Shown one piece after another: positions 1 through 64,000 of a stretch of 64,000 nucleotides of DNA (positions are counted from its first letter, which is position 1; the number at the start of each line of letters is the position of its first letter). The notes under the pieces were generated by a model. That model searched no databases and was not told where the DNA came from. It saw only the letters and a list, made by a program, of their open reading frames with translations. This DNA comes from Candidatus Heimdallarchaeota archaeon. GTDB lineage: Archaea > Asgardarchaeota > Heimdallarchaeia > Hodarchaeales > Hodarchaeaceae. The translations under genes and the position numbers were made by a program. The stretch spans positions 2,738,155 to 2,802,154 of the forward strand of contig CP070695.1 in assembly GCA_020353515.1 (NCBI GenBank), given 5' to 3'.

Positions 1-131
1 TGGCTAAAAGACCAGATAGATCAGAAGTTTTCCTAGTCATTAAGATTACTGTTGCTGGAATGGCAATTCTTGGACTTATTGCATATGTGATTCGATTTGT
101 ACTTGCTGCTGTATTACAACAAGAAATGTAA
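1..131 (+). CDS. secE: Protein translocase subunit SecE/Sec61-gamma (5'-truncated by window edge)
   Basis: Frame 3 reads AKRPDRSEVFLVIKITVAGMAILGLIAYVIRFVLAAVLQQEM*; KxP..E motif plus one TM helix; directly upstream of spt5 as in the canonical order; not in ORF track. Confidence 0.88.
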   Translation, partial: AKRPDRSEVFLVIKITVAGMAILGLIAYVIRFVLAAVLQQEM

Positions 132-160
132 TCATCAATCCTTACAGTGTATTCTAGAAT

Positions 161-643
161 GTGATCAGATTGCTTGAAAAAGTTGGGATATATTGCTTCA
201 AGGTGAAGAAGGGACAAGAATTCAATGCAGCTGAAGCTGTTGCAAACCGTGCAGAGATTAATCAACTTGATATTAAAACAGTTTTAGTAACGGAGATACA
301 AGGCTACATTTTTATCGAAGGAGATGTTCAAGACATTACTCGTGCTGTTGATAGTGCTCATTACATTGGAAAACAATTAGGTCGGGTTCCAGTTTCAGAA
401 TTGGAAGGACACCTTATACCGACACCTGTAATCGAAGGGTTGAAAACAAATGATATTGTTGAGATCATTGATGGCCCATTCAAAGGTAGTCGGGCAAAAA
501 TTTCCTCAATATACCACGCCCGAGAAGAAATTACTGTCGATCTACTTACTAGCAGTGTTACTATCCCAATTGTCCTTCATGCTGATTCAGTAAAACTTAT
601 ACAACCCAGTGAGGAAGAACAGGACGAGGATAGTGAGTTTTAA
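161..643 (+). CDS. spt5: Transcription elongation factor Spt5/NusG
   Basis: NGN domain (GQE, GYIFIE) and KOW motif (VEIIDGPFKG). Confidence 0.95.
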   Translation: MIRLLEKVGIYCFKVKKGQEFNAAEAVANRAEINQLDIKTVLVTEIQGYIFIEGDVQDITRAVDSAHYIGKQLGRVPVSELEGHLIPTPVIEGLKTNDIVEIIDGPFKGSRAKISSIYHAREEITVDLLTSSVTIPIVLHADSVKLIQPSEEEQDEDSEF

Positions 644-838
644 AATATTATTCTTAATAAGTCGAATAAACTAATTATAGAAAAAGATGTTTGATTGACT
701 ATTAGCCATAAGTTATTGATTTCAATTAATGATAATTAACATTACTTATTAATATTAAGAAAAAAAGCCCATTTGTCGAGTATAAAGCACAGGAGTGCGT
801 AGGCCGAAAGAAGTAACTGGGAAAAAGACAATTCAAAG

Positions 839-1747
839 GTGATCATAATGGCTATATCTGTAATCCGCTCAGAAACAAGACAAAAAAGGAAGAGGGGGCA
901 GATTGATACGATAGTTGACTTAACAGAACAGAACTCAGTTATTGGTCTGGTTAATCTAAGTGGAATAAGTTCAAAGGCCCTTCAAGGGATTCGTTCTTTA
1001 ATGCGATCTGGAGAAGTTGAAGCAATAATAAAAGTAGCTAAGAATACTATTAAAACATTAGCTCTGGAGAAAACCAATAAGAAAGATCTTGTTAAGCTTA
1101 TTCCCCATATAAACGGTTCTTGTGCCATAATTTTCACAAATACTAATCCTTTCAAGCTTCAAAAATTCCTGAATCGAAATCAAGTTCCTGCTCCTGCGAA
1201 AGCTGGTCAGATATCACCTGTTGATGTTTTTATTCCAGAAGGTCTAACAAATTTGGATCCTGGGCCTATTATAGGAGAACTCGGATCTGTTGGGTTACAA
1301 ACAAGAATTGAGAAAGGAAAGATTAGGATTTCAAAAACAGCTAAAGTTCTATCAAAAAATGATATCGTGACGGAAGCTCATGCAACAGTACTCGCTCGTT
1401 TAGGAATACAACCCTTTAAAGTAGGATTAAAGCTGAATACAGTAATAGAAAGTGGGGAGTTGATTGATGGAAGTGTTCTCGATATAGATGAGGATCAAAT
1501 TATCTCAGATTTGCAACAAGCTAGTTTAAATGCCTTGATATTAGCCGTTAATCCCAATATCGTGTATTATTCTGTCACAGCAACACCATTTCTGTTGAAA
1601 ACAGCCATTTCTCAAGCTATGGCATTATCTCTATCGTGTAATTATGTAACAGAAAAAACAGTGGATTTGATCTTGCTGAAAACTGTGAAACAAGCTGAAC
1701 TATTAAAAAAGGAAGCATTAAAAGAAAATTCAGAATTGAAGTTTTAA
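839..1747 (+). CDS. rpl10: 50S ribosomal protein uL10 (P0), lacking acidic C-terminal tail
   Basis: KVAKNT, PAPAKAGQISP, TNLDPGP, LARLGIQPF motifs. Confidence 0.93.
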   Translation: MIIMAISVIRSETRQKRKRGQIDTIVDLTEQNSVIGLVNLSGISSKALQGIRSLMRSGEVEAIIKVAKNTIKTLALEKTNKKDLVKLIPHINGSCAIIFTNTNPFKLQKFLNRNQVPAPAKAGQISPVDVFIPEGLTNLDPGPIIGELGSVGLQTRIEKGKIRISKTAKVLSKNDIVTEAHATVLARLGIQPFKVGLKLNTVIESGELIDGSVLDIDEDQIISDLQQASLNALILAVNPNIVYYSVTATPFLLKTAISQAMALSLSCNYVTEKTVDLILLKTVKQAELLKKEALKENSELKF

Positions 1748-1844
1748 TAAACCTAATGTAGAAGATTTGAAGCCAATAACTTTCAATACAATATTTACTT
1801 AATTATCTCTCATGAGACATTGGGGGGAATCAAAGTTTCTTACA

Positions 1845-2777
1845 CTAATTTTTTGACTTTATTAACTCATTAACATACTTTTCAGCTTGAAATAGTTCTA
1901 GATCTGTATATTTTTGGCCATTTCCAATGAAAAGAACGGGGACTCCATCAGTAGCGTAAGTTACGGATAATAAAGCTCCTCCACGAGCATCAGCGTCCAT
2001 TTTTGCAAGAATAATTCCATCTAGAGGGATTTCTTTATGAAAATCCTTTGCTTGTTCTGTTGCGTCATTTCCTGCTAAAGCGTCCACAACTAGTATCGTG
2101 TAATTTGGATTTGTGACACGATGAATCTTCTTCATTTCTTCCATTAAATCCCGATTTACAGCCATTCGGCCAGAAGTATCAATCATAACAACATCAGCAT
2201 ACTTCGCTTTTGCATGAGCAATTGCATCATAAGCTACAGCTGCAGAATCACTACCATATTTTCCTTTTATTAATTTAACACCAAGCCTATTTGCATGAAC
2301 CTCCAACTGTTCTTGTGCTCCTGAACGAAAAGTATCACTTGCAGCGAGAACTACATGGAATCCTTCTTTTTTCAATAGATAAGCTATTTTTGCTATTGTA
2401 GTTGTTTTGCCAGTGCCATTTATTCCTAGGAATAAGAGTATTAAAGGATCTTTTGAAGATATTTGAGTGGAAGACTTTTGGTGTTGGTTAATTATCTCGA
2501 CGAGATTCAAAGGTTCTTTAGGGGTAATAAGATCAAGAATGATCTCTTTTGCGAAGACAGGGATCATTTTTGAGAGATCGCTGAATCTTTTTGCACGTTT
2601 CCCGAGCATCTTATTAGTAAGTTTCTTTGAAATCTGTTTAGCTACTTTTAAGGAGACATCATTTGCTATCAATATTAATTCGAATTCTCGAACTGCTTTT
2701 CGGATATTTTTTTCATTGATTTCATACGTAGAAACTTTTCTGAGGAATTTTTCCACTCCTTTTTTTAAGGATGACAA
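1845..2777 (-). CDS. ftsY: SRP receptor FtsY (NG domain only)
   Basis: GINGTGKTTTIAK, DTFRSGAQEQL, DTSGR, KMDADARGG. Confidence 0.96.
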   Translation of the reverse strand: MSSLKKGVEKFLRKVSTYEINEKNIRKAVREFELILIANDVSLKVAKQISKKLTNKMLGKRAKRFSDLSKMIPVFAKEIILDLITPKEPLNLVEIINQHQKSSTQISSKDPLILLFLGINGTGKTTTIAKIAYLLKKEGFHVVLAASDTFRSGAQEQLEVHANRLGVKLIKGKYGSDSAAVAYDAIAHAKAKYADVVMIDTSGRMAVNRDLMEEMKKIHRVTNPNYTILVVDALAGNDATEQAKDFHKEIPLDGIILAKMDADARGGALLSVTYATDGVPVLFIGNGQKYTDLELFQAEKYVNELIKSKN

Positions 2778-2883
2778 TCTAAAAAAAAACCTCCAAAAAT
2801 AGACCGATCTGTTTTCTTACCAATAATTCTAACCTTAAGAAAGAAATTGATTTTTGATCTCTTTTAATGAAGTGTTCTTTTCA

Positions 2884-3327
2884 TCAGAAGAACTGATATT
2901 TTTGAGCGATCTTAAGTAGTTCTTGTCTTTCTGAGTTTAATTTTTGAGACAATTGAGAGTGTTGTTCTTGGAGTTGTTTCATACTATTCTCTAAATTTTC
3001 AATTTGAGATTTATTTCGTTCCTCCGAGTCTATCAATTCTGTGTGAAGTGTAATTCCTGACCCCAAAGATATATATGTCTTATGTGGATCTTTTATCATA
3101 CAAAGAATCAGATTAGAACCACCAATTGGGATTAAAATTTCATCTCCAGGTTTTTTCGTTTTAAGCTCGTTTTGTGTTTTTATTGCGTCATTTAGAGAAT
3201 TCATAGCTCTGTAAATAAGATTTACTTGTTGTTCTATTGCAGCAATGTTTGCCTGTAACTGGTCAATATTTTCTTGAAGTTCCCTTACACGTGATATCGC
3301 TTCATTAGGTATAGTTGATCCTGACAT
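2884..3327 (-). CDS. pfdA: Prefoldin alpha subunit
   Basis: Two coiled coils flanking EILIPIGG / ISLGSG hairpins; canonical position between eL20 and ftsY. Confidence 0.92.
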   Translation of the reverse strand: MSGSTIPNEAISRVRELQENIDQLQANIAAIEQQVNLIYRAMNSLNDAIKTQNELKTKKPGDEILIPIGGSNLILCMIKDPHKTYISLGSGITLHTELIDSEERNKSQIENLENSMKQLQEQHSQLSQKLNSERQELLKIAQKYQFF

Positions 3328-3330
3328 CCA

Positions 3331-3597
3331 TCAATCCTCATATGGAATCTTAAAATCAGTAGTTACAAGTTTTTGTACAAAGGGATCTGTAATATCTTCT
3401 TGGGAAATCTCATTAATTGAAGTGATTCGAATTTGGCCTCTTTTTAGCCGATTTCGGCTCCCAAACTCTGAAAAAAGTTTATCCTTAGCCTGTTCTTCTG
3501 TTAAAGCGCATAATTCTTTGGAAAAAGATGTCGTTTGCCGTCTTTGCTTGAAAAATCCCGAAATTCTAAAGATTTTAACAGATACTTCATTTTTCAT
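3331..3597 (-). CDS. rpl18a: 50S ribosomal protein eL20 (LX/L18a)
   Basis: KIFRISG, FSKEL.A, SEFGSRNRLKR..I.I. Confidence 0.92.
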   Translation of the reverse strand: MKNEVSVKIFRISGFFKQRRQTTSFSKELCALTEEQAKDKLFSEFGSRNRLKRGQIRITSINEISQEDITDPFVQKLVTTDFKIPYED

Positions 3598-3696
3598 GTT
3601 ATCTCTCTCTTTACTTGGATTGTGTTTTCAATTTATTTCGTTTTTTTCATTTCTTTAAATTAAATTCGTAGTTAATTCAAAATTTATTTTGATTCA

Positions 3697-4347
3697 TTAA
3701 GAGAAGCAGCGTGTTATTTCCATCGTTTCAATACCCGTTGTTTCCCGCCCAACCAATAACCCCTTAGTATTTCCAATTATTCCAGAGGCAACAAATTCAG
3801 AGCCCTTGTTAACGCTTCCTACCCCGACCTGCTGCAGATGGAGTATTTCCTTCATTTCAATTATTTCTTCTTCACTCGCAAGCGGTGTAAACAATCCTCC
3901 ATTATTTGTGACAAATGCAAGACTTCCAACTAAGTCTGAATTAGCAATTGTTCTTGCTTCTAGAGGAATATTCAAAGTGTCAGATATTGCTTTTTGTATT
4001 GGGAGGGGGACAATAGGAGAGATTAAACCACCAAAATCGTTAACAAGAACAACATTACCAAATGCAAAGAATTCCGAAGACTGGTAAATCGGAAGATCTG
4101 CTGATTTTAGTTCATTCAAAACCTCTGAACTAAGTACACTTGAAACAATGCTTCCAAAAGAATTTCCAACAGCTAAAGAACCAATGATACTATCTGAAAC
4201 TTGAGTAATTTCGACTTTCAAAGCCCTATGTACAAGATTTTGTAGATTTAATGGTGTATTGTGTGGAATAAACGCATTATTTTCTGTACATAGCATTTTG
4301 ACTCCAATATGAATACTACCAAGAAAGTCGACAAACTCAATTTCCAC
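3697..4347 (-). CDS. eif6: Translation initiation factor 6 (aIF6)
   Basis: IIGSLAVGNS, GNVVLVND, LVGS...TNNGG, GSVNKGS, TTGIE. Confidence 0.95.
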   Translation of the reverse strand: MEIEFVDFLGSIHIGVKMLCTENNAFIPHNTPLNLQNLVHRALKVEITQVSDSIIGSLAVGNSFGSIVSSVLSSEVLNELKSADLPIYQSSEFFAFGNVVLVNDFGGLISPIVPLPIQKAISDTLNIPLEARTIANSDLVGSLAFVTNNGGLFTPLASEEEIIEMKEILHLQQVGVGSVNKGSEFVASGIIGNTKGLLVGRETTGIETMEITRCFS

Positions 4348-4397
4348 GGTTTTAAAACTCCCAAAAATTAATTCAAGAATAGATGAAAAGCATTATT

Positions 4398-4679
4398 TCA
4401 TCCGAGATATACTGTTACAATATCATCTTCCGTTTTTACAGCTCGAATTCGAATTTTTCTGGGGGGATTTTGAATCCCTCTAGCCCATATATACTCATTC
4501 ACTTCAGGGTCGATGATGACATCTTCACAGCGAAGATGACGTTTAATAAAAGTTCTGAGATGCCGTACCGCTCTTGGAGTTCTTTTAGGACGAGGAATCC
4601 GTCGGCCATAAATCGTTTTACCAAAAGGAATCGTATAAATCCTTTCCTCGATTATTGAATCTGCTGGAGTTTCACTCAT
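4398..4679 (-). CDS. rpl31e: 50S ribosomal protein eL31
   Basis: ERIYTIP, KRTPRAV, NEYIWARGIQNPPRKIR. Confidence 0.96.
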   Translation of the reverse strand: MSETPADSIIEERIYTIPFGKTIYGRRIPRPKRTPRAVRHLRTFIKRHLRCEDVIIDPEVNEYIWARGIQNPPRKIRIRAVKTEDDIVTVYLG

Positions 4680-4696
4680 TTATTTTCCCTCTTTAT

Positions 4697-4852
4697 TTAA
4701 GGTTTTATTTTTGTAGATCGCCATCGTCGTTTTTTAGGATGAGTAGTCACTTTTCGGGATGTTTTCATAATTACCCATGTAGGAACAGTGGAATTTGAAG
4801 CTCCTTTCTTAGCAAGCCGTAATTTTTTCGCATAGGGCTTATTTCGCGCCAT
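4697..4852 (-). CDS. rpl39e: 50S ribosomal protein eL39 (51 aa, below ORF-track cutoff)
   Basis: Manual translation [51 protein letters not shown]; upstream of eL31. Confidence 0.95.
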
Positions 4853-4864
4853 CTATTTATCTCC

Positions 4865-5524
4865 TTATGTTCTCTCTAGTCTTATAGAGGGACCCATTGT
4901 GGTTTTAAAATTAACAGAATTAATTTGAACGACTCCTTTTGGTAATGTTGCTGTTAATGTTTGTAATATAGTATTAGCGTTCTCTGCTAGGGCTTTGTTG
5001 TCATGATCAGCCTTTCCGATCTTTGTATTAATTACAGGGGTTGATTTTAATCTTAATTTCACTGTACGTTTGTATCTTTCAACGAACTTATCAATTTCAA
5101 CTCTTGGAGGTATTGGTTTAGGCATTTTTCCTCTTGGACCTAGTATTTTGCCAAGGAATTTCGCAACAATAGGCATAAGTTGGGGTTCTGCCAGGAAAAA
5201 TGAGAACTGATTAGCGATCTTCTTTGCATTCTTTGGTTCTTTAGCTAATCTTTCTATTTCTTCGCGACTAAAAGTCGTTAGACCAGAGTCCTTAGATTTA
5301 GTGGCAATATCTCCTTCTGCAAAAACGGCAACACTAGATTTGCCTCCCAAATCATTTGGAACTAAGGTTTCTAAATTGATTCTGTTTGCAGGATTCTTCA
5401 AATCAATATCACGCAAGCCAATTGAGATTTCGATAGTTTCGGTAAATTTTCTTTGTTTTCTCTCATTACTTTTAGTTTTGGCCTGAGATATTGCTTCTTC
5501 CAGTTGATTTGGTGTATAGGACAT
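4865..5524 (-). CDS. rpl1: 50S ribosomal protein uL1
   Basis: RKFTETIE, LGKILGPRGKMP, KTTMGPS. Confidence 0.96.
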   Translation of the reverse strand: MSYTPNQLEEAISQAKTKSNERKQRKFTETIEISIGLRDIDLKNPANRINLETLVPNDLGGKSSVAVFAEGDIATKSKDSGLTTFSREEIERLAKEPKNAKKIANQFSFFLAEPQLMPIVAKFLGKILGPRGKMPKPIPPRVEIDKFVERYKRTVKLRLKSTPVINTKIGKADHDNKALAENANTILQTLTATLPKGVVQINSVNFKTTMGPSIRLERT

Positions 5525-5946
5525 GGATAATTCCCTTTTAGAGTATTATTTAGACTTCTTTGATGTTTATAATCCAATACAAGGTTTTTTAGTATAGTTT
5601 TTTGTGTGTTTTGAGATAACCAATTAATTACTGTGGGAGAATTTTTTTCCCCAATCTACCCGTCTATAATTCCTAAATGTGAAGATCCTGTCCCTCTTGT
5701 GGGAGCTAGAATCATTAGAAATGCTGTATACTGAGATACAAACCAAAATTAAGGGTGAAAATATATACTTGAGCTAGTCCCAACATTCCTCGACCGCTTT
5801 TTCTATTGACTGGCAAAAGTATAAGGATAAATAGTTTTTCAATATATGGATCAAAATTCTTAATTCATAAATAAAATCTCCACCAATTAGTTAGTTTCAG
5901 GATAAATCTTATTTTAAAATTATTATTTCAACCAACAATTAATTGT

Positions 5947-6429
5947 GTGAACAAAATGGCTAAAACCATTGAAGCATTAGTAGACGCAGGACAAGCAAGT
6001 CCTGGTCCGCCTCTGGGACCTGCTTTAGGCCCTTTAGGTGTTAATATCAAAGCTGTCATTGATGAAATAAATAAAAAAACTCAACAGTTTAAAGGGATGA
6101 AAGTCCCTGTTAAGGTAGAGGTAGATGATTCACGAAACTTTTCTATAGAGGTAGGTGTTCCCCCTACATCTTCACTATTACTTAGGGAAGCAGGAGTGGA
6201 AAAAGGAAGTGGCACTCCAAATACTGAAAAAGTAGGAAATTTAACTTTTGATCAATGTATTAGAGTTGCCCAAATGAAACACGAATCCATGTTAGCGATA
6301 AATTTACGCTCTGCGGTGAAGGAGGTCGTAGGAACTTGTATATCAATGGGATTAACAATAGATAATGAGGATCCAAAAGTAATAATTGACTCTATCAATA
6401 AAGGAAGTTTCGATAATTTTTTTGAATAA
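5947..6429 (+). CDS. rpl11: 50S ribosomal protein uL11
   Basis: ASPGPPLGPALGPLG, GMKVPV, KEVVGTCISMG. Confidence 0.97.
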   Translation: MNKMAKTIEALVDAGQASPGPPLGPALGPLGVNIKAVIDEINKKTQQFKGMKVPVKVEVDDSRNFSIEVGVPPTSSLLLREAGVEKGSGTPNTEKVGNLTFDQCIRVAQMKHESMLAINLRSAVKEVVGTCISMGLTIDNEDPKVIIDSINKGSFDNFFE

Positions 6430-6431
6430 TT

Positions 6432-7622
6432 ATGCCTAATCATTCTATTGAATCAATCGTTGGAATTCATGGTTACATTACTCCTGAATTTAATGGAACA
6501 GGCGGTAAAATCAAACAACAAAATAAGGATTTCATTGTGCGAGAAATACCTCCCAGTGGAAAGCCTATTTTCGATGGTTCAGAAATTGGTGAGGATTTAG
6601 GGGGATTATACATTCATTGTGTTCTATGGAAAAGTGGCTTCGATACTTTTAGAGCAATAAATAAGTTAGGTAGTCTTTTAAGGATTGAAGAAAAGGATTT
6701 TGGTTTTGCTGGTTTAAAGGATGCAGCTGCTGAAACCTATCAGCGAATTTCAATCTGGAACATAGATATACACCTCATAGAAAGAATAGACTTGCCTAAG
6801 ATCAGATTATTTCATCCTATTCGACAAAAATTCGCTGTTAAAATTGGTGATCTCCTTGGGAATTACTTTAAGATCAAAATTCGAGATATTCAAAGAGAAT
6901 TGAGTGAGGATGACTTGGAAAACCTGAAACGAGGTTTGGAATTAAAGGGTGTATTAAATTTTTATGGACCCCAACGTTTTGGATCAACTCGTCCCATTCT
7001 CCACATAATAGGTAAACTTCTTCTTCAAAATAGGTATTCCGAAGCGATAGATAAATATTTAGGGGCAAAAAGTCCCTTAGAGAATGAAAAGATTGTAGAA
7101 CTACGACATGAATATTCTGATACTCAATCTTATAGAGAATTAATTGACAAATTCCCTATCTCGTATAGAATTGAAAAAATGTTACTAAAGGGTTTAGACA
7201 AAAATCGTTCATCGAAAAATATCGTATTAACTCTACCGAAACAATTTTTGAGGTTAGCTATCTCATCATATCAATCTTATCTTTTCAATAGAGTTTTAAG
7301 TTATCTCAATGAATCTGACTTTCCTCTTTCTAAAAAATTGGTAATTCCTTTACCCGGATATCAGACAGTTCGAAAACAAACAAGTGAGGAAATCTGGGAA
7401 AAACTAAACACTTTCTTGGAGGAAGATGCATTGGATTATCAAAGCTTTTATCACGAAGAAGCAATGTTACGTTCAAAAGGAACCTTGAGAAATGCCATTT
7501 TATTTCCTACCCAGTTTAATTATTCTCACTTGGATATCGATTGGATAGAAGTGATATTTTGTTTACCCAAAGGTTCTTACGGAACCTCAGTTATAAGAGA
7601 GATAACTAAAACAAATATCTAA
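6432..7622 (+). CDS. truD: tRNA pseudouridine(13) synthase TruD/Pus7
   Basis: DFIVRE, FAGLKD, LLGNYF, NFYGPQRFG, FCLPKGSYGT. Confidence 0.94.
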   Translation: MPNHSIESIVGIHGYITPEFNGTGGKIKQQNKDFIVREIPPSGKPIFDGSEIGEDLGGLYIHCVLWKSGFDTFRAINKLGSLLRIEEKDFGFAGLKDAAAETYQRISIWNIDIHLIERIDLPKIRLFHPIRQKFAVKIGDLLGNYFKIKIRDIQRELSEDDLENLKRGLELKGVLNFYGPQRFGSTRPILHIIGKLLLQNRYSEAIDKYLGAKSPLENEKIVELRHEYSDTQSYRELIDKFPISYRIEKMLLKGLDKNRSSKNIVLTLPKQFLRLAISSYQSYLFNRVLSYLNESDFPLSKKLVIPLPGYQTVRKQTSEEIWEKLNTFLEEDALDYQSFYHEEAMLRSKGTLRNAILFPTQFNYSHLDIDWIEVIFCLPKGSYGTSVIREITKTNI

Positions 7623-7637
7623 TGAGTTATGGAATAT

Positions 7638-8042
7638 TTATGGGTAAAAAATTCCATCCTCAACTTTTCCATTAAGTTCTCCCTGATTAATTAGGGTACT
7701 AATAGCTTTACCTACTGAATCGGCAGAAATTCCCGTAATTTCGATTTGATCAATAGGAGTTGGCTCTTGAACTAGATTGACTGCTTTTATCAACAACTCT
7801 TTTTTGGACATTCCAGAGCCAATCTCATCTCCCCGAATTTTTTTCAAAGAAGCCCGTACAGAAGCATTACACATTGGACAATGAAAGGAACCCATAATAG
7901 TTAAAGTAACTCGGCCCTCCTTATCAGGCATTGGACTAATCAGTTGCCATGTCTTTTCTGGAGGTGTTTCCGTAGGGTTTATTATGTGGCCACACTTTTT
8001 ACATGAAATTTTCTTTTTTCGTTTCGCACGAGGAGGGCTCAT
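7638..8042 (-). CDS. Hypothetical zinc-ribbon protein with C-terminal winged-helix-like segment
   Basis: CKKC...CPMC pairs; C-terminus ISTLINQGELNGKVEDG resembles a wHTH/PCI end. Confidence 0.6.
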   Translation of the reverse strand: MSPPRAKRKKKISCKKCGHIINPTETPPEKTWQLISPMPDKEGRVTLTIMGSFHCPMCNASVRASLKKIRGDEIGSGMSKKELLIKAVNLVQEPTPIDQIEITGISADSVGKAISTLINQGELNGKVEDGIFYP

Positions 8043-8090
8043 TGATTTTACCTTCTTCTTATAATTTTATTTTGTAAGATGATTTAGATA

Positions 8091-8309
8091 TTACAGATTA
8101 ATTGCTTGAATAGAGGTTTTTAGACATGCATGACAGATTTCTCCACCATAGGGTCGATCTGAATGTTTTCCACTCTTCGAAACTTTCATTGAATTTGTGT
8201 GCAATAGAGTACCACAAATCCTACAATGAGATTGGTACCTATTTTTCTTTACTTTGTGGATAAGTAACCGTCTCCCAGGACTTTTTTTCTTTCGAATATT
8301 TTTAGTCAT
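8091..8309 (-). CDS. rpl34e: 50S ribosomal protein eL34
   Basis: KSPG, C..CG..L, RPYGGEICHACL; follows DUF106 gene as in the canonical order. Confidence 0.9.
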   Translation of the reverse strand: MTKNIRKKKSPGRRLLIHKVKKNRYQSHCRICGTLLHTNSMKVSKSGKHSDRPYGGEICHACLKTSIQAINL

Positions 8310-8340
8310 TTAAATTAAACACCAATTTCTTTTATTTTTT

Positions 8341-8973
8341 TCAATCAGGTTGTAATCCTGCAACTTTTCGTAAAATGGAACCAAAAGCAAGGCTGCCACC
8401 GAAATACCACCATATATAATTAGGAATAAAGACTTTATCTTCTCCCCAACCAGGTACAACAGCCATCTTTCCAAGAGCAAAAAAATTAGGGAATGGAAAA
8501 TTCTCTGGGAGAGCGAAAGGTATTACTGCAGGGATATTTCCTTCAATAAATGCACCATTTTCGACTGAAAACCTAAAAAAACCTGATAGAACTATAAAGA
8601 AAAGTATCATTGGAAGAAACATTATCATCAAAGGTTTCATGTTCATCATTGTAAGTTCGGATTGTACTTTTCTCATTCTATCAGCATTTCTCTCATATTT
8701 CAGCTTTAGTTTACTATCAGCAGTTTTTATCATTTCCATGCGCAATTTATTATATTTTTTTGTTTCTCTTGTTAATCTTCTTAGTTTATCAACATCAATC
8801 ATTTTCCTCGAAACCAATGTGGACGTTAACGATACAAGGAATGCAACAAGCAATATAAATACCGATGAGAGAGGTGGTTTTGTTGGAATGACTCCAGTTA
8901 GATCCTGTAAAATAGCCATGGGTGTTGTAATGATATCAATCAAAAAAATAAAAATATCCTGAAGAATGAACAT
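8341..8973 (-). CDS. EMC3/TMCO1 (DUF106, Oxa1-superfamily) membrane insertase
   Basis: TM1, cytosolic coiled coil, MKPLMIMFLP TM2, IWWYF TM3; next to eL34. Confidence 0.9.
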   Translation of the reverse strand: MFILQDIFIFLIDIITTPMAILQDLTGVIPTKPPLSSVFILLVAFLVSLTSTLVSRKMIDVDKLRRLTRETKKYNKLRMEMIKTADSKLKLKYERNADRMRKVQSELTMMNMKPLMIMFLPMILFFIVLSGFFRFSVENGAFIEGNIPAVIPFALPENFPFPNFFALGKMAVVPGWGEDKVFIPNYIWWYFGGSLAFGSILRKVAGLQPD

Positions 8974-9183
8974 GATTTTTCCCTTTACAAGTACCTTGTG
9001 TTTCTCCTAAGTAATTAAAATTTTGGTTCTTCTAAGAGATACATTTTTTTGTTTGTTTTTTATTTGTCATGTAAATTCAATCTGCAATGCTTCCATTATC
9101 CTTTGGATGGAAGATTCAAATGATCTTGATTAAGAATCTTGATTCTTCATGATTGGAGAATCTGAGAGACATATGTGTTCATT

Positions 9184-10578
9184 TTAGATAGAAATTTCCT
9201 TTTTCTTAACAAAATGATCATTTAACTCCGTACGCCTTTTTAAAAAGTCATAAAAGGCCTTTTGAAAGTCTATTTCAGATGTCAGGTGAAATTGTAAAGG
9301 CTCATTTCTAGAAATAGGTTTCGTTAAGTGTCTCTGAGCACAAACTGGGATTACATATCTCATTCCTGGACGTATCTTCCTACTCCTTGATTTATAGTTA
9401 AAGTTTCTTTTTGTAGATTTATAGGAACATTTTTTACATTTTAGTCCTTTATTTTTCCCTGCAGAAGTAAGAGAGGCTCCACAGTTTGGACATTTCGGAG
9501 TTATTTTTTCACGGATCGTAACTAATTTGATAATTTGAATTTCTTCAATATTTACAGTAGTTGGAGTTTCTACTGATGCTGGTCGAACTCCTCCAAAAAC
9601 TAACACCTCATCCCCTTCCATTAATTCTCTTATTATTTTTCTAAATTGTTTTGTAGGTTCGTATGCAGCACAATCGATTGATATATTTCCTGATTTGATA
9701 GTAAAGATTACGTGACCACCAGGGAGATTGTACGGATTTTTTACTACTGACCCTCTTAGAATTACAGAATGGTGTGGTGAAATTTCGTCACCAGAAAATT
9801 GTTTAGGAAAATGTACTTGAGTATGCTGATTTGTGCGGAAGAGCATTGAGGTTTGTATTGGTTCAAAAATTTGAATCATTTTCCACATTTGAATGACTGC
9901 ATTAGATGTTTCACCTCGTATTCCACAAAAGACAGGATCAGGCCCATGGGGTGTGATCATTACTTGTTTATTTTCATAATCATAATTACTGAAAGATAAT
10001 GGAGTGTTCTTATCAGCGTTAATGACGGATATAGGGTCAATTAGACGTTCAGGTTTCTTCTCTTTTAGATCACGATAAATAATGAGTTCATAAGTGTAAT
10101 CATGTAAGAGAGTCGCTCCGATGGCAGCAGTAGCACCGATCAATCCTCTACCTTTTTTTATAAAAAAAGTGTCCGTGGGGTGCTTCTTAAGCATATTTTT
10201 TACCGATTCTAATGGAATTACTTGATAAAGAGCCTGCTTATATAGTTCTATGAAGTCTGAAGGTACTTCACCTTGAAGCAGCACAAGACCTGGATCAGTT
10301 TGGGGATCATCAACATCTGCATATTGTTTAACTCGATCAATGGCTCCATTCCAAAACTTATCCTTAAGATCTTCTGAGGCCATGAAAGAAATGGCTATAG
10401 CTCCATTTCCTCGCGTTTTATATGGGATATTTGGATTTAGACGTATTAATTTCGGAAAATCAAGTAACTCTAATGGAAGAGCTAACATGAAATCTATTAG
10501 TATCGTTGCTAAAAACGTTGTACACATACCAAAATTTGAATCGGTATCATCCACTCCGATATGCCATGTTTGTAGCAT
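9184..10578 (-). CDS. tiaS: tRNA(Ile2) agmatinylcytidine synthetase
   Basis: IGVDDTDS..GMCTT, RLNPNIPYKTRGNGA, PHGPDPVFCGIRG, AAYEPT, C-terminal zinc ribbon, RHLTKP. Confidence 0.96.
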   Translation of the reverse strand: MLQTWHIGVDDTDSNFGMCTTFLATILIDFMLALPLELLDFPKLIRLNPNIPYKTRGNGAIAISFMASEDLKDKFWNGAIDRVKQYADVDDPQTDPGLVLLQGEVPSDFIELYKQALYQVIPLESVKNMLKKHPTDTFFIKKGRGLIGATAAIGATLLHDYTYELIIYRDLKEKKPERLIDPISVINADKNTPLSFSNYDYENKQVMITPHGPDPVFCGIRGETSNAVIQMWKMIQIFEPIQTSMLFRTNQHTQVHFPKQFSGDEISPHHSVILRGSVVKNPYNLPGGHVIFTIKSGNISIDCAAYEPTKQFRKIIRELMEGDEVLVFGGVRPASVETPTTVNIEEIQIIKLVTIREKITPKCPNCGASLTSAGKNKGLKCKKCSYKSTKRNFNYKSRSRKIRPGMRYVIPVCAQRHLTKPISRNEPLQFHLTSEIDFQKAFYDFLKRRTELNDHFVKKKEISI

Positions 10579-10599
10579 GTATCAATCATTCCATCGGTC

Positions 10600-11517
10600 T
10601 TAAAGTCGAGATAAAACCCCAGAAACCATTAAAGGTAAAACAAGAGTTACATCGGAAGGAATATCAATCCATTTTGCTTTTGTTTCTACCTTTCCCCAAG
10701 ATATTGCCTCTTTCACACTCGCTCCACTAACACCACCATGCTCAGGGCGATCCATAGTTATTTGAATTGCATACGATAATCCATTGTGCAACTGAGACCC
10801 ATTCATAATGAAGTGCTTAGGTACTCCTCCACCTAGAAACAAGGCCCCCATACGTTCTGTTTCATAAACAATCTTGGTGAATTCTGAGTGATCTTTTAGA
10901 ATATCGATGTAAAAAGGATTTGTTTGAGCAAAAAGCCAAGTTTGAACTCCTAGCATGCTATCTACAAATGAAGGGGAAAAAATCGGGACTTTTTTTAGAA
11001 AGGCGGCTCTTAGTATTGACTTTGGATCATCTACATATCGTCCAAGCTCAAATAGAAATTCTTGACTACTCATTCTTTGATCAGGAACGCTTTTGAGAAT
11101 TTTCTGGGCCAATGCTTCGAATTTAAGAAATGAATCATAAGGGATTAGCGTACTAAATATTCTACTAATTTGCATTTCATTTAGTTTTTTATCATTTAAG
11201 TGTTCTGAACCATGATAGTGAGAACCTCCAGATGTCTCCAATAAATCATGGCTGATATTAGCTCCTGTTGTGACTATACAATTCACCATATTTTTTTCAA
11301 TCATTATCCGAAGGATATTTCTCATACCTCCTGGAATTAAAGCTCCTGCAAGCCCTAAAAAGATGGTACACGCGTCGTCCTGAATCATTTGTTCTAATAG
11401 ATCTGTCGCTAAAGCAACTTTACGACATGTAAAGCCACCATTTTTCATAGTTGATAATAATTCATTAGTTGTCATATTTGGACGAATATCCACTTGTTTC
11501 ATACGATTAAACTTCAT
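10600..11517 (-). CDS. dys: Deoxyhypusine synthase
   Basis: VTTGANISHD, LGGGVPKH, GGVSGA..KEAISWGK with catalytic Lys. Confidence 0.95.
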   Translation of the reverse strand: MKFNRMKQVDIRPNMTTNELLSTMKNGGFTCRKVALATDLLEQMIQDDACTIFLGLAGALIPGGMRNILRIMIEKNMVNCIVTTGANISHDLLETSGGSHYHGSEHLNDKKLNEMQISRIFSTLIPYDSFLKFEALAQKILKSVPDQRMSSQEFLFELGRYVDDPKSILRAAFLKKVPIFSPSFVDSMLGVQTWLFAQTNPFYIDILKDHSEFTKIVYETERMGALFLGGGVPKHFIMNGSQLHNGLSYAIQITMDRPEHGGVSGASVKEAISWGKVETKAKWIDIPSDVTLVLPLMVSGVLSRL

Positions 11518-11709
11518 ATATATCGAACTCTTGACTATCTATAGCCAATATGCCTAATAATGCGAGTATTTTTCACTTGTAAGTTATTTTGATCATTCTT
11601 TTTTTAAAAGAAGTATTAAACTTTTATTTTGATTGATTCTAGATAGTCTGAAAAACCTTTATTCAGAAGCATTCATCTCATCAATTTAACTAATAAGTTG
11701 TGAAATACT

Positions 11710-12636
11710 GTGGAAAATTTAAAATTTTCATGTCATGAACCAGAAATGTTGTGTGGAATTCTTAAGCGTGAGTGGACAGATATCAAACCAAACTATCATT
11801 TTCTTGGGATACCTTTAGATATATCATCCTCTTATAGAAATGGAGCGAGACGTGGGCCAGATGTTTTGCGACAAATTCTCCGTTCAGAGAATTTCGAATG
11901 TGTAACAGAGGCGGGTGTCAGCCTCAAAGACGTTTATAGAATAAAAGACTGGGGAAATATTGGAATAATTTCTACAAATCTACGTAAGAGTCTACGATTA
12001 ATCACCGAGGGAGTTCTTGATTTAATTCAAACCAACCAGTCCTTTTTGTTATTTGGGGGTGATCATAGCTTAACAATAGGATCTGGACAGGCATTTGAAG
12101 AAGCTGACCTTCCAACATATCTCATTTATTTTGATGCTCATCTTGACTTATATGAAGAAATGATGGAATCAGATTTATCTCACGCGTGTACTTTAAGAAG
12201 GTTTTCAGAAATATCAGGGTTTCAAGGAGCTACAGTATTAGGTTATAGATTTTTCACTCCAGAACAGTTATCTTATGCTCAATATAACAATATTAAAGTA
12301 ATATCTACAAATGAGTTGGTTCAACATTCGGATTTATATCATCTCGGTTTAGAAATCACTGCTCCTTTGGTTAAAGAAAATAACCGTGTCTATATTTCAG
12401 TGGATCTAGATGTATTAGATCCAAGTCATGCTCCTGCTGTAGGAAATCCTGTTGCTGGCGGAGTATCAACGAGGCAGTTAATTTGGTTACTTACAGGTAT
12501 TTTTCATGGACTTAAGACTCAGATACACAGTTGGGATATTGTAGAATACAATCCTCTCTACGATTTTGCGGAAATCACGGCTTTTACTATCGTTAAACTC
12601 CTTCTAGAGAGTTTAGGAGCACAAGTCTATAGATAA
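11710..12636 (+). CDS. speB: Agmatinase (ureohydrolase family)
   Basis: GARRGP, GGDHS, FDAHLD, SHAC, SVDLDVLDPSHAPAVGNP. Confidence 0.88.
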   Translation: MENLKFSCHEPEMLCGILKREWTDIKPNYHFLGIPLDISSSYRNGARRGPDVLRQILRSENFECVTEAGVSLKDVYRIKDWGNIGIISTNLRKSLRLITEGVLDLIQTNQSFLLFGGDHSLTIGSGQAFEEADLPTYLIYFDAHLDLYEEMMESDLSHACTLRRFSEISGFQGATVLGYRFFTPEQLSYAQYNNIKVISTNELVQHSDLYHLGLEITAPLVKENNRVYISVDLDVLDPSHAPAVGNPVAGGVSTRQLIWLLTGIFHGLKTQIHSWDIVEYNPLYDFAEITAFTIVKLLLESLGAQVYR

Positions 12637-12786
12637 ATTATTTCTAACACGAGGTTTTGGTAAGAATTTTATTGACTACAATGATGAGTAATTTTTTTAA
12701 GTCAGCATTGAAGAAATCAGAAATTGTGCTGAAGGAAATCTCATAATAAAAATAAGTAAATAAAGTAGCATAATGGAGAAAGACAA

Positions 12787-14001
12787 ATGAAACATGATTC
12801 TACAGCTTTTTTAATCAAGGAAATGAATGAGATTCGCGAGGCAGGACGAGAGTGGATACACCGAGTTTTAGAAGGGCCTAGTGACACTGTATGTAATGTG
12901 GAAGGAAAAGAAGTTATTATGCTGTGTTCAAACAACTATCTTGGCCTATCTAATCATCCTAAAATGAAGGAAGCAGCTATTGAGGCTATCAAAACTCACG
13001 GTGTTGGTTCTGGTTCCGTTCGAGCAATCGCAGGTAACATGGATTTACACGAACAATGGGAGAAAAGACTTGCTGAATTTAAGGAACAGGAAGCTGCCTT
13101 TATCACATCCGCAGGATTCACTGCTAATCAAGGAGTAATTCAACAGCTTACTCCTACTGCAGATGATGTTATCTTATCTGATCGTCTAAATCATGGATCG
13201 ATAATTGATGGTGTTCGAACTACTAAAGCAAAAAGAGCAGTTTACGAACATTGTGATATGGCCTCTCTTGAAAATGAGCTTACTAAACTATCTAAAGAGA
13301 ATCCTCGGAGAATTCTAGTTATTACTGATGGGGTGTTCTCAATGGATGGGGATCATGCCCCCCTTGGAGATATCTATAAAATTTGTGAACCTTATGATAA
13401 CGCAGTTATATATGTAGATGATGCACATGGTGATGGAGTCCTTGGAAAAGATTATTCTGGAAAAGGTCTTGTAGACCATTACGGATTACAAGGTAAAGTT
13501 CATATTGAGATGGGTACGTTTTCTAAAGCTTTTGGGACTATGGGTGGTTCAGTTGTAGGTTCTCAAGAACTAATTACATGGTGTCGGAACAAAACTCGTT
13601 CTTACCTCTTATCTGCTAGTCACCCCCCTGCAACTGCAGCTGCGTCCATTAAAGCTCTCGATTTAATTGAGAAGGAAGAACCCGGTCTTGTCAAGAAACT
13701 CTGGGATAATATCGATTATTTCAAAAATCAGATAATAAAAATGGGTTATAACCATGAAATAACAAGTGCTTCAACTACTGCGATTATTCCAATTATTTTT
13801 GGGGATCCTTTGAAAGCAAAAGAAGCCTCAGATTCATTATATTCAGATTACGGCATTTTTGCCTTACCGATTGTGTTTCCAATGGTTCCTCGGGGACTTG
13901 ATCGAATCCGTGTTCAAGCTAATGCAGCACTGACAAAGGAGCAGCTGGATGAAGGACTTCGTGCTTTTGAAGAGGTAGGAAAAAAACTCAAGATTTTCTA
14001 A
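12787..14001 (+). CDS. kbl: Glycine C-acetyltransferase / AONS-family PLP enzyme
   Basis: CSNNYLGL, SDRLNHGSIIDG, DGVFSMDGD, DDAHG, GTFSKAFG. Confidence 0.85.
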   Translation: MKHDSTAFLIKEMNEIREAGREWIHRVLEGPSDTVCNVEGKEVIMLCSNNYLGLSNHPKMKEAAIEAIKTHGVGSGSVRAIAGNMDLHEQWEKRLAEFKEQEAAFITSAGFTANQGVIQQLTPTADDVILSDRLNHGSIIDGVRTTKAKRAVYEHCDMASLENELTKLSKENPRRILVITDGVFSMDGDHAPLGDIYKICEPYDNAVIYVDDAHGDGVLGKDYSGKGLVDHYGLQGKVHIEMGTFSKAFGTMGGSVVGSQELITWCRNKTRSYLLSASHPPATAAASIKALDLIEKEEPGLVKKLWDNIDYFKNQIIKMGYNHEITSASTTAIIPIIFGDPLKAKEASDSLYSDYGIFALPIVFPMVPRGLDRIRVQANAALTKEQLDEGLRAFEEVGKKLKIF

Positions 14002-14043
14002 AAGTATTTTAGAGGAAGACTTTTTCTTTTCCCCTCTATTATT

Positions 14044-14499
14044 TTAAAAGAACTTTAGTAGTTCTCTATTTTTTCTTTTAGCTTTCAAAATTTCAATGAC
14101 CTCCTCCAAAATATTAATAATTCTGTCTTCATACGTCTCTCCCTTGTAATGATAACTCCAGTGATTCCAATGAGGTCGTTTATGCGCTACTTTATATTTT
14201 AATCCAGTCATTTCTGTTTTATAAGAATTTGCATCTATTTTATTGACCTTCTGATCAGCAATGATATACCAATGATATTTTGTATTATTCAGTGCACCTG
14301 TGCCTGATGGTGCTTGGAGAATTCTATATTTATTACAGATAAATTCAAATTTCCACTTATCTGGTGCTATTTTTGTTTCGTTCCATTCCCCATCTTTATA
14401 ATTCCATCTATGTTTTCCCCCTACTTTCATTCCTGTATATTTTTTTCCATTATAATCTTTAAGAGCATTGTAATATTTTCTCTTTTCATCCTTTATCAT
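14044..14499 (-). CDS. Hypothetical basic, aromatic-rich protein
   Basis: 151-aa ORF; YTGMKVGGKHRWNY, YHWYIIADQ, KVAHKRP; function not recognised. Confidence 0.7.
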   Translation of the reverse strand: MIKDEKRKYYNALKDYNGKKYTGMKVGGKHRWNYKDGEWNETKIAPDKWKFEFICNKYRILQAPSGTGALNNTKYHWYIIADQKVNKIDANSYKTEMTGLKYKVAHKRPHWNHWSYHYKGETYEDRIINILEEVIEILKAKRKNRELLKFF

Positions 14500-14745
14500 A
14501 AACCTACAACCTTTAGATTAAATCCTAAAAATATGTCATTTAAGAATAAAATAACTGAACTATTTATAAAACAACTTAAGACACCCAGTTGAAAGTTAAT
14601 ACTCGATTTAAATTCTCGAGAGAAAAGAAAGAGGGAATTTTATGAAGTCTGGAGTATTTATAGATATGAGATGATTAAAAATCTCATACTTCAATCAATT
14701 CAATAGATGTAAAAATAGCTATCAGCACAAAATTGAATATATTAA

Positions 14746-15174
14746 TCATTTCTTCTTGGAACCAACGTTATTCTCTCTAGATATTATTCGACGCCTGGGT
14801 TTTACTTTAACTTTGCCAGAAAATCGAAAAACTTGACCACAATCAGGACAATACCAATATTTTCGTGATGCCTCATCACCACTAGAAAACTGATAAAAAC
14901 CTTGAAAAACTGCATTAGGATGATGACATTTTTTTTTCCGTCGTTCGTCATATGTCTGAGTAAAAATTTTAGGTATTGGGGGTGGTTCGTCCTCTAAAAT
15001 GCGAGTATGATCTCGAGGAGTATGTTCTATTGGCGTACTTTCTTGAAAGATAGTGGTATCTTCAATTTCTACTTCTTTCTGACAATTTGGACAAACAAAA
15101 AAGATTTGTTGTTTTGGTCCCTTTCTCTTTGAGACAATCAATGTTCCACATTCTGTACAGAAAGGTGAGGGCAT
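14746..15174 (-). CDS. TFS/RpoM-like transcription factor (divergent)
   Basis: N-terminal FCTECG...CPNC ribbon; C-terminal Q.SSGDE...YCPDCG resembles QTRSADE...C..CG. Confidence 0.8.
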   Translation of the reverse strand: MPSPFCTECGTLIVSKRKGPKQQIFFVCPNCQKEVEIEDTTIFQESTPIEHTPRDHTRILEDEPPPIPKIFTQTYDERRKKKCHHPNAVFQGFYQFSSGDEASRKYWYCPDCGQVFRFSGKVKVKPRRRIISRENNVGSKKK

Positions 15175-15453
15175 ATATATTCCACGGAATCTTAAAAAAA
15201 GTTATTCTTTGGTTTTTGTGTTTAGGATGGGGTTATTCTGTAATTCACTTTAAATTTAACCTTTGTTATCATAAAATTAGTAATGGAATAGGATATTGTT
15301 TCCAAGGAACCACTCTTCCTTGAAGGTGATTTCAAAAAGGTTTTCTCTTTCTCTTTCTTTAATAGTTAGGTGTGAATATCTAATTGTCTCAATTTTTATT
15401 CTTATTTTTTCTTCCAACGCGATTCTTCAGTTCTTAGTAACGGCGATACGAAA

Positions 15454-17421
15454 GTGAAAATTCCCTATTTTGGAAAAATAAGGTTATTCTGGTGTGATTC
15501 ATGTCATGTTCCTCTCATTCGTGAAAAATGTTCTTCATGTGAAATGAAAGGGAGAAAGGTTAAGGTTTCTCCTCCTGGTGATATCCGGCCCGCTTTTGAT
15601 GGTGATCTGAAACAAATGGTTTCAGTAGTACAATTTCAATTTGGTGATGTTGCAGCCCAAAAGTTTCAGAGTCTTATTGAGAATCAGGTGATTCTCCTAA
15701 ATAAGGTACCATATCTTGACCGCATGGATGAGATAATTATCCAGGGTGAGGTTGTTGGAGTATTTCGGTTTAATTTAATCAAAGAAAGCTTTGAGTTGCT
15801 ACCAAGACTTAACTTGGCATCACAAATATGGGATATAAAATCGACTAGGTGGGTAGCTGTTGATAAAGGAGCTAAAAAATCGATTATTAAGGGAGCTTCA
15901 GTACTTTCTCCTGGTGTTGTATATGCAGATGCACATATTTCTGTTGATGATCCTGTTTTAGTTATCTGTGAAAACAAGATAATCGCAGTAGGCCTTGCTA
16001 AGATGAATGGTCACCAAATGGGACCGAAGAATAGGGGGGTTGCTATTAAGACCAAATATCGGAAAAAAACTGAAAATATTTTAAACCCATTTCCCTCAAA
16101 ATGGAGAAGAATAATAGAAGCAAACATACAATCCTTAGAAACAATAGAAAAAGAGGCAATTGAATTCATTGAACGAACATCTGAGAGATCTAACAGGCAT
16201 TTAGTAGCATTTTCGGGAGGAAAGGATTCTCTAGTGACACTAGATCTTGTAGCACACTCCTCTGTGGACTATGAGATTATTTTTTCTGATACAGGACTAG
16301 AATATCCGGAAGTACTGGAAAATATAAAAAAAATAGAACAGAAATATCAAAAGAGGGTAATTGTGGAAAAAAATAAGTGGGATTTTTGGGAACGATTTGA
16401 ATTGTTTGGACCACCTTCAAGAAATTCCCGATGGTGCTGCAAATCAGCTAAGCTGTCTCCAATAAACGAAATACTGGAAAATTTTTTTTCTAAAGATAAA
16501 CAGATTCTTTGTTATATCGGGAAGAGAAGATATGAATCATTGGGGAGGTCTCGTGAACCTCGAGTCTCAAAAAATCCGTGGATTCCTAAACAAGTGACCG
16601 CTGCACCGATAGACAATTGGAATGCTTTTGAAGTTTTTTTGTATATCCACAAACACAAACTCACCAAATATCTAAATCCACTGTATAACCAGGGTTTTAT
16701 TCGTATAGGATGTTGGGTATGTCCAGCCTCCTCATTAAGTGACTTCGAAATTATGAAAGAATCGCATCCCGAGTTATATACTAAATTAAATCAAAAATTA
16801 CTCAAAATCCAAGATCAACAGGGATTTCCAAACCAATTCACATCATGGGGATTGTGGAGGTGGAAATACCTTCCTAAGAAGATTTTAAATCTATTAAATA
16901 AGGAAAAAGTGGCTTACAATAGTTCTAATTATTCAATTCTTTCAGACCAGAAATTATTTTTTGAATCCACAACTGAAGTTTCTCCCTGTGTTAATGGAGG
17001 TTTTTCGACCCTTTTGTCTGCAAACCAAATGTTAGATCTCTCTAGAATAAGGAAATTAATCCCCATTTTGGGTTCGGTTCAATACAATGCCGAATTGGAT
17101 ATTCTTTCAATTCAAATGAAAAATGGCCAAATAGATATCTTCAGTGATGGCTCGATTTTATTTAAGAATATTGATAAAAATTCATTAGTAAGCCAGATTT
17201 CTCCTCTCATTAAGATATTATATCGGATCACACATTGTGATGGCTGCGGGGTCTGTACTTACTCATGTCGAGAAAAGGCTCTTGTTGTTAAGTCAGGAAT
17301 TATCAACGTTCTTGAAGATCGGTGTATTCACTGTCTAGACTGTAACGATTTCTGTCCATTATTGAAATATCAAAATGAGAAATCTTTCTTAATTCCTTCC
17401 AACGGATTAAAGAGATCTTAA
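15454..17421 (+). CDS. PAPS-reductase-family protein with PUA and 4Fe-4S domains
   Basis: VSPPGDIRPAF, PUA (VDKGA...GASVLSPGV), AFSGGKDS, RWCCKSAKL, RIGCWVCP, two C-terminal CxxCxxCxxxC. Confidence 0.9.
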   Translation: MKIPYFGKIRLFWCDSCHVPLIREKCSSCEMKGRKVKVSPPGDIRPAFDGDLKQMVSVVQFQFGDVAAQKFQSLIENQVILLNKVPYLDRMDEIIIQGEVVGVFRFNLIKESFELLPRLNLASQIWDIKSTRWVAVDKGAKKSIIKGASVLSPGVVYADAHISVDDPVLVICENKIIAVGLAKMNGHQMGPKNRGVAIKTKYRKKTENILNPFPSKWRRIIEANIQSLETIEKEAIEFIERTSERSNRHLVAFSGGKDSLVTLDLVAHSSVDYEIIFSDTGLEYPEVLENIKKIEQKYQKRVIVEKNKWDFWERFELFGPPSRNSRWCCKSAKLSPINEILENFFSKDKQILCYIGKRRYESLGRSREPRVSKNPWIPKQVTAAPIDNWNAFEVFLYIHKHKLTKYLNPLYNQGFIRIGCWVCPASSLSDFEIMKESHPELYTKLNQKLLKIQDQQGFPNQFTSWGLWRWKYLPKKILNLLNKEKVAYNSSNYSILSDQKLFFESTTEVSPCVNGGFSTLLSANQMLDLSRIRKLIPILGSVQYNAELDILSIQMKNGQIDIFSDGSILFKNIDKNSLVSQISPLIKILYRITHCDGCGVCTYSCREKALVVKSGIINVLEDRCIHCLDCNDFCPLLKYQNEKSFLIPSNGLKRS

Positions 17422-17637
17422 TATTAAAACAGTAAAGATCTAATGAAACATATTTTTTTTTACACATTCTTTAGGAATAGCGATTTTAATGTCAATTAGT
17501 AGGTAATATCACTTGTATTTTTTTCAGAGGAATCTTAAATGGAGACAAGTTCATGATTTGTATGACTCAAGATAGAGAAAAACACAAAAAAACGAGACAT
17601 CATCAACGAAATGAACGGTGTTTGGAGAATATAAGGT

Positions 17638-18180
17638 GTGAACGGTCGTAAAGAGCGAGTAATTGACGGAGCCAAATCAATTCTCTCAACAAGAGGATTT
17701 AGTGTCACTTCTGAAGTTGAAAAAGAAGAATATTATGATATTTATGGAAAAGACGCCGAAAAAAAAACCATAATTGTACGAATCCCTACAAAAGAAGTCG
17801 TTGGGGTTCGCTTATTACGTGATTATAAGGAAGAAATAGAGAAAAAAGGTTACGATCATGCTATCTTACTCGCATTGAATAAATACACTCATTATGCGAA
17901 GCGTGAAGCCAAAGCTGCTGGAATTGAAACATTCTCAATAAAATTTCCTTTCTTCAATTTGTTTAAGCATTACCTAGTTCCTCTACATGAATTTGCAACA
18001 GAAGAAGAGATTAATGAACTAGAGAAAAGATATTCGATCTTTAAACATCAATTACCAAAAATATCAGCAGAAGATCCAGCTGTACAGCTTCTAGGTGCTA
18101 AAGTGGGAGATATATTGAAAATAGTTCGTAATAGTCCCACTGCAGGCGAATTTATTATATATCGTGCTGTAGTACCCTGA
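17638..18180 (+). CDS. rpoH: RNA polymerase subunit Rpo5 (RpoH), long RPB5-like form with N-terminal domain
   Basis: HYLVPLHE, QLPKISAEDP, GDILKIVRNSPTAG plus about 105-aa N-terminal domain. Confidence 0.93.
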   Translation: MNGRKERVIDGAKSILSTRGFSVTSEVEKEEYYDIYGKDAEKKTIIVRIPTKEVVGVRLLRDYKEEIEKKGYDHAILLALNKYTHYAKREAKAAGIETFSIKFPFFNLFKHYLVPLHEFATEEEINELEKRYSIFKHQLPKISAEDPAVQLLGAKVGDILKIVRNSPTAGEFIIYRAVVP

Positions 18181-18332
18181 TTAAAAGGCTCTGAGGAGTG
18201 GTGTTGACAGTTGTGGTTCAACCTAGTACATAAAAAAGACTGGATATTGGGTAAGATTCGACCTCCAACGTCTTCAAAGCTTCTTCTGCCAACTGAAAAT
18301 GTGACTTGTGACATTCTATTCATAAAAAATGA

Positions 18333-19625
18333 GTGAACATTAAGAATGAGGAAATTTCATTGAGTAAACCAAAGATCTATTGGATTCTGATAGTCGTAGT
18401 ATTCTTTCTAACTTTACTTACGACTAACAATGCGAATTTACACGTAAAAACAGTACAAGGGGCAGTTAAGCCCACTCTTGAGTCTGAAATCGTTATAGGA
18501 ATCGATTTAAGCCATAATAATGATGTTAATTCAACAGAAATAGCGAATTTAACATCAATCCTTAATACAACTTTTACTCAACAAATTGTATTCCTCAATG
18601 AGAAATTTACTTCAGAAAGTCTATCAGACATTGATGTTTTAACTATATTGGCACCTACAACACCTTTTGATCTTGATCTAGAGGAAGCAAAGGTTGTAGA
18701 AGAATTCATAAAAGCTGGGAAGTCTTTATTGATAGCTTCTGGTTTTAGGAACCAGACAAGAGAACCACTAAACGATCTTCTAAACGTTTATGGTTTAAAA
18801 TTTAATTTTTCAAGATCTATAATATCAGAGAGAGCATTGGCAAGAAACTTTACAACCCCAAAGATTCCTTTAACGGAGAATATTTCTCAACTTATTTGTC
18901 CAAACGGACTGGGAATTTCATTTAATGAATCCAAATTAGAAAGCTATCAATCTCCTGCAATTTTATTTTATAACCCCATTTTACTTGTTAATTCAGATGA
19001 AGCCCCATCTGAGAACAATACTTTGATTTCAAGTCTAGAGTTTGAAAATGGGGCTCGAATATTGGCTATAGGATCAGCAGAAATGTTTAATAACAGTTAT
19101 ATTGAACCACTTGCCAATACTTCAAGTATTTTCTTAGATAACACAGATTTTTTTGTTAATGCAATTAAATGGTTAGGAAGAAATACAGGAATCATAAATT
19201 TCTATGATCCGTGGGTAGACTTAGATGGTCAATCCATCAATATTGGTACAATTATTAATGGAAATGTCACTTTGGTGAATTCTCAAAACCAAAGTCTTTC
19301 ACAAGTTCAACTAACGATCTCCATTGAACGAACAGGTTCCATTTTAAGCTCAAGAGGAATGCAAATTTCACCAAATAATGCTTCAAGATATTTTGGTTGG
19401 GTGAGTACCGAAGATCTAGGTTTTGGTTATTGTGATATAATTTTTATGGCAATTCACATCGGATATATGCCAATTGAATTGACAGCTGGCCGTGTATACT
19501 TAGAACCTCCATTTCCCTCACGTCAAAACCCAAATCCTGCTATAATGGGATTATTTCTGGCATCTTCTTTCCTATTCGTATCAAGCGCAATATTCATTTA
19601 CTTAAATCTAGAAAAGAAGGAATAG
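18333..19625 (+). CDS. OST48/Wbp1-like oligosaccharyltransferase subunit (GIFT-like domain, C-terminal TM)
   Basis: N-terminal hydrophobic signal, ENGARILAIGSAEMFNN, N..F..NAIKWL...G, C-terminal TM ending LNLEKKE; 430 aa. Confidence 0.7.
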   Translation: MNIKNEEISLSKPKIYWILIVVVFFLTLLTTNNANLHVKTVQGAVKPTLESEIVIGIDLSHNNDVNSTEIANLTSILNTTFTQQIVFLNEKFTSESLSDIDVLTILAPTTPFDLDLEEAKVVEEFIKAGKSLLIASGFRNQTREPLNDLLNVYGLKFNFSRSIISERALARNFTTPKIPLTENISQLICPNGLGISFNESKLESYQSPAILFYNPILLVNSDEAPSENNTLISSLEFENGARILAIGSAEMFNNSYIEPLANTSSIFLDNTDFFVNAIKWLGRNTGIINFYDPWVDLDGQSINIGTIINGNVTLVNSQNQSLSQVQLTISIERTGSILSSRGMQISPNNASRYFGWVSTEDLGFGYCDIIFMAIHIGYMPIELTAGRVYLEPPFPSRQNPNPAIMGLFLASSFLFVSSAIFIYLNLEKKE

Positions 19626-19657
19626 GTCTAAGAAGTTGATTTTCCGTGCGATTCAAT

Positions 19658-20038
19658 TCACGAGAGAGTAGTTAAGGTCTCTGTTGTAAGCTTATAATCT
19701 TTTGGTAAGAGAAAGATATAATCTAACTTACCTAGATTCAGCATGTCATATTCATATTGCCGAATGAATGCATTTAATCGCTGTAAAACTCGTTTAGCGT
19801 CCATTGGTTTTTTTATTCGAAATTCTTTGTAAAAAATAATAATAAGGCTTCCGTTTTCCATCTCGAGCTCAATATCATCTGTATCCCTAAACTCTCCAAT
19901 AGAGATACAGCGGATTCTATTTTTTTGTGTTTTAAATGAATGGGTGAAAGTTCCTAATACGCTTAAAATTGATGGGCACATTTTTTTTTCCAAGTAAACA
20001 TGGGTGTATTTTTCTGAAGAGGTTATTTGAAAATACAT
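19658..20038 (-). CDS. Hypothetical protein
   Basis: 126-aa ATG ORF filling an intergenic gap; no motif recognised. Confidence 0.55.
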   Translation of the reverse strand: MYFQITSSEKYTHVYLEKKMCPSILSVLGTFTHSFKTQKNRIRCISIGEFRDTDDIELEMENGSLIIIFYKEFRIKKPMDAKRVLQRLNAFIRQYEYDMLNLGKLDYIFLLPKDYKLTTETLTTLS

Positions 20039-20186
20039 CTTTAACCTTTATACATCCTCGGTTTCTTCATCATAGCTTAAATTTAATCATGATATTGCGG
20101 TAATAGGTCTTGTGAATAATAAAAGGTGTCATATCAAAGAAAAGTCACAAGTGAATACACATATCTGAACACTTGATTATTGAAAG

Positions 20187-20318
20187 CGGGCCCGAAGGGA
20201 TTTGAACCCCTGACCCCTGCGTATCTGCCAGTCTTATGCTTCTGACTTTCCGCAGCGCAGTACTCTATCCAGGCTTTGCCACACATATATCTTCGTAATG
20301 TGTATAAGCCACGGGCCC
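20187..20318 (-). tRNA. tRNA-Arg(GCG) with two introns (30 nt at about 14/15; 27 nt at 37/38)
   Basis: Acceptor stem GGGCCCG/CGGGCCC, anticodon arm CTGCG-CTGCGGA-CGCAG after splicing, TTCAAAT T-loop; mature length 75 nt. Confidence 0.93.
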
Positions 20319-20723
20319 TTGTAAGAAAAATGACCATTTACATCGCTCTTATTAATACTCTTAAAATTTTGTTGTAGTTTTACGTTCAACATTATAGAAT
20401 AAGATTCATTTCTGAACTTTCTATCAAACCCTGGAAAATCTAAGTGTTCAATCTGGTGAAATGGAAGAAATTTGGCTTCCTCATGCTTTTTAAGTCAAAA
20501 TTTATCTTTACAAGCCTAAATTTTGTTATAATAGTTAGATTCTATGAAGTCCTTCTCCTCCTATTTAAGATAAACCTGTTGAAACCTTTTCACAAATGTA
20601 GCATTACTGGTACCATTTTCCCTTCTGATATTTGTCAATATATGATTTCTCTGAAAAAATAGAGTTCTATTATGAAAAAAATTAAAAGTCACAACGACAG
20701 GGAGAATCTAACTAAATTAAAGA

Positions 20724-21107
20724 ATGATTACCAAGAGGTTAATTGATATGAAAACTCCAACATTGATTGGTACACTAATATTTGTGATCAGTCTCATGAT
20801 CGCAATCATTATCGCACTACCACCCTACCCTGAGCGTGCTTATATTGAATTATTTTTGATCTGGTTCGGTGGAATTGTTGGGGGTATAGGACTTGGGTAT
20901 GGTAATCGCGAGAGTTTTGGGTTTGATGAAGGAAATAACGCAACTATTGTTGGAGGTCTCGGCCTCGGATGGAGCATTCTTGTTTCATTTTTGATGTATT
21001 ATTATGGCCATCCTCCGATTGATAGAGTCATTATATCATTTGTTGGTTCACTTGTGGCAATCCTTGGCTTATATATGCTGGTTGTATCCACTCAAGAATC
21101 TTATTAG
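20724..21107 (+). CDS. Hypothetical 4-TM Gly-rich membrane protein
   Basis: Four hydrophobic segments with GxxxG-like motifs. Confidence 0.7.
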   Translation: MITKRLIDMKTPTLIGTLIFVISLMIAIIIALPPYPERAYIELFLIWFGGIVGGIGLGYGNRESFGFDEGNNATIVGGLGLGWSILVSFLMYYYGHPPIDRVIISFVGSLVAILGLYMLVVSTQESY

Positions 21108-21295
21108 CTTGTTTAGATTTTTTGCCCTTTTTGCTTTCGTGTTTATTGTAGAATGTTTCTTAGCAAGAAATCTCCCGATCTTTTGGAGAGAGATATCCCA
21201 AAATACAGTGAATTCTCCCATGAACTATAATTAATAGCGATATTTGATTCTAAGAGTTCGATATTAATGAGAAACAAAATAAATAATGTTCAAGA

Positions 21296-22615
21296 TTATA
21301 TGAAACCTCTTTTTTCTAGGATATCTTGTAGTGTTTTAGTACTTTTATCATCCATACCATAAGTAATACGAGTGTTAGGTTTGTTAATGTTTATTATTCT
21401 TCGCAAATCTATTGGGGTACCAATAATAACAGTATCAGCGTCGGTATTATTGATTGTTTCTTCAAGATCTTCAATCTGTTTTGCTCCATATCCCATCGCA
21501 GGTAAAACTTGTGAAAGGTGTGGATACTTTTTGAAAGTATCATTAATGGAACGAACAGCATATGGACGAGGATCAATAATTTCTGAGGCGTGATTAGCTT
21601 TAGCTGCAACCATCCCAGCACCATATTTCATGTCTCCATGAGTCACTGTTGGGCCATCTTCAACAACCAATACCCGTTTCTCTTTGATTTTATCTGGATC
21701 TTCAACTGTAACAATACTCTTAGCTTTTATGATTTGTGCTTTTGGATTCTCAGCTTTAATGGTCTCTATTAACGTTTCAATATCCTCTGTTTTAGCGGTA
21801 TCGACTTTATTCACAATTATAACATCACTAGCTAAAAGATTTGTATGGCCAGGATAATATGTAGTTTCATGTCCAAGACGATGGGGATCAGCGACAGTGA
21901 ACCACAAGTCCGCAACATAAAAAGGAAAGTCATTATTTCCTCCATCCCAAAGAATGATATCTGCTTCTTTTTCTGCTTCGATTAAAATTTTCCCGTAATC
22001 TACTCCTGCGAATACCAAGTTTCCCGCTACAATATGAGGAGCATATTCTTCACGTTCTTCTATAGTGCATTCATGTTTATCTAAATCAATCAGATCACCA
22101 AATCGCTGGCAAATTTGTTTTCTTAAATCCCCATAAGGCATTGGATGCCGAATAACTGCGACACGTTTTCCTCGCTGTCTAAGTATTTGTCCTAATTTCC
22201 TTGTAACCTGACTCTTACCAGCTCCAGTTCTGACCGCGCATACCGCAATAACTGGCTTGTTAGACTTAATACAAGTATGTTTAATTCCCATTAACCTAAA
22301 ATCTGCCCCAATTGCAAGGATATGAGAAGCCTTCTGCATAACTTGTACATGAGAGATATCTGAATAAGACATAATTACCTGATCGGCTTCATATTGTTTA
22401 ATTAAGGAGGCTAAATCTTCTTCTGGATAAATAGGGATACCATCAGGATATAAGGATCCAGTCAACTCTTTAGGATATTTTCTTCCTGAAATATCTGGAA
22501 TTTGCGTTGCAGTAAAGGCTACCACGTCATAAATTTCATTATCACGAAAATAAGTGTTAAAATTATGGAAATCTCGTCCAGCAGCTCCTAGAATTATTGT
22601 TTTCATTCTTTTCAT
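21296..22615 (-). CDS. COG2403 P-loop protein (cyclic 2,3-diphosphoglycerate synthetase-like / arginine synthetase-like)
   Basis: GAAGRDFHNFN, AVRTGAGKS, RHPMPYGDL, EEREEY, WDGGNND, VEDGPT. Confidence 0.85.
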   Translation of the reverse strand: MKRMKTIILGAAGRDFHNFNTYFRDNEIYDVVAFTATQIPDISGRKYPKELTGSLYPDGIPIYPEEDLASLIKQYEADQVIMSYSDISHVQVMQKASHILAIGADFRLMGIKHTCIKSNKPVIAVCAVRTGAGKSQVTRKLGQILRQRGKRVAVIRHPMPYGDLRKQICQRFGDLIDLDKHECTIEEREEYAPHIVAGNLVFAGVDYGKILIEAEKEADIILWDGGNNDFPFYVADLWFTVADPHRLGHETTYYPGHTNLLASDVIIVNKVDTAKTEDIETLIETIKAENPKAQIIKAKSIVTVEDPDKIKEKRVLVVEDGPTVTHGDMKYGAGMVAAKANHASEIIDPRPYAVRSINDTFKKYPHLSQVLPAMGYGAKQIEDLEETINNTDADTVIIGTPIDLRRIININKPNTRITYGMDDKSTKTLQDILEKRGFI

Positions 22616-22981
22616 TGCAGGATACCCCTAATTTTTAGTGATAGAAGGAAAAAAAGGCTGAATTTTTAAAATATTCTTTTGTAATTGCAAAAATTGATAC
22701 GAATTTAGAAAAATTCATAACAAATCGTTGTAAATTAATTTCAAAAATATATACAAGTCAAACCATTAATAACTATCCTAACAAAATTCCACTTCTTGGA
22801 CATATCCCGACCAATTCAGAGTGAAATCATCATAAAAGGTTAGAGATGGTAATTTAGTAATATCCTAACACAGCACAAATCAGTCTATATTAATTACTAA
22901 GCTTAGAGCAGGTTAAAATACAGAAAACACAAATAAAAATTTGCAAAAATCATATGTTTAGATAATTTAGAGGAAAATACG

Positions 22982-23299
22982 ATGAGTTCTGACCTTGAAG
23001 GATGGTTTAACTTCCCTAAACCCGTAAAATTGCTGGATATCTCTCTTATTGGGTATATTGTCATTTTAGTAGTTGCAACAATACTTTACTTGGCTATTCT
23101 CGACCATACCGTACAGAATTTAATGCCTATATTTCTTACAGCCATATTAGCCTTGATTACATGGAACTTTCGGACACAGTTATTAAAAACCTCAGATCCT
23201 AACATGCATAAACGGTACTTTCGTGAATGGATTGTTATTTGTATTTGCATCATTGTGTTTATTGGAGTAATTCTCATTGTTTATCCAGTAACATATTAA
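22982..23299 (+). CDS. Putative DAD1/Ost2-like oligosaccharyltransferase subunit (3 TM)
   Basis: PKPVKLLD before TM1, NFRTQL after TM2, KRYFREW before TM3; 105 aa; GAGGA RBS. Confidence 0.65.
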   Translation: MSSDLEGWFNFPKPVKLLDISLIGYIVILVVATILYLAILDHTVQNLMPIFLTAILALITWNFRTQLLKTSDPNMHKRYFREWIVICICIIVFIGVILIVYPVTY

Positions 23300-23455
23300 T
23301 TAAAATTACGTTTTCTGATTAAAATTTTGAAGAAAAAAATATCTTCTCACTAGTGATGATGTTATCCCCGGATGAGTTGTGTTACAACTATGAACGTAAG
23401 AAGAGCCGTCTGAAGTGATTCCTGAAGTTCAATTTTGAATATGAGATGAATAGAA

Positions 23456-23746
23456 ATGAAAAAGGACTTAATGGACATTTTAGCCTGTCCGATCTGTAAA
23501 AATATCGAATTAAAATTATTTGTTTTTAAAGAAGATGAGAGAGAAATTGAATCTGGTCTTATTTTTTGTTCCAAGTGTAATCGATATTATCCAATCAAGG
23601 GAACAATACCAGTCATGCTGCCAGACGATCTGAGAAAAGAAGATGAAGACTTGAAATTTCTTTCAGCTAATCAAGAGAAAATTCCGCCAAAAATTCTAAC
23701 AGAAGGAAAGCCTTTTCCTTTGTCTAACCGAAAAAAAGGAGTATAA
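23456..23746 (+). CDS. trm112: Trm112-family methyltransferase activator
   Basis: LMDILACPICK, EIESGLIFCSKCNRYYPI..TIPVMLP. Confidence 0.9.
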   Translation: MKKDLMDILACPICKNIELKLFVFKEDEREIESGLIFCSKCNRYYPIKGTIPVMLPDDLRKEDEDLKFLSANQEKIPPKILTEGKPFPLSNRKKGV

Positions 23747-23791
23747 ATGAATTAAAAGCCTTCTTTCATTCGATAAGGAGTAAAGAGGGAA

Positions 23792-23864
23792 TAGCCCCGC
23801 TCAGATTCGAACTGAGGTCACTAGGGCCAAAGCCTAGAATGATGGTCCGCTACACTACGGGGCT
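23792..23864 (-). tRNA. tRNA-Gln(TTG), intronless
   Basis: AGCCCCG/CGGGGCT acceptor stem with A1-U72, CTAGG-CTTTGGC-CCTAG anticodon arm, TTCGAAT. Confidence 0.95.
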
Positions 23865-24082
23865 GAAAGCGCTGCGACAACACACATCACCCTGATTGCA
23901 GATTCAGGGCAACAAACTTCACATGCACGACATTCAAAACATGAATCTGGATTTAAGACTTTTATCTTTTCTCTTTTTTCTGCAATCAGGATTTCTGCTG
24001 GACAACTACGGACACATTTCAAACAGCGAATGCAGAGGTCGTGATCGATGAGTATATGAGGAGCTATTCTTTCGCACCTCAT
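23855..24082 (-). CDS. 2x[4Fe-4S] ferredoxin
   Basis: CIRCLKCVRSCP and CFECRACEVCCP; ATGA overlap with upstream ribophorin gene. Confidence 0.88.
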   Translation of the reverse strand: MRCERIAPHILIDHDLCIRCLKCVRSCPAEILIAEKREKIKVLNPDSCFECRACEVCCPESAIRVMCVVAALSAP

Positions 24083-26145
24083 TTCGTAAGGAGAGATCGT
24101 AAATCAATTAGAACCTTATCAACTTCATTATTCACCTTACGAAGCTGTTTATCGTAATTAATTTTCAGTTTTGCGTACGCGTCCTTTCCAATTCTCCCTT
24201 GAGTTTTTTTCCGTTCAAGTGATTCAATGTTTATGAGAATGTCTTCACGATTAGCTTCTGCTACCTCAATCGATCTCATAGATATTCTGTATCGTGGTCC
24301 TTCTTCTGCTAATTTCTTTGATATTGATACAATTGATCGGTCGATTCCTTGTTGTCGATTTCTCAAAATTATTCGGGTCTGTTCATACTCTCGCGCACTA
24401 ATATTCCTTGATTTCCGTTTTCGATCAAGTCTTAATATTTGTTCTCGAATAGCTGTTTTTTCTTCATAAGTTTTAACAAAATCCTTAATTAGATCCAAAG
24501 GAATTTCTTCTATAGCAATTTTCTTTCCTCTAAAACCAAAAGAAAGATTTCTCACAAATATATAGCTCAATCCTATTAGTAAAAAGAAGATACTGAGAGA
24601 AAGTGGGACTTGGACAAAATTAGATAGAGGAATATTAAACTCAACACTCAAGTAATGATTGCTTAGGGGGGTTAGATTTTCAAAACCGAGTGCCAATCCC
24701 TTTTTATCAAAAAGGCTAAGAAGGGTTCTTTCTCGAATGGAGGAATTATAGTTAGATTCTCTTGAAGTACTTGTTTCAATTCCATTGGTAATTCTAGTTA
24801 TATTGTATCTTGAACCAGATGGTAGTAAGAGAGCCCATTCAAATTTTTGAACAGTCCAATTAAAACTCAATGATAAAGGTATTTGTAATTGTACTTTCCC
24901 ACCTCCTAAGTCCTTCATGATATCGGCAACTCGTTCTCGATAAGATATATGCATGTCATATTTTTCATGTTGCTCTATTTGGACTCTTGGGGTGATTTCG
25001 ACGAGTTTTCTGTTGACTACGGGATCAGAAGATACTGATGGTGTAAGATTCCCATAATTATCTCGAAATCCAATCTTTTGAGCACTTTCGGGCAGATAAA
25101 AACTGATCTTAGGAAATGTAGGACCTCCAAGGGCTGTCGAAAGACTTGATCCTGACTTTATACCAATATTTTGGAGCTCAATTTCATAAGTAGTAGTTAC
25201 AAATCCCCATTCTGAGACGGTAACTACTGATTTTAGCTCGGTAAACTCAATTTTTGTGTTTACATTCTGGTAGTATTCAAATGAGAGATATGACGTGAAA
25301 TTTGTTCTAAGAGTAGGGATGTATGCTGGAATAAACTCTCGATTTTCGAGAGATGTTAGGTTATACCCTCCATATTCAGAATTGCTTAAGACTCGTCTAT
25401 CAATGGTTGAAAGTCCAGTTACATTCCTGAAGATCAGACCATATGTTGTATTTCCTGAAAAATCACCTTGAAAATAATCACTTGTTGGTTGAATAGACTC
25501 ATTTTTCACTCTAACATTAGTATCTTGGCCTAATTTCCATTCGAGTTCATAAGAAGTAATTGGCATAGAGAGTAACGGGAGAAAACTGAGATTAAATTGA
25601 TATGGATGGGCTGATTCTTCCAATTTAGCTCCTTCATCAAATGTTACTGCATTTGGATGATCCATCTCGATAATTATTGATACACTTTGGTTCTCCTCAA
25701 CTGAAGGAGTTTGGATAACTAATAAAACCGAATTGTTTTCCTCTAGTTGAGCTAAAACCATCGAATCTGAGTCTGTCTTATTCGGAGAAAAAATCCGCCA
25801 AAATTTGGTATCCTCAAATTCATGAGACGGAATTGTATAATTAAAGGCATCAATAGGCTGTGATGCGTAGTTATAAAGGTTGATTTCTGTCCGAGAGGTT
25901 GTATAACCATATTCATTCGCTGTGATTACACGACTAACATTTATTTGATGACTTTTGTTGGTAAACGTAGAAACATCTAAAAAATTGAGGGAATCAAAAT
26001 CAATCTGTTCTATACCATCTTGGTAGAGATTCCTAGTTATCATTGAGGATCCATGGTCAATCTTGTAATTTATTGTTACAAAGAGGGATGAAACTATCAT
26101 AACAATGAGAAAAATATTCAAGCTTGAATCAAGTTTCTTTTTCAT
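24079..26145 (-). CDS. Ribophorin I (OST1/RPN1)-like protein
   Basis: Signal/TM, two luminal repeats (VSRVITANEYG; VVTVSEWGFVTTTYEIELQNIG, FRDNYGNL, ITPR), TM, cytosolic helical tail. Confidence 0.82.
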   Translation of the reverse strand: MKKKLDSSLNIFLIVMIVSSLFVTINYKIDHGSSMITRNLYQDGIEQIDFDSLNFLDVSTFTNKSHQINVSRVITANEYGYTTSRTEINLYNYASQPIDAFNYTIPSHEFEDTKFWRIFSPNKTDSDSMVLAQLEENNSVLLVIQTPSVEENQSVSIIIEMDHPNAVTFDEGAKLEESAHPYQFNLSFLPLLSMPITSYELEWKLGQDTNVRVKNESIQPTSDYFQGDFSGNTTYGLIFRNVTGLSTIDRRVLSNSEYGGYNLTSLENREFIPAYIPTLRTNFTSYLSFEYYQNVNTKIEFTELKSVVTVSEWGFVTTTYEIELQNIGIKSGSSLSTALGGPTFPKISFYLPESAQKIGFRDNYGNLTPSVSSDPVVNRKLVEITPRVQIEQHEKYDMHISYRERVADIMKDLGGGKVQLQIPLSLSFNWTVQKFEWALLLPSGSRYNITRITNGIETSTSRESNYNSSIRERTLLSLFDKKGLALGFENLTPLSNHYLSVEFNIPLSNFVQVPLSLSIFFLLIGLSYIFVRNLSFGFRGKKIAIEEIPLDLIKDFVKTYEEKTAIREQILRLDRKRKSRNISAREYEQTRIILRNRQQGIDRSIVSISKKLAEEGPRYRISMRSIEVAEANREDILINIESLERKKTQGRIGKDAYAKLKINYDKQLRKVNNEVDKVLIDLRSLLTK

Positions 26146-26699
26146 ATGTAAATGCTCCTATGGTCTGCCTTTATTACGTCTAGCACTGTTAGCGGTGACT
26201 AAAAGATGGATATTCTGATAATCCACCTAAACATGCATATTATGACTGACACGGTCTCGTTTTGCACAGTATAAAATATTTTATCTTTTCTTGTAAAACT
26301 CTACCCAATGAATAACAATATTTAAACAGTTGCATTAAGTCATCATTCGTTTTTCTTGATATGAATTTCCTAAAATATGCTTTAGATACTCAAATCTTGA
26401 ATCAAAAGTTAATAATTCAAATCATTTTAAAAAAATATCATTATGTATGTCTTAATTCAATACTTTTTAATTCTAAATGTATGATTTCATTAGTTATACT
26501 CAGTTAATTACCCATTTAAGATCAAAACACATATCTCAGAAAACTTAGAAAAATTGGATAGAGACTAAATCAATAAAAGAAGAAAACAAAGTTGATCATA
26601 CAAAGAAAGCAGCGTATTAATCTCCAGAAGATCGAATATTAAGATAAATCTGAGTTCCTATGCTTTAGTAACAATCATTTAGTATCCGAGGTACGTTAA

Positions 26700-28217
26700 A
26701 TGACATCTAGGTTTCTTCAAGCTATTCGACCGTTCATGTCAATAACTCCAGAAGTCGTCAAACCGACTCGTGAGGTTCACTTCAATGAAAAAGTAGTGTG
26801 GACTTTTGCTGCTTTGGTTATTTATTTTGTAATGGCATCTACTCCGATAATTGGAGCTCAACATGAAGGAGCTGACCCTTTTGCTTTTATGCGTACTATT
26901 ACTGCCTCAACTCAAGGATCACTAGCAGAGCTTGGAATTGGCCCGATAGTAACAGCAGGACTCATTATGCAAATTTTAGTAGGATCTAAAATTATTTCTG
27001 TTAATATGGGAGACCCTGAGGAAAGATCTCTCTATACAGGGGCGCAAAAGGTCATGTCAGTTGCAATGACAATTATTGAAGCAGCTGCATTCTTGATTGG
27101 GGGAACTTATGGAACGAACCTTGATCTTCAGACTCAACTGGCGATCATTGCTCAACTATTAGCAGCAGGTATTATCATCATCCTTCTTGATGAGATGATT
27201 CAGAAAGGTTGGGGATTAGGATCGGGTATTTCTTTGTTCATTGCGGGAGGTGTTGGATTGCAAATTTTTCAAGGATTATTCGCGGCACAGTCCTTTTTGG
27301 AGGGACCAGAACCTGGTGTAACTTCAATGAGAGGAATTGCTCTTGCATTTCTTGCCTGGACAACACGACGAGGTCCCATTGAGGCAATTGGAGCATTATT
27401 TTTCCGTTATAGCCCTGCCGAGAATGTCAATTTACCTTCCCTCTCTCTCCTTTCTGTGATAGCTACTGTAGTTGTGTTCATCATTGTGATATATTTTGAA
27501 TCAATGCGGATTGAAATTCCAATTTCATACGCCCAATACAAAGGAATTCGTTCCACTTATCCGATTAAACTACTCTACGTGTCGAATATTCCTGTCATTT
27601 TAACTTCAGCTGTTTTTGCAGATATTTACTTCATTGCTCAGATGGTTTGGAATGCAAGCGGTGGAACTGGGACATCAAATCCTCTGGCTTTGTTTTTGGG
27701 AACCTTCAGTGTTGATGAAACGTCTCAGCAATATGTCCCTGAAGGTGGCCTTGTATATTTCTTAACTCCACCTCGGTCGCTTGTTGGAGATTTCGGGGTT
27801 CTTAATCTTAGTAGGGGGTTAGAAAGCCTTATGCCCTCCTTATTTCGCGCATTAATTTATGCTATTATCCTGATTGTGCTTTCAGTTATCTTCTCAGTGA
27901 TGTGGTTAGAAACTGCAGGAATGGGCCCTCGGGATGTTGCTAGTCAATTTCTGCAATCAGGAATGCAGATGCCAGGATGGCGACGAAGTAAAAAGATTGT
28001 TGAACGTAGATTAGAAATGTATATTCCTACAATAGCGGTCATAGGTGGATTGTTCATAGGTTCTCTTGCTGCTTTTGCAGATTTCCTAGGAGCAATAGGT
28101 TCTGGAATGGGTATTCTACTCTCGGTCAGTATTATGAGGCAATATTTTGAACTGATAAGCAAGGAAAGAGTCGCAGAGATGAATCCTGCTTTACGTGGTT
28201 TCTTAGGAATAAAATAG
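26700..28217 (+). CDS. secY: Protein translocase SecY/Sec61-alpha
   Basis: GSLAELGIGPIVTAG, LLDEMIQKGWGLGSGISLFI, YPIKLLYVSNIPVIL, GAIGSGMGILL. Confidence 0.97.
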   Translation: MTSRFLQAIRPFMSITPEVVKPTREVHFNEKVVWTFAALVIYFVMASTPIIGAQHEGADPFAFMRTITASTQGSLAELGIGPIVTAGLIMQILVGSKIISVNMGDPEERSLYTGAQKVMSVAMTIIEAAAFLIGGTYGTNLDLQTQLAIIAQLLAAGIIIILLDEMIQKGWGLGSGISLFIAGGVGLQIFQGLFAAQSFLEGPEPGVTSMRGIALAFLAWTTRRGPIEAIGALFFRYSPAENVNLPSLSLLSVIATVVVFIIVIYFESMRIEIPISYAQYKGIRSTYPIKLLYVSNIPVILTSAVFADIYFIAQMVWNASGGTGTSNPLALFLGTFSVDETSQQYVPEGGLVYFLTPPRSLVGDFGVLNLSRGLESLMPSLFRALIYAIILIVLSVIFSVMWLETAGMGPRDVASQFLQSGMQMPGWRRSKKIVERRLEMYIPTIAVIGGLFIGSLAAFADFLGAIGSGMGILLSVSIMRQYFELISKERVAEMNPALRGFLGIK

Positions 28218-28247
28218 ATTTTTATAAATGCGTTTCGATGTTTTTGT

Positions 28248-29027
28248 CTAGTTATCATTTAGATGAATCTGAATCCGATCTCCTGGAGAAATATCTAAAA
28301 TATCCGAGGCTTTTCCACCACGTAGAGCTATTTCTAAGGTATTGAAACTATTTGCTAGAAGAAAGGGATTTTTATCGGATCCTTCAAAATAACTTCGTCT
28401 AAAACTCACAATTATTTCAATTTGTGTTGTTGTCAGCAGATACTCCTTACTAAATTTCAGATTCATTGAAGCCGGGAGATTAGTAACAATATTTCCAAAA
28501 TGATCGATGAAAATCACTTCCCCCGAGGATGTTCTAGGATCCCAAAAAAATCGAAGGGGAGTTTGTAAGGTACTTTGTGAACCTAGATCTGTTAATAAAT
28601 AGGTCTGGCTAAGAATGCCAGCCGCAGGAGCGAATACATCCCGTCCATGAAACGTATACGAAGCATCATCAGGAATTGGAATTTCCACGATCGTTGCGTC
28701 CTCAAATTTAGAGAGGATGGGTGATAGAACACCATTATCTGGCCCAATGAAGTAATAATCCTTTATATGGGCTCCAATTGCTTTTCTGGAACCACCAACT
28801 CCAGGATCAACAACAATTAAGAAGATCGTATTGTGTGGAAAATATTTGTAAGATTTAAATAAAATAAATGCGCCTTGTCGTATATCATGGTTTTGAATAT
28901 GGTTGGTAAGTGAAATTATATTAACTGATGGATTTATTTGAAGTATCCGCCCTTTTATTACTCCTGTATAGGGATCATTACCAAAATCTGTCATTAAAAC
29001 GATGAGGGGAGGTTGATAGGGATTCAT
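28248..29027 (-). CDS. SAM hydrolase / SAM-dependent halogenase family (DUF62)
   Basis: LMTDFG, VVDPGVG, GPDNG, TFHGRDVFAP, DHFGN. Confidence 0.92.
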   Translation of the reverse strand: MNPYQPPLIVLMTDFGNDPYTGVIKGRILQINPSVNIISLTNHIQNHDIRQGAFILFKSYKYFPHNTIFLIVVDPGVGGSRKAIGAHIKDYYFIGPDNGVLSPILSKFEDATIVEIPIPDDASYTFHGRDVFAPAAGILSQTYLLTDLGSQSTLQTPLRFFWDPRTSSGEVIFIDHFGNIVTNLPASMNLKFSKEYLLTTTQIEIIVSFRRSYFEGSDKNPFLLANSFNTLEIALRGGKASDILDISPGDRIQIHLNDN

Positions 29028-29103
29028 GCTATAACACTACCTTTTTCTACACTTCTTATGGAATATCTTGAAACTCTCTCTCTTAAAAACCTCTCTCCTT
29101 GAT

Positions 29104-30483
29104 TCAATTTTCCAACTTAACTGGATTTTTTGCTATTATTAATACTAAAATACCCAAAAAGCTCATTAAAAACAAAAATAACAAAGTGTCAACGAAATTA
29201 GAAGATTCTAATATTATCCCGATAAGTCCAAACCCTATTATAGAAATAATTAAATTGATCGTATTGTATAGTGATTCCTGTGAACTTCGTTTTTCAGAAG
29301 AAGTGATTTGATAGTACAATTGCCAATATAAACTGGTAGCTAAACCACTTAATATGATTTTTAAGAAAAATATGAAGATAATCAAACTTAGCTTGATTAG
29401 AGACGTGAAGTCCGCTATTAAAACTAATATGTAAGCCATCCATACAACTGGATAGTTTAGAATATAAAATACAATAATCCCCCTATAAGCAGATTTAATG
29501 AAAGAGGTCATTTTTCCTGATAAGCGACTGAAAATCGCAAAAATCACGTTTGAGAGAGAAATAGTTAAAGTTATGATTAAAAGAGATAGAGTTGTAAATT
29601 GAATAACAAAATCATTTTGATTAAAGGTTTGGTTAGATGAATAAATTTCATATAAGAGAGGAGAAAAGACCAAAGTATTAAACGATATTGCTGTGAAACT
29701 TAAAATTGAAAAACCAATAAAGAATGGGATAACAGATACATAATTTCTCCATAAATTGTTTAAGAGTGTTGGAAATCTAGATGAGCTAGGGTTTTGATTT
29801 TCACATGAATTTTTCACATCTTTACGGAAGACTTTTTTTTCATTTTTCGGCATGGAAATGAATTTTAAACCTAATATAACTCCCAATGCAGCAATAAGAG
29901 CTTGTATTAAGAAAAGAAATTGAGGTATAATCCGATATTGTTGAAGTAGGATTCCTCCAACGAATGTTGCTAATGCAACAATAATTGATTTAGCAAAACT
30001 GATATTTCCCATTATATTCCGAAATAATAATCCAAATTCAGAAGATTTTGGGGCAATGTTTTCCCATGAATTAAGAAACCATGAAATAAATGACCCTGAT
30101 ATGAGTGCAGAGTAAATTCCCACTAGAATTTCTAAAAGAATTAGGTGAATGGGATAAGCTGCAAAAATTAAACCAAGATAGTAGAACATCAAACAAAATA
30201 ATGCTCCGCAGAATGCCATTCTTTGTCCATAATGATCTGTTAAAATACCAAGGGGTACATCAAGGATTGCACCAGCCAACATACCAATTACAACAATGAT
30301 GCTAAAAGCGCTAAAAGAATCTAAAACCGAAAGATAATAAAGCGAGATCCATGAATAACTTAAATAAATTCCAGAAACTACAATCTGTAAGCTTAAAAAC
30401 TTTAAGCTTAAATTCTGTAATTCTTTCGGGAATGTTGATATCCCAAGAATTGAATGTATAAATGCGATCCATATCCCATCCAA
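29104..30483 (-). CDS. MFS transporter
   Basis: About 12 TM segments; DVPLGILTDHYGQR motif A; ALISG. Confidence 0.82.
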   Translation of the reverse strand: MDGIWIAFIHSILGISTFPKELQNLSLKFLSLQIVVSGIYLSYSWISLYYLSVLDSFSAFSIIVVIGMLAGAILDVPLGILTDHYGQRMAFCGALFCLMFYYLGLIFAAYPIHLILLEILVGIYSALISGSFISWFLNSWENIAPKSSEFGLLFRNIMGNISFAKSIIVALATFVGGILLQQYRIIPQFLFLIQALIAALGVILGLKFISMPKNEKKVFRKDVKNSCENQNPSSSRFPTLLNNLWRNYVSVIPFFIGFSILSFTAISFNTLVFSPLLYEIYSSNQTFNQNDFVIQFTTLSLLIITLTISLSNVIFAIFSRLSGKMTSFIKSAYRGIIVFYILNYPVVWMAYILVLIADFTSLIKLSLIIFIFFLKIILSGLATSLYWQLYYQITSSEKRSSQESLYNTINLIISIIGFGLIGIILESSNFVDTLLFLFLMSFLGILVLIIAKNPVKLEN

Positions 30484-30484
30484 T

Positions 30485-31864
30485 CTAATATGTGGAAGAG
30501 ATCTTCTTAGCTATGCTTGTTACTGCACTGAAATTAACAATAGGAAACTTTTGGGAATTTATTTCCCCACCTGACATCACAATCAAGAAAGGGATTTCTC
30601 TGAAATGATTGGAATATTTTTCAACAAATTCCCCATACTTATCCCCGATAATCATTGATCGGTTTGCACATTCGAAAAGTAAACCAAATGAGGTATCAGG
30701 GGTGATTGTTTTTTTTAATGTCTCATCTAACATATCCTCAATCAATGTAGCGCTTTGATCACAAATAAATGCCTTATAATGGTGGGGATCTTTAGCATGT
30801 AATTTATTCACAACCTGATTAGGTGCAGTAACAAGAGCATGGTTAAGATTTGGATTCATTGATACAGCATAAGTGTTCTGATTATTCTCATCATCAATGA
30901 CACATAGAGGCCTAAAAGGGTGATAATAGAAGTATTTTCGAGTGTTTTCTTCTAGAACATCTTGGGTTTCAGTCATGTCAATGAGTTCTAAGAGGGCATC
31001 ACGGCCCCATTTTCCATTAGCTTTTGTTATGAATCCACCACCAATAGCACTATCGACTTCAAAGCTCTTTGTAGGCATGATTTTTGCACCAGAGTCAGTT
31101 CTACTTTCAAATCGTAATTCTGGAGAGCTGATTGACACATATGTTAATGAGTCTTTGTAAGCCTTATAATTACAAAACTGGTAGGTTTTCTCCAAGGTCA
31201 ATGGATCAGCGCCAAAGGTTCCTGTGTAGTGTATGCCTTTTTCATGAAGTTTTGTAAATAAAGGCCATGATGAGGAATAAGAAATGCCCATGCCAAGGAG
31301 ATTCATAAAAAACTCCATAAACGGTCCAGTTACAGAGGGGAGAAGAGAGAACTTCCTCCATACTCTACTATTTAAAGCAAAGAAGGGGTTCAAACCTTCT
31401 ATCTTATGATCCATTAAATTGGCCATGGCTTTAGGAAATCCGAGGCCAGGGGGACAGAAAATATGAGTAGTATTAGAACCATCTGTTTTACTGGCTTGTT
31501 TTATAGTCTTTTCACAGTTTTTGACTACTTTTCGTGTTTTAAGGCGATTACAAATCCGAAACCGTTTTATGACGTAACTTTTAGCTTTGATACCAGATAA
31601 AAGCATGATTCCTACTCCTTTTATCCCATAATCATCCTTTGTTGCCATTCCAACACCAGAACATCCTCCCAACGGAACTTCTAGGTACTTCTCTCGAATT
31701 GTAGCTAATGAATTATTATATACTTTAGCGCCCCCAGGGTGACAACCAGTGAAGTATAAAATCAAATCTGGTTTCTTTTGTAACCTAGATTCAGCTTGTC
31801 TCAAGGCTTTTATTGTGGCCTGCATTAAATCATGATTAATATTTATACCTACAGCAGCTTTCAC
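30485..31864 (-). CDS. FIST-domain sensory protein
   Basis: PDLILYF, VPLGGCSG (FIST-N); LLFECANR, PF....GGEI, NFS (FIST-C). Confidence 0.8.
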   Translation of the reverse strand: MKAAVGININHDLMQATIKALRQAESRLQKKPDLILYFTGCHPGGAKVYNNSLATIREKYLEVPLGGCSGVGMATKDDYGIKGVGIMLLSGIKAKSYVIKRFRICNRLKTRKVVKNCEKTIKQASKTDGSNTTHIFCPPGLGFPKAMANLMDHKIEGLNPFFALNSRVWRKFSLLPSVTGPFMEFFMNLLGMGISYSSSWPLFTKLHEKGIHYTGTFGADPLTLEKTYQFCNYKAYKDSLTYVSISSPELRFESRTDSGAKIMPTKSFEVDSAIGGGFITKANGKWGRDALLELIDMTETQDVLEENTRKYFYYHPFRPLCVIDDENNQNTYAVSMNPNLNHALVTAPNQVVNKLHAKDPHHYKAFICDQSATLIEDMLDETLKKTITPDTSFGLLFECANRSMIIGDKYGEFVEKYSNHFREIPFLIVMSGGEINSQKFPIVNFSAVTSIAKKISSTY

Positions 31865-31898
31865 TTCAGGACCTCCTTGACGAGAATAATTTTCCTCC

Positions 31899-32360
31899 TC
31901 AACCTAAGAGTCGTTTCTCGTCAATAATCCAACCCAATCGTTTTGCAGTTCGACTCATCTCAATTTCCATTAGCCCAGTATTCGCTTTTGAATCTAAGAG
32001 AGTCACTAGAATACTCGATCTTCCTGCAAGATAAAAATAGACTGGAATCGTTAGTTTTGGATTAATCTCTTTATCATATTTTACTGACCTTGAACCTCGT
32101 TGAAGTTCCTCTGTTGTCTTAGAAATAATATTTCTAACCCAACTAACAACAATTAACACCGTTTCAGAAGAATCTTCTTGATACTGAGATTCTAGAACTC
32201 GTCCATCAACTCGAAAGAGTAATACAGCTTGCACATTTTCAAACTCAGCTAAATGTCCGATCTCTTCGCCAATTGAATTCACAACTGCTGATAAAGGCGA
32301 GACTGAGAGTATATTATTAATCTGGAGTTCTTGAGAAGGCATACTATCTTGAGATATCAT
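31899..32360 (-). CDS. Roadblock/LC7 (profilin-like fold) protein
   Basis: VQAVLLFRVDGRVLES ... ILVTLLDSKANTGLMEIEM pattern. Confidence 0.75.
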   Translation of the reverse strand: MISQDSMPSQELQINNILSVSPLSAVVNSIGEEIGHLAEFENVQAVLLFRVDGRVLESQYQEDSSETVLIVVSWVRNIISKTTEELQRGSRSVKYDKEINPKLTIPVYFYLAGRSSILVTLLDSKANTGLMEIEMSRTAKRLGWIIDEKRLLG

Positions 32361-33090
32361 ATACTAACAACCCTTTACTTTTCTCAAATCCAATAGGTTG
32401 AGGTGCTTCTGCATGACCAGATCCTCTGAACTTGCGAATACTTAGCGTTCTATTGTAAATTCCACCCAATCCAATGTGTTCTAATTCGATAATTGAATCA
32501 GATAAGAATAGTGGAATTCTTGCAAGAGTTTTTCCAAATCCTCTCTCGATTGTAACAATAGATGTTCCAATCTTTCTTAACGAAGAGAAAATTCTATTTA
32601 TCACGTTTCTCTGCTGGTTTGCTTCTGGGATTTCTAGAAGTAAAGGAGTAAGAGGATCGATAGCTATTCGAATACCTCCATGATAACCCTCTGCTGTTTC
32701 TTTGATCACTTCAAGATACTTTGGTAATTCAGACATAAAAAATCGTAAGGCAATTTCACCAGAAGTCAAGTCTGAATCTTCAGAAAAAGCAACTTGGAAT
32801 TGGAGATTTCCTCGTTTATACTTCTCCTCAAATTGTGTTAAACCTATATCCTTACAGTCCTGGAGTACAGAATTTAGATGTTGTTCTAAGGAGACGTACA
32901 ATGCTGGTGAATGGGGATCTTTGGAACAAAATTGCCAGCAAAATGTGGATTTACCACATCCAGGATCAGCAATGATTACATTAACCGAATTTTTCCGAAG
33001 GCCTCCAAAGACTAGATTATCAAACCCAGGAACACCACTTAATATCCTTTCATATTCTTGTTTTTCCATTTTTCTTAATAGTTTTTGCAT
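32344..33090 (-). CDS. KaiC/RAD55-like single-domain ATPase
   Basis: SGVPGFD, ADPGCGKS, YVSLEQ, IAIDP, SDSIIEL, IRKFRGS.H. Confidence 0.88.
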   Translation of the reverse strand: MQKLLRKMEKQEYERILSGVPGFDNLVFGGLRKNSVNVIIADPGCGKSTFCWQFCSKDPHSPALYVSLEQHLNSVLQDCKDIGLTQFEEKYKRGNLQFQVAFSEDSDLTSGEIALRFFMSELPKYLEVIKETAEGYHGGIRIAIDPLTPLLLEIPEANQQRNVINRIFSSLRKIGTSIVTIERGFGKTLARIPLFLSDSIIELEHIGLGGIYNRTLSIRKFRGSGHAEAPQPIGFEKSKGLLVYDISR

Positions 33091-33100
33091 TTAATTCACC

Positions 33101-33703
33101 TTAAGAGATTAATAGATGTTTTGAGATTTTTAATGATGAATCTGGAGAGAAAATTTCCTCCCTTTTCTTATAATTCTGAACAAATTCAATTATTGTTTCA
33201 AAAATCTCCATTACAGAGAGTACATCTTTTGATGAACATTTAAATGAAGAAACACACTGAAATTTCTTCTGAAAAGCTGTCAAATCGATTTCTCTTTCTT
33301 CAGAAGAAGCAATATCTGATTTTGTTCCAATTAAAAATCTAGGTACATGAGGCTCAATGAAGGTCAACCACTCGGGAATCGAAAATAGGGATGATAAATC
33401 TGTCAGATCAAAACATAAGAGTGCAACGTCAGAACCTCTACAAAATTCTTTAAATACCCCCATGTTCTTGAATTGGTCTTGTCCTCCTAGATCCCAAATT
33501 TGAACCTTACCACAAGGTTTTTTATGGTCAGAAAATATTTTTGAATGAAATTCAATTGCAATTGTCTGTCTGGTATCTCTAAAAAATGAATTGTTTATGA
33601 ATGTCTTTGATATCGTGGTTTTTCCAACGCCACCTTCACCTAAGATGACTATTTTCAAAGGTTTCACACTATTTGGGGGGATTAACCTCATGAGACACAC
33701 CAA
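33101..33703 (-). CDS. Ras-superfamily (Rab-like) small GTPase
   Basis: G1 GEGGVGKT, G2 TIAIEF, G3 WDLGGQ, G4 TKSD, G5 CSSK; no C-terminal prenylation Cys. Confidence 0.92.
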   Translation of the reverse strand: MVCLMRLIPPNSVKPLKIVILGEGGVGKTTISKTFINNSFFRDTRQTIAIEFHSKIFSDHKKPCGKVQIWDLGGQDQFKNMGVFKEFCRGSDVALLCFDLTDLSSLFSIPEWLTFIEPHVPRFLIGTKSDIASSEEREIDLTAFQKKFQCVSSFKCSSKDVLSVMEIFETIIEFVQNYKKREEIFSPDSSLKISKHLLIS

Positions 33704-33762
33704 TACTTCCAGTATTACATTATATTTTAATTACCCAAAAATCATAATTTATGAACTAATTT

Positions 33763-34020
33763 TTGGGAGGTTATAAGATGGAAAGAAAGCAAAAAATTGG
33801 TGAAATCATGAAATTTTTTTTCAGGAAAAAAAAGGCTTTTTCTTTGATGAGGATGTGTAGGTTTAAAAGAAGAGGATCACCTTTAGTTGAAGAAGGAATA
33901 TTAATTGGATTGAGTCTTTTTGGCTTTTTACTCATTTTATCAATTGTTACTGGAGTTCTTGATTGGCTTCTAGTTAATGCTGATGAGTTACTCAAGGAAT
34001 TAGGATCCTTATTTTCCTAG
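33763..34020 (+). CDS. Putative Flp/type IV pilin-like protein (class III signal peptide; true start probably downstream)
   Basis: KRRG|SPLVEEG followed by hydrophobic helix ILIGLSLFGFLLILSIV. Confidence 0.6.
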   Translation: MGGYKMERKQKIGEIMKFFFRKKKAFSLMRMCRFKRRGSPLVEEGILIGLSLFGFLLILSIVTGVLDWLLVNADELLKELGSLFS

Positions 34021-34066
34021 TTAGCGATTTCTTTAACTAACTTTTTCTGCAAAAAAAAGTGCAATG

Positions 34067-34171
34067 TGGACCGAGTGGGATTTGGACCCACGACCTCCTG
34101 ATGTCTTGAGCAGAAGCTAGTAGCTGTCTGTTTGCAAGCCAGGCGCTACTTCCAGGCTGAGCTATCGGCCC
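34067..34171 (-). tRNA. tRNA-Ala(TGC) with 30-nt intron at 37/38
   Basis: GGGCCGA/TCGGTCC with G3:U70, CCTGG-CTTGCA|A-TCAGG, BHB central helix CTTG/CAAG; T-loop reads TCCAAAT. Confidence 0.92.
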
Positions 34172-34214
34172 TAAATACTCAATGTCGTTAAGAAATGATT
34201 TTCTTAAAAAAGTT

Positions 34215-34781
34215 TCAATTTTCGTCGAGATGCCGTTTTTTCCAAATTCTTAGAGGTTCCTGTTTAGACTTAAATCGTAATTGTTCTAAATAACGATAGA
34301 CTGTACTATGTTTTGAACCATGAACTAATTGCATGATAGCTTCTCGCGCATTTCTAATGTCTGAAATTTCTCCAATGAGTGAAACTTGATTTCCAAAAAT
34401 AGAAATTAAGACTTCTGTACTAGCTTCAATCATCTTTCTTGCTTTCCCCTTTTCACCAATAATTCGTGACTTTATTCTTTTAACAGTGTTTTTTGATCCT
34501 CCGAGTTCAATTGTCTCCAAAAAAATATTATCGTCTAATAGATTGAAAGCTTTTTCAGCACTGAATCCTTTACCGATTGCTTTTATTATATCGCGGGCTT
34601 TCCAAACAGATGTTGGATCTGTTACATCTGATGTTGATGATATATGAACTGAACCATCTTCACTGTTAATCTGTATAGAAACACCTGTAAAAGATTCTAT
34701 TTCAGATTTCACGATACCTTTTTTCCCAATAACGACCCCAATTCGACTTTTAGGAATTTTCAAGCGACTTTCTATTACCAT
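34215..34781 (-). CDS. KH-domain rRNA processing protein Dim2/Pno1
   Basis: RIGVVIGKKG, AIGKGFS.EKA, RIIGEKGK, GSKHSTVY. Confidence 0.93.
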   Translation of the reverse strand: MVIESRLKIPKSRIGVVIGKKGIVKSEIESFTGVSIQINSEDGSVHISSTSDVTDPTSVWKARDIIKAIGKGFSAEKAFNLLDDNIFLETIELGGSKNTVKRIKSRIIGEKGKARKMIEASTEVLISIFGNQVSLIGEISDIRNAREAIMQLVHGSKHSTVYRYLEQLRFKSKQEPLRIWKKRHLDEN

Positions 34782-34806
34782 TCGGGTTTTTTCACCTTAA
34801 GGGCTC

Positions 34807-35649
34807 CTATTGATCAACTGATATAAGGTTTTTATCTGGAAAATCCTTGATGATTTCATCAAATAGTTCTTTAGCGTTAGGAACCTCAAAATCCTTTCCA
34901 GAAAAAAAAGATAGAATATTTTTCAGATCTCGCATTAAAAATTCAAAAGCTTTGGGATGAGTAACCACAACACTTTGACTCATGTCTATGAAATATGGGG
35001 TATTCTCTCCAAATAAAATGTTAAAAGGCGATAGATCAGCATGTACTAGACCTGCTCGTTGAAAGAGGAGTTTTGTTTGACTCAGTATTTGATTCAAAGT
35101 TTGTTGTGTAATAGCTTCTGGAGTGTATTTCAGCAAAGGATATGGTTCTCCATCTTTTCCAAGAAGTTCCATTAGCAAGATGTTATTCTTTATTAAAATT
35201 GGTTTTGGAACGTAGATTCCTGCTAATGAACTTCTTTCGAGATTGCTATATTCTTTCTCCGCCCACAGGTAGATAATTTGCCGTGTCTTCTTGCTATATT
35301 TTCTAAACCTTCTATCACCATGAATATAACGAACAATTCGTTTGAAATTAAGTGTACTTGTGCGAAATATTTTAACAACAATTGGTGATGTAATTGAGTA
35401 CGCATTACAATATTCTTTCCCCTCTGATCCAAGCTCAGCTAAAAAAACACCAGCTTCTTTGCCAGAAGCAATGGTTCCAGTAATTGAACTGAGAAATCCT
35501 CTGGTTTGCAATCGTTTTAGCTGTTTAGCAGTATTCAGATCTATTACTGCATCCACAGTCTTAAAATCTTCAGATCTTTTCTTTTTTTTTCTCCATCGGT
35601 CTTCATTTCGACCTACTATTTCCCATATCTTTTTATCATCTGGTTTCAT
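34807..35649 (-). CDS. rio1: RIO1 atypical Ser/Thr kinase
   Basis: SGKEAGVF, WAEKEYSNL, LVHADLSPFNIL, FIDMSQSV. Confidence 0.94.
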   Translation of the reverse strand: MKPDDKKIWEIVGRNEDRWRKKKKRSEDFKTVDAVIDLNTAKQLKRLQTRGFLSSITGTIASGKEAGVFLAELGSEGKEYCNAYSITSPIVVKIFRTSTLNFKRIVRYIHGDRRFRKYSKKTRQIIYLWAEKEYSNLERSSLAGIYVPKPILIKNNILLMELLGKDGEPYPLLKYTPEAITQQTLNQILSQTKLLFQRAGLVHADLSPFNILFGENTPYFIDMSQSVVVTHPKAFEFLMRDLKNILSFFSGKDFEVPNAKELFDEIIKDFPDKNLISVDQ

Positions 35650-36274
35650 TCCTAGATGGCCTCAAATTACGAATTAATGGCTTTCCAAAGTATTTAGATG
35701 TGATTCTTGGTTGAATAGTGTCACAGTTGGGACATTCTAATGTATTTCGTCTCTTAAACTTTAATTCATGGCCACATTGGATACAATAGGATATTACAAC
35801 GCCTAATCCGTCTCCAATTAAGCTTACATAAACTGGTTTAGCTGCTCTTATTATTCGGAATCTAATCCAATCCCCTGGTCGAGCTACTTCGTACATATTC
35901 TTTACAAAACGTCGAGATGCTTCTGATACATGTAGTATAGCACTGATTGGGATCATCAGATTTTCTTGATTTAAATAATATATGTTAATTGAGGCAATTT
36001 GTTTTTTCATGAATTCTACGCGACCTATCCCAAGATCCCCATTTTTTATCGATCTATGAGGATTCTTTGGGATTACTGTAATCTTATGTCTCTTAGTATC
36101 TGTCACCACACGACCAAAAATTTTAGAATAAATACCCCCATCTTGTTCATAACAAGTTTCATCTGGTAGAAATTCTTCTATCACTGCTATCTTATCACCT
36201 GGTAAGACCCAATCATCATCTGAGTCTGATTTCTTGCTTTCTTTCATGTCCTTTCCCGTTAACACACTTATCAT
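35636..36274 (-). CDS. csl4: Exosome RNA-binding subunit Csl4
   Basis: VLPGD.I...EEFLP, S1 domain (ILHVSE, PGDWI), LGVV...CIQCG...CPNC. Confidence 0.92.
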   Translation of the reverse strand: MISVLTGKDMKESKKSDSDDDWVLPGDKIAVIEEFLPDETCYEQDGGIYSKIFGRVVTDTKRHKITVIPKNPHRSIKNGDLGIGRVEFMKKQIASINIYYLNQENLMIPISAILHVSEASRRFVKNMYEVARPGDWIRFRIIRAAKPVYVSLIGDGLGVVISYCIQCGHELKFKRRNTLECPNCDTIQPRITSKYFGKPLIRNLRPSRNETR

Positions 36275-36410
36275 AGAGCTTTAATAATATTCGAGTTCTT
36301 TAATCTGATGCTTTGATTACGATCAGTTGAGAATCTTTTTTTAATAACTGATTCCCTACCGAATTCTCAGAATCTAGAGATAAAAGGTTTAGCTGGTTTC
36401 ATTGAAAAAG

Positions 36411-37094
36411 TCATTCTGCAATACGTAATAAGTCTACACGAACAAAATGTTCGTGTTTTCGATGAAATCTTAAGCTAGCTGATAATGGAAAATCAATTGT
36501 AGCCAAGATTATGGTATTTTTTCTATGTTTTTTTCCTAAATCTTTGATTAACCTGCGAGTTCTGGGATTCGATTTATGAATGGAGATTATTACCTTTGAA
36601 AATTTAAGCGCGTGTTTTAAAAATACCATATCTATTTTTGGTCTTTTAGTTCCAAAAGGAGGATTCATTAATGTGACTTGGAACCTTTTTCCCCATAATT
36701 TGGGTTCGGAAAATTCAATTGCTGTGATTAACAGATCTATACCTAGTTTGTTTTGTTTCTGCAATTGAACAAGGTGATTCATGGCATCTAGGTCAATGTC
36801 AACTCCCAAAATACGATTCGAGAAAAAATGCTTAATAGGAAGAGTAAACCTCCCAGTTCCGCATCCGAGATCAACGACATTTTGTCCAATTAAATCTTCA
36901 GCACATAGTATAAGTATAAAAGCAATCAAGTCACTAGGCAATGAATACTGTTCAAGTTCTACTTTAGGGGATCTAAAACTATCAATCTTGTCAATATATG
37001 ATATAATCCTTGTATATAGCTCAATTTCTTCGGGTGACCATAAGATTGTTTTAGGGGTGATGATTCGATAACTCGATTGGGGAATTCTAGGCAT
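36411..37094 (-). CDS. METTL5-family N6-adenine RNA methyltransferase
   Basis: PKVELEQY, VDLGCGTG, MNPPFGTK, FHRK. Confidence 0.9.
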   Translation of the reverse strand: MPRIPQSSYRIITPKTILWSPEEIELYTRIISYIDKIDSFRSPKVELEQYSLPSDLIAFILILCAEDLIGQNVVDLGCGTGRFTLPIKHFFSNRILGVDIDLDAMNHLVQLQKQNKLGIDLLITAIEFSEPKLWGKRFQVTLMNPPFGTKRPKIDMVFLKHALKFSKVIISIHKSNPRTRRLIKDLGKKHRKNTIILATIDFPLSASLRFHRKHEHFVRVDLLRIAE

Positions 37095-37179
37095 GAAAAA
37101 AACAATTTCCTATGATGAGGGAGAAATATTTCCTTGTAATAATGGAAGACTTTCATGAAGGAAAAATGAATAGAGATTA

Positions 37180-37623
37180 TTAACGCATTGGTTTCTCTTT
37201 CTTCCCAGAAAGTAACGCACTAAGACTTACTCCATTGACATGAACCACTTTATATCTTACCCCAGGTAGATCGCCGATTGCTCCGCCCTTGGCACCCCCT
37301 ATTCCTTCTATTATTACCTCATCATGTTCATCAATGAATAATAGCCCTCCGTCTCCAGGTATGAAAGCAGTAACCTGTTTTCCATTTTTTATTAGTTGTA
37401 CTCTAACACATTTTCTAATAGCAGAATTGGGTTGTTTAGATTCAATTCCTACTTTTTCAATCACAATTCCACGCGCTTGGGGAGCTCCTTCCAGAGGATC
37501 GAATTTTTCTTTCAAACGAAGTACCTTTCTTTTATAAGCTGTACTCTTCCAACGAAATTTCTTTCTTTTCCGCAATAACTTATTTGCAGCAAATTCTCCG
37601 CGTGGTGATTTCAATCCAGTCAT
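37180..37623 (-). CDS. rps12: 30S ribosomal protein uS12
   Basis: [25 protein letters not shown]. Confidence 0.98.
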
Positions 37624-37762
37624 ATTTCTTCGCCATATTAATTTAAAATCTTAAAGAGTGTTATCAAACGATATTTCATTATCTTTGAATTCAATAGGAT
37701 TGTTTTATCTTGTTTTTTCTTTTATATAAGAAAGATTTTATTTGTTATTTTTTGATAAAAAT

Positions 37763-38203
37763 TTAGGGAGGACTTTGGATAATGACATTATTGATTCCAA
37801 AGTGTCTTTTCAGTAAAAGACGTGATCTTTGGATATTTCTACCATTCTTACCAATGGCTTTTCCCCTTTCCTGCGGGATAACCGTAACTACAACAGTTTT
37901 CTTTCCTGATTTCTCATGAATCTCAATGTTTTTTGTCTTAGCTGGTGCAAGAGTGTTTGCAGTAAAGTTCTCTAAATTTTCAGAATATACAACAATGTCT
38001 ATCTGTTTTTGGAAATGATCTCGAAGACGTCTAATAGTTGTTCCTCCACGACCTATAACTTTACCTGTGTCGTTTCGCCGAACTACAAAAATAACACGAG
38101 TTTCAGATTTATCCCAAACACAATCAACTGCGAGGGCACCCGTAAGTCCTTCGAGAATGGAAATAAATCGAAGTTCTTCTTGGGACATTCGAATATTTGA
38201 CAA
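37763..38203 (-). CDS. nusA: Archaeal NusA (two KH domains)
   Basis: GKVIGRGG, GKAIGKNGRNI; start set at the TTG (LSNIRM) after the eL30 stop. Confidence 0.92.
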   Translation of the reverse strand: MSNIRMSQEELRFISILEGLTGALAVDCVWDKSETRVIFVVRRNDTGKVIGRGGTTIRRLRDHFQKQIDIVVYSENLENFTANTLAPAKTKNIEIHEKSGKKTVVVTVIPQERGKAIGKNGRNIQRSRLLLKRHFGINNVIIQSPP

Positions 38204-38217
38204 TAAAAAACATCCTA

Positions 38218-42429
<4,212 letters not shown>

Positions 42430-42839
42430 TAATATTACAGCTAGAGCAAAATAAAGATTTTAGAGAATAATAATGAATCTTTCAGGGAAGGTGTTGGCAA
42501 GGAATGTGAGAATTACTCAACTAAGGCCAGCTGCATAAATGCTTATGTATTTTGACTAAGACCAGCCAGAAGCTTGTTTCCTAGAATTGAAAGCTAAATG
42601 GTAGAATTACAGTTTAAGAATTTAGATTTTAGATGGTTCATGATTAGTAAAAACGAGATTTTTAGAACTACCAAGCTTTCGAGCATGTATTTCTGCATTA
42701 GTTCAATTTTTCTGATCAGGATCCCAACTTAAGAATTCATTACAAAATTACCTTTTTTTGGTAAAATAAAGAAATTTCCAACAATTGGATTGTTTTAAGG
42801 TTCTGAGGGTCTGAAGGAAGCGATCTACACTTTGGCTAA

Positions 42840-43025
42840 TTAAACACTAACTTTTAGATTATGTAGAGTAAAGATGAAAAGACCAGTCAATAAACAAAAT
42901 TTTCCGATTCGACTACCACTGGGGGCATAGAGAATTGAACCAAAGGTTATTAAAAGCGCTCCAAATTGTACAGATAAAATTACTTCCAAGCAGATGAAGA
43001 TTATGCCTGTAAGGATTTCCAACAA
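42840..43025 (-). CDS. Small 2-TM hairpin membrane protein (pilin-like candidate)
   Basis: GSILYAPSGSRIGKFCLLTGL resembles the repeat units of the upstream ORF; TTG start. Confidence 0.5.
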   Translation of the reverse strand: MLEILTGIIFICLEVILSVQFGALLITFGSILYAPSGSRIGKFCLLTGLFIFTLHNLKVSV

Positions 43026-43029
43026 ACAT

Positions 43030-43551
43030 TCATGTCCTCCATAATGGCATATTCGGAAACTGAAAACCTAATGGTAAAATAATACAGACTAGACAGATCA
43101 AACTCTTTTTCAAGGTATTAATCCGCTTTTTATCCGATGAAATGATATATAATCCGAGATTTCCAAGAAAAATAATGAAAGATAAGGCAGCAAATATAAA
43201 AAGCAAATAAGATGTTATAAAGGATGTAATTGACTGAAATCCCTCAAAAGGTTCTGTTACCTCTTCCGTAGTAGGAAAATTTGGATTGAAAATGAAGATT
43301 AATAGTGCTAAGACAGCCAATGATCTTAAAATCATCTTTTTGCCATTTTCCTCATTATAATCTAAAAGATAGACTATAGCTCCTGAAATAATTGAAAGAT
43401 TTACTACAACAATCGCGATACAAAGAGAAATTGGGAATAGAGATGAAAAGAATTCCATCATTTTGTTTGAAAAAGCTTGGAGATAGTTTATGACCTCAAA
43501 AGAGAAAAGGTCCCTTTCATCCATTAAAAAAGCCAGACAGTCTAGAATCAA
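43030..43551 (-). CDS. Membrane protein with two tandem TM-hairpin (VirB2/TrbC-like) units
   Basis: GAIVYLLDYNEENGKKMILRSL and LGLYIISSDKKRINTLKKSL repeats. Confidence 0.55.
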   Translation of the reverse strand: MILDCLAFLMDERDLFSFEVINYLQAFSNKMMEFFSSLFPISLCIAIVVVNLSIISGAIVYLLDYNEENGKKMILRSLAVLALLIFIFNPNFPTTEEVTEPFEGFQSITSFITSYLLFIFAALSFIIFLGNLGLYIISSDKKRINTLKKSLICLVCIILPLGFQFPNMPLWRT

Positions 43552-43711
43552 GATTATCCCTAATATTCCTGGAAGTAAGCGAATCCTATGTTAATTCATA
43601 ATTATGGCATATAAACTCCCAAGATTATTCCAATCATTTTTTTAAATTTAAGATCACTTTTCATTTCTATTACCATTTTCCTTACTAGCAAAATCTCCAA
43701 TGAATAGGATC

Positions 43712-45109
43712 CTAGATTTCACTACTGGCTTCCTGACCTAGGTCAATGGTAATACCTTTTAGATTATCTATAACATCATTTATATCAATTTGATTTACAA
43801 TTAGAGAATCCAATGTAAAAATTCCTGACTCGGAGCTTGGATAAGAAAGAAAAGATTCAATATTCTTTTCAGATAGAGTTTCAATCTTCCCTTCCTTTGT
43901 CAATTCAGCAATTCTCATAATTGTCCGCTTTTTTACATTTTTGATCCAAGAGACATTCAATTCGATGAAAACATGAGGGAATGAAGTTTTCAAAAGTCCA
44001 AGGGGAATCTCATATATATCTTTTAAACGAATGAATAAATATTCAGGATTTCGACCATGTATTGTTTGAATTGATGGAATTCCCACAGAAAGAACATTCA
44101 GGAAGGCTGTAAAGTTGTCTTTTGTAGAAAGTTCTCCTAAGTTTATGAAATCTGGACTTCTATGCAAAATTTTTTGGATCTCCAGTGATTTTGAAAAAAC
44201 CATTTTTTCTTGAGGGTCATATCCCAAACGAAATCTAACTGTATTTCCCTGTCTTGTTTCAGTAGTTTCAAGAACATCTTCCACAGATAGAAGCCGAAAA
44301 TGAGGAGGAATGTATTCAATTAAGGCGTTCTGTAGTGTTGTTTTTCCTGAATTTGGAGGCCCAATAATAGATATAGAAACTTGATTCTGTATTAAAAATA
44401 CCAACAAAATTGCCTGATTTAAAGTAATACTTCCATTGTTTACTAGATCTGATATTCTTAATTTTTGAGAACGAAATTTCCTAATGTCGATGTGAAAATC
44501 TTCAATGATAAGAGGAGGTATATCTACCGTAACTCGAGTATGGAATAATGAAGACACAAAATCTGATTTCATGGTTGGATTACTTTTATTTAAAGAAAAA
44601 TCGTTTTCTAATGCAACTCGATAAATAAAGGATTCAATTTCTTCTTTTTTAAGTTTTATTGATGTAGTACATCTCCCATGTCTTGAATGGTCAATGTAAA
44701 GGTTTTTTTTGCTTGAATCTAGATAAATTTCGTCAATCTGATCATCAATTAATACGGATCCAATTTTCTCAAGATCGAGTGCACGTAACAATACTGGGAT
44801 TAATAGTTGTTCAGGAAGTTCTAAATGACTAGAAATATCTGCTGATAAGTAATTGTAAAGTTGGTTAAAAGTACAAAAGTCTTTTTGCCCTAAAACAAAT
44901 TCTTTAAGGTAGATCTTAATCTCCTTTTCATAACGGCTAAAATTTTTTAAGTGATTATACGTTAAAGGATTGTATTGAACCTGATACTCAAATTCTTTTG
45001 TTTGGGGCACTTTAACTATCGAAACAATGTAACAATGAAAAGAATAGGAGTCTATCACCATTTTCTCGTATTGATCAATACTATAGTTACTAATTGATTG
45101 ATAATTCAT
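43712..45109 (-). CDS. CpaF/TadA/VirB11-family secretion ATPase (divergent)
   Basis: IDIRKF, Walker A GPPNSGKTT, VED, RSPDFINLGE, TIHG. Confidence 0.85.
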   Translation of the reverse strand: MNYQSISNYSIDQYEKMVIDSYSFHCYIVSIVKVPQTKEFEYQVQYNPLTYNHLKNFSRYEKEIKIYLKEFVLGQKDFCTFNQLYNYLSADISSHLELPEQLLIPVLLRALDLEKIGSVLIDDQIDEIYLDSSKKNLYIDHSRHGRCTTSIKLKKEEIESFIYRVALENDFSLNKSNPTMKSDFVSSLFHTRVTVDIPPLIIEDFHIDIRKFRSQKLRISDLVNNGSITLNQAILLVFLIQNQVSISIIGPPNSGKTTLQNALIEYIPPHFRLLSVEDVLETTETRQGNTVRFRLGYDPQEKMVFSKSLEIQKILHRSPDFINLGELSTKDNFTAFLNVLSVGIPSIQTIHGRNPEYLFIRLKDIYEIPLGLLKTSFPHVFIELNVSWIKNVKKRTIMRIAELTKEGKIETLSEKNIESFLSYPSSESGIFTLDSLIVNQIDINDVIDNLKGITIDLGQEASSEI

Positions 45110-45131
45110 TTTTTACTCCCTGCTAAAGATT

Positions 45132-45461
45132 TCATTCTGGCTTCTTTGACTCTTGAATCATTTGACTAAAAATGGCTCCTAGATTGTTGGAAAGAGAGTT
45201 TTTTAATGAATTATCTTTATTTTCTGCAATATCAAAGCAGTATTTTCTTCGTACAATTCCTTGACCATCGATATAAAGAGTAAGAATATGACCCTCCTTT
45301 GAATGCGACATTGCCTTGGTAATAAGAGAATGTTGTTCACGGGCATTGATTAATTCAGACTCAGAAATAAAAATCGATTCCTTCTTTCCACATATTGGAC
45401 AAGTCGTCTGAATGACAGTTTTTTGCGTTTGGAGGATAGGCAATTCAACTACCGTAATCAA
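45132..45461 (-). CDS. Small zinc-binding hypothetical protein
   Basis: CPICG ... H...GHILTLYIDGQGIVR. Confidence 0.65.
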   Translation of the reverse strand: MITVVELPILQTQKTVIQTTCPICGKKESIFISESELINAREQHSLITKAMSHSKEGHILTLYIDGQGIVRRKYCFDIAENKDNSLKNSLSNNLGAIFSQMIQESKKPE

Positions 45462-45780
45462 TTTCGGGAATGAGATTAAAAAATCCCAAATTTCTCACAA
45501 GTTGAAAAAAAGTAGGAAACGGTTAATATCAAGATCAGATTGGAGTAGGTACGAATCTTGTTCGTATTGTTTTTTTTAAGCTGGCTCCTTAGGTTTTTGA
45601 GGTTGAATTTGGTATTATGCTTGAAATAAAATCTTTATGTGAGATTTCATTAAACTTTCTCATTTCTTTCTAAAAAATAATTCTTGGGTTTAAATAAAGG
45701 ATGTTGAAACAGTATAATGTCAATATCACATTAACCCTCTGCTTTCCTTTAAATCTTTCTTCTTGATTGGTGTAATATAG

Positions 45781-47283
45781 ATGCTGGGTAGTGTTTCAAA
45801 TAATATCCAATCTATATTATTTGGAAATTTTGATTTCTTTTCTCAATACAATTTCGAGGAATATTTCAAATCTAAGTTTAAGTTCGGTGAAAAACAGGTT
45901 TTATTAATTTCTAAGATGTTCTTTATCTTATCTCTTTTTTTCATTGGGTTTCAGACTTTTTTTTTAGGAATTTTTTTAGAAGGAATATTAATAGAGTTAG
46001 CTTTAACGATAGCTTTCTTAAGGTTATCTAATTACATTATTTTTATCCAATTTAAGGAATATTGCACTACAGTAGAAACAATCGGTTATTTTGTTGTAAA
46101 TGAACTATTAGTGATACTAGATACTTCAAGTTCTTTAAGGGAAGCTACTAAGTTTATCATATCAAGCAAATATCCTCTATTTTCTGAAATTTTTACAAAT
46201 GCAATGATTTCAACACATTTTGGCAATTCCCTTAATTTTGCTTTAAAAACTCAAATAACAAGAAGTCTTTTTGGTAACATCCAGACCGTTTTCTTGTATA
46301 TTTTAGAAATTTGGGAAAATGGGAAAAATATTGCTCTCCTTTCAAAGAATAGGATTCTTAGTAGAATTTCAGATCAAATAACAGAAGAAACAAATAAAAT
46401 TGACTCTTGGGCCTCGTTATCAGCTGGAATTACATTTCTAAGCCCTCCAGTAATCTTTTGCTTTTTATTAATTTCTGGGAACATGAGTGTATTTTTTGGA
46501 TTTTTAATCATAATTGGAGTAATTATCGGATCTTTGTTTATCCACCCTGAAAGACATCTAACAGTGTTCTCAAAGAATAATAAGCTCTTCTTATCTTATG
46601 ATAAAAAATCATTAGAACTCTTAGTTATTCTTTCAGAGAATCTCTTAAGTGGGAATTCTTTCAATAAAAGTTTGAACAATGCGTTAAATGTAGTAGAAGT
46701 TTTTCCACAAAAAAACCAAACCACAAGAATGTCAGAACCTTATACTCTGTTTAAATTAGGTGTTACACAAACAAACGATATTGAAACCAATTTTTTAGCT
46801 AAATTTTTTCCTGAAAGAATCATACAACTTGTCTTATTAATAAAAAAGTTCTCAATGATCGATATTTCCATTGCAGGTAAAAAATTACAGACAATAACTA
46901 AAGAATTAGGCAGAACCAATGAATTATTAAGTAAAGGTGATGCACAACTTAAAGCAGCAAAATTGCATGGGAATATTATACAAATCCTTGCCTTAGTCTC
47001 ATTAGCTTTTATAGCTGGAGCTAGCTCCTACTTCCTTTTTGTATCAAATATGATTTATCAGCCATTTACAGAAACATCAATGACAACTAGTAATTCTGTC
47101 TTTGAATTAATCTACTTAATAACAGCTCTTGTAATAAGCTTATTACCAATCAGAAGAATCAATGTTAAAGGATTTAGAAAACATGAAGCAATACCATGGA
47201 ACGGTATCATAGGATTATCTAAATTTACAGTATTTCTAATTGTATATACAGTTGTTAAGAACGCTTTTATAGGAATGATTTGA
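45781..47283 (+). CDS. Putative TadB/TadC (T2SS-F-like) membrane platform protein
   Basis: Two repeats of TM pair plus helical domain (LDTSSSLREA...FGNSL..AL; LLSGNSFNKSL); near the TadA-like ATPase. Confidence 0.6.
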   Translation: MLGSVSNNIQSILFGNFDFFSQYNFEEYFKSKFKFGEKQVLLISKMFFILSLFFIGFQTFFLGIFLEGILIELALTIAFLRLSNYIIFIQFKEYCTTVETIGYFVVNELLVILDTSSSLREATKFIISSKYPLFSEIFTNAMISTHFGNSLNFALKTQITRSLFGNIQTVFLYILEIWENGKNIALLSKNRILSRISDQITEETNKIDSWASLSAGITFLSPPVIFCFLLISGNMSVFFGFLIIIGVIIGSLFIHPERHLTVFSKNNKLFLSYDKKSLELLVILSENLLSGNSFNKSLNNALNVVEVFPQKNQTTRMSEPYTLFKLGVTQTNDIETNFLAKFFPERIIQLVLLIKKFSMIDISIAGKKLQTITKELGRTNELLSKGDAQLKAAKLHGNIIQILALVSLAFIAGASSYFLFVSNMIYQPFTETSMTTSNSVFELIYLITALVISLLPIRRINVKGFRKHEAIPWNGIIGLSKFTVFLIVYTVVKNAFIGMI

Positions 47284-47393
47284 TTAAAAAAACTTTAATC
47301 TAAGGATGAAATTTTTGGGAGTTTTTTAAATAAACTTTGCACATGAAGGTGGAGGTTCTATGAAGAATTGACCAAAAGAGGGATAAAAAAAGG

Positions 47394-50300
47394 ATGAAAT
47401 TTAGGTATCAAAAGCTTAAAGATCTATTGGTTATCCTTTTCATTACAATCGCGATAATAATCAGTCATTTCGCAGTTTATAATACCCTTTTTTATCCCAA
47501 TACAGCATATTCAACACATAAACAAGTTTTAGAAGATGATCTTCAGGCGATTCAAAAAAATAGACCTAATCTTGAAATTAATGACTTAACTGGGGAGCCT
47601 ATGCAGTATTATATTGAACAGGGTGAAAATTTTGAATTAAAAACTAATGAGACCAAAGTAATGTTAACAACTTCAGAGACAAATGTTTCTATCAGATCAA
47701 GGGCTATAAATTCTTCATTTCAGCTTATCTCTACGGGTAATAATAGTAGTAATGAATGGAAAAATGATACTGAATATGGGAATGTTAACGTATCTACTAT
47801 CCTCCTGGGAAATGAAAAAGTTTTTCGACTTAGTTTTGTAAATAGGAGCGTTTTTGATTCAGGAGTTAACAATTCAAAATTCCTTGTGTCCTCAAATCCA
47901 AGTTTAATTAATTTTCCAACTATCATCTCCTTTGATTTTCGGATCCCATTTCTATCTCAAGAGTTATTAAATTCCTCACATACATTATCTTTAGATTTTA
48001 AATTCAATAACGGTAAAATAACATTCATTTTATCAGATTGGGGTGGAACTCTAAGTGGAGAAGGATTTGAAGAAGTTGAGGAAGATATTATTTATGACAA
48101 TAGGTCATCCTCAATCTATGTCCTGTGTAATGAGACTTCTCCCTTTATGAATTGGAGACATATTTCTCATAATATTACCAGAATAATTACAGCAAATCTA
48201 CCTCCAGAGGATTACCCAAACTTTTCGAATCTGAAATCTCTTTTTTGCCATATGATTACTTATATTCCGTACAATTTAACATTAGATATCAACGATATAA
48301 CGTATTTTACGTCTTTACCTCCTTATCCTCCAATTAATTATACAATTGGAGAAACTATGGTCTTTACTGACAACGGTACATTATCCTATGATTCAAGAAT
48401 GGAAAATTTCACCCTATCTGCAAGTGAGGAATATCCCTGGAAAAATAACTCCCAAACTTACCTGGATGTAAATGTTACTCGCACAAAAAGTCTTGAGAGT
48501 TTTTGTGAATTTATAGAATGGAATGAAACTAAAGTTAGGATTAATGTTGCTATAAATATTCCTAATATTCTTAAAAATGCGTCTTTTAGTAATATTCACA
48601 TTATTCTCCCTTCTGATTGGATGAATATCACCTTTCTTAATGAAAGTAACACTCTCAAGTTTTATAATCAGACGAAAATGTTGAATGAATTTATTTTAGG
48701 AAACCATTGGCAAATAAACGTCTTTGGAATAGTGTGGGGTATTCTTGAAGCTTGGGCACCAAATTATTTCTCAAATGTTGAAGTTCCAACAGACGTTTGT
48801 AGAAATGAAATAATTCTATTAAGAGGGTATTTACGTTATCCCTTATCTGGAGACATAAATTTATATTTACAGAACGGGTCTTTTACCTTCCATCAAACTA
48901 CTCTACCAATGATCAATTCAACTTTTATTTTTCCAGAGATAACGATTACTGAAGAGTTTCCGCTTGGTCTATTGCAGCTCACTCTTAATTGGTCAAATTC
49001 ATGGGAGTTTGGAATATTCGAAAAATTAATCTATATTCATGAGCAAGGAAGTTCTTCCTCACACATCTTATTCCAATCGGCACAGACTATCGATATTCAT
49101 CAATTTGAATCATTTTCGATCAATTTAAGTCTTTTACAAAATGGAGAAACGTACAGTTCAAATTCAACCATAGTTTTTTTGATGAAAGGGAGTGACTGTC
49201 TCTTTTTTTCACATTTATCTTTGAATAACTACATTCTAAATGTTTCTCATGTTACTTGGGATCCAGGGAATTATTCTATTGATGTCATTGCTTCTGATGG
49301 TAGTTTGTTTTTTGCTAAGGACATGTTAAACTTAACTATTAAACCTGCTTCAATCTTTTGGAGTTTCGAAAACTTAAAAAGCACCTTGGCTCAAAATGAA
49401 AGTATAGCTTTTCGACTATATTCTTATATCAATCCTCAAGGAGATGATTATTTTAAAATCCTTTCAGGGCTCACTATTAGGATTTGGATCAATGCAACGA
49501 TAAATTCCATTTTTGAAACGAATTCCGAAGGATTCGTAGATATTTATTGTGATTTTACATACACAACAAATAGTGATTATCTTCAGGTAGTAATAGAAGG
49601 AATGCTTGAAGGGGAAGTTTGTAAGCTACAAACACTGCTCTTTCTTCTTTCTAATGAAACATCCCTAAGTGATGGGGATCGTGCATATATTCATGAGATA
49701 ATGAGATCTCCAATAAAGGCAAACGAAACATTTTACGTATATTATCAAATTGATTACTCAACTAATAATTCAAAATGGTTTGTACACATCGAATCATTTA
49801 GTAATGTAGTATTATCTGCGTATATTTTACGAGATAACTATATTATTGGTACTGATATTGAAAATGATCTGTTGGTCTGGACATTAGAAGCAAGTCAATT
49901 GAATGATGATATATTGGTAATTGAATTACCAGGTCCAACTGCATTGGTTATAGAAGAATCTATTTCGAAAAAATTTAGGTTTAAACTTGAGGTTTTTTCA
50001 GAAATTACAACAAATAATTACTCGATAGATATCAATCTGAAATTTTTAGGTTTTCCTTTCTCTAATCTCTCTCTGTTTGATTCTTTAAATAGGAATGTTA
50101 CTGATTTGTTTCCAATTACTATTAAAGGGGAAATTGTTTCACTTTTTCAATTTAATATTATTGGTGGATTCGAAATATGTTACTTTTTAGAAGGATATCT
50201 TCATGAATTGAATATTATAATAAGAAAACCTTTTCAAGCATCATATTCCTATAATGAAAGTATTTTTGGTAGTTGGAGAATAAATACACCAATTGAATTT

Positions 50301-50903
50301 TCGTATATGGTTTCATATTCAATACTAGGATTAGGATCTTGGGAATGTTATAACACTAGCTTGGAAGTGCTACCAAATTCAACGAGTGTTATAACAGCTT
50401 TCCTGCCTCCCCAAAATTGGAATAGTACGATCTCGATCCAACTAATTGTGAAGTATTTTTCTGACTTATTACTAGTTAGTCCTTTGCAGAATTTCACAAT
50501 TCGTGACCCCTTCCCACCAATGTTGGATTATTCTATTGAATTATTAGCTGATATTGTGAGGATTCATGCATATGTTTTTGAACCTGAAAAAGCATCAGGA
50601 ATAAAGAATGTTTCTTTATTGAATGGAGATCAAGACATCACAGCTACTCTTCTTTCCTTAAATCATTATATATTTGACATTTCAAAAAACACTATCCATT
50701 CTCCAGTCATTAAGGTAACTGATTGGGCCGAGAATGAGAGATTAGCCGAATTTACTCACATTACTAGATTCTTTTCAAATTCTCCTTCCCTTCTAAAGGT
50801 TGTAGAATCACAATATCTCTTACCTCTATTGTTTTCGATAACAATAATTGGTGGTATCTTTATCTCACGAATAATCAAGAAAAGGAAAACTACAATTCTT
50901 TGA
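47394..50903 (+). CDS. Large membrane-anchored surface glycoprotein (beta-rich)
   Basis: N-terminal signal/TM, C-terminal TM with basic tail KKRK, very many N-x-S/T sequons. Confidence 0.75.
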   Translation: MKFRYQKLKDLLVILFITIAIIISHFAVYNTLFYPNTAYSTHKQVLEDDLQAIQKNRPNLEINDLTGEPMQYYIEQGENFELKTNETKVMLTTSETNVSIRSRAINSSFQLISTGNNSSNEWKNDTEYGNVNVSTILLGNEKVFRLSFVNRSVFDSGVNNSKFLVSSNPSLINFPTIISFDFRIPFLSQELLNSSHTLSLDFKFNNGKITFILSDWGGTLSGEGFEEVEEDIIYDNRSSSIYVLCNETSPFMNWRHISHNITRIITANLPPEDYPNFSNLKSLFCHMITYIPYNLTLDINDITYFTSLPPYPPINYTIGETMVFTDNGTLSYDSRMENFTLSASEEYPWKNNSQTYLDVNVTRTKSLESFCEFIEWNETKVRINVAINIPNILKNASFSNIHIILPSDWMNITFLNESNTLKFYNQTKMLNEFILGNHWQINVFGIVWGILEAWAPNYFSNVEVPTDVCRNEIILLRGYLRYPLSGDINLYLQNGSFTFHQTTLPMINSTFIFPEITITEEFPLGLLQLTLNWSNSWEFGIFEKLIYIHEQGSSSSHILFQSAQTIDIHQFESFSINLSLLQNGETYSSNSTIVFLMKGSDCLFFSHLSLNNYILNVSHVTWDPGNYSIDVIASDGSLFFAKDMLNLTIKPASIFWSFENLKSTLAQNESIAFRLYSYINPQGDDYFKILSGLTIRIWINATINSIFETNSEGFVDIYCDFTYTTNSDYLQVVIEGMLEGEVCKLQTLLFLLSNETSLSDGDRAYIHEIMRSPIKANETFYVYYQIDYSTNNSKWFVHIESFSNVVLSAYILRDNYIIGTDIENDLLVWTLEASQLNDDILVIELPGPTALVIEESISKKFRFKLEVFSEITTNNYSIDINLKFLGFPFSNLSLFDSLNRNVTDLFPITIKGEIVSLFQFNIIGGFEICYFLEGYLHELNIIIRKPFQASYSYNESIFGSWRINTPIEFSYMVSYSILGLGSWECYNTSLEVLPNSTSVITAFLPPQNWNSTISIQLIVKYFSDLLLVSPLQNFTIRDPFPPMLDYSIELLADIVRIHAYVFEPEKASGIKNVSLLNGDQDITATLLSLNHYIFDISKNTIHSPVIKVTDWAENERLAEFTHITRFFSNSPSLLKVVESQYLLPLLFSITIIGGIFISRIIKKRKTTIL

Positions 50904-50913
50904 GCTGAAAGCT

Positions 50914-52368
50914 GTGAATCTGAAGACTATAACAAATAGATTAAAAAGTCTCTCCATAGTTCTTCTCTCACTTGTCATAATCATCATTATTGAAGGTTTA
51001 TTAATAATGAACGATTGTACTGGTGTTTTGAAGAATATAACCAAAGCTCCTATGGATTTAGTAAGATATTTTCCAATAATCATTTTATTATACCTTTTTA
51101 CGAATGAAATATTTATAACATTCAGAATAAATATTTCTCCATTAAAATTCACTTTGAAAAAAACAGGAATAGTTTTTTTCCAAGATTTCCATATCTGGTT
51201 AGCAATATTCGAAACATTTTCTATAAGAAAAATACAGACGAGTGAATTGAAACAGCTAAAACATTTAAAAACATTCTCACTAGAACTAGACGGAAAGAGA
51301 AAGTGTGTTAGAATTGTTCTTTATTCAAAATCTTATAAAGAGTTAGAAGAACGAATTAAAACTTCAAAACCAATCTTAGAGGTCGTTTTACCTGATATAC
51401 ACTTCGTTTCTAAAGCTGATTTAACTAAATCATATGATGAAACTGAAATGCTGAAGATTGGGGAGGAATACATTTTAAAAGAAAAATCAGAGTTACTTTT
51501 TCCTCAATTTAATATTTTACTAAATGAGAGTTCTCCTTCCTTTTTTAGAATGGTTCTAGCTTGTGATATTCATGATGAGATGAAAAAAAAATTAGATTTC
51601 GTGAATTGTATCCAGATGTACTTCTTTCACAGTTATGATCAGACATCATTTTTTCAATATTTGAATAGAAGGTTTTTCAGATCTCAAATAAAGACATTTG
51701 ATCACATTCAGGATGTTCAAGAGCTTCAGAGGATATGCTTAAGATATCAAACTAAAAAAGGGCCTTACCTATCTTTTCAAGAAGGTCTTGACCATTTTGT
51801 AAGTTTTTTTTCCTTATTTTCCCTAGAACCAAACATAATCGAGACTGGAATGAAACAAAATTTTCAATTATTATCCTTACAAAGCGAAAACCAATCATTA
51901 AACCTTTTGGATACGGAAAAAATAACATCACACCTTGAAATGAACCAGATATGTGCAGAATTATGTAATTATCCAAATGAAAACGAACTATCATATAAAG
52001 AAAAAGAAACAAGATGCAAAAAAAGGGCAGTATTTTGTCAGAATTTATTAGAAAATGCTAATTTCTTTTCAATATTAGAGAGTCTGATTAATCAAAAGTA
52101 TATAACTGATAAAATTCATCTTCTAACAGAACTAAGACGCCATCTTACCTATCAACAACTTATTTGTTGTATTTCTCATCTTTGTCATCTTAACTACCCT
52201 GAGATTCCTTATCAAAAGATTGTAAACTTAATTCATATTTTGTATTCATTAAACTATAAATCCTACAAAGCTAAAAATGTTCTTAAGATAGATAAAAACC
52301 CTGATTCTACTATATTTTCTGATGATGGAACTACTAAGCACATTTTTCATTCATTAGCACCAAATTAG
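50914..52368 (+). CDS. Hypothetical protein with two N-terminal TM segments
   Basis: 484-aa ORF 10 nt after the surface-protein gene. Confidence 0.65.
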   Translation: MNLKTITNRLKSLSIVLLSLVIIIIIEGLLIMNDCTGVLKNITKAPMDLVRYFPIIILLYLFTNEIFITFRINISPLKFTLKKTGIVFFQDFHIWLAIFETFSIRKIQTSELKQLKHLKTFSLELDGKRKCVRIVLYSKSYKELEERIKTSKPILEVVLPDIHFVSKADLTKSYDETEMLKIGEEYILKEKSELLFPQFNILLNESSPSFFRMVLACDIHDEMKKKLDFVNCIQMYFFHSYDQTSFFQYLNRRFFRSQIKTFDHIQDVQELQRICLRYQTKKGPYLSFQEGLDHFVSFFSLFSLEPNIIETGMKQNFQLLSLQSENQSLNLLDTEKITSHLEMNQICAELCNYPNENELSYKEKETRCKKRAVFCQNLLENANFFSILESLINQKYITDKIHLLTELRRHLTYQQLICCISHLCHLNYPEIPYQKIVNLIHILYSLNYKSYKAKNVLKIDKNPDSTIFSDDGTTKHIFHSLAPN

Positions 52369-52488
52369 ATCGAAAGAATGTATGGATAATCTTGTGAGGA
52401 CTACTCTATAGATCTTTATTAGTAATTCCTCCAACCGTTGAACTTGTGGGTTTCTATACGAATCCTATACATAAAATAGGATTGATGA

Positions 52489-52596
52489 TGGGCCCACCCG
52501 GATTTGAACCGGGGATCTCTCGGTTATCAGCATCGCCCGTCCTGACGAATATCCTTCAGAACGCCGAGCGCTTTAACCAGGCTAAGCCATGGGCCC
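52489..52596 (-). tRNA. tRNA-Ile(GAT) with 33-nt non-canonical intron at 30/31
   Basis: GGGCCCA/TGGGCCC acceptor stem; spliced arm CTCGG-CTGATAA-CCGAG; BHB CGCT/GGCG with outer helix CGTTCTGA/TCAGGACG. Confidence 0.93.
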
Positions 52597-52657
52597 TTTT
52601 TTTAAGGGAAAAAAAGGTAAAAATTTTCCTTTGTCTATCTTAAATAAATCTTGTGGA

Positions 52658-53059
52658 TTATCGATAACTCTTAGTGTATTTTGCTCGCGCGCCTGGTCCA
52701 CCAAACTGCTTTGGTTCACGACGACGGGGATCTCCTACGATCATATGTCGATCATATTCAGTATACTTAATCCTCAATTCTTCAGAGTCAGTCCAAGCTA
52801 AAAGTGCTCGTGCAATAGCAGTTCTAGCAGCATCAGCTTGTCCCATATATCCTCCACCCTTGACTTTAACTTTGATATCCACGCTATGTCTAGTTTTCTC
52901 TTCAACAAAATAAAAGGGTTCCATCAACTTCATCTTAACAATCTCAGGCTCGATTATTTCTATTGGTTTTCCGTTAATCAACACTCTGCCTGTTCCTTCC
53001 TTAATAATAGCACGTGCGATCGCGGTACGTCGCTTTCCACTTCGTAATAAGCTTTTCAT
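52658..53059 (-). CDS. rps9: 30S ribosomal protein uS9
   Basis: GKRRTAIARA, GGGYMGQA, GGPGARAKYTKSYR. Confidence 0.97.
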   Translation of the reverse strand: MKSLLRSGKRRTAIARAIIKEGTGRVLINGKPIEIIEPEIVKMKLMEPFYFVEEKTRHSVDIKVKVKGGGYMGQADAARTAIARALLAWTDSEELRIKYTEYDRHMIVGDPRRREPKQFGGPGARAKYTKSYR

Positions 53060-53073
53060 AATAATTCAAACCA

Positions 53074-53508
53074 TTAGATTTTTGATCTTAATTGCCCAAG
53101 GGATATGTAAGATGCCTTTGGATTAATCTTTTGAGTTTCTGGAATGATTTCAATATCTTTCTCTCTTAGTGTTTCAGGAAAGTCTTTGTAAACAACCAAG
53201 CGATGATAAGCTTCCTTCCCCCTACTCTTATGATATGGAAGCATGCCTCGTATGGTTCTTTTTAGGATTTTATCAGCTTCTCGCGGATGAAAGGGCCCTT
53301 TTAGGGGATTTGATTTTGTTTTAATTCTCCATCTCTGTAAGTATTTAGCTGCAATGAAATCTCCTCCACCAGATATTAATCCTTTATTTGCATTAATGAT
53401 AATGATCTTTTCTCCCTTTAAAAGTCGTTTTGCAATGATGCTCGACAAACGGCCCAAAATTGAGTTCTCTGCATCTATTATAGTAGCATCTAGTAAGTCG
53501 TCTATCAT
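53074..53508 (-). CDS. rpl13: 50S ribosomal protein uL13
   Basis: IDA...LGRLSS.IAK, GPFHPR, RTIRGMLP. Confidence 0.96.
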   Translation of the reverse strand: MIDDLLDATIIDAENSILGRLSSIIAKRLLKGEKIIIINANKGLISGGGDFIAAKYLQRWRIKTKSNPLKGPFHPREADKILKRTIRGMLPYHKSRGKEAYHRLVVYKDFPETLREKDIEIIPETQKINPKASYISLGQLRSKI

Positions 53509-53529
53509 TGTTCTTTCATCTTTTTTCTA

Positions 53530-53922
53530 TCATTTTATAATTCGAACCTGAGACCCTTTAGGATCTCTTTCAACTAGCTCTTCAATAGTCAGACATTTCC
53601 CACCAGCATTACTAATTTTCTTTTGAGCTGCTTCCGAAAATGATTCAGCAGCAATGTCAAGTTGATGATTCACCGATCCTGTACCTAGAACTTTCCCTGG
53701 GATTAATAAAATATCTCCTGGGGAAGATATTCGATTTAAACGGGATAAATTCACAGTAATACGTCTTCTCCTCGCCTTAGACATTTCAGATGCTAATATT
53801 GCCCAAATCTTAGCCTTATTTTCAGCAGCAGCTCCTTTTAAAAACCTGATTAGAGCAACCTTATTTGGATCTGTCCGTCCTTTAATTTTCAATTGAATCA
53901 CACTTTTAAAATTCTTCAACAA
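53530..53922 (-). CDS. rpl18e: 50S ribosomal protein eL18
   Basis: VNLSRLNR, IPGKVLGTG, FS..A..KI..AGG; true start probably slightly downstream. Confidence 0.95.
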   Translation of the reverse strand: MLKNFKSVIQLKIKGRTDPNKVALIRFLKGAAAENKAKIWAILASEMSKARRRRITVNLSRLNRISSPGDILLIPGKVLGTGSVNHQLDIAAESFSEAAQKKISNAGGKCLTIEELVERDPKGSQVRIIK

Positions 53923-54742
53923 GGGTTGAAAATTCTTCAGTTTTCTCTTTTAACAGTTCTAGAGCCTTGATCAGTGTTTTTTTAACCGTAAGTGCCCCAG
54001 TACTTTCAATAATAAAAATAAAATCCTTGCCTGTTGTTGTTACATTAACTGCATCTAATTCACAAATCTCAACACATTGATTGCATAAGCTACAATTTAT
54101 GATATTTACAGCCTTAATCTCATCATCTTCAATTTTTATGATATCACGAGGGCAGACTTCAACACAGTCTCCACAAAACGTGCAATTATTTAGATTAAAT
54201 TCGACGCATGGGTAATATTTGTAAGAAACTGTCGAAATAGGCTGCCATTTTGCGTGATCCAAACCTCTCCCAAGTCGTGCGATTGCTTCAAGAAAAATCT
54301 TTTGATCTTTAGCCATTTTAAGAACTGGAATATTAGGATAGACAGGAACTATTTTGGGATCTTGAGATAATAAATCCTTTGAAAAAACTATTTCTACATC
54401 TTGTTCACCCGATTTTTCCAGAGTTAAAGATACCTCACATGATGTACAACCTTGTCCTCCACATGAACACAGTTCAGGCCTGACAAAGTTTTCTAAATCC
54501 GTTTTTAGAGGAATTAAACCTAGACGGTGAGCAACTATTTCATCGTATAGTGGAGTAGTATTTTCGATGATTATAACCTCATCGATCGCCATTGTTGGGA
54601 CTTCACTCAATATCATTCTACGGATAGTGTTTGCAAAAGTGGGTGTTACATCTGAAAGTATGAACTTAGCATAATTTTCACTTTGCTCAACAATCTCAAG
54701 TTCCAAATATATACTACCGCCTTGATGGATTTTTCTTTTCAA
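53906..54742 (-). CDS. rpoD: RNA polymerase subunit Rpo3 (D) with ferredoxin-like insert
   Basis: ANTIRRMILSEVPTMAID, HRLGLIPL, HAKWQP, two CxxCxxCxxxC. Confidence 0.96.
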   Translation of the reverse strand: MKRKIHQGGSIYLELEIVEQSENYAKFILSDVTPTFANTIRRMILSEVPTMAIDEVIIIENTTPLYDEIVAHRLGLIPLKTDLENFVRPELCSCGGQGCTSCEVSLTLEKSGEQDVEIVFSKDLLSQDPKIVPVYPNIPVLKMAKDQKIFLEAIARLGRGLDHAKWQPISTVSYKYYPCVEFNLNNCTFCGDCVEVCPRDIIKIEDDEIKAVNIINCSLCNQCVEICELDAVNVTTTGKDFIFIIESTGALTVKKTLIKALELLKEKTEEFSTLVEEF

Positions 54743-55084
54743 GAATTTAATGCAAAAACCAAAGGAAAAAATGAGAATTTCTGCTTCTTCTTTTTATTGG
54801 TGACTCGTAGAGATGTGTTTTATACGATATCGCTGGAATTACGTTAGCTTTAAATTTTTTTTTCTAAATCTGGTCACTTTTGAGAAGAAATACTGAATTA
54901 AAGTATTTAGGAACACTGATAGTCCAATTAACGGTAATTATTAGCAAATAAATAAGAAATTAAGGTTGAACAGCTAATAGGAGCTTGTAAGGAAATGACT
55001 CTACCTACATGCTTTTGTTTCAACACATACCTGATGAATTAGGACATATAACTGACCTCGTCAAAATTGGGAGATTAAAAATGT

Positions 55085-55402
55085 TTGGTGAATTCTCCTT
55101 TTGAATCTTTCATTTGGTGTCCTTGTATGAATCCAATATTCCTAAGCCAATGGGATGAATATATTCGTGGTTGGCAACTTTTAATCGAATCTGGAGATCA
55201 AATCTTTTGGACGATCCTTATTCTTGTAGCTTGGATGGTACGAGCAATTTCTCTAACAATGATTCTTATTCAGCTCGGAGATAGATTAATCCGAAAAAAG
55301 AAAGATTTTGAGTTTAACCTTTTGTTAACTGGGTTAATCTTCATATTAGTAACTGTTCCTTTCTTTTTGGCTGGTTTTTCGTTAATCTATCCTTTCCCTT
55401 AA
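55085..55402 (+). CDS. Small 2-TM membrane protein
   Basis: Two hydrophobic helices with a basic loop (RKKK); ends LLLTGLIFIL...; start uncertain. Confidence 0.55.
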   Translation: MVNSPFESFIWCPCMNPIFLSQWDEYIRGWQLLIESGDQIFWTILILVAWMVRAISLTMILIQLGDRLIRKKKDFEFNLLLTGLIFILVTVPFFLAGFSLIYPFP

Positions 55403-55512
55403 AGTTGTATATACTTTTATTCAACATAGAAAGCGAATTCAAAGCATTCTTCTTGAGAAACAGAAATAATTTAAATATAGACCAATAACAGATGTTTAAT
55501 GATAGACCGTTT

Positions 55513-56385
55513 TTAGAACGTGCTCATAATTTCCTTAAGTTGTTGATAAAGATCAAGAATTTGATTTGGTGAAAGATTAATTGGTTGATAAGCACAATAT
55601 TCAAGTTTGTCAATTTCAAGTCGAAATAATTTTTGAAGATCACGGGGGTACCCTTTGGCGAATACCTGTAGATTATTTCTTACTTTCTTATGTTTCCGAC
55701 AAAATAGAAGTGTTAAAAATTTGAAGAAATCTTTACTCCTTATTAATTTGGGAGGCTCCAATCTATTTCCACGGACAAGATTTGATTGAACATGCGGTTT
55801 GGGGGTAAAAAAATAAGGTGGGAAAGTCTGAATCACTTCAAATTCATAAAAAAAAGAAGAAAAAACTGAAATTCGACTGTAATCAGGATCACCAGGCTTC
55901 GCACAGAGATGATTGGCAAATTCACTTTGTAAAGTCACTACAATGATTTCTGGACGATTTTTAATTTCTGAGATCTTTTTAATAAATGGTGAAGAAATAC
56001 CATAAGGGAGATTAGAAATTAATTTTTGATGAGGAGGAATTTCGAGCTTCAGGAAATCACCTGATATAACTTCTAATCTTTCACCAAAATTAAAAAACTC
56101 TTTTGATATAATAGTTGAAAGAATAGGATCAATTTCGTATGAAAAAACTTTTTGACAATTTTGAAGGAGGAAATATGTCAATGTTCCAATTCCACTGCCC
56201 ACTTCGACAATTGTATCTTTTTCATCCAAATTTGCTTCGATTAAAAGTGAATCAATCACCGATTTATTAATAACAAAATTTTGTCCCTTAGATTTCTTAG
56301 GGGAAATTGCATAATTTTGAATCAAAGTCTCTGTATATTTCTTTAAATTCCCTTTTTCAAGTAACTGGAAAACGCTCAATATCAA
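55513..56385 (-). CDS. rsmA: 16S rRNA dimethyladenosine transferase KsgA/Dim1
   Basis: GQNF, EVGSGIG, EID, SNLPYGISS, F.PKP.V.S. Confidence 0.95.
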   Translation of the reverse strand: MILSVFQLLEKGNLKKYTETLIQNYAISPKKSKGQNFVINKSVIDSLLIEANLDEKDTIVEVGSGIGTLTYFLLQNCQKVFSYEIDPILSTIISKEFFNFGERLEVISGDFLKLEIPPHQKLISNLPYGISSPFIKKISEIKNRPEIIVVTLQSEFANHLCAKPGDPDYSRISVFSSFFYEFEVIQTFPPYFFTPKPHVQSNLVRGNRLEPPKLIRSKDFFKFLTLLFCRKHKKVRNNLQVFAKGYPRDLQKLFRLEIDKLEYCAYQPINLSPNQILDLYQQLKEIMSTF

Positions 56386-56390
56386 TCATG

Positions 56391-57017
56391 TTATTGCTTT
56401 TTATTCATGAACAAATAATATTTTGGGGATTCTTCAATCTCTAGTAAAATGCGATTAGTGAAAATTGACACTGGGTCTGAAATATTTGTTCTTTTTGAGA
56501 AATCATCAAAAGAAGAAAAAAAATTAGTTTTTCTGGCTTCTAAAATCGACCATATTCTTTTTTGCCCTATTCCTGGTAATAGTTGTAGTTGATGCATCTG
56601 AGAAGTGAGAGGGTGTGCCTGATTAAGGAATTTTATATAGCGAGCTTCAAAATACATAACAATCTTCTTGATTATAGCAGGGAGATTGTCTTGAGCAGAA
56701 CTAGAAAGTTGATTGTAACGGATTTGCACTAATCGTAGAATACTCCTGTTCCGAGGTGAAAGTAATAAATCCTCACCAACAGAAAATCTTGATCCCATAG
56801 CTAAAATTACATCATAAAACTGGAAATTTTCAGCTGTAACAACAACTGCTAGCGGATTGTAGTCTTCAAAACGCCTGTGACTTAGTGATTTTCCTTGAGG
56901 ATAAAAATCGATTACAAACCCTTTTCCTAAATCTACAAATCGGGACTTTGCTTTCCTTTTTTTTCCCTTTTTCTGTTGATCTCTACTTCTCATTAATTTG
57001 ATTCCTCGGATAAACAA
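56391..57017 (-). CDS. DUF655 nucleic-acid-binding protein
   Basis: IDFYPQG, FLNQA.PLT..MHQLQLLPGIG.K, F.SF.D; upstream of ksgA as in the canonical order. Confidence 0.9.
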   Translation of the reverse strand: MFIRGIKLMRSRDQQKKGKKRKAKSRFVDLGKGFVIDFYPQGKSLSHRRFEDYNPLAVVVTAENFQFYDVILAMGSRFSVGEDLLLSPRNRSILRLVQIRYNQLSSSAQDNLPAIIKKIVMYFEARYIKFLNQAHPLTSQMHQLQLLPGIGQKRIWSILEARKTNFFSSFDDFSKRTNISDPVSIFTNRILLEIEESPKYYLFMNKKQ

Positions 57018-57532
57018 GGTTAGAAATTCGTTTCCTCTTACTTTTATGCTTTTAAAGAATTGTTATATTTTTATTTTGATAACTTCAACCAAAAGTCATC
57101 TTCTGAAATAGGTAGGAGAATTATGAAGATTGAAATCATGGTTGAAAAGCGGTGAATCAATAGCTAGGAAGAGAAAATTACATCGAAGTTAATATTAGAC
57201 CATTATAAGATAGTTGGGTATAAATATGGATTTTTCTTTAGTTGGTGGTTGTAGGATTTTATGAGAAAATTAGTAGTATTATCTAGACCATTTTCCCATG
57301 CTTAGAATACAAGTTGACCTAAATGTGGCTCTCAGGGCAAGTCATCTTCTATCTGATTTTGTAAGGTCGTTATTGGACAGAGTTCTTTTAATAATCCGAA
57401 TGTCGTGATAGTGCCACTCACAGAAACTATTCTATTGTTAAAAAGCCCATTAGCGACAATTAACTAATTTTATTAGATATAAATGAACTTTTCCTCCTCC
57501 TATCACTCATTTTTACTCAAGTCTCTCTTTCT

Positions 57533-58600
57533 GTGTTTTACTTAGAAATAATAATCTCATCTTTTCTCATGGTGGAAATAGTGAGATATCGCTGTCTAGA
57601 ATGTGATGGAAATCTTATTCAAACTGAAGCTGACATTGTATGTATGAATTGTGGATTAGTAGCAAACAAAATCTATGAAAAACCGACAATTCAACTAATA
57701 AAAGCTGAAAGTAGTTTTGGGAGTCAATTTGCTTCTATAAGTGAAAGGCCTAGTGCCATGAAATCATTAGGAACATACATTGGTACTTATCGGAAGAGGT
57801 TTCTAGCAGATGCAAAAGGGGCTCAATTAAAAATCCCTGCTAAACAACAATTTCGAAGGTTAAAATCTCTTAATGACATCTATCTTCACTTTAACGGCCG
57901 CCAACGAGAGTATCGTGGATATAATCTATTAACTACAATGTGTAGTATTCTACAGATAACAGATGCAGCAAAAGCTGATGCTCTTTTTTTATACCGAAGT
58001 GTGCAGTCTCATTTACATGGGGAATTAAAGCTTTCTTGTCTAATTATGGGTTCCCTTTATTTATCAATCCGATCTAGAAAAGAAAATATCGAGCTAGCTC
58101 GACTTGTTACTGCTGCTCAAAGTCGAGGTTATTTTATTCTTGGTAAAGATATAATTAAAGCGGCCTCATTAATCAGACAACACGCTAGAATTCGAATAAG
58201 TCATGTCAAATCTGAAGAGTATTTAGATAATGTAATCAGTCGCCTTCATAAAGACCGAGAAATCACAAAACAGTTACAAAAGAAAGTTTTTGTAGAAAAA
58301 GCTGAGTATTTTCGCTGTTTAAAACTTGGTGCAAAGAATTTACTAGCAAACTTTCCCCAATCTGATCGTGGAGGACGAAATCCATTTATTCTTGCAGCAG
58401 CAATTATTATAGCTTCAGATATTATGTTAGCACGACAAAATTCATTTTATCATTGCTATAAACGTAAATCTAGGAGAGGTATCTTGACACAAAAGCATAT
58501 TGCTAAGATTTTGGGCATTGCTGAATTCACATTACGTGAACACTATTTACTCTTAGCAAAACCCTTGATGGAAACAGAATTAAACAGTATTCAGGTATGA
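57533..58600 (+). CDS. Divergent TFIIB/TFB-family protein
   Basis: CLEC...VCMNCGLV zinc ribbon; cyclin repeats with GRNP..LAAA and TQKHIA..LGIAEFTLR. Confidence 0.8.
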   Translation: MFYLEIIISSFLMVEIVRYRCLECDGNLIQTEADIVCMNCGLVANKIYEKPTIQLIKAESSFGSQFASISERPSAMKSLGTYIGTYRKRFLADAKGAQLKIPAKQQFRRLKSLNDIYLHFNGRQREYRGYNLLTTMCSILQITDAAKADALFLYRSVQSHLHGELKLSCLIMGSLYLSIRSRKENIELARLVTAAQSRGYFILGKDIIKAASLIRQHARIRISHVKSEEYLDNVISRLHKDREITKQLQKKVFVEKAEYFRCLKLGAKNLLANFPQSDRGGRNPFILAAAIIIASDIMLARQNSFYHCYKRKSRRGILTQKHIAKILGIAEFTLREHYLLLAKPLMETELNSIQV

Positions 58601-58776
58601 ATATTGAAACTTATGGATAAAACTGCAAGAAAGCAATTAAGCGATAAAAAATACCTCGAAAACATGATAAACTGGAGTCCACTTCGCTGACTATTGGGAT
58701 TAAATCAAAAAATTAGGTTATTAAGACAACGTTTAATCCTAAATTACTAATTCGAGTAATTTTTTGGTGAATAATA

Positions 58777-60309
58777 ATGGCAGATCTCGAAAGAATGAAT
58801 TTAGTGGTCACAGGTCATGTTGATCATGGGAAGTCGACTGGCTTGGGTCACATGTTATTCCTACTCGGTCAGATTCATGATCCTAAAAAGAAACGACAAC
58901 CATGGCGTATTGCTGAGAGATATTTCAAAGAAAGTAAAGCCCAAGGAATGGGAAGTTGGTCATATGCATGGATTCTAGATCCCCTAATGGATGAAAGAGA
59001 GAGGGGTCTAACAATCAATGTATCTTTTATGGAATTTAAGACGAAAAATTTTATTTACAACCTTATAGATGCCCCTGGACACAGTGATTTTATAAAGAAC
59101 ATGATTACGGGAGCCTCCCAAGCAGATGCCGCAATTCTAGTAGTTTCAGCAAGAAAAGGAGAATTTGAGGATGGAACAAAGGTTGCAGGGACAGCTTCAG
59201 GTAAATATGCGAACGTTATTGGAATGACAACTGAACATATGCTTCTCCTTACGTCTCTTGGTGTGACTAATGTCGTTGTTGCAATAAACAAGATGGATGT
59301 AGTAGATTACGATCAAAAGCGGTATGAGCAGATTAAAAAATCTATTCATGGTATTTTCACAATGCTTATGACCGCACTTCAAGTAGACAATAAAGAAAAG
59401 CGACTTGAAGCAATTAAATATGTTCCTACAAGTGGTTTAGTAGGAGTGAATGTTCTTTCAAAAGACGTAACAGTAAAGAACCTTGAAGGACATATTGCAG
59501 CAGCAAAAGCTGGGAATGGTGATCCTGAATTCATTGAGTCATTAGAAAAGGAAATGGGAGACATTACAGCTGGCTTTGAGGCTTTATCTTGGTATGATGG
59601 ACCATCTCTAATCGATGCTCTCGATATACTAGAGTCTCCTGCAGTTAAAAAAGAAATGTTATCGAAACAACCAATTAGGCTTCCAATTCAGCAAACATTG
59701 AATATTGGTGGTGTGGGTACTGTTTTAACTGGTCGGGTTTCTAGTGGAATCTTAAAACCAAACTCAGAGGTAGTCATTTCTCCTACAAAGCAAAGTATCG
59801 AACCTCTTCCCATCTCTGTAAAGACTATACAGGAGTTCCATAAAGATATTCCACAAGCATTACCAGGTGACAATGTTGGATTTAATATAAAAACAAAGAA
59901 TATTGGCGCAAAGGATATTGTGAGAGGTGCTGTTGTAAGTGATCCTAATAACCCCGCAAAAGCTCTTAAACCTAATGTTGATGGTTTCTTGTCATTCGTA
60001 CTTGTTATACGTGGATTAGGTAAGAAAGGGAAGAAGAAAGGGGAACCAGCGTGGGGAATACATGAGAATTATTCTCCAGTAGTACATTGTGGTACAGCTC
60101 AGGTCGCTTGTCGTGTTACTAAAGTTCAAGAAAAAGACCAAATTTTACCAGAGGAGAGAGGAATGGTCTGGATGACTCCGTTAAGTCCTCTTGTGGTTGA
60201 ACCTTTTGACACATCCCCCGCCCTTGGACGTTTCGCCTTACGAGACTCTGGAAAGACAGTTGCGGTGGGAGTAGTTCAGAAAGTAGAGTATGGGAAATAT
60301 TCCTCTTAA
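58777..60309 (+). CDS. EF-1alpha-family translational GTPase with several insertions
   Basis: GHVDHGKST, ERERGLTI, DAPGH.DFIKNMITGASQAD, NKMD, PGDNVGFN, LGRFALRD. Confidence 0.9.
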   Translation: MADLERMNLVVTGHVDHGKSTGLGHMLFLLGQIHDPKKKRQPWRIAERYFKESKAQGMGSWSYAWILDPLMDERERGLTINVSFMEFKTKNFIYNLIDAPGHSDFIKNMITGASQADAAILVVSARKGEFEDGTKVAGTASGKYANVIGMTTEHMLLLTSLGVTNVVVAINKMDVVDYDQKRYEQIKKSIHGIFTMLMTALQVDNKEKRLEAIKYVPTSGLVGVNVLSKDVTVKNLEGHIAAAKAGNGDPEFIESLEKEMGDITAGFEALSWYDGPSLIDALDILESPAVKKEMLSKQPIRLPIQQTLNIGGVGTVLTGRVSSGILKPNSEVVISPTKQSIEPLPISVKTIQEFHKDIPQALPGDNVGFNIKTKNIGAKDIVRGAVVSDPNNPAKALKPNVDGFLSFVLVIRGLGKKGKKKGEPAWGIHENYSPVVHCGTAQVACRVTKVQEKDQILPEERGMVWMTPLSPLVVEPFDTSPALGRFALRDSGKTVAVGVVQKVEYGKYSS

Positions 60310-60389
60310 CTCTCCTCATCTACTTCTTTTTTTATGGATCTTTCTTCTTCTAAGTTAACAAACAAACCCAAAAATGGTGGTTTGAGTTT

Positions 60390-61721
60390 ATGGTTGAAAG
60401 TGATTCAACTATTTCTCTAATTTGGATTGGACATGTGGATCATGGAAAATCAACTACGCTCGGACATTTATTATTTCAAATAGGAGCCATTGATCCCAGA
60501 TCCATGGAAAAAATAAAAGAAGAAGCTGAAGAACACCAAATGGAATCGTGGCAATGGGCTTATATTCTAGATACATTACCAGAGGAAAAACAGCGGGGGA
60601 TCACTGCAGATGTTGCATTCTATCCATTTAAAACGGAAAAAAGAAATTTTATACTTATTGATGCCCCTGGACATCGTGATTTTGTGAAAAATATGATTAG
60701 AGGAGCAGCACTAGCAGATGCGTGTGTATTGGTAGTAAGTGCTGTACCTAATGACCTTAAATCTGGCTTAAAAACAGGAGGCTATCAAAATCCAGGTGGC
60801 CAGACTAGGGAACATGCCATACTTGCTTCAGTCTTGGGAATTAATCAACCCATCGTGGCAATAAATAAGATGGACTTAGTTGATTTTCAAGAAAAACGTT
60901 TTTTTCAAGCGGTCACTCGTATTAAGTCATTATTTCAAGAAATCCAATCACCTTGGGCAAAAAATATTGAAGAAATACCTTTTATCCCCATTAGTGGTTT
61001 TACTGGAGATAACTTAACCCATCCTTCTGAAAAATTACCCTGGTATTCGGGGCCGAGTTTGATTGAGGCTTTAAATTCATTAAAGGGTCGTGTAACACAA
61101 GAAGAGTTAGGAATGAGGTTTGTTACATATGATTTAGATGAGAAACATGGTTTTGGAACTTTATTATTAGGAAAAGTCCTAGGAGCACCACTAGATGTAG
61201 GAGACTCAGTCATGGTATTACCTCAAGGTATTTCAGCCGAGGTAAAGGAAGCTTGGATTCAAGAAGAAAAAACAGCACGGATTGATCCAGAAAATTATGG
61301 ATCAGTTCTATTACGAAATATAGATAAAGATTCATTAGAAGAAGGGATTGTATTAACACATGAACAGACAGATTATCGTTTTGCTTCTCTTATTCGAGCT
61401 AGATTATTAGTTCTTGAAGGAGCTTTCGTACCAGGTTCTTCTTTGATTCTTCATTGTGGAACATCTTATACAACAACACAAATCTCAACAATTATTCGGA
61501 TTTTGAAGGAAAGCCCAAAACACAAGAATATATCCCGAGATTTTGAGGGAAGAATTAATATTGCCTTCAAGGGTGAATTAATCGAAGTAGATCTTATCCT
61601 TGACTCTCCGATAGTCATTGAAAAATTTTCTGAATATCCAGAATTGGGAAGGATTATATTACGACATTCTGGACAGACTATCGCAGTTGGTATTGTTCAT
61701 GAAATAATAGAACAAAATTAA
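60390..61721 (+). CDS. Second EF-1alpha-family GTPase (HBS1/eRF3-like paralog)
   Basis: GHVDHGKST, RGIT, DAPGHRDFVKNM, GGQTREH, NKMD, LGRIILR; divergent domain II. Confidence 0.85.
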   Translation: MVESDSTISLIWIGHVDHGKSTTLGHLLFQIGAIDPRSMEKIKEEAEEHQMESWQWAYILDTLPEEKQRGITADVAFYPFKTEKRNFILIDAPGHRDFVKNMIRGAALADACVLVVSAVPNDLKSGLKTGGYQNPGGQTREHAILASVLGINQPIVAINKMDLVDFQEKRFFQAVTRIKSLFQEIQSPWAKNIEEIPFIPISGFTGDNLTHPSEKLPWYSGPSLIEALNSLKGRVTQEELGMRFVTYDLDEKHGFGTLLLGKVLGAPLDVGDSVMVLPQGISAEVKEAWIQEEKTARIDPENYGSVLLRNIDKDSLEEGIVLTHEQTDYRFASLIRARLLVLEGAFVPGSSLILHCGTSYTTTQISTIIRILKESPKHKNISRDFEGRINIAFKGELIEVDLILDSPIVIEKFSEYPELGRIILRHSGQTIAVGIVHEIIEQN

Positions 61722-61795
61722 TCGGAAATAATTCTAAATAAAAGCTAACACATTAATTAATAATCATCAAGAGCACTGACAAGTTGAAGATCTTC

Positions 61796-62371
61796 TTATC
61801 GTGCACTTAAAGCGACACGTTCGATATCTTGTTTTCTTTTTATCGCATTAGAGTTTGGATTATTAGTAGAGGCTAAAATAAGTTGTTCAGCTAAGATTTC
61901 ATCAAAGGTTCTTACATTATTGAAAGCTGATTTCCTAACCGATTGAGCTAATAATCGTAGGGCAACATCAATCCGACGTTGAGGGGCACTATCAACAGCT
62001 GTATGATAAACAATTCCCCCATACGAGATACGTGTTGTTTCTTCTCTTGGTGCACAATTCACAATAGCATCAACGAGAACTTGAATGGGATTGTTCCCAG
62101 TTTTTAATTCAATTACTTGTAGGGCTGATTTCACAACATTAAGAGCCATGATCTTTTTTCCTGTATTCTTTCCAGGGCTCATTAATTTGTTTGCCAGACG
62201 CTCGATAATATGTACATAAGATTTATGAAATCGTTTGTGCTCATGACGCCCTGCACTATGAGGAACAAGTCTTTCGGTTAAATTGATATACCTAACAAGT
62301 CCAACATCTTTGATTTCGATATCTTTACAATCCCATAATCCAAATATCTTCATTTCTTCAAAATTAACCAT
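61796..62371 (-). CDS. rps7: 30S ribosomal protein uS7
   Basis: PHSAGRH, IIERLANKLM, NPIQVLVDAI, APREE, ERVALSAR. Confidence 0.97.
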   Translation of the reverse strand: MVNFEEMKIFGLWDCKDIEIKDVGLVRYINLTERLVPHSAGRHEHKRFHKSYVHIIERLANKLMSPGKNTGKKIMALNVVKSALQVIELKTGNNPIQVLVDAIVNCAPREETTRISYGGIVYHTAVDSAPQRRIDVALRLLAQSVRKSAFNNVRTFDEILAEQLILASTNNPNSNAIKRKQDIERVALSAR

Positions 62372-62390
62372 TTTAATCTTCCACTTATCT

Positions 62391-62714
62391 CTATGTCCTT
62401 AACTCGATTTCAACAAATATTGAACGAGAAACATTTAATCTAATAATTTGTCTCATCGTTCTATCATCTGCGTCGATGTCTATTAACCGTTTATGGATTC
62501 GTAACTCGTAATCTTCCCAAGTCGCGGTGCCCTGTCCGCTTGGTGACTTTCTCACGGGTAATTTCAACTTTTTTGTAGGTAAAGGAATGGGACCTCGCAT
62601 CTTTACCCCAGACTTCTCTGCAATTCGTTTCATTTCGTCGCAGATGCCGTCAAGCTGGCCAACATCGGTACTCATTAACCTAATTCGCGCTACGGACACC
62701 AAGATTAGATTCAC
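62391..62714 (-). CDS. rps10: 30S ribosomal protein uS10
   Basis: ARIRL.S, GPIPLPTK, RKSP.G.GTATW, RIHKRLID. Confidence 0.97.
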   Translation of the reverse strand: MNLILVSVARIRLMSTDVGQLDGICDEMKRIAEKSGVKMRGPIPLPTKKLKLPVRKSPSGQGTATWEDYELRIHKRLIDIDADDRTMRQIIRLNVSRSIFVEIELRT

Positions 62715-63045
62715 CTAATTGTAGATGTAATTCTTTCTGTTAGATTGCTCAAATGGGAAGTATAATTTAAAGTTATAAGGATTATTAGTTTTTACATCCT
62801 TTTTTATACCTAAATTGTATTTAACCTTTGAATTAACTTAAAAGTATCCAATTCAAAGAAGCAAAGCGTGTATTGTTTCTTCTCAACTTATCAAGCATGT
62901 GAAGTACTTCTTATCAATAAATTGAATCATTACTAAGTAATAGGAACCTTTAAGACAGAAATTACCTCAACAAAGATGTTGAAAATGATCCTAATATAAT
63001 AATATTCTGGTTATTTGAAAGTTATCATTAAAATTATAAGTAAAA

Positions 63046-63214
63046 CGCCGGGGGAGGGAATTTCTTTCAGGATAATAACACCCTGGAATTCGAACCCTCG
63101 AGTACAATAGTACACTGGCTTTCGGTCATAGTATAAAATTTTCAATGTCTCAAGGCCAGCGCCGTTCTAAAGGGTGATGGTGAACCATTAACCCGTCCAC
63201 TTGGCTACCCCGGC
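63046..63214 (-). tRNA. tRNA-Ser(TGA) with three introns (D-loop 28 nt, anticodon loop 28 nt, T-loop 59/60 29 nt)
   Basis: GCCGGGG/CCCCGGC plus G73, CTGGC/GCCAG anticodon stem, long variable arm GTAC-TATT-GTAC, GAGGG/CCCTC T-stem; mature length 84 nt. Confidence 0.88.
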
Positions 63215-63234
63215 AAAATGGATAGCTAGAGAAT

Positions 63235-63690
63235 TTATGGGCCAGTTTTATAGTCATACATCACAATTGTGCCTGCTGCTGCTATAATGGTGATAATGAT
63301 ACCCAAGATTAATAATGTAATGGAAGTTCGCACATCATATGCAAAACGAGTGGAATAATGAATTAAATAAAGGCCTCCTGAACCTATTCCAAAAAATAAT
63401 CCTGCGATCAAGGACTCAACCAAGAACTGTTCACTTGTAGATTTGAAAATTGGTACAAGTTGGGTGGCTGTCTGTCCCATTGGCAATGGTTGTTCTGTAA
63501 GATTGTAAAGTCCTCCAGCTAAAATAAATACTGTAACAAACAATAAGACGGCTAGAATATATTTATGAGGAGCTTCGTAGGGGAGTTCAATATCAGGAAC
63601 CCTAAAATCGATTGTAGGTCTTTTTAGACCAGGAATCCAAGGAAGTCGAGGAAAATAAGCCTTCTCTTTATCAGGTTGTTTTTTTGACAT
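63235..63690 (-). CDS. OSTC/DC2 (OST3/OST6 family) oligosaccharyltransferase subunit
   Basis: FILAGGLYNL...P...G, EQFLVESL.AG..F..G..GL; 3 TM; 151 aa, no thioredoxin domain. Confidence 0.82.
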   Translation of the reverse strand: MSKKQPDKEKAYFPRLPWIPGLKRPTIDFRVPDIELPYEAPHKYILAVLLFVTVFILAGGLYNLTEQPLPMGQTATQLVPIFKSTSEQFLVESLIAGLFFGIGSGGLYLIHYSTRFAYDVRTSITLLILGIIITIIAAAGTIVMYDYKTGP

Positions 63691-64000
63691 AATAATAACC
63701 TTTATACTGAGTTCAACGTTTGATCTCTAATTTACTTTTCATTCTTTAAACTGTAATTGTATTATCTTAAGTCTGAAGACAATTTGAAACTGGATTACAA
63801 TTAATTCGCCTTTAGAGGTTAATACTATCGACAAATGTACGGGATGAGGAGCAATGAGTCTAGCTTAATTTCTTTTCGAAATTAAAGTATAATTAGATTT
63901 TTAGTTAGTTTTCTAATTTCCTTGGATATCTGGTTTTTTTCTCTTCTTTAAAATGTTTTTAAAGTCAATATGACCCATTCCCTCAAGATCAGAAATATTG

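Follow-up and report, generated by a model that had tools for sequence, protein, structure and literature searches.

A probable divergent DAD1/Ost2 homologue encoded among oligosaccharyltransferase and translocon genes of a Hodarchaeales archaeon

The locus and its oligosaccharyltransferase and Sec genes

The window, that is, the whole 64,000-nucleotide stretch of DNA analysed, covers positions 2,738,155-2,802,154 of one 4.94-Mb contig from a Candidatus Heimdallarchaeota archaeon of the Hodarchaeales. An earlier reading of this DNA, made without database searches (the sequence-only reading), had placed in it a 105-residue, three-transmembrane (TM) protein and proposed it as an archaeal counterpart of DAD1/Ost2. 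The ORF was borne out, with an ATG start on the plus strand and a GAGG about 10 nt upstream of the ATG (Table 1). The gene is present in one copy in the genome, and 18 of the 20 genomes sampled from its genus carry it. Close homologues, of equal length and 49-89% identity, fall into 64 database clusters labelled Hodarchaeales, Heimdallarchaeota or Promethearchaeota; their database names are 'hypothetical protein' or spurious transporter labels. Among 36 close homologues, W8, P12, K13, K16, D19, S21, Y36, D41, N46, L47, F51, T60, W61, W83, Y101 and P102 are invariant and R64 is nearly invariant; in the wide homologue set L18, N46, W83, Y101 and P102 are each at least 90% conserved, and a C-terminal YPVTY is also conserved. 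The ORF is a genuine, conserved gene.

Table 1. Positions of the DAD1/Ost2-like gene, its neighbours and other features discussed (window coordinates except for STT3/AglB).
Feature	Position	Strand	Description
STT3/AglB	G000:C1:2723463-2724659		13.5 kb before window start; 727-aa frame; E 8.4e-53
OST48/Wbp1-like gene	18333..19625	+	430 aa; signal/anchor, lumenal domains, one C-terminal TM; expected subcomplex-III partner
Multi-TM protein	20724-21107	+	127 aa; between OST48-like and DAD-like genes; no Pfam match
DAD1/Ost2-like gene	22982..23299	+	105 aa, ATG start; evidence: ORF, homologues, AlphaFold2 model, Foldseek/VIA, hhalign via f7
TGATGA and CTGA boxes	23347-23418	+	just downstream of DAD-like gene; no Rfam match at E<=1
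tRNA-Gln(TTG)	23792-23864	-	ARAGORN; Rfam 56.6 bits
Ferredoxin ORF	23855-24082	-	75 aa
Ribophorin I/Ost1-like gene	24079..26145	-	688 aa; Pfam Ribophorin_I E 8.8e-17, 61.7 bits, above cut-off
SecY/Sec61alpha translocon channel gene	26700..28217	+	Pfam SecY E 1.3e-64, Plug_translocon E 6e-11
Membrane protein	63235..63690	-	151 aa; weak match to OST3/OST6 membrane part

Several genes of the oligosaccharyltransferase (OST) lie close by. The sequence-only reading had put a ribophorin I-like gene at 780 nt and an OST48-like gene at about 3.4 kb from the DAD-like gene, and both distances were correct (3.36 kb for the latter); these two genes and the SecY gene are all within 5 kb of it. The Ribophorin_I match spans positions 5-436 of the 437 in the profile. 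The OST48-like protein matched Pfam OST48_N with an E-value of 1.1e-6 and 28.6 bits, below the 36-bit cut-off, and is the best OST48_N match in the genome. STT3/AglB, for which the genome gave a single match, is encoded some 37 kb away from the DAD-like gene, and the STT3, OST48-like, DAD-like, ribophorin I-like and SecY genes together span about 41 kb of the 4.9-Mb genome. Near the far end of the window, the 151-residue membrane protein matched positions 183-279 of the 294 in Pfam OST3_OST6 (E 0.0042, 17 bits, below cut-off; its sole match at E<=1, and E 0.03 in a six-frame search), and it is possibly a further OST- or translocon-associated subunit. The genome also encodes an OST3/6-like thioredoxin part (30.5 bits) and weak TM parts, so that the DAD-like gene co-occurs in the genome with OST48-like, ribophorin I, STT3 and OST3/6-like parts. 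A search with PF05817 (ribophorin II) gave no convincing Swp1/RPN2 homologue in the genome (best E 0.022).

Other features of the interval were recorded as well. In tblastn searches of other lineages, the 127-residue multi-TM protein showed no linkage to the DAD-like gene. The 5' end of the tRNA-Gln gene overlaps the last 10 nt of the ferredoxin ORF on the same strand, and at its start that ORF overlaps the ribophorin I-like stop.

Predicted fold and comparison with Ost2/DAD1

The AlphaFold2 model of the DAD-like protein (36 homologues, pLDDT 87) contained a short N-terminal helix (residues 3-9) followed by three long helices (residues 13-38, 44-69 and 73-100). Lys/Arg counts of two in the N-terminal stretch, zero in loop 1, five in loop 2 and zero in the C-terminal tail predict an N-in/C-out topology under the positive-inside rule. 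In Ost2, too, the N-terminal helix is cytoplasmic (PMC7226087).

A Foldseek search of 350,542 PDB chains with this model returned OST2 and DAD1 chains in the top five places (8agc_D, 6ezn_B, 7oci_B, 6c26_2 and 6s7t_D; TMq 0.64-0.71, probability 0.97-1.00). The sixth chain of this group, the DAD1 chain 6s7o_D, ranked 23 with a TMq of 0.65, and all other matches listed had a TMq of 0.54 or less. Foldseek E-values for the Ost2/DAD1 chains were 0.16-0.64, as expected for a small helical protein. Upon re-alignment of the Foldseek list with VIA, the six Ost2/DAD1 entries occupied ranks 1-6 (Z 9.0-10.5, rmsd 2.9-3.2 Å, 97-99 residues), followed by Vtc1 with a Z of 8.4. Three-helix bundles are common, and in a VIA search independent of Foldseek DAD1 (Z 10.1, rmsd 3.2) tied with BAR domains (Z 10-10.5, rmsd >5 Å). 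The first row of an ESM Atlas shape search was a fungal cluster with 100% PF02109 members (TM 0.74, rmsd 2.3 Å over 95 residues), and the next rows were Thorarchaeota and Promethearchaeota clusters of hypothetical proteins. The feature (language-model) search of the same Atlas found no DAD cluster, and its own lower-quality model matched generic TM proteins. The structural result was replicated with a second model, that of L025 (25% identical, pLDDT 86), a member of the Heimdallarchaeial subfamily f7: the six Ost2/DAD1 entries again took ranks 1-6, after which TM fell below 0.53. TM values of the Ost2/DAD1 chains against the two models ranged from 0.61 to 0.71. Ost2 structures first became available in January 2018 and may have been part of the AlphaFold2 training set. 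Among PDB chains, the predicted fold of an N-terminal helix and three TM helices is closest to the solved Ost2/DAD1.

DAD1/Ost2 (PF02109; 6S7O and 6S7T in human, 6EZN, 6C26, 7OCI and 8AGC in yeast) is the epsilon subunit of the eukaryotic OST. The DAD-like protein has a similar size (105 residues versus 113-130) and the same arrangement of an N-terminal helix and three TM helices with a cytoplasmic N-terminus, predicted in the archaeal case. Collinear anchors in the alignments are a P-x3-K-L-L-D before TM1, an invariant Asn in loop 1 (paired in one alignment), an R-x-Q ending TM2 and an R-x-F-x2-aromatic before TM3. The two differ in several respects. Identity in the structural alignments is only 12-21%; the DAD hallmark FPFN(S/A)FL(S/A)GF is missing in Hodarchaeales, which have QNLMPIFL there; the TM2-TM3 loop is four residues shorter than that of human DAD1; and the conserved C-terminal YPVTY stands against the NF(I/V)G of DAD1/Ost2.

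Sequence comparison with the DAD family

For sequence comparison, DAD1/Ost2 proteins were fetched with two approximate sequences of 76 and 78 residues, which were used as baits only; every protein fetched carries PF02109 and a source name, and the best identities were 96% and 100%. The fetched DAD1 proteins contain TPQRLKLLDAY, CLRIQINPQN and SPERAFADF, and the DAD1 strings quoted in the sequence-only reading were right. Its three proposed anchors (PKPVKLLD/PQRLKLLD, NFRTQL/CLRIQI and KRYFREW/ERAFADF) indeed occur in order and in register, within one collinear hhalign alignment of 81-85 columns to an animal plus fungal DAD profile. End points of the structural alignments gave offsets identical to those of hhalign (model residues 1-98 onto human DAD1 10-112, and 1-99 onto yeast Ost2 30-130). 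KLLD, R64-x-Q66 and R78-x-F80-x2-W83 align in register with the DAD motifs and are conserved in Hodarchaeales; of the anchor residues, P12, K13, K16, D19 and W83 belong to the invariant set of the 36 close homologues and R64 falls just short of it. In one alignment N46 pairs with N54 of FPFN, the FPF part of which is missing in the DAD-like protein and partly present in subfamily f7 (F-P-x-F-F).

Direct sequence similarity to DAD1/Ost2 was weak. The Pfam search found no PF02109 match to the protein at E<=1, and a six-frame genome scan with PF02109 found none at the locus. Because the protein stays below the PF02109 gathering cut-off (27 bits), it lies outside PF02109 as delimited and was filed in a homologous Asgard sister family. 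The only six-frame PF02109 match in the genome, at a chance-level E of 1.62, lies elsewhere and belongs to a 166-residue ABC-2-like membrane protein that is not a DAD candidate; the six-frame scan and Pfam together revealed no second DAD candidate in the genome. In direct hhalign runs, archaeal profiles of the own clade or the whole family gave P-values of 0.003-0.08 against DAD. Decoys in which the DAD columns were shuffled inside each TM or loop segment scored as well in 1, 10 and 20 of 150 cases for three archaeal profiles, and the three-motif match by itself is only marginally better than chance. A DAD profile restricted to metazoan proteins proved too narrow (hhalign P 0.02-0.06), and with the corresponding HMM archaeal sequences could not be told from their reversed versions; the addition of fungal Ost2 improved the comparison. 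A profile of the 36 close homologues retrieved only chance matches from all PDB sequences (SAC3, E 1.6).

The link to the DAD family came through subfamily f7. The Hodarchaeales clade matched f7 in hhalign with a probability of 96.9 and a P of 1.4e-10, and f7 matched the animal plus fungal DAD profile with a score of 28.6 (P 2.2e-4, probability 45%). None of 200 segment-shuffled decoys reached the latter score (decoy mean 12.3, sd 2.6, maximum 23.3). In the f7-DAD alignment, YPFEIKVMDL, F-P-x-F-F and SLRLKL correspond to TPxRLKLIDA, FPFNAF and SLRxQV, respectively. Members of f7 have DAD as their first Pfam match. PF02109 was the top Pfam match of the relatives L025 (E 8e-4, 20.1 bits, residues 15-106 onto positions 9-101 of 109), P0072 (E 0.006), L027 (E 0.022) and P0082 (E 0.1), and the second match of L036 (E 0.32); these five alignments are collinear and all below 27 bits, the best listed being 20.1. 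P0072 and P0082 are encoded on contigs of 561 and 1096 bases without useful gene context. Pfam matches of 80 family members involved 143 Pfam families, of which DAD was second by members matched (seven) and second by best E-value (5.7e-4); the noise families DUF2207_C (nine members), DUF5964 and DUF1129 (E 4.9e-4) lay near its level. An HMM of all archaeal members scored DAD/Ost2 proteins at a median of 6.1 and a maximum of 20.3 bits, compared with a median of 1.1 and a maximum of 9.0 for reversed sequences; as the DAD/Ost2 sequences are not independent of one another, only the direction of this difference counts. By profile comparison, f7 appears to bridge the DAD-like protein and the DAD family. 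Profile evidence for a relationship to DAD was marginal in direct comparisons and stronger by way of f7, and the proposed homology is supported by the predicted structure and the f7 intermediate more than by the three motifs from which it had started.

Distribution, proposed role and alternatives

The DAD-like family consists of conserved Asgard proteins of 92-120 residues. With the family profile (A2), 145 of the 301 genomes sampled from the phylum had matches at E<=0.001, nearly all of them one match per genome, and 21 representatives at E<=1e-3 came from an exhaustive phmmer search. Exact look-ups labelled representatives as Thorarchaeota, Lokiarchaeota/Promethearchaeota, Jordarchaeia, Atabeyarchaeia, Borrarchaeum, Wukongarchaeota, Baldrarchaeia and Heimdallarchaeota, all annotated as hypothetical. 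The Hodarchaeales clade matched the Wukong subfamily with an hhalign P of 6e-11, Heimdallarchaeaceae with 8e-8, the Thor subfamily with 1.2e-7 and the Loki subfamily with 0.002. In these profile comparisons the links of the clade to Thor and Wukong are strong and that to Loki is moderate. Relatives are probably present in Thor-, Wukong-, Baldr-, Jord-, Atabey- and Borrarchaeial genomes, and perhaps in Loki.

Gene order is conserved close to home. Of 18 related loci from f1/g1 genomes, 13 share the order GTPase, DAD-like, Trm112, ferredoxin, ribophorin I-like, and most of the genomes concerned in which both genes were located have the OST48-like gene 3-5 kb from the DAD-like gene. Linkage of the DAD-like gene to the ribophorin I-like and OST48-like genes was seen only in f1/g1 genomes: in four of five other lineages checked, ribophorin I lay at a distance of 1 Mb or on a different contig, and in the remaining one the search did not find it. 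This neighbourhood may reflect inherited gene order within one lineage, and it therefore supports the DAD reading only weakly. Conserved neighbours outside f1/g1 were RadA and Sua5 (f7, Wukong and f22), an A24 peptidase (f3, Wukong and Atabey), and AtpD, NAC, PAN and TFE (Thor, Loki and Atabey). OST48-like homologues were found in f1, f2, f7 and a few f3 genomes, and searches with the window's OST48-like protein found no such gene in some lineages that have DAD-like relatives. The f7 OST48-like proteins (L104-L111) have about 585-590 residues, compared with 430 in Hodarchaeales. Relatives of 92-117 residues at three Thorarchaeota loci (L032, L040 and L041), one Loki locus (L033) and one Atabey locus (L035) sit in a conserved block with NAC, PAN, an HTH regulator and TFE-alpha, joined by ATP synthase subunit D in the Thor and Atabey loci only; no glycosylation genes were found near these five loci.

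Complex prediction of the DAD-like and OST48-like proteins gave a score of 0.59 versus 0.00 for the best control and was rated as weak support. Of 80 solved complexes, 58 attained the mark used, as did 2 of 110 mismatched pairs; with a score of 0.60 or less, only 7 of these solved complexes did so, along with both mismatches. The runs agreed in at least 87% of contacts, and partner pLDDT was at least 77. DAD and OST48 being a textbook pair, resemblance to solved OST structures may underlie the score. On the preferred reading, the ORF probably encodes a divergent archaeal counterpart, by descent, of DAD1/Ost2, which in eukaryotes is the small three-TM subunit of OST subcomplex III. In yeast, the Wbp1 helix is enclosed by helices of Ost2 and Swp1, and Ost2 contacts TMH8-9 of Stt3 with its N-terminal helix (PMC7226087). 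By analogy, the TM helices of the DAD-like protein would pack around the one TM helix of its OST48/Wbp1-like partner, and its N-terminal cytoplasmic helix would contact AglB/STT3. Such a protein, with no catalytic role of its own, would be a membrane-embedded adaptor holding accessory subunits on the catalytic OST subunit, and the multi-subunit OST would sit at the cytoplasmic membrane beside the Sec translocon.

We consider it probable that the protein is both a divergent DAD1/Ost2 homologue and a structural adaptor in an AglB-based multi-subunit OST. It is very probably a true, highly divergent DAD1/Ost2 homologue; its placement as an adaptor subunit of the AglB-based OST in Hodarchaeales is put forward with somewhat less confidence. 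An unrelated small three-TM Asgard membrane protein, resembling DAD through a generic helical-hairpin arrangement and chance motifs, would account for the marginal direct profile comparisons and the absence of a Pfam DAD match. Other TM families match Pfam about as weakly, the wide VIA search ties DAD1 with unrelated helical proteins, the ESM Atlas feature search lacks a DAD cluster, and OST synteny is seen nowhere outside f1/g1 genomes, all of which would fit such a protein. Yet this explanation is unlikely, as models of two sequences with 25% identity both place Ost2/DAD1 first among 350,542 chains, with a clear drop in TM-score thereafter, and DAD is the first named cluster in the Atlas shape search. 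In addition, the f7-DAD match beats all 200 architecture-preserving decoys, DAD, specified in advance, comes second of the 143 Pfam families, and the register agrees between sequence and structural alignments.

A true DAD1/Ost2 homologue could also have served outside the OST in archaea, as an ancestral small membrane adaptor of another machine that was recruited to the OST on the eukaryotic stem. Relatives in Thor-, Baldr-, Jord- and Atabeyarchaeial genomes are compatible with this idea, as are the report of Wbp1, Swp1 and Ost2 from Heimdallarchaeia only (Eme et al., 2023; PMC10307638) and the examined Thorarchaeota loci, which adjoin ATP synthase subunit D, NAC and PAN and not glycosylation genes. 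We nevertheless regard it as improbable. In f1/g1 genomes the gene is linked to the OST48-like and ribophorin I-like genes; the OST48-like gene was found mainly in f1, f2 and f7, the families with the best DAD matches (best Pfam DAD matches in f2 and f7, best hhalign scores in f1 and f7); and the prediction with the OST48-like protein gave weak support, at 0.59 versus 0.00 for the best control.

OST subcomplex III (Ost2, Wbp1 and Swp1) was long held to be a eukaryotic invention. DAD/OST2 homologues have since been described in Gerdarchaeota (Cai et al., 2019; bioRxiv 10.1101/858530), and Eme et al. (2023; PMC10307638) reported Asgard homologues of Ost2/Dad1, Ost4, Ost5, Swp1 and Wbp1, of which Ost2, Wbp1 and Swp1 were confined to Heimdallarchaeia; the supplementary discussion of the latter study names only OST5 and WBP1 of these. 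The published Ost2/Dad1 makes the same claim for the same clade, Heimdallarchaeia including Hodarchaeales, beside Wbp1, Swp1 and Ost1; the correspondence was drawn at the level of the clade. The idea that the gene could be new to Asgard archaea is contradicted by these two reports, which leave no new subunit to be added to the known pre-eukaryotic OST: the finding is a correct rediscovery. It contributes an example from a closed genome of close spacing among the DAD-like, OST48-like, ribophorin I-like and Sec61alpha genes and, at 37 kb, STT3, a convenient set for co-expression, pull-down or cryo-EM, and it adds independent structural support for a homology barely visible to sequence methods.

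One modest addition over the literature is the probable presence of relatives beyond Heimdallarchaeia, in several other Asgard classes compared with the Heimdallarchaeia-only range published so far. These relatives are single-copy, 92-117 residues long and named 'hypothetical protein'. Whether the Ost2/DAD1-like family is pan-Asgard and not restricted to Heimdallarchaeia we judge to be evenly balanced. The distribution hints at an older and wider occurrence of the small subunit than published. If the family is pan-Asgard, the origin of the subunit would predate the Heimdallarchaeial radiation, and the protein would work with AglB, or with something else, in lineages without reported Wbp1 and Swp1.

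Follow-up and report, generated by a model that had tools for sequence, protein, structure and literature searches.

What might a Rab-like small GTPase do in an archaeon when its gene opens a tight run of six co-directional genes that also encode a KaiC-like ATPase, a roadblock-fold protein, a FIST protein, a transporter and a SAM hydrolase, and which of these genes belong together? Of the dozens of eukaryote-like small GTPases found in Asgard archaea, almost none has an assigned regulator or output, and the Hodarchaeum and Heimdallarchaeaceae lineages are those usually placed nearest to eukaryotes. The predicted operon described here, found in a window of 64,000 nucleotides (the whole stretch of DNA analysed) from a 4.94 Mb Ca. 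Hodarchaeum-type genome, is a conserved exception, in which one Rab-like GTPase has the roadblock protein, the KaiC-like ATPase and FIST as its candidate partners. Judging its function from gene content and conservation, we think it somewhat probable that the locus encodes a conserved cytoplasmic signalling module, whose invariant core is the KaiC-like ATPase, the roadblock-fold protein and the FIST protein. In Ca. Hodarchaeum, we lean with comparably modest confidence towards a single predicted operon that opens with the Rab-like GTPase gene, continues with this core and closes with an MFS transporter gene. The six genes, and the tRNA that bounds the operon upstream, are as follows.

34067..34171, minus strand: intron-containing tRNA (Rfam RF00005, 42.5 bits, E 1.3e-7)
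33101..33703, minus strand: Rab/Ras-like small GTPase, 200 aa (Pfam Ras, 1.4e-27)
32344..33090, minus strand: single-domain KaiC/RecA-like ATPase, 248 aa (PF06745, 4.4e-28, 98.7 bits against a 26.6 cut-off)
31899..32360, minus strand: roadblock/LC7-fold protein, 153 aa (profile, AF2 and Foldseek)
30485..31864, minus strand: FIST protein, 459 aa (FIST_N, 5e-9, 36.7 bits against a 23.2 cut-off)
29104..30483, minus strand: MFS transporter, 459 aa (MFS_1, 6e-13)
28248..29027, minus strand: SAM hydroxide adenosyltransferase / (R)-SAM hydrolase (SAM_HAT_N, 2e-49; SAM_HAT_C, 8e-19)

A sequence-only reading of this DNA had reported six tightly spaced genes, and its coordinates and gaps match the ORF list exactly (10 nt, -17 nt, 34 nt, 1 nt and 76 nt, the negative value being an overlap of the roadblock start with the KaiC stop). 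Five of its six domain calls are recovered directly in Pfam; the sixth, the roadblock protein, has no Pfam match and is confirmed by profile, AF2 and Foldseek. Stop/start overlaps of 17 nt and 4 nt are found among the conserved module loci, and in the window Shine-Dalgarno-like GGTGA and GGAGG motifs lie within the 10-nt and 34-nt gaps. A scan of the window locus for sigma-70 promoters and terminators returned matches at chance level, and a T5 run lies inside the 76-nt gap preceding the SAM hydrolase gene. The upstream tRNA, detected with Rfam, was missed by ARAGORN.

The first gene product is a Ras superfamily small GTPase, carrying G1 (GxxxxGK[ST]), the switch I Thr, G3 (DxxG(Q)), G4 ([NT]KxD) and G5 (S-A/G/S-x), with a Pfam Ras score of 96.7 bits against a cut-off of 21.6. 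Its G1-G5 motifs are intact, G3 reading WDLGGQ with the canonical Asp (DxxGQ), and are invariant in 27 putative orthologues (14 from Hodarchaeum and 13 from Heimdallarchaeaceae). The closest solved structures are Rab43 and Rab7 (E 1e-18), and the label 'Rab-like' denotes only these best matches. A Rab in the eukaryotic sense is rejected, the tails ending in ...SKHLLIS or ...SKYxSF without a C-terminal Cys prenylation motif. Membership of the MglA family is likewise rejected, the best 60 solved relatives being Rab/Ypt or other eukaryotic-type small GTPases with no MglA among them, as is a Rag/Gtr GTPase, the protein being single-domain and devoid of a C-terminal roadblock domain.

The second protein is a KaiC/RecA-like ATPase of the PF06745 family and matches KaiC CI of 8zn5 (3.5e-28). 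Walker A (GxGK[ST]T), Walker B (hhhhD) and the first catalytic Glu are invariant, and the second catalytic Glu is replaced by Gln in all 18 Hodarchaeum sequences; we counted the conserved catalytic motifs of both NTPases for the module and this substitution against its mechanism. Neither a circadian KaiC (83 bits against an NCBIfam cut-off of 408, and a single domain rather than two in tandem) nor the archaellum protein ArlH (30 bits against 215) fits the protein. Archaeal KaiC-like ATPases were reportedly described as 'signalling hubs' by Makarova, Galperin and Koonin in 2017.

A Pfam search with the 153-aa protein returned no match even at E 10. A profile of 17 sequences, however, matches the Thorarchaeota roadblock structure 7f8m over its full length (E 8.8e-10), and the AF2 model (pLDDT 88) agrees with the alpha-beta-beta-alpha-beta-beta-beta(-alpha) topology of the roadblock/LC7 fold (PF03259), its best Foldseek matches being MglB 1j3w and MK-D1 Roadblock3 9jue (E about 1e-6), with further matches to the MglB structures 3t12 and 6izw. 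The Pfam roadblock HMM also weakly matches the Heimdallarchaeum orthologue (E 0.0065). By profile and predicted structure, then, this is a roadblock/LC7-fold protein; no close paralogue was found in the genome. Roadblock dimers are regulators of small GTPases (PMC3199381, PMC3747258).

The FIST protein is encoded by a single-copy gene. For FIST_C, the window protein scores 25.2 bits, short of the 28.5 cut-off, and the orthologue from a third lineage, represented by genome G397, scores 39.4 bits, above it. The AF2 model (pLDDT 76) has as its best PDB match the FIST domain of FBXO22 (E 4e-6), and the fold is also similar to the Toblerone-fold small-molecule hydrolases. That FIST should be a sensor of small ligands, as originally supposed, sits poorly with the FBXO22 domain, the only one solved, which binds a protein rather than a small ligand (PMC11185555). 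In the genomes compared, FIST always adjoins the roadblock gene, and FIST paralogues of Promethearchaeia (Lokiarchaeial) adjoin two roadblock-like genes.

The clustering of these genes exceeds chance. KaiC, roadblock and FIST genes are adjacent in all of the roughly 50 Asgard genomes that have them, namely 21/21 Hodarchaeum and 28/31 Heimdallarchaeaceae genomes together with G086 and G397; the three Heimdallarchaeaceae exceptions are incomplete genomes lacking both the roadblock protein and FIST. Module proteins are about 30% identical between the two families. Gene order differs between them, from GTPase-KaiC-roadblock-FIST-MFS in Hodarchaeum to KaiC-roadblock-FIST-GTPase-Zn protein in Heimdallarchaeaceae, so that the GTPase moves from first gene to fourth. 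The flanking genes have nothing in common either: one family has Csl4-RIO-KH and secY beside the module, the other ribosomal L1/L10/P1 and a UFL1-like gene. In Hodarchaeum, the GTPase adjoins the core at 16 of 19 loci (the window plus L031-L049, minus one unreadable locus), being absent from L034 and L035 and degenerate in L041; in Heimdallarchaeaceae, it is attached at all 14 loci that reach past FIST (15 were retrieved: L050-L063 and L065). The GTPases of the two families are putative orthologues, and the core can exist without a GTPase in cis, since two Hodarchaeum genomes and G397 keep it alone. The co-conservation proposed as a check on the original reading thus holds, in that GTPase, KaiC-like ATPase, roadblock and FIST are kept together across deeply diverged Heimdallarchaeia. 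The SAM hydrolase gene, in turn, is a variable, unrelated neighbour; the unit has five genes rather than the six first proposed, because this gene is present in only 9/19 Hodarchaeum loci and absent from the other lineages.

KaiC-like and small-GTPase genes adjoin each other more often than chance. They are neighbours in 3/8 cases in the window's genome, against 0.30 expected (P about 0.003), and the same proximity is seen in 2/6 cases in Heimdallarchaeum aukensis and 3/8 in G397. The gene for the closest paralogue of the window GTPase, 59% identical to it, comes immediately after a canonical Robl_LC7 gene. The module is not a general Asgard rule, since in MK-D1 GTPase genes do not as a rule share operons with roadblock genes, and genome layout there rarely helps (Tran et al., 2024, PMC10933270).

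In the mechanism that we propose, the roadblock dimer would dock the GTPase and act on it as a GAP or GEF, in the way that MglB serves MglA and Ragulator serves Rag. The KaiC-like ATPase, with intact ATP-binding motifs and a gene predicted to be translationally coupled to that of the roadblock protein, would probably form a ring and may gate or time the roadblock-GTPase interaction using ATP. FIST would act as an input or adaptor subunit whose ligand may be a small molecule or a protein, and the output would be the nucleotide state of the GTPase. For the process under control, the best lead is a nearby type IV filament (pilus) system, whose candidate components in the window are these.

33763..34020, plus strand: small Flp-like pilin candidate, 85 aa, in divergent orientation to the GTPase gene and conserved in position
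45132..45461, minus strand: CxxC...H..H Zn-type protein, 109 aa, a homologue of the fifth module gene in Heimdallarchaeaceae
43712..45109, minus strand: type IV filament assembly ATPase of the T2SSE family (PF00437, 1e-15), directly downstream of the Zn gene

That the module regulates how the type IV filament encoded 10 kb away is assembled, polarised or used, as an archaeal counterpart of the control of type IV pili (T4P) by MglA/MglB with a KaiC-like ATPase as in pilus and archaellum loci, is a possibility that we hold tentatively. The Zn protein, a single-copy gene in both families, connects the two: for Heimdallarchaeaceae it is matched in 26/31 genomes, and at the module loci inspected its gene comes immediately after that of the GTPase; in the window and 7/7 other Hodarchaeum genomes its homologue opens an operon of Zn protein, T2SSE ATPase and a 173-aa protein. 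C21, C24, H53, H58, D65, G68 and R71-R72 are invariant in the alignment, and the families match with an hhalign probability of 91.7% (E 8e-7), although at only about 25% identity. The Flp-like pilin candidate is present at all 19 Hodarchaeum loci (63-94% identity) and is better conserved than the overlapping minus-strand ORF. In four Heimdallarchaeaceae genera, an orthologue of the filament ATPase is encoded at a distance of 11-56 kb from the module, a proximity that could be residual synteny; within 8 kb of the module, no filament genes were found in Heimdallarchaeaceae or G397. In the literature, KaiC ATPases and the roadblock family arCOG02603 are frequent in archaeal T4P loci (Makarova et al., 2016, PMC4858521), and MglA/MglB control T4P polarity (PMC9481161). 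These surroundings favour a type IV filament at least as strongly as the nutrient-sensing circuit originally suggested, in which MFS and FIST would report a metabolite to the roadblock/GTPase switch, much as a transporter reports through Ragulator to Rag. We regard such a circuit as quite unlikely. The MFS gene does follow FIST by 1-50 nt (1 nt in the window) in all Hodarchaeum loci extending that far, a different MFS gene follows the core in G397, Ragulator subunits have the roadblock fold, and FIST resembles the Toblerone-fold hydrolases. The idea is thinly supported, however, because conservation of the MFS linkage stops at the genus, the MFS of G397 is not orthologous and the Heimdallarchaeaceae module has no transporter; the SAM hydrolase is not conserved and the one solved FIST domain binds a protein. 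The likeness to Rag has not survived either, the GTPase being a plain 200-aa Rab/Ras-like protein without the C-terminal roadblock domain that defines Rag and with only a marginal Gtr1_RagA match (22.0 bits, at the cut-off, residues 17-82 only). The original interpretation is partly upheld: the co-conserved GTPase/KaiC/roadblock/FIST unit stands.

It is also unlikely, if slightly less so than nutrient sensing, that the KaiC-roadblock-FIST trio acts alone, for instance as an adaptor powered by ATP whose FIST subunit picks out a protein substrate, as the FIST domain of FBXO22 does, the GTPase and MFS being lineage-specific passengers that make no direct contact with it. Nothing but the trio is invariant in the module, and the GTPase, putatively orthologous between the families, is lost from two Hodarchaeum loci and missing beside the core in G397; furthermore, a PF27410.1 label is borne by about 108/120 roadblock homologues among the matches listed in a precomputed table. 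Against this stand the attachment of the GTPase at most Hodarchaeum loci and every sufficiently long Heimdallarchaeaceae locus, the established role of roadblock proteins as GTPase regulators, and the recurrence of KaiC-GTPase proximity in three lineages. Chance juxtaposition or an anti-virus defence island, finally, is extremely improbable. Some GTPase adjacency does arise by chance, because the genome encodes 62 small GTPases, and KaiC-domain genes are found in Asgard viruses (PMC13700489), but the cluster is kept in about 50 genomes in rearranged order amid unrelated flanks, among housekeeping neighbours and in a single-copy vertical pattern; for practical purposes, these synteny data refute it. 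PADLOC returned no match for any of the six proteins.

Taken in full, the preferred module would be an undescribed GTPase switch of Heimdallarchaeia, in which a ring-forming KaiC-like ATPase, a FIST adaptor and a roadblock dimer set the state of a Rab-like GTPase controlling a type IV filament (or membrane transport), a composite proposal that we offer as speculative and rather doubtful in its entirety. If true, an Asgard eukaryote-like small GTPase would for the first time have its regulators and its cellular output assigned, and KaiC-like ATPases would be general partners of small GTPases in these organisms. Two testable hypotheses on the wiring of pre-eukaryotic GTPase switches come from the repeated proximity of KaiC and GTPase genes and from the bridge to the filament operon, and the GTPase, roadblock protein, KaiC-like ATPase and FIST are all small soluble proteins, suited to reconstitution. 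New here are the link of the Zn protein to the filament-ATPase operon, the divergent pilin candidate, the KaiC-GTPase neighbourhood and the roadblock-like neighbours of the Lokiarchaeial FIST paralogues.

The claim that no described system has this composition agrees with our literature search, which found no published account of a KaiC-roadblock-FIST-GTPase combination, the partners in the 2017 KaiC-hub survey lying outside the search. Of the known systems, MglA/MglB of Myxococcus xanthus and Thermus thermophilus likewise encodes a Ras-superfamily GTPase with a roadblock-fold protein, and the structural match of the 153-aa model to MglB and the possible filament link extend the likeness; however, the window GTPase is Rab/Ras-like with a canonical DxxGQ rather than MglA-type, a KaiC-like ATPase gene intervenes between the GTPase and roadblock genes in the window, and the Asgard unit contains FIST, MFS or Zn proteins and no RomR/RomX. 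The actinobacterial conservon (CvnA-D) is similarly a four-gene signalling operon, combining a sensor-type protein that uses ATP, a roadblock protein resembling MglB, a small GTPase and a protein of unknown role (PMC4316618), whereas the window has a KaiC/RecA-fold ATPase instead of a histidine kinase, FIST instead of DUF742, a GTPase that is not MglA-like, and an archaeal lineage; indeed, none of the conservon domains (histidine kinase of CvnA, DUF742 of CvnC, MglA-like CvnD) was detected by Pfam in the six proteins. FBXO22 offers the best structural match to the window FIST protein (PDB 8ua6, 8s7d), at about 8% identity and a TM of 0.4-0.5, but is an F-box substrate receptor, in contrast to a stand-alone FIST. 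With Rag/Ragulator, the module has in common roadblock-fold proteins as a platform for a small GTPase and a transporter proposed as input; it differs in a GTPase with neither C-terminal roadblock domain nor heterodimer partner, in a single roadblock gene, and in a transporter not conserved beyond the genus. Archaeal KaiC 'signalling hubs' and T4P loci, finally, resemble it in encoding a single-domain KaiC-family ATPase with putative input and output partners and in placing KaiC and roadblock (arCOG02603) genes near T4P genes (PMC4858521).

The invariant core of the cluster comprises three genes, encoding a KaiC-like ATPase, a roadblock protein and a FIST protein, as drawn from the gene orders conserved in Candidatus Hodarchaeum (the window's relatives carry the public-record names Ca. 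Hodarchaeum or Hodarchaeota), in Heimdallarchaeaceae and in a genome of another class, G397, when the same gene combination was sought in other genomes. The source genome is a single contig of 4.94 Mb. Six minus-strand ORFs that the sequence-only reading had joined into one operon lie exactly where it had placed them, with gaps of 10, -17, 34, 1 and 76 nt, and GGTGA and GGAGG motifs precede the next start codon in the 10-nt and 34-nt gaps. Five of its six domain calls were borne out by Pfam (Ras/Roc GTPase, KaiC-family ATPase, FIST, MFS and SAM hydroxide adenosyltransferase). The SAM hydrolase gene, present in just nine of 19 Hodarchaeum loci, does not belong to the module. Upstream, the unit is bounded by a divergent gene of 85 aa and by a tRNA, which stands between the Csl4-RIO-KH genes and the pilin and module genes:

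34067-34171, minus strand: intron-containing tRNA (Rfam 42.5 bits), overlooked by ARAGORN

A promoter and terminator scan of the locus, by a method ill-suited to archaea, stayed at chance level.

With the roadblock protein as anchor together with a FIST profile, orthologues of both were found in all 21 genomes of the genus, in 28 of 31 Heimdallarchaeaceae (among them Ca. Heimdallarchaeum aukensis and endolithica, both with complete genomes) and in two single genomes, G086 of the same class and G397 of a different one. Roadblock and FIST genes adjoin in every case, and both are missing from the same three incomplete Heimdallarchaeaceae genomes. Weak matches to the roadblock protein in Lokiarchaeial and other families (E 1e-4 to 1e-6) were set aside as other paralogues, adjoined by neither KaiC nor FIST, and scans of metagenome and genome contigs with the single proteins P0069, P0225 and P0067 returned nothing useful. 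The 19 Hodarchaeum loci compared, namely the window and L031-L049, run Csl4-RIO-KH, tRNA, pilin on the opposite strand, GTPase-KaiC-roadblock-FIST-MFS and then secY. The GTPase is missing from L034 and L035 and degenerate in L041, and one locus is unreadable there. In L034 and L035 (genomes G068 and G072), where the gene has been lost from the operon, the pilin-KaiC spacing is 155-217 nt; elsewhere in G068, which is 74% complete, the search recovered just the paralogue linked to a roadblock gene and a third one. Heimdallarchaeaceae arrange the genes as KaiC (310 aa), roadblock (119 aa), FIST, GTPase and a Zn protein, with overlaps of 4 nt, between a UFL1-like wHTH gene on one side and genes for ribosomal proteins on the other. 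The former, of 252 aa with E3_UFM1_ligase, PCI and DDRGK-like winged-helix matches, is a constant divergent neighbour of KaiC in that family:

L050:6378-7136 and L053:7170-7928, divergent to KaiC: 252-aa UFM1-ligase-like gene, with an OST3/OST6-like gene next

In G397, KaiC-roadblock-FIST is followed by an MFS gene, which on comparison is not orthologous to that of the window.

The call of a roadblock protein from sequence proved right. The 153-aa protein has no Pfam match even at E 10 and no NCBIfam match; a profile built from 17 orthologues aligns with the solved Thorarchaeota roadblock 7f8m along its whole length (E 8.8e-10) and gives weaker matches to MK-D1 roadblocks and MglB. Its AF2 model (pLDDT 88) has the element order alpha-beta-beta-alpha-beta-beta-beta-alpha, with MglB and Asgard roadblocks as best Foldseek matches, and ESM Atlas points towards Robl_LC7 clusters. 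A precomputed table gives the label PF27410.1 to about 108 of 120 among the roadblock matches listed. The module GTPase, whose closest solved relatives are Rab43 and Rab7, retains motifs G1 to G5, with the catalytic Gln, unchanged in 27 orthologues and lacks a C-terminal Cys. The KaiC-like protein consists of one RecA-like domain, in which Walker A, Walker B and the first catalytic Glu are invariant; at the position of the second Glu, every Hodarchaeum sequence has Gln and Heimdallarchaeaceae have Glu. It scores far under the cut-offs for both true KaiC and ArlH, and both identities were rejected. The FIST protein exceeds the Pfam cut-off in its N domain and falls slightly under it in its C domain; FIST_N also matches Methanocaldococcus jannaschii among the control genomes. 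Because the best match of its model (pLDDT 76) is the FBXO22 FIST domain, followed by Toblerone-fold hydrolases, and the sole solved FIST has a protein as binding partner (PMC11185555), a role as small-ligand sensor is hypothetical.

FIST-roadblock and KaiC-GTPase pairings each recur independently, as indicated by a second FIST cluster and by gene counts. The window's genome holds one FIST, three roadblock-like, eight KaiC-like and 62 small-GTPase ORFs, and three of the eight KaiC-like genes have a small-GTPase gene no more than 1 kb away (0.30 expected, P ~0.003), as do two of six in H. aukensis and three of eight in G397. Distant FIST paralogues in Promethearchaeia occupy another conserved cluster, with moderate profile support for its roadblock assignments. 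A canonical Robl_LC7 gene directly precedes the gene for the nearest paralogue of the module GTPase (59% identity). These loci are:

L147:4625-7177 (G000:C1:1040625-1043177, the window's own genome): Robl_LC7 (132 aa), the GTPase paralogue, MtmB-like monomethylamine methyltransferase
L149:3645-6507 (G000:C1:3975645-3978507, outside the window), four co-directional genes: GTPase-KaiC-ubiquitin-like-E1 cluster
L152:645-4439 (contig C80 of G397), one strand: gelsolin-repeat, small GTPase, 166-aa unknown, 497-aa KaiC-like
L072-L081, e.g. L075:5750-12271 (Promethearchaeia and related Asgard genomes), six genes: roadblock-like (135-142 aa), longer protein with roadblock-like N-terminus (274-338 aa), gelsolin-like (165-195 aa), FIST, LuxE (acyl-protein synthetase), LuxC (acyl-CoA reductase)

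L149, one of the three KaiC-GTPase neighbourhoods counted in the window's genome, is a second GTPase-KaiC pair, there coupled to a ubiquitin-type system (Arf/Rag-like GTPase, 213 aa; KaiC-like, 263 aa, after a 3-nt gap; ubiquitin-like, 94 aa; ThiF/E1-like, 335 aa). The 497-aa KaiC-like protein of L152 has a weakly MEDS-like C-terminal region.

Conservation of adjacent genes across genomes effectively excludes chance clustering, and a defence system, for which a PADLOC search gave no match with any of the six proteins, was rejected as effectively excluded too. We lean towards a signalling module. In it, the roadblock protein would act as platform, GAP or GEF, for the GTPase, the KaiC-like ATPase would gate that platform and FIST may serve as input or adaptor. 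The trio could instead act independently of the GTPase, which we hold possible if rather unlikely. The GTPase is attached to the core usually, not always, and at differing ends. By pairwise score, about ten proteins match the window's GTPase equally well, and the Heimdallarchaeum module GTPase is just one of them; a quick ML tree places the module clades of both families outside a clade of 44 other paralogues (SH-aLRT 97) and does not unite the two in an exclusive group. Transporter-coupled nutrient sensing, likened from sequence to transporter-Ragulator-Rag, seems improbable and is weaker than the filament lead that follows; the MFS protein is a lineage-specific member.

Among candidate outputs of the favoured signalling module, a type IV filament stands first, albeit tentatively. 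The Zn protein ending the Heimdallarchaeaceae module is single-copy in that family, and its sole homologue in the window's genome (45132-45461) is first in an operon with a T2SSE-type filament ATPase and a 173-aa protein, in the window and in seven of seven other Hodarchaeum genomes. The pattern CxxC...H..H...D..G..RR is invariant in the alignment of both families, which hhalign relates at 91.7% probability (E 8e-7). Weak Zn-ribbon matches in families f5-f7 were rejected as orthologues because they lie within larger unrelated proteins, e.g., a DegV fusion. Furthermore, the gene divergent to the GTPase gene in all 19 Hodarchaeum loci encodes a Flp-like pilin candidate, and in four Heimdallarchaeaceae genera 11-56 kb separate the module from an orthologue of the filament ATPase. 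Both ATPases of the KaiC family and roadblock proteins have been reported in archaeal T4P loci (PMC4858521), and MglA/MglB steer T4P polarity (PMC9481161). Against such a link, no filament gene was found within 8 kb of the module beyond Hodarchaeum, in Heimdallarchaeaceae or G397.

The sequence-only reading knew of no described system of this composition, and full-text searches, whose coverage excluded Makarova et al. 2017, likewise turned up none in which KaiC, roadblock, FIST and a GTPase occur together. In MK-D1, GTPases generally lie outside operons with roadblock genes (Tran et al. 2024, PMC10933270). The module belongs to the known roadblock-GTPase and KaiC-hub kinds and does not form a new category.
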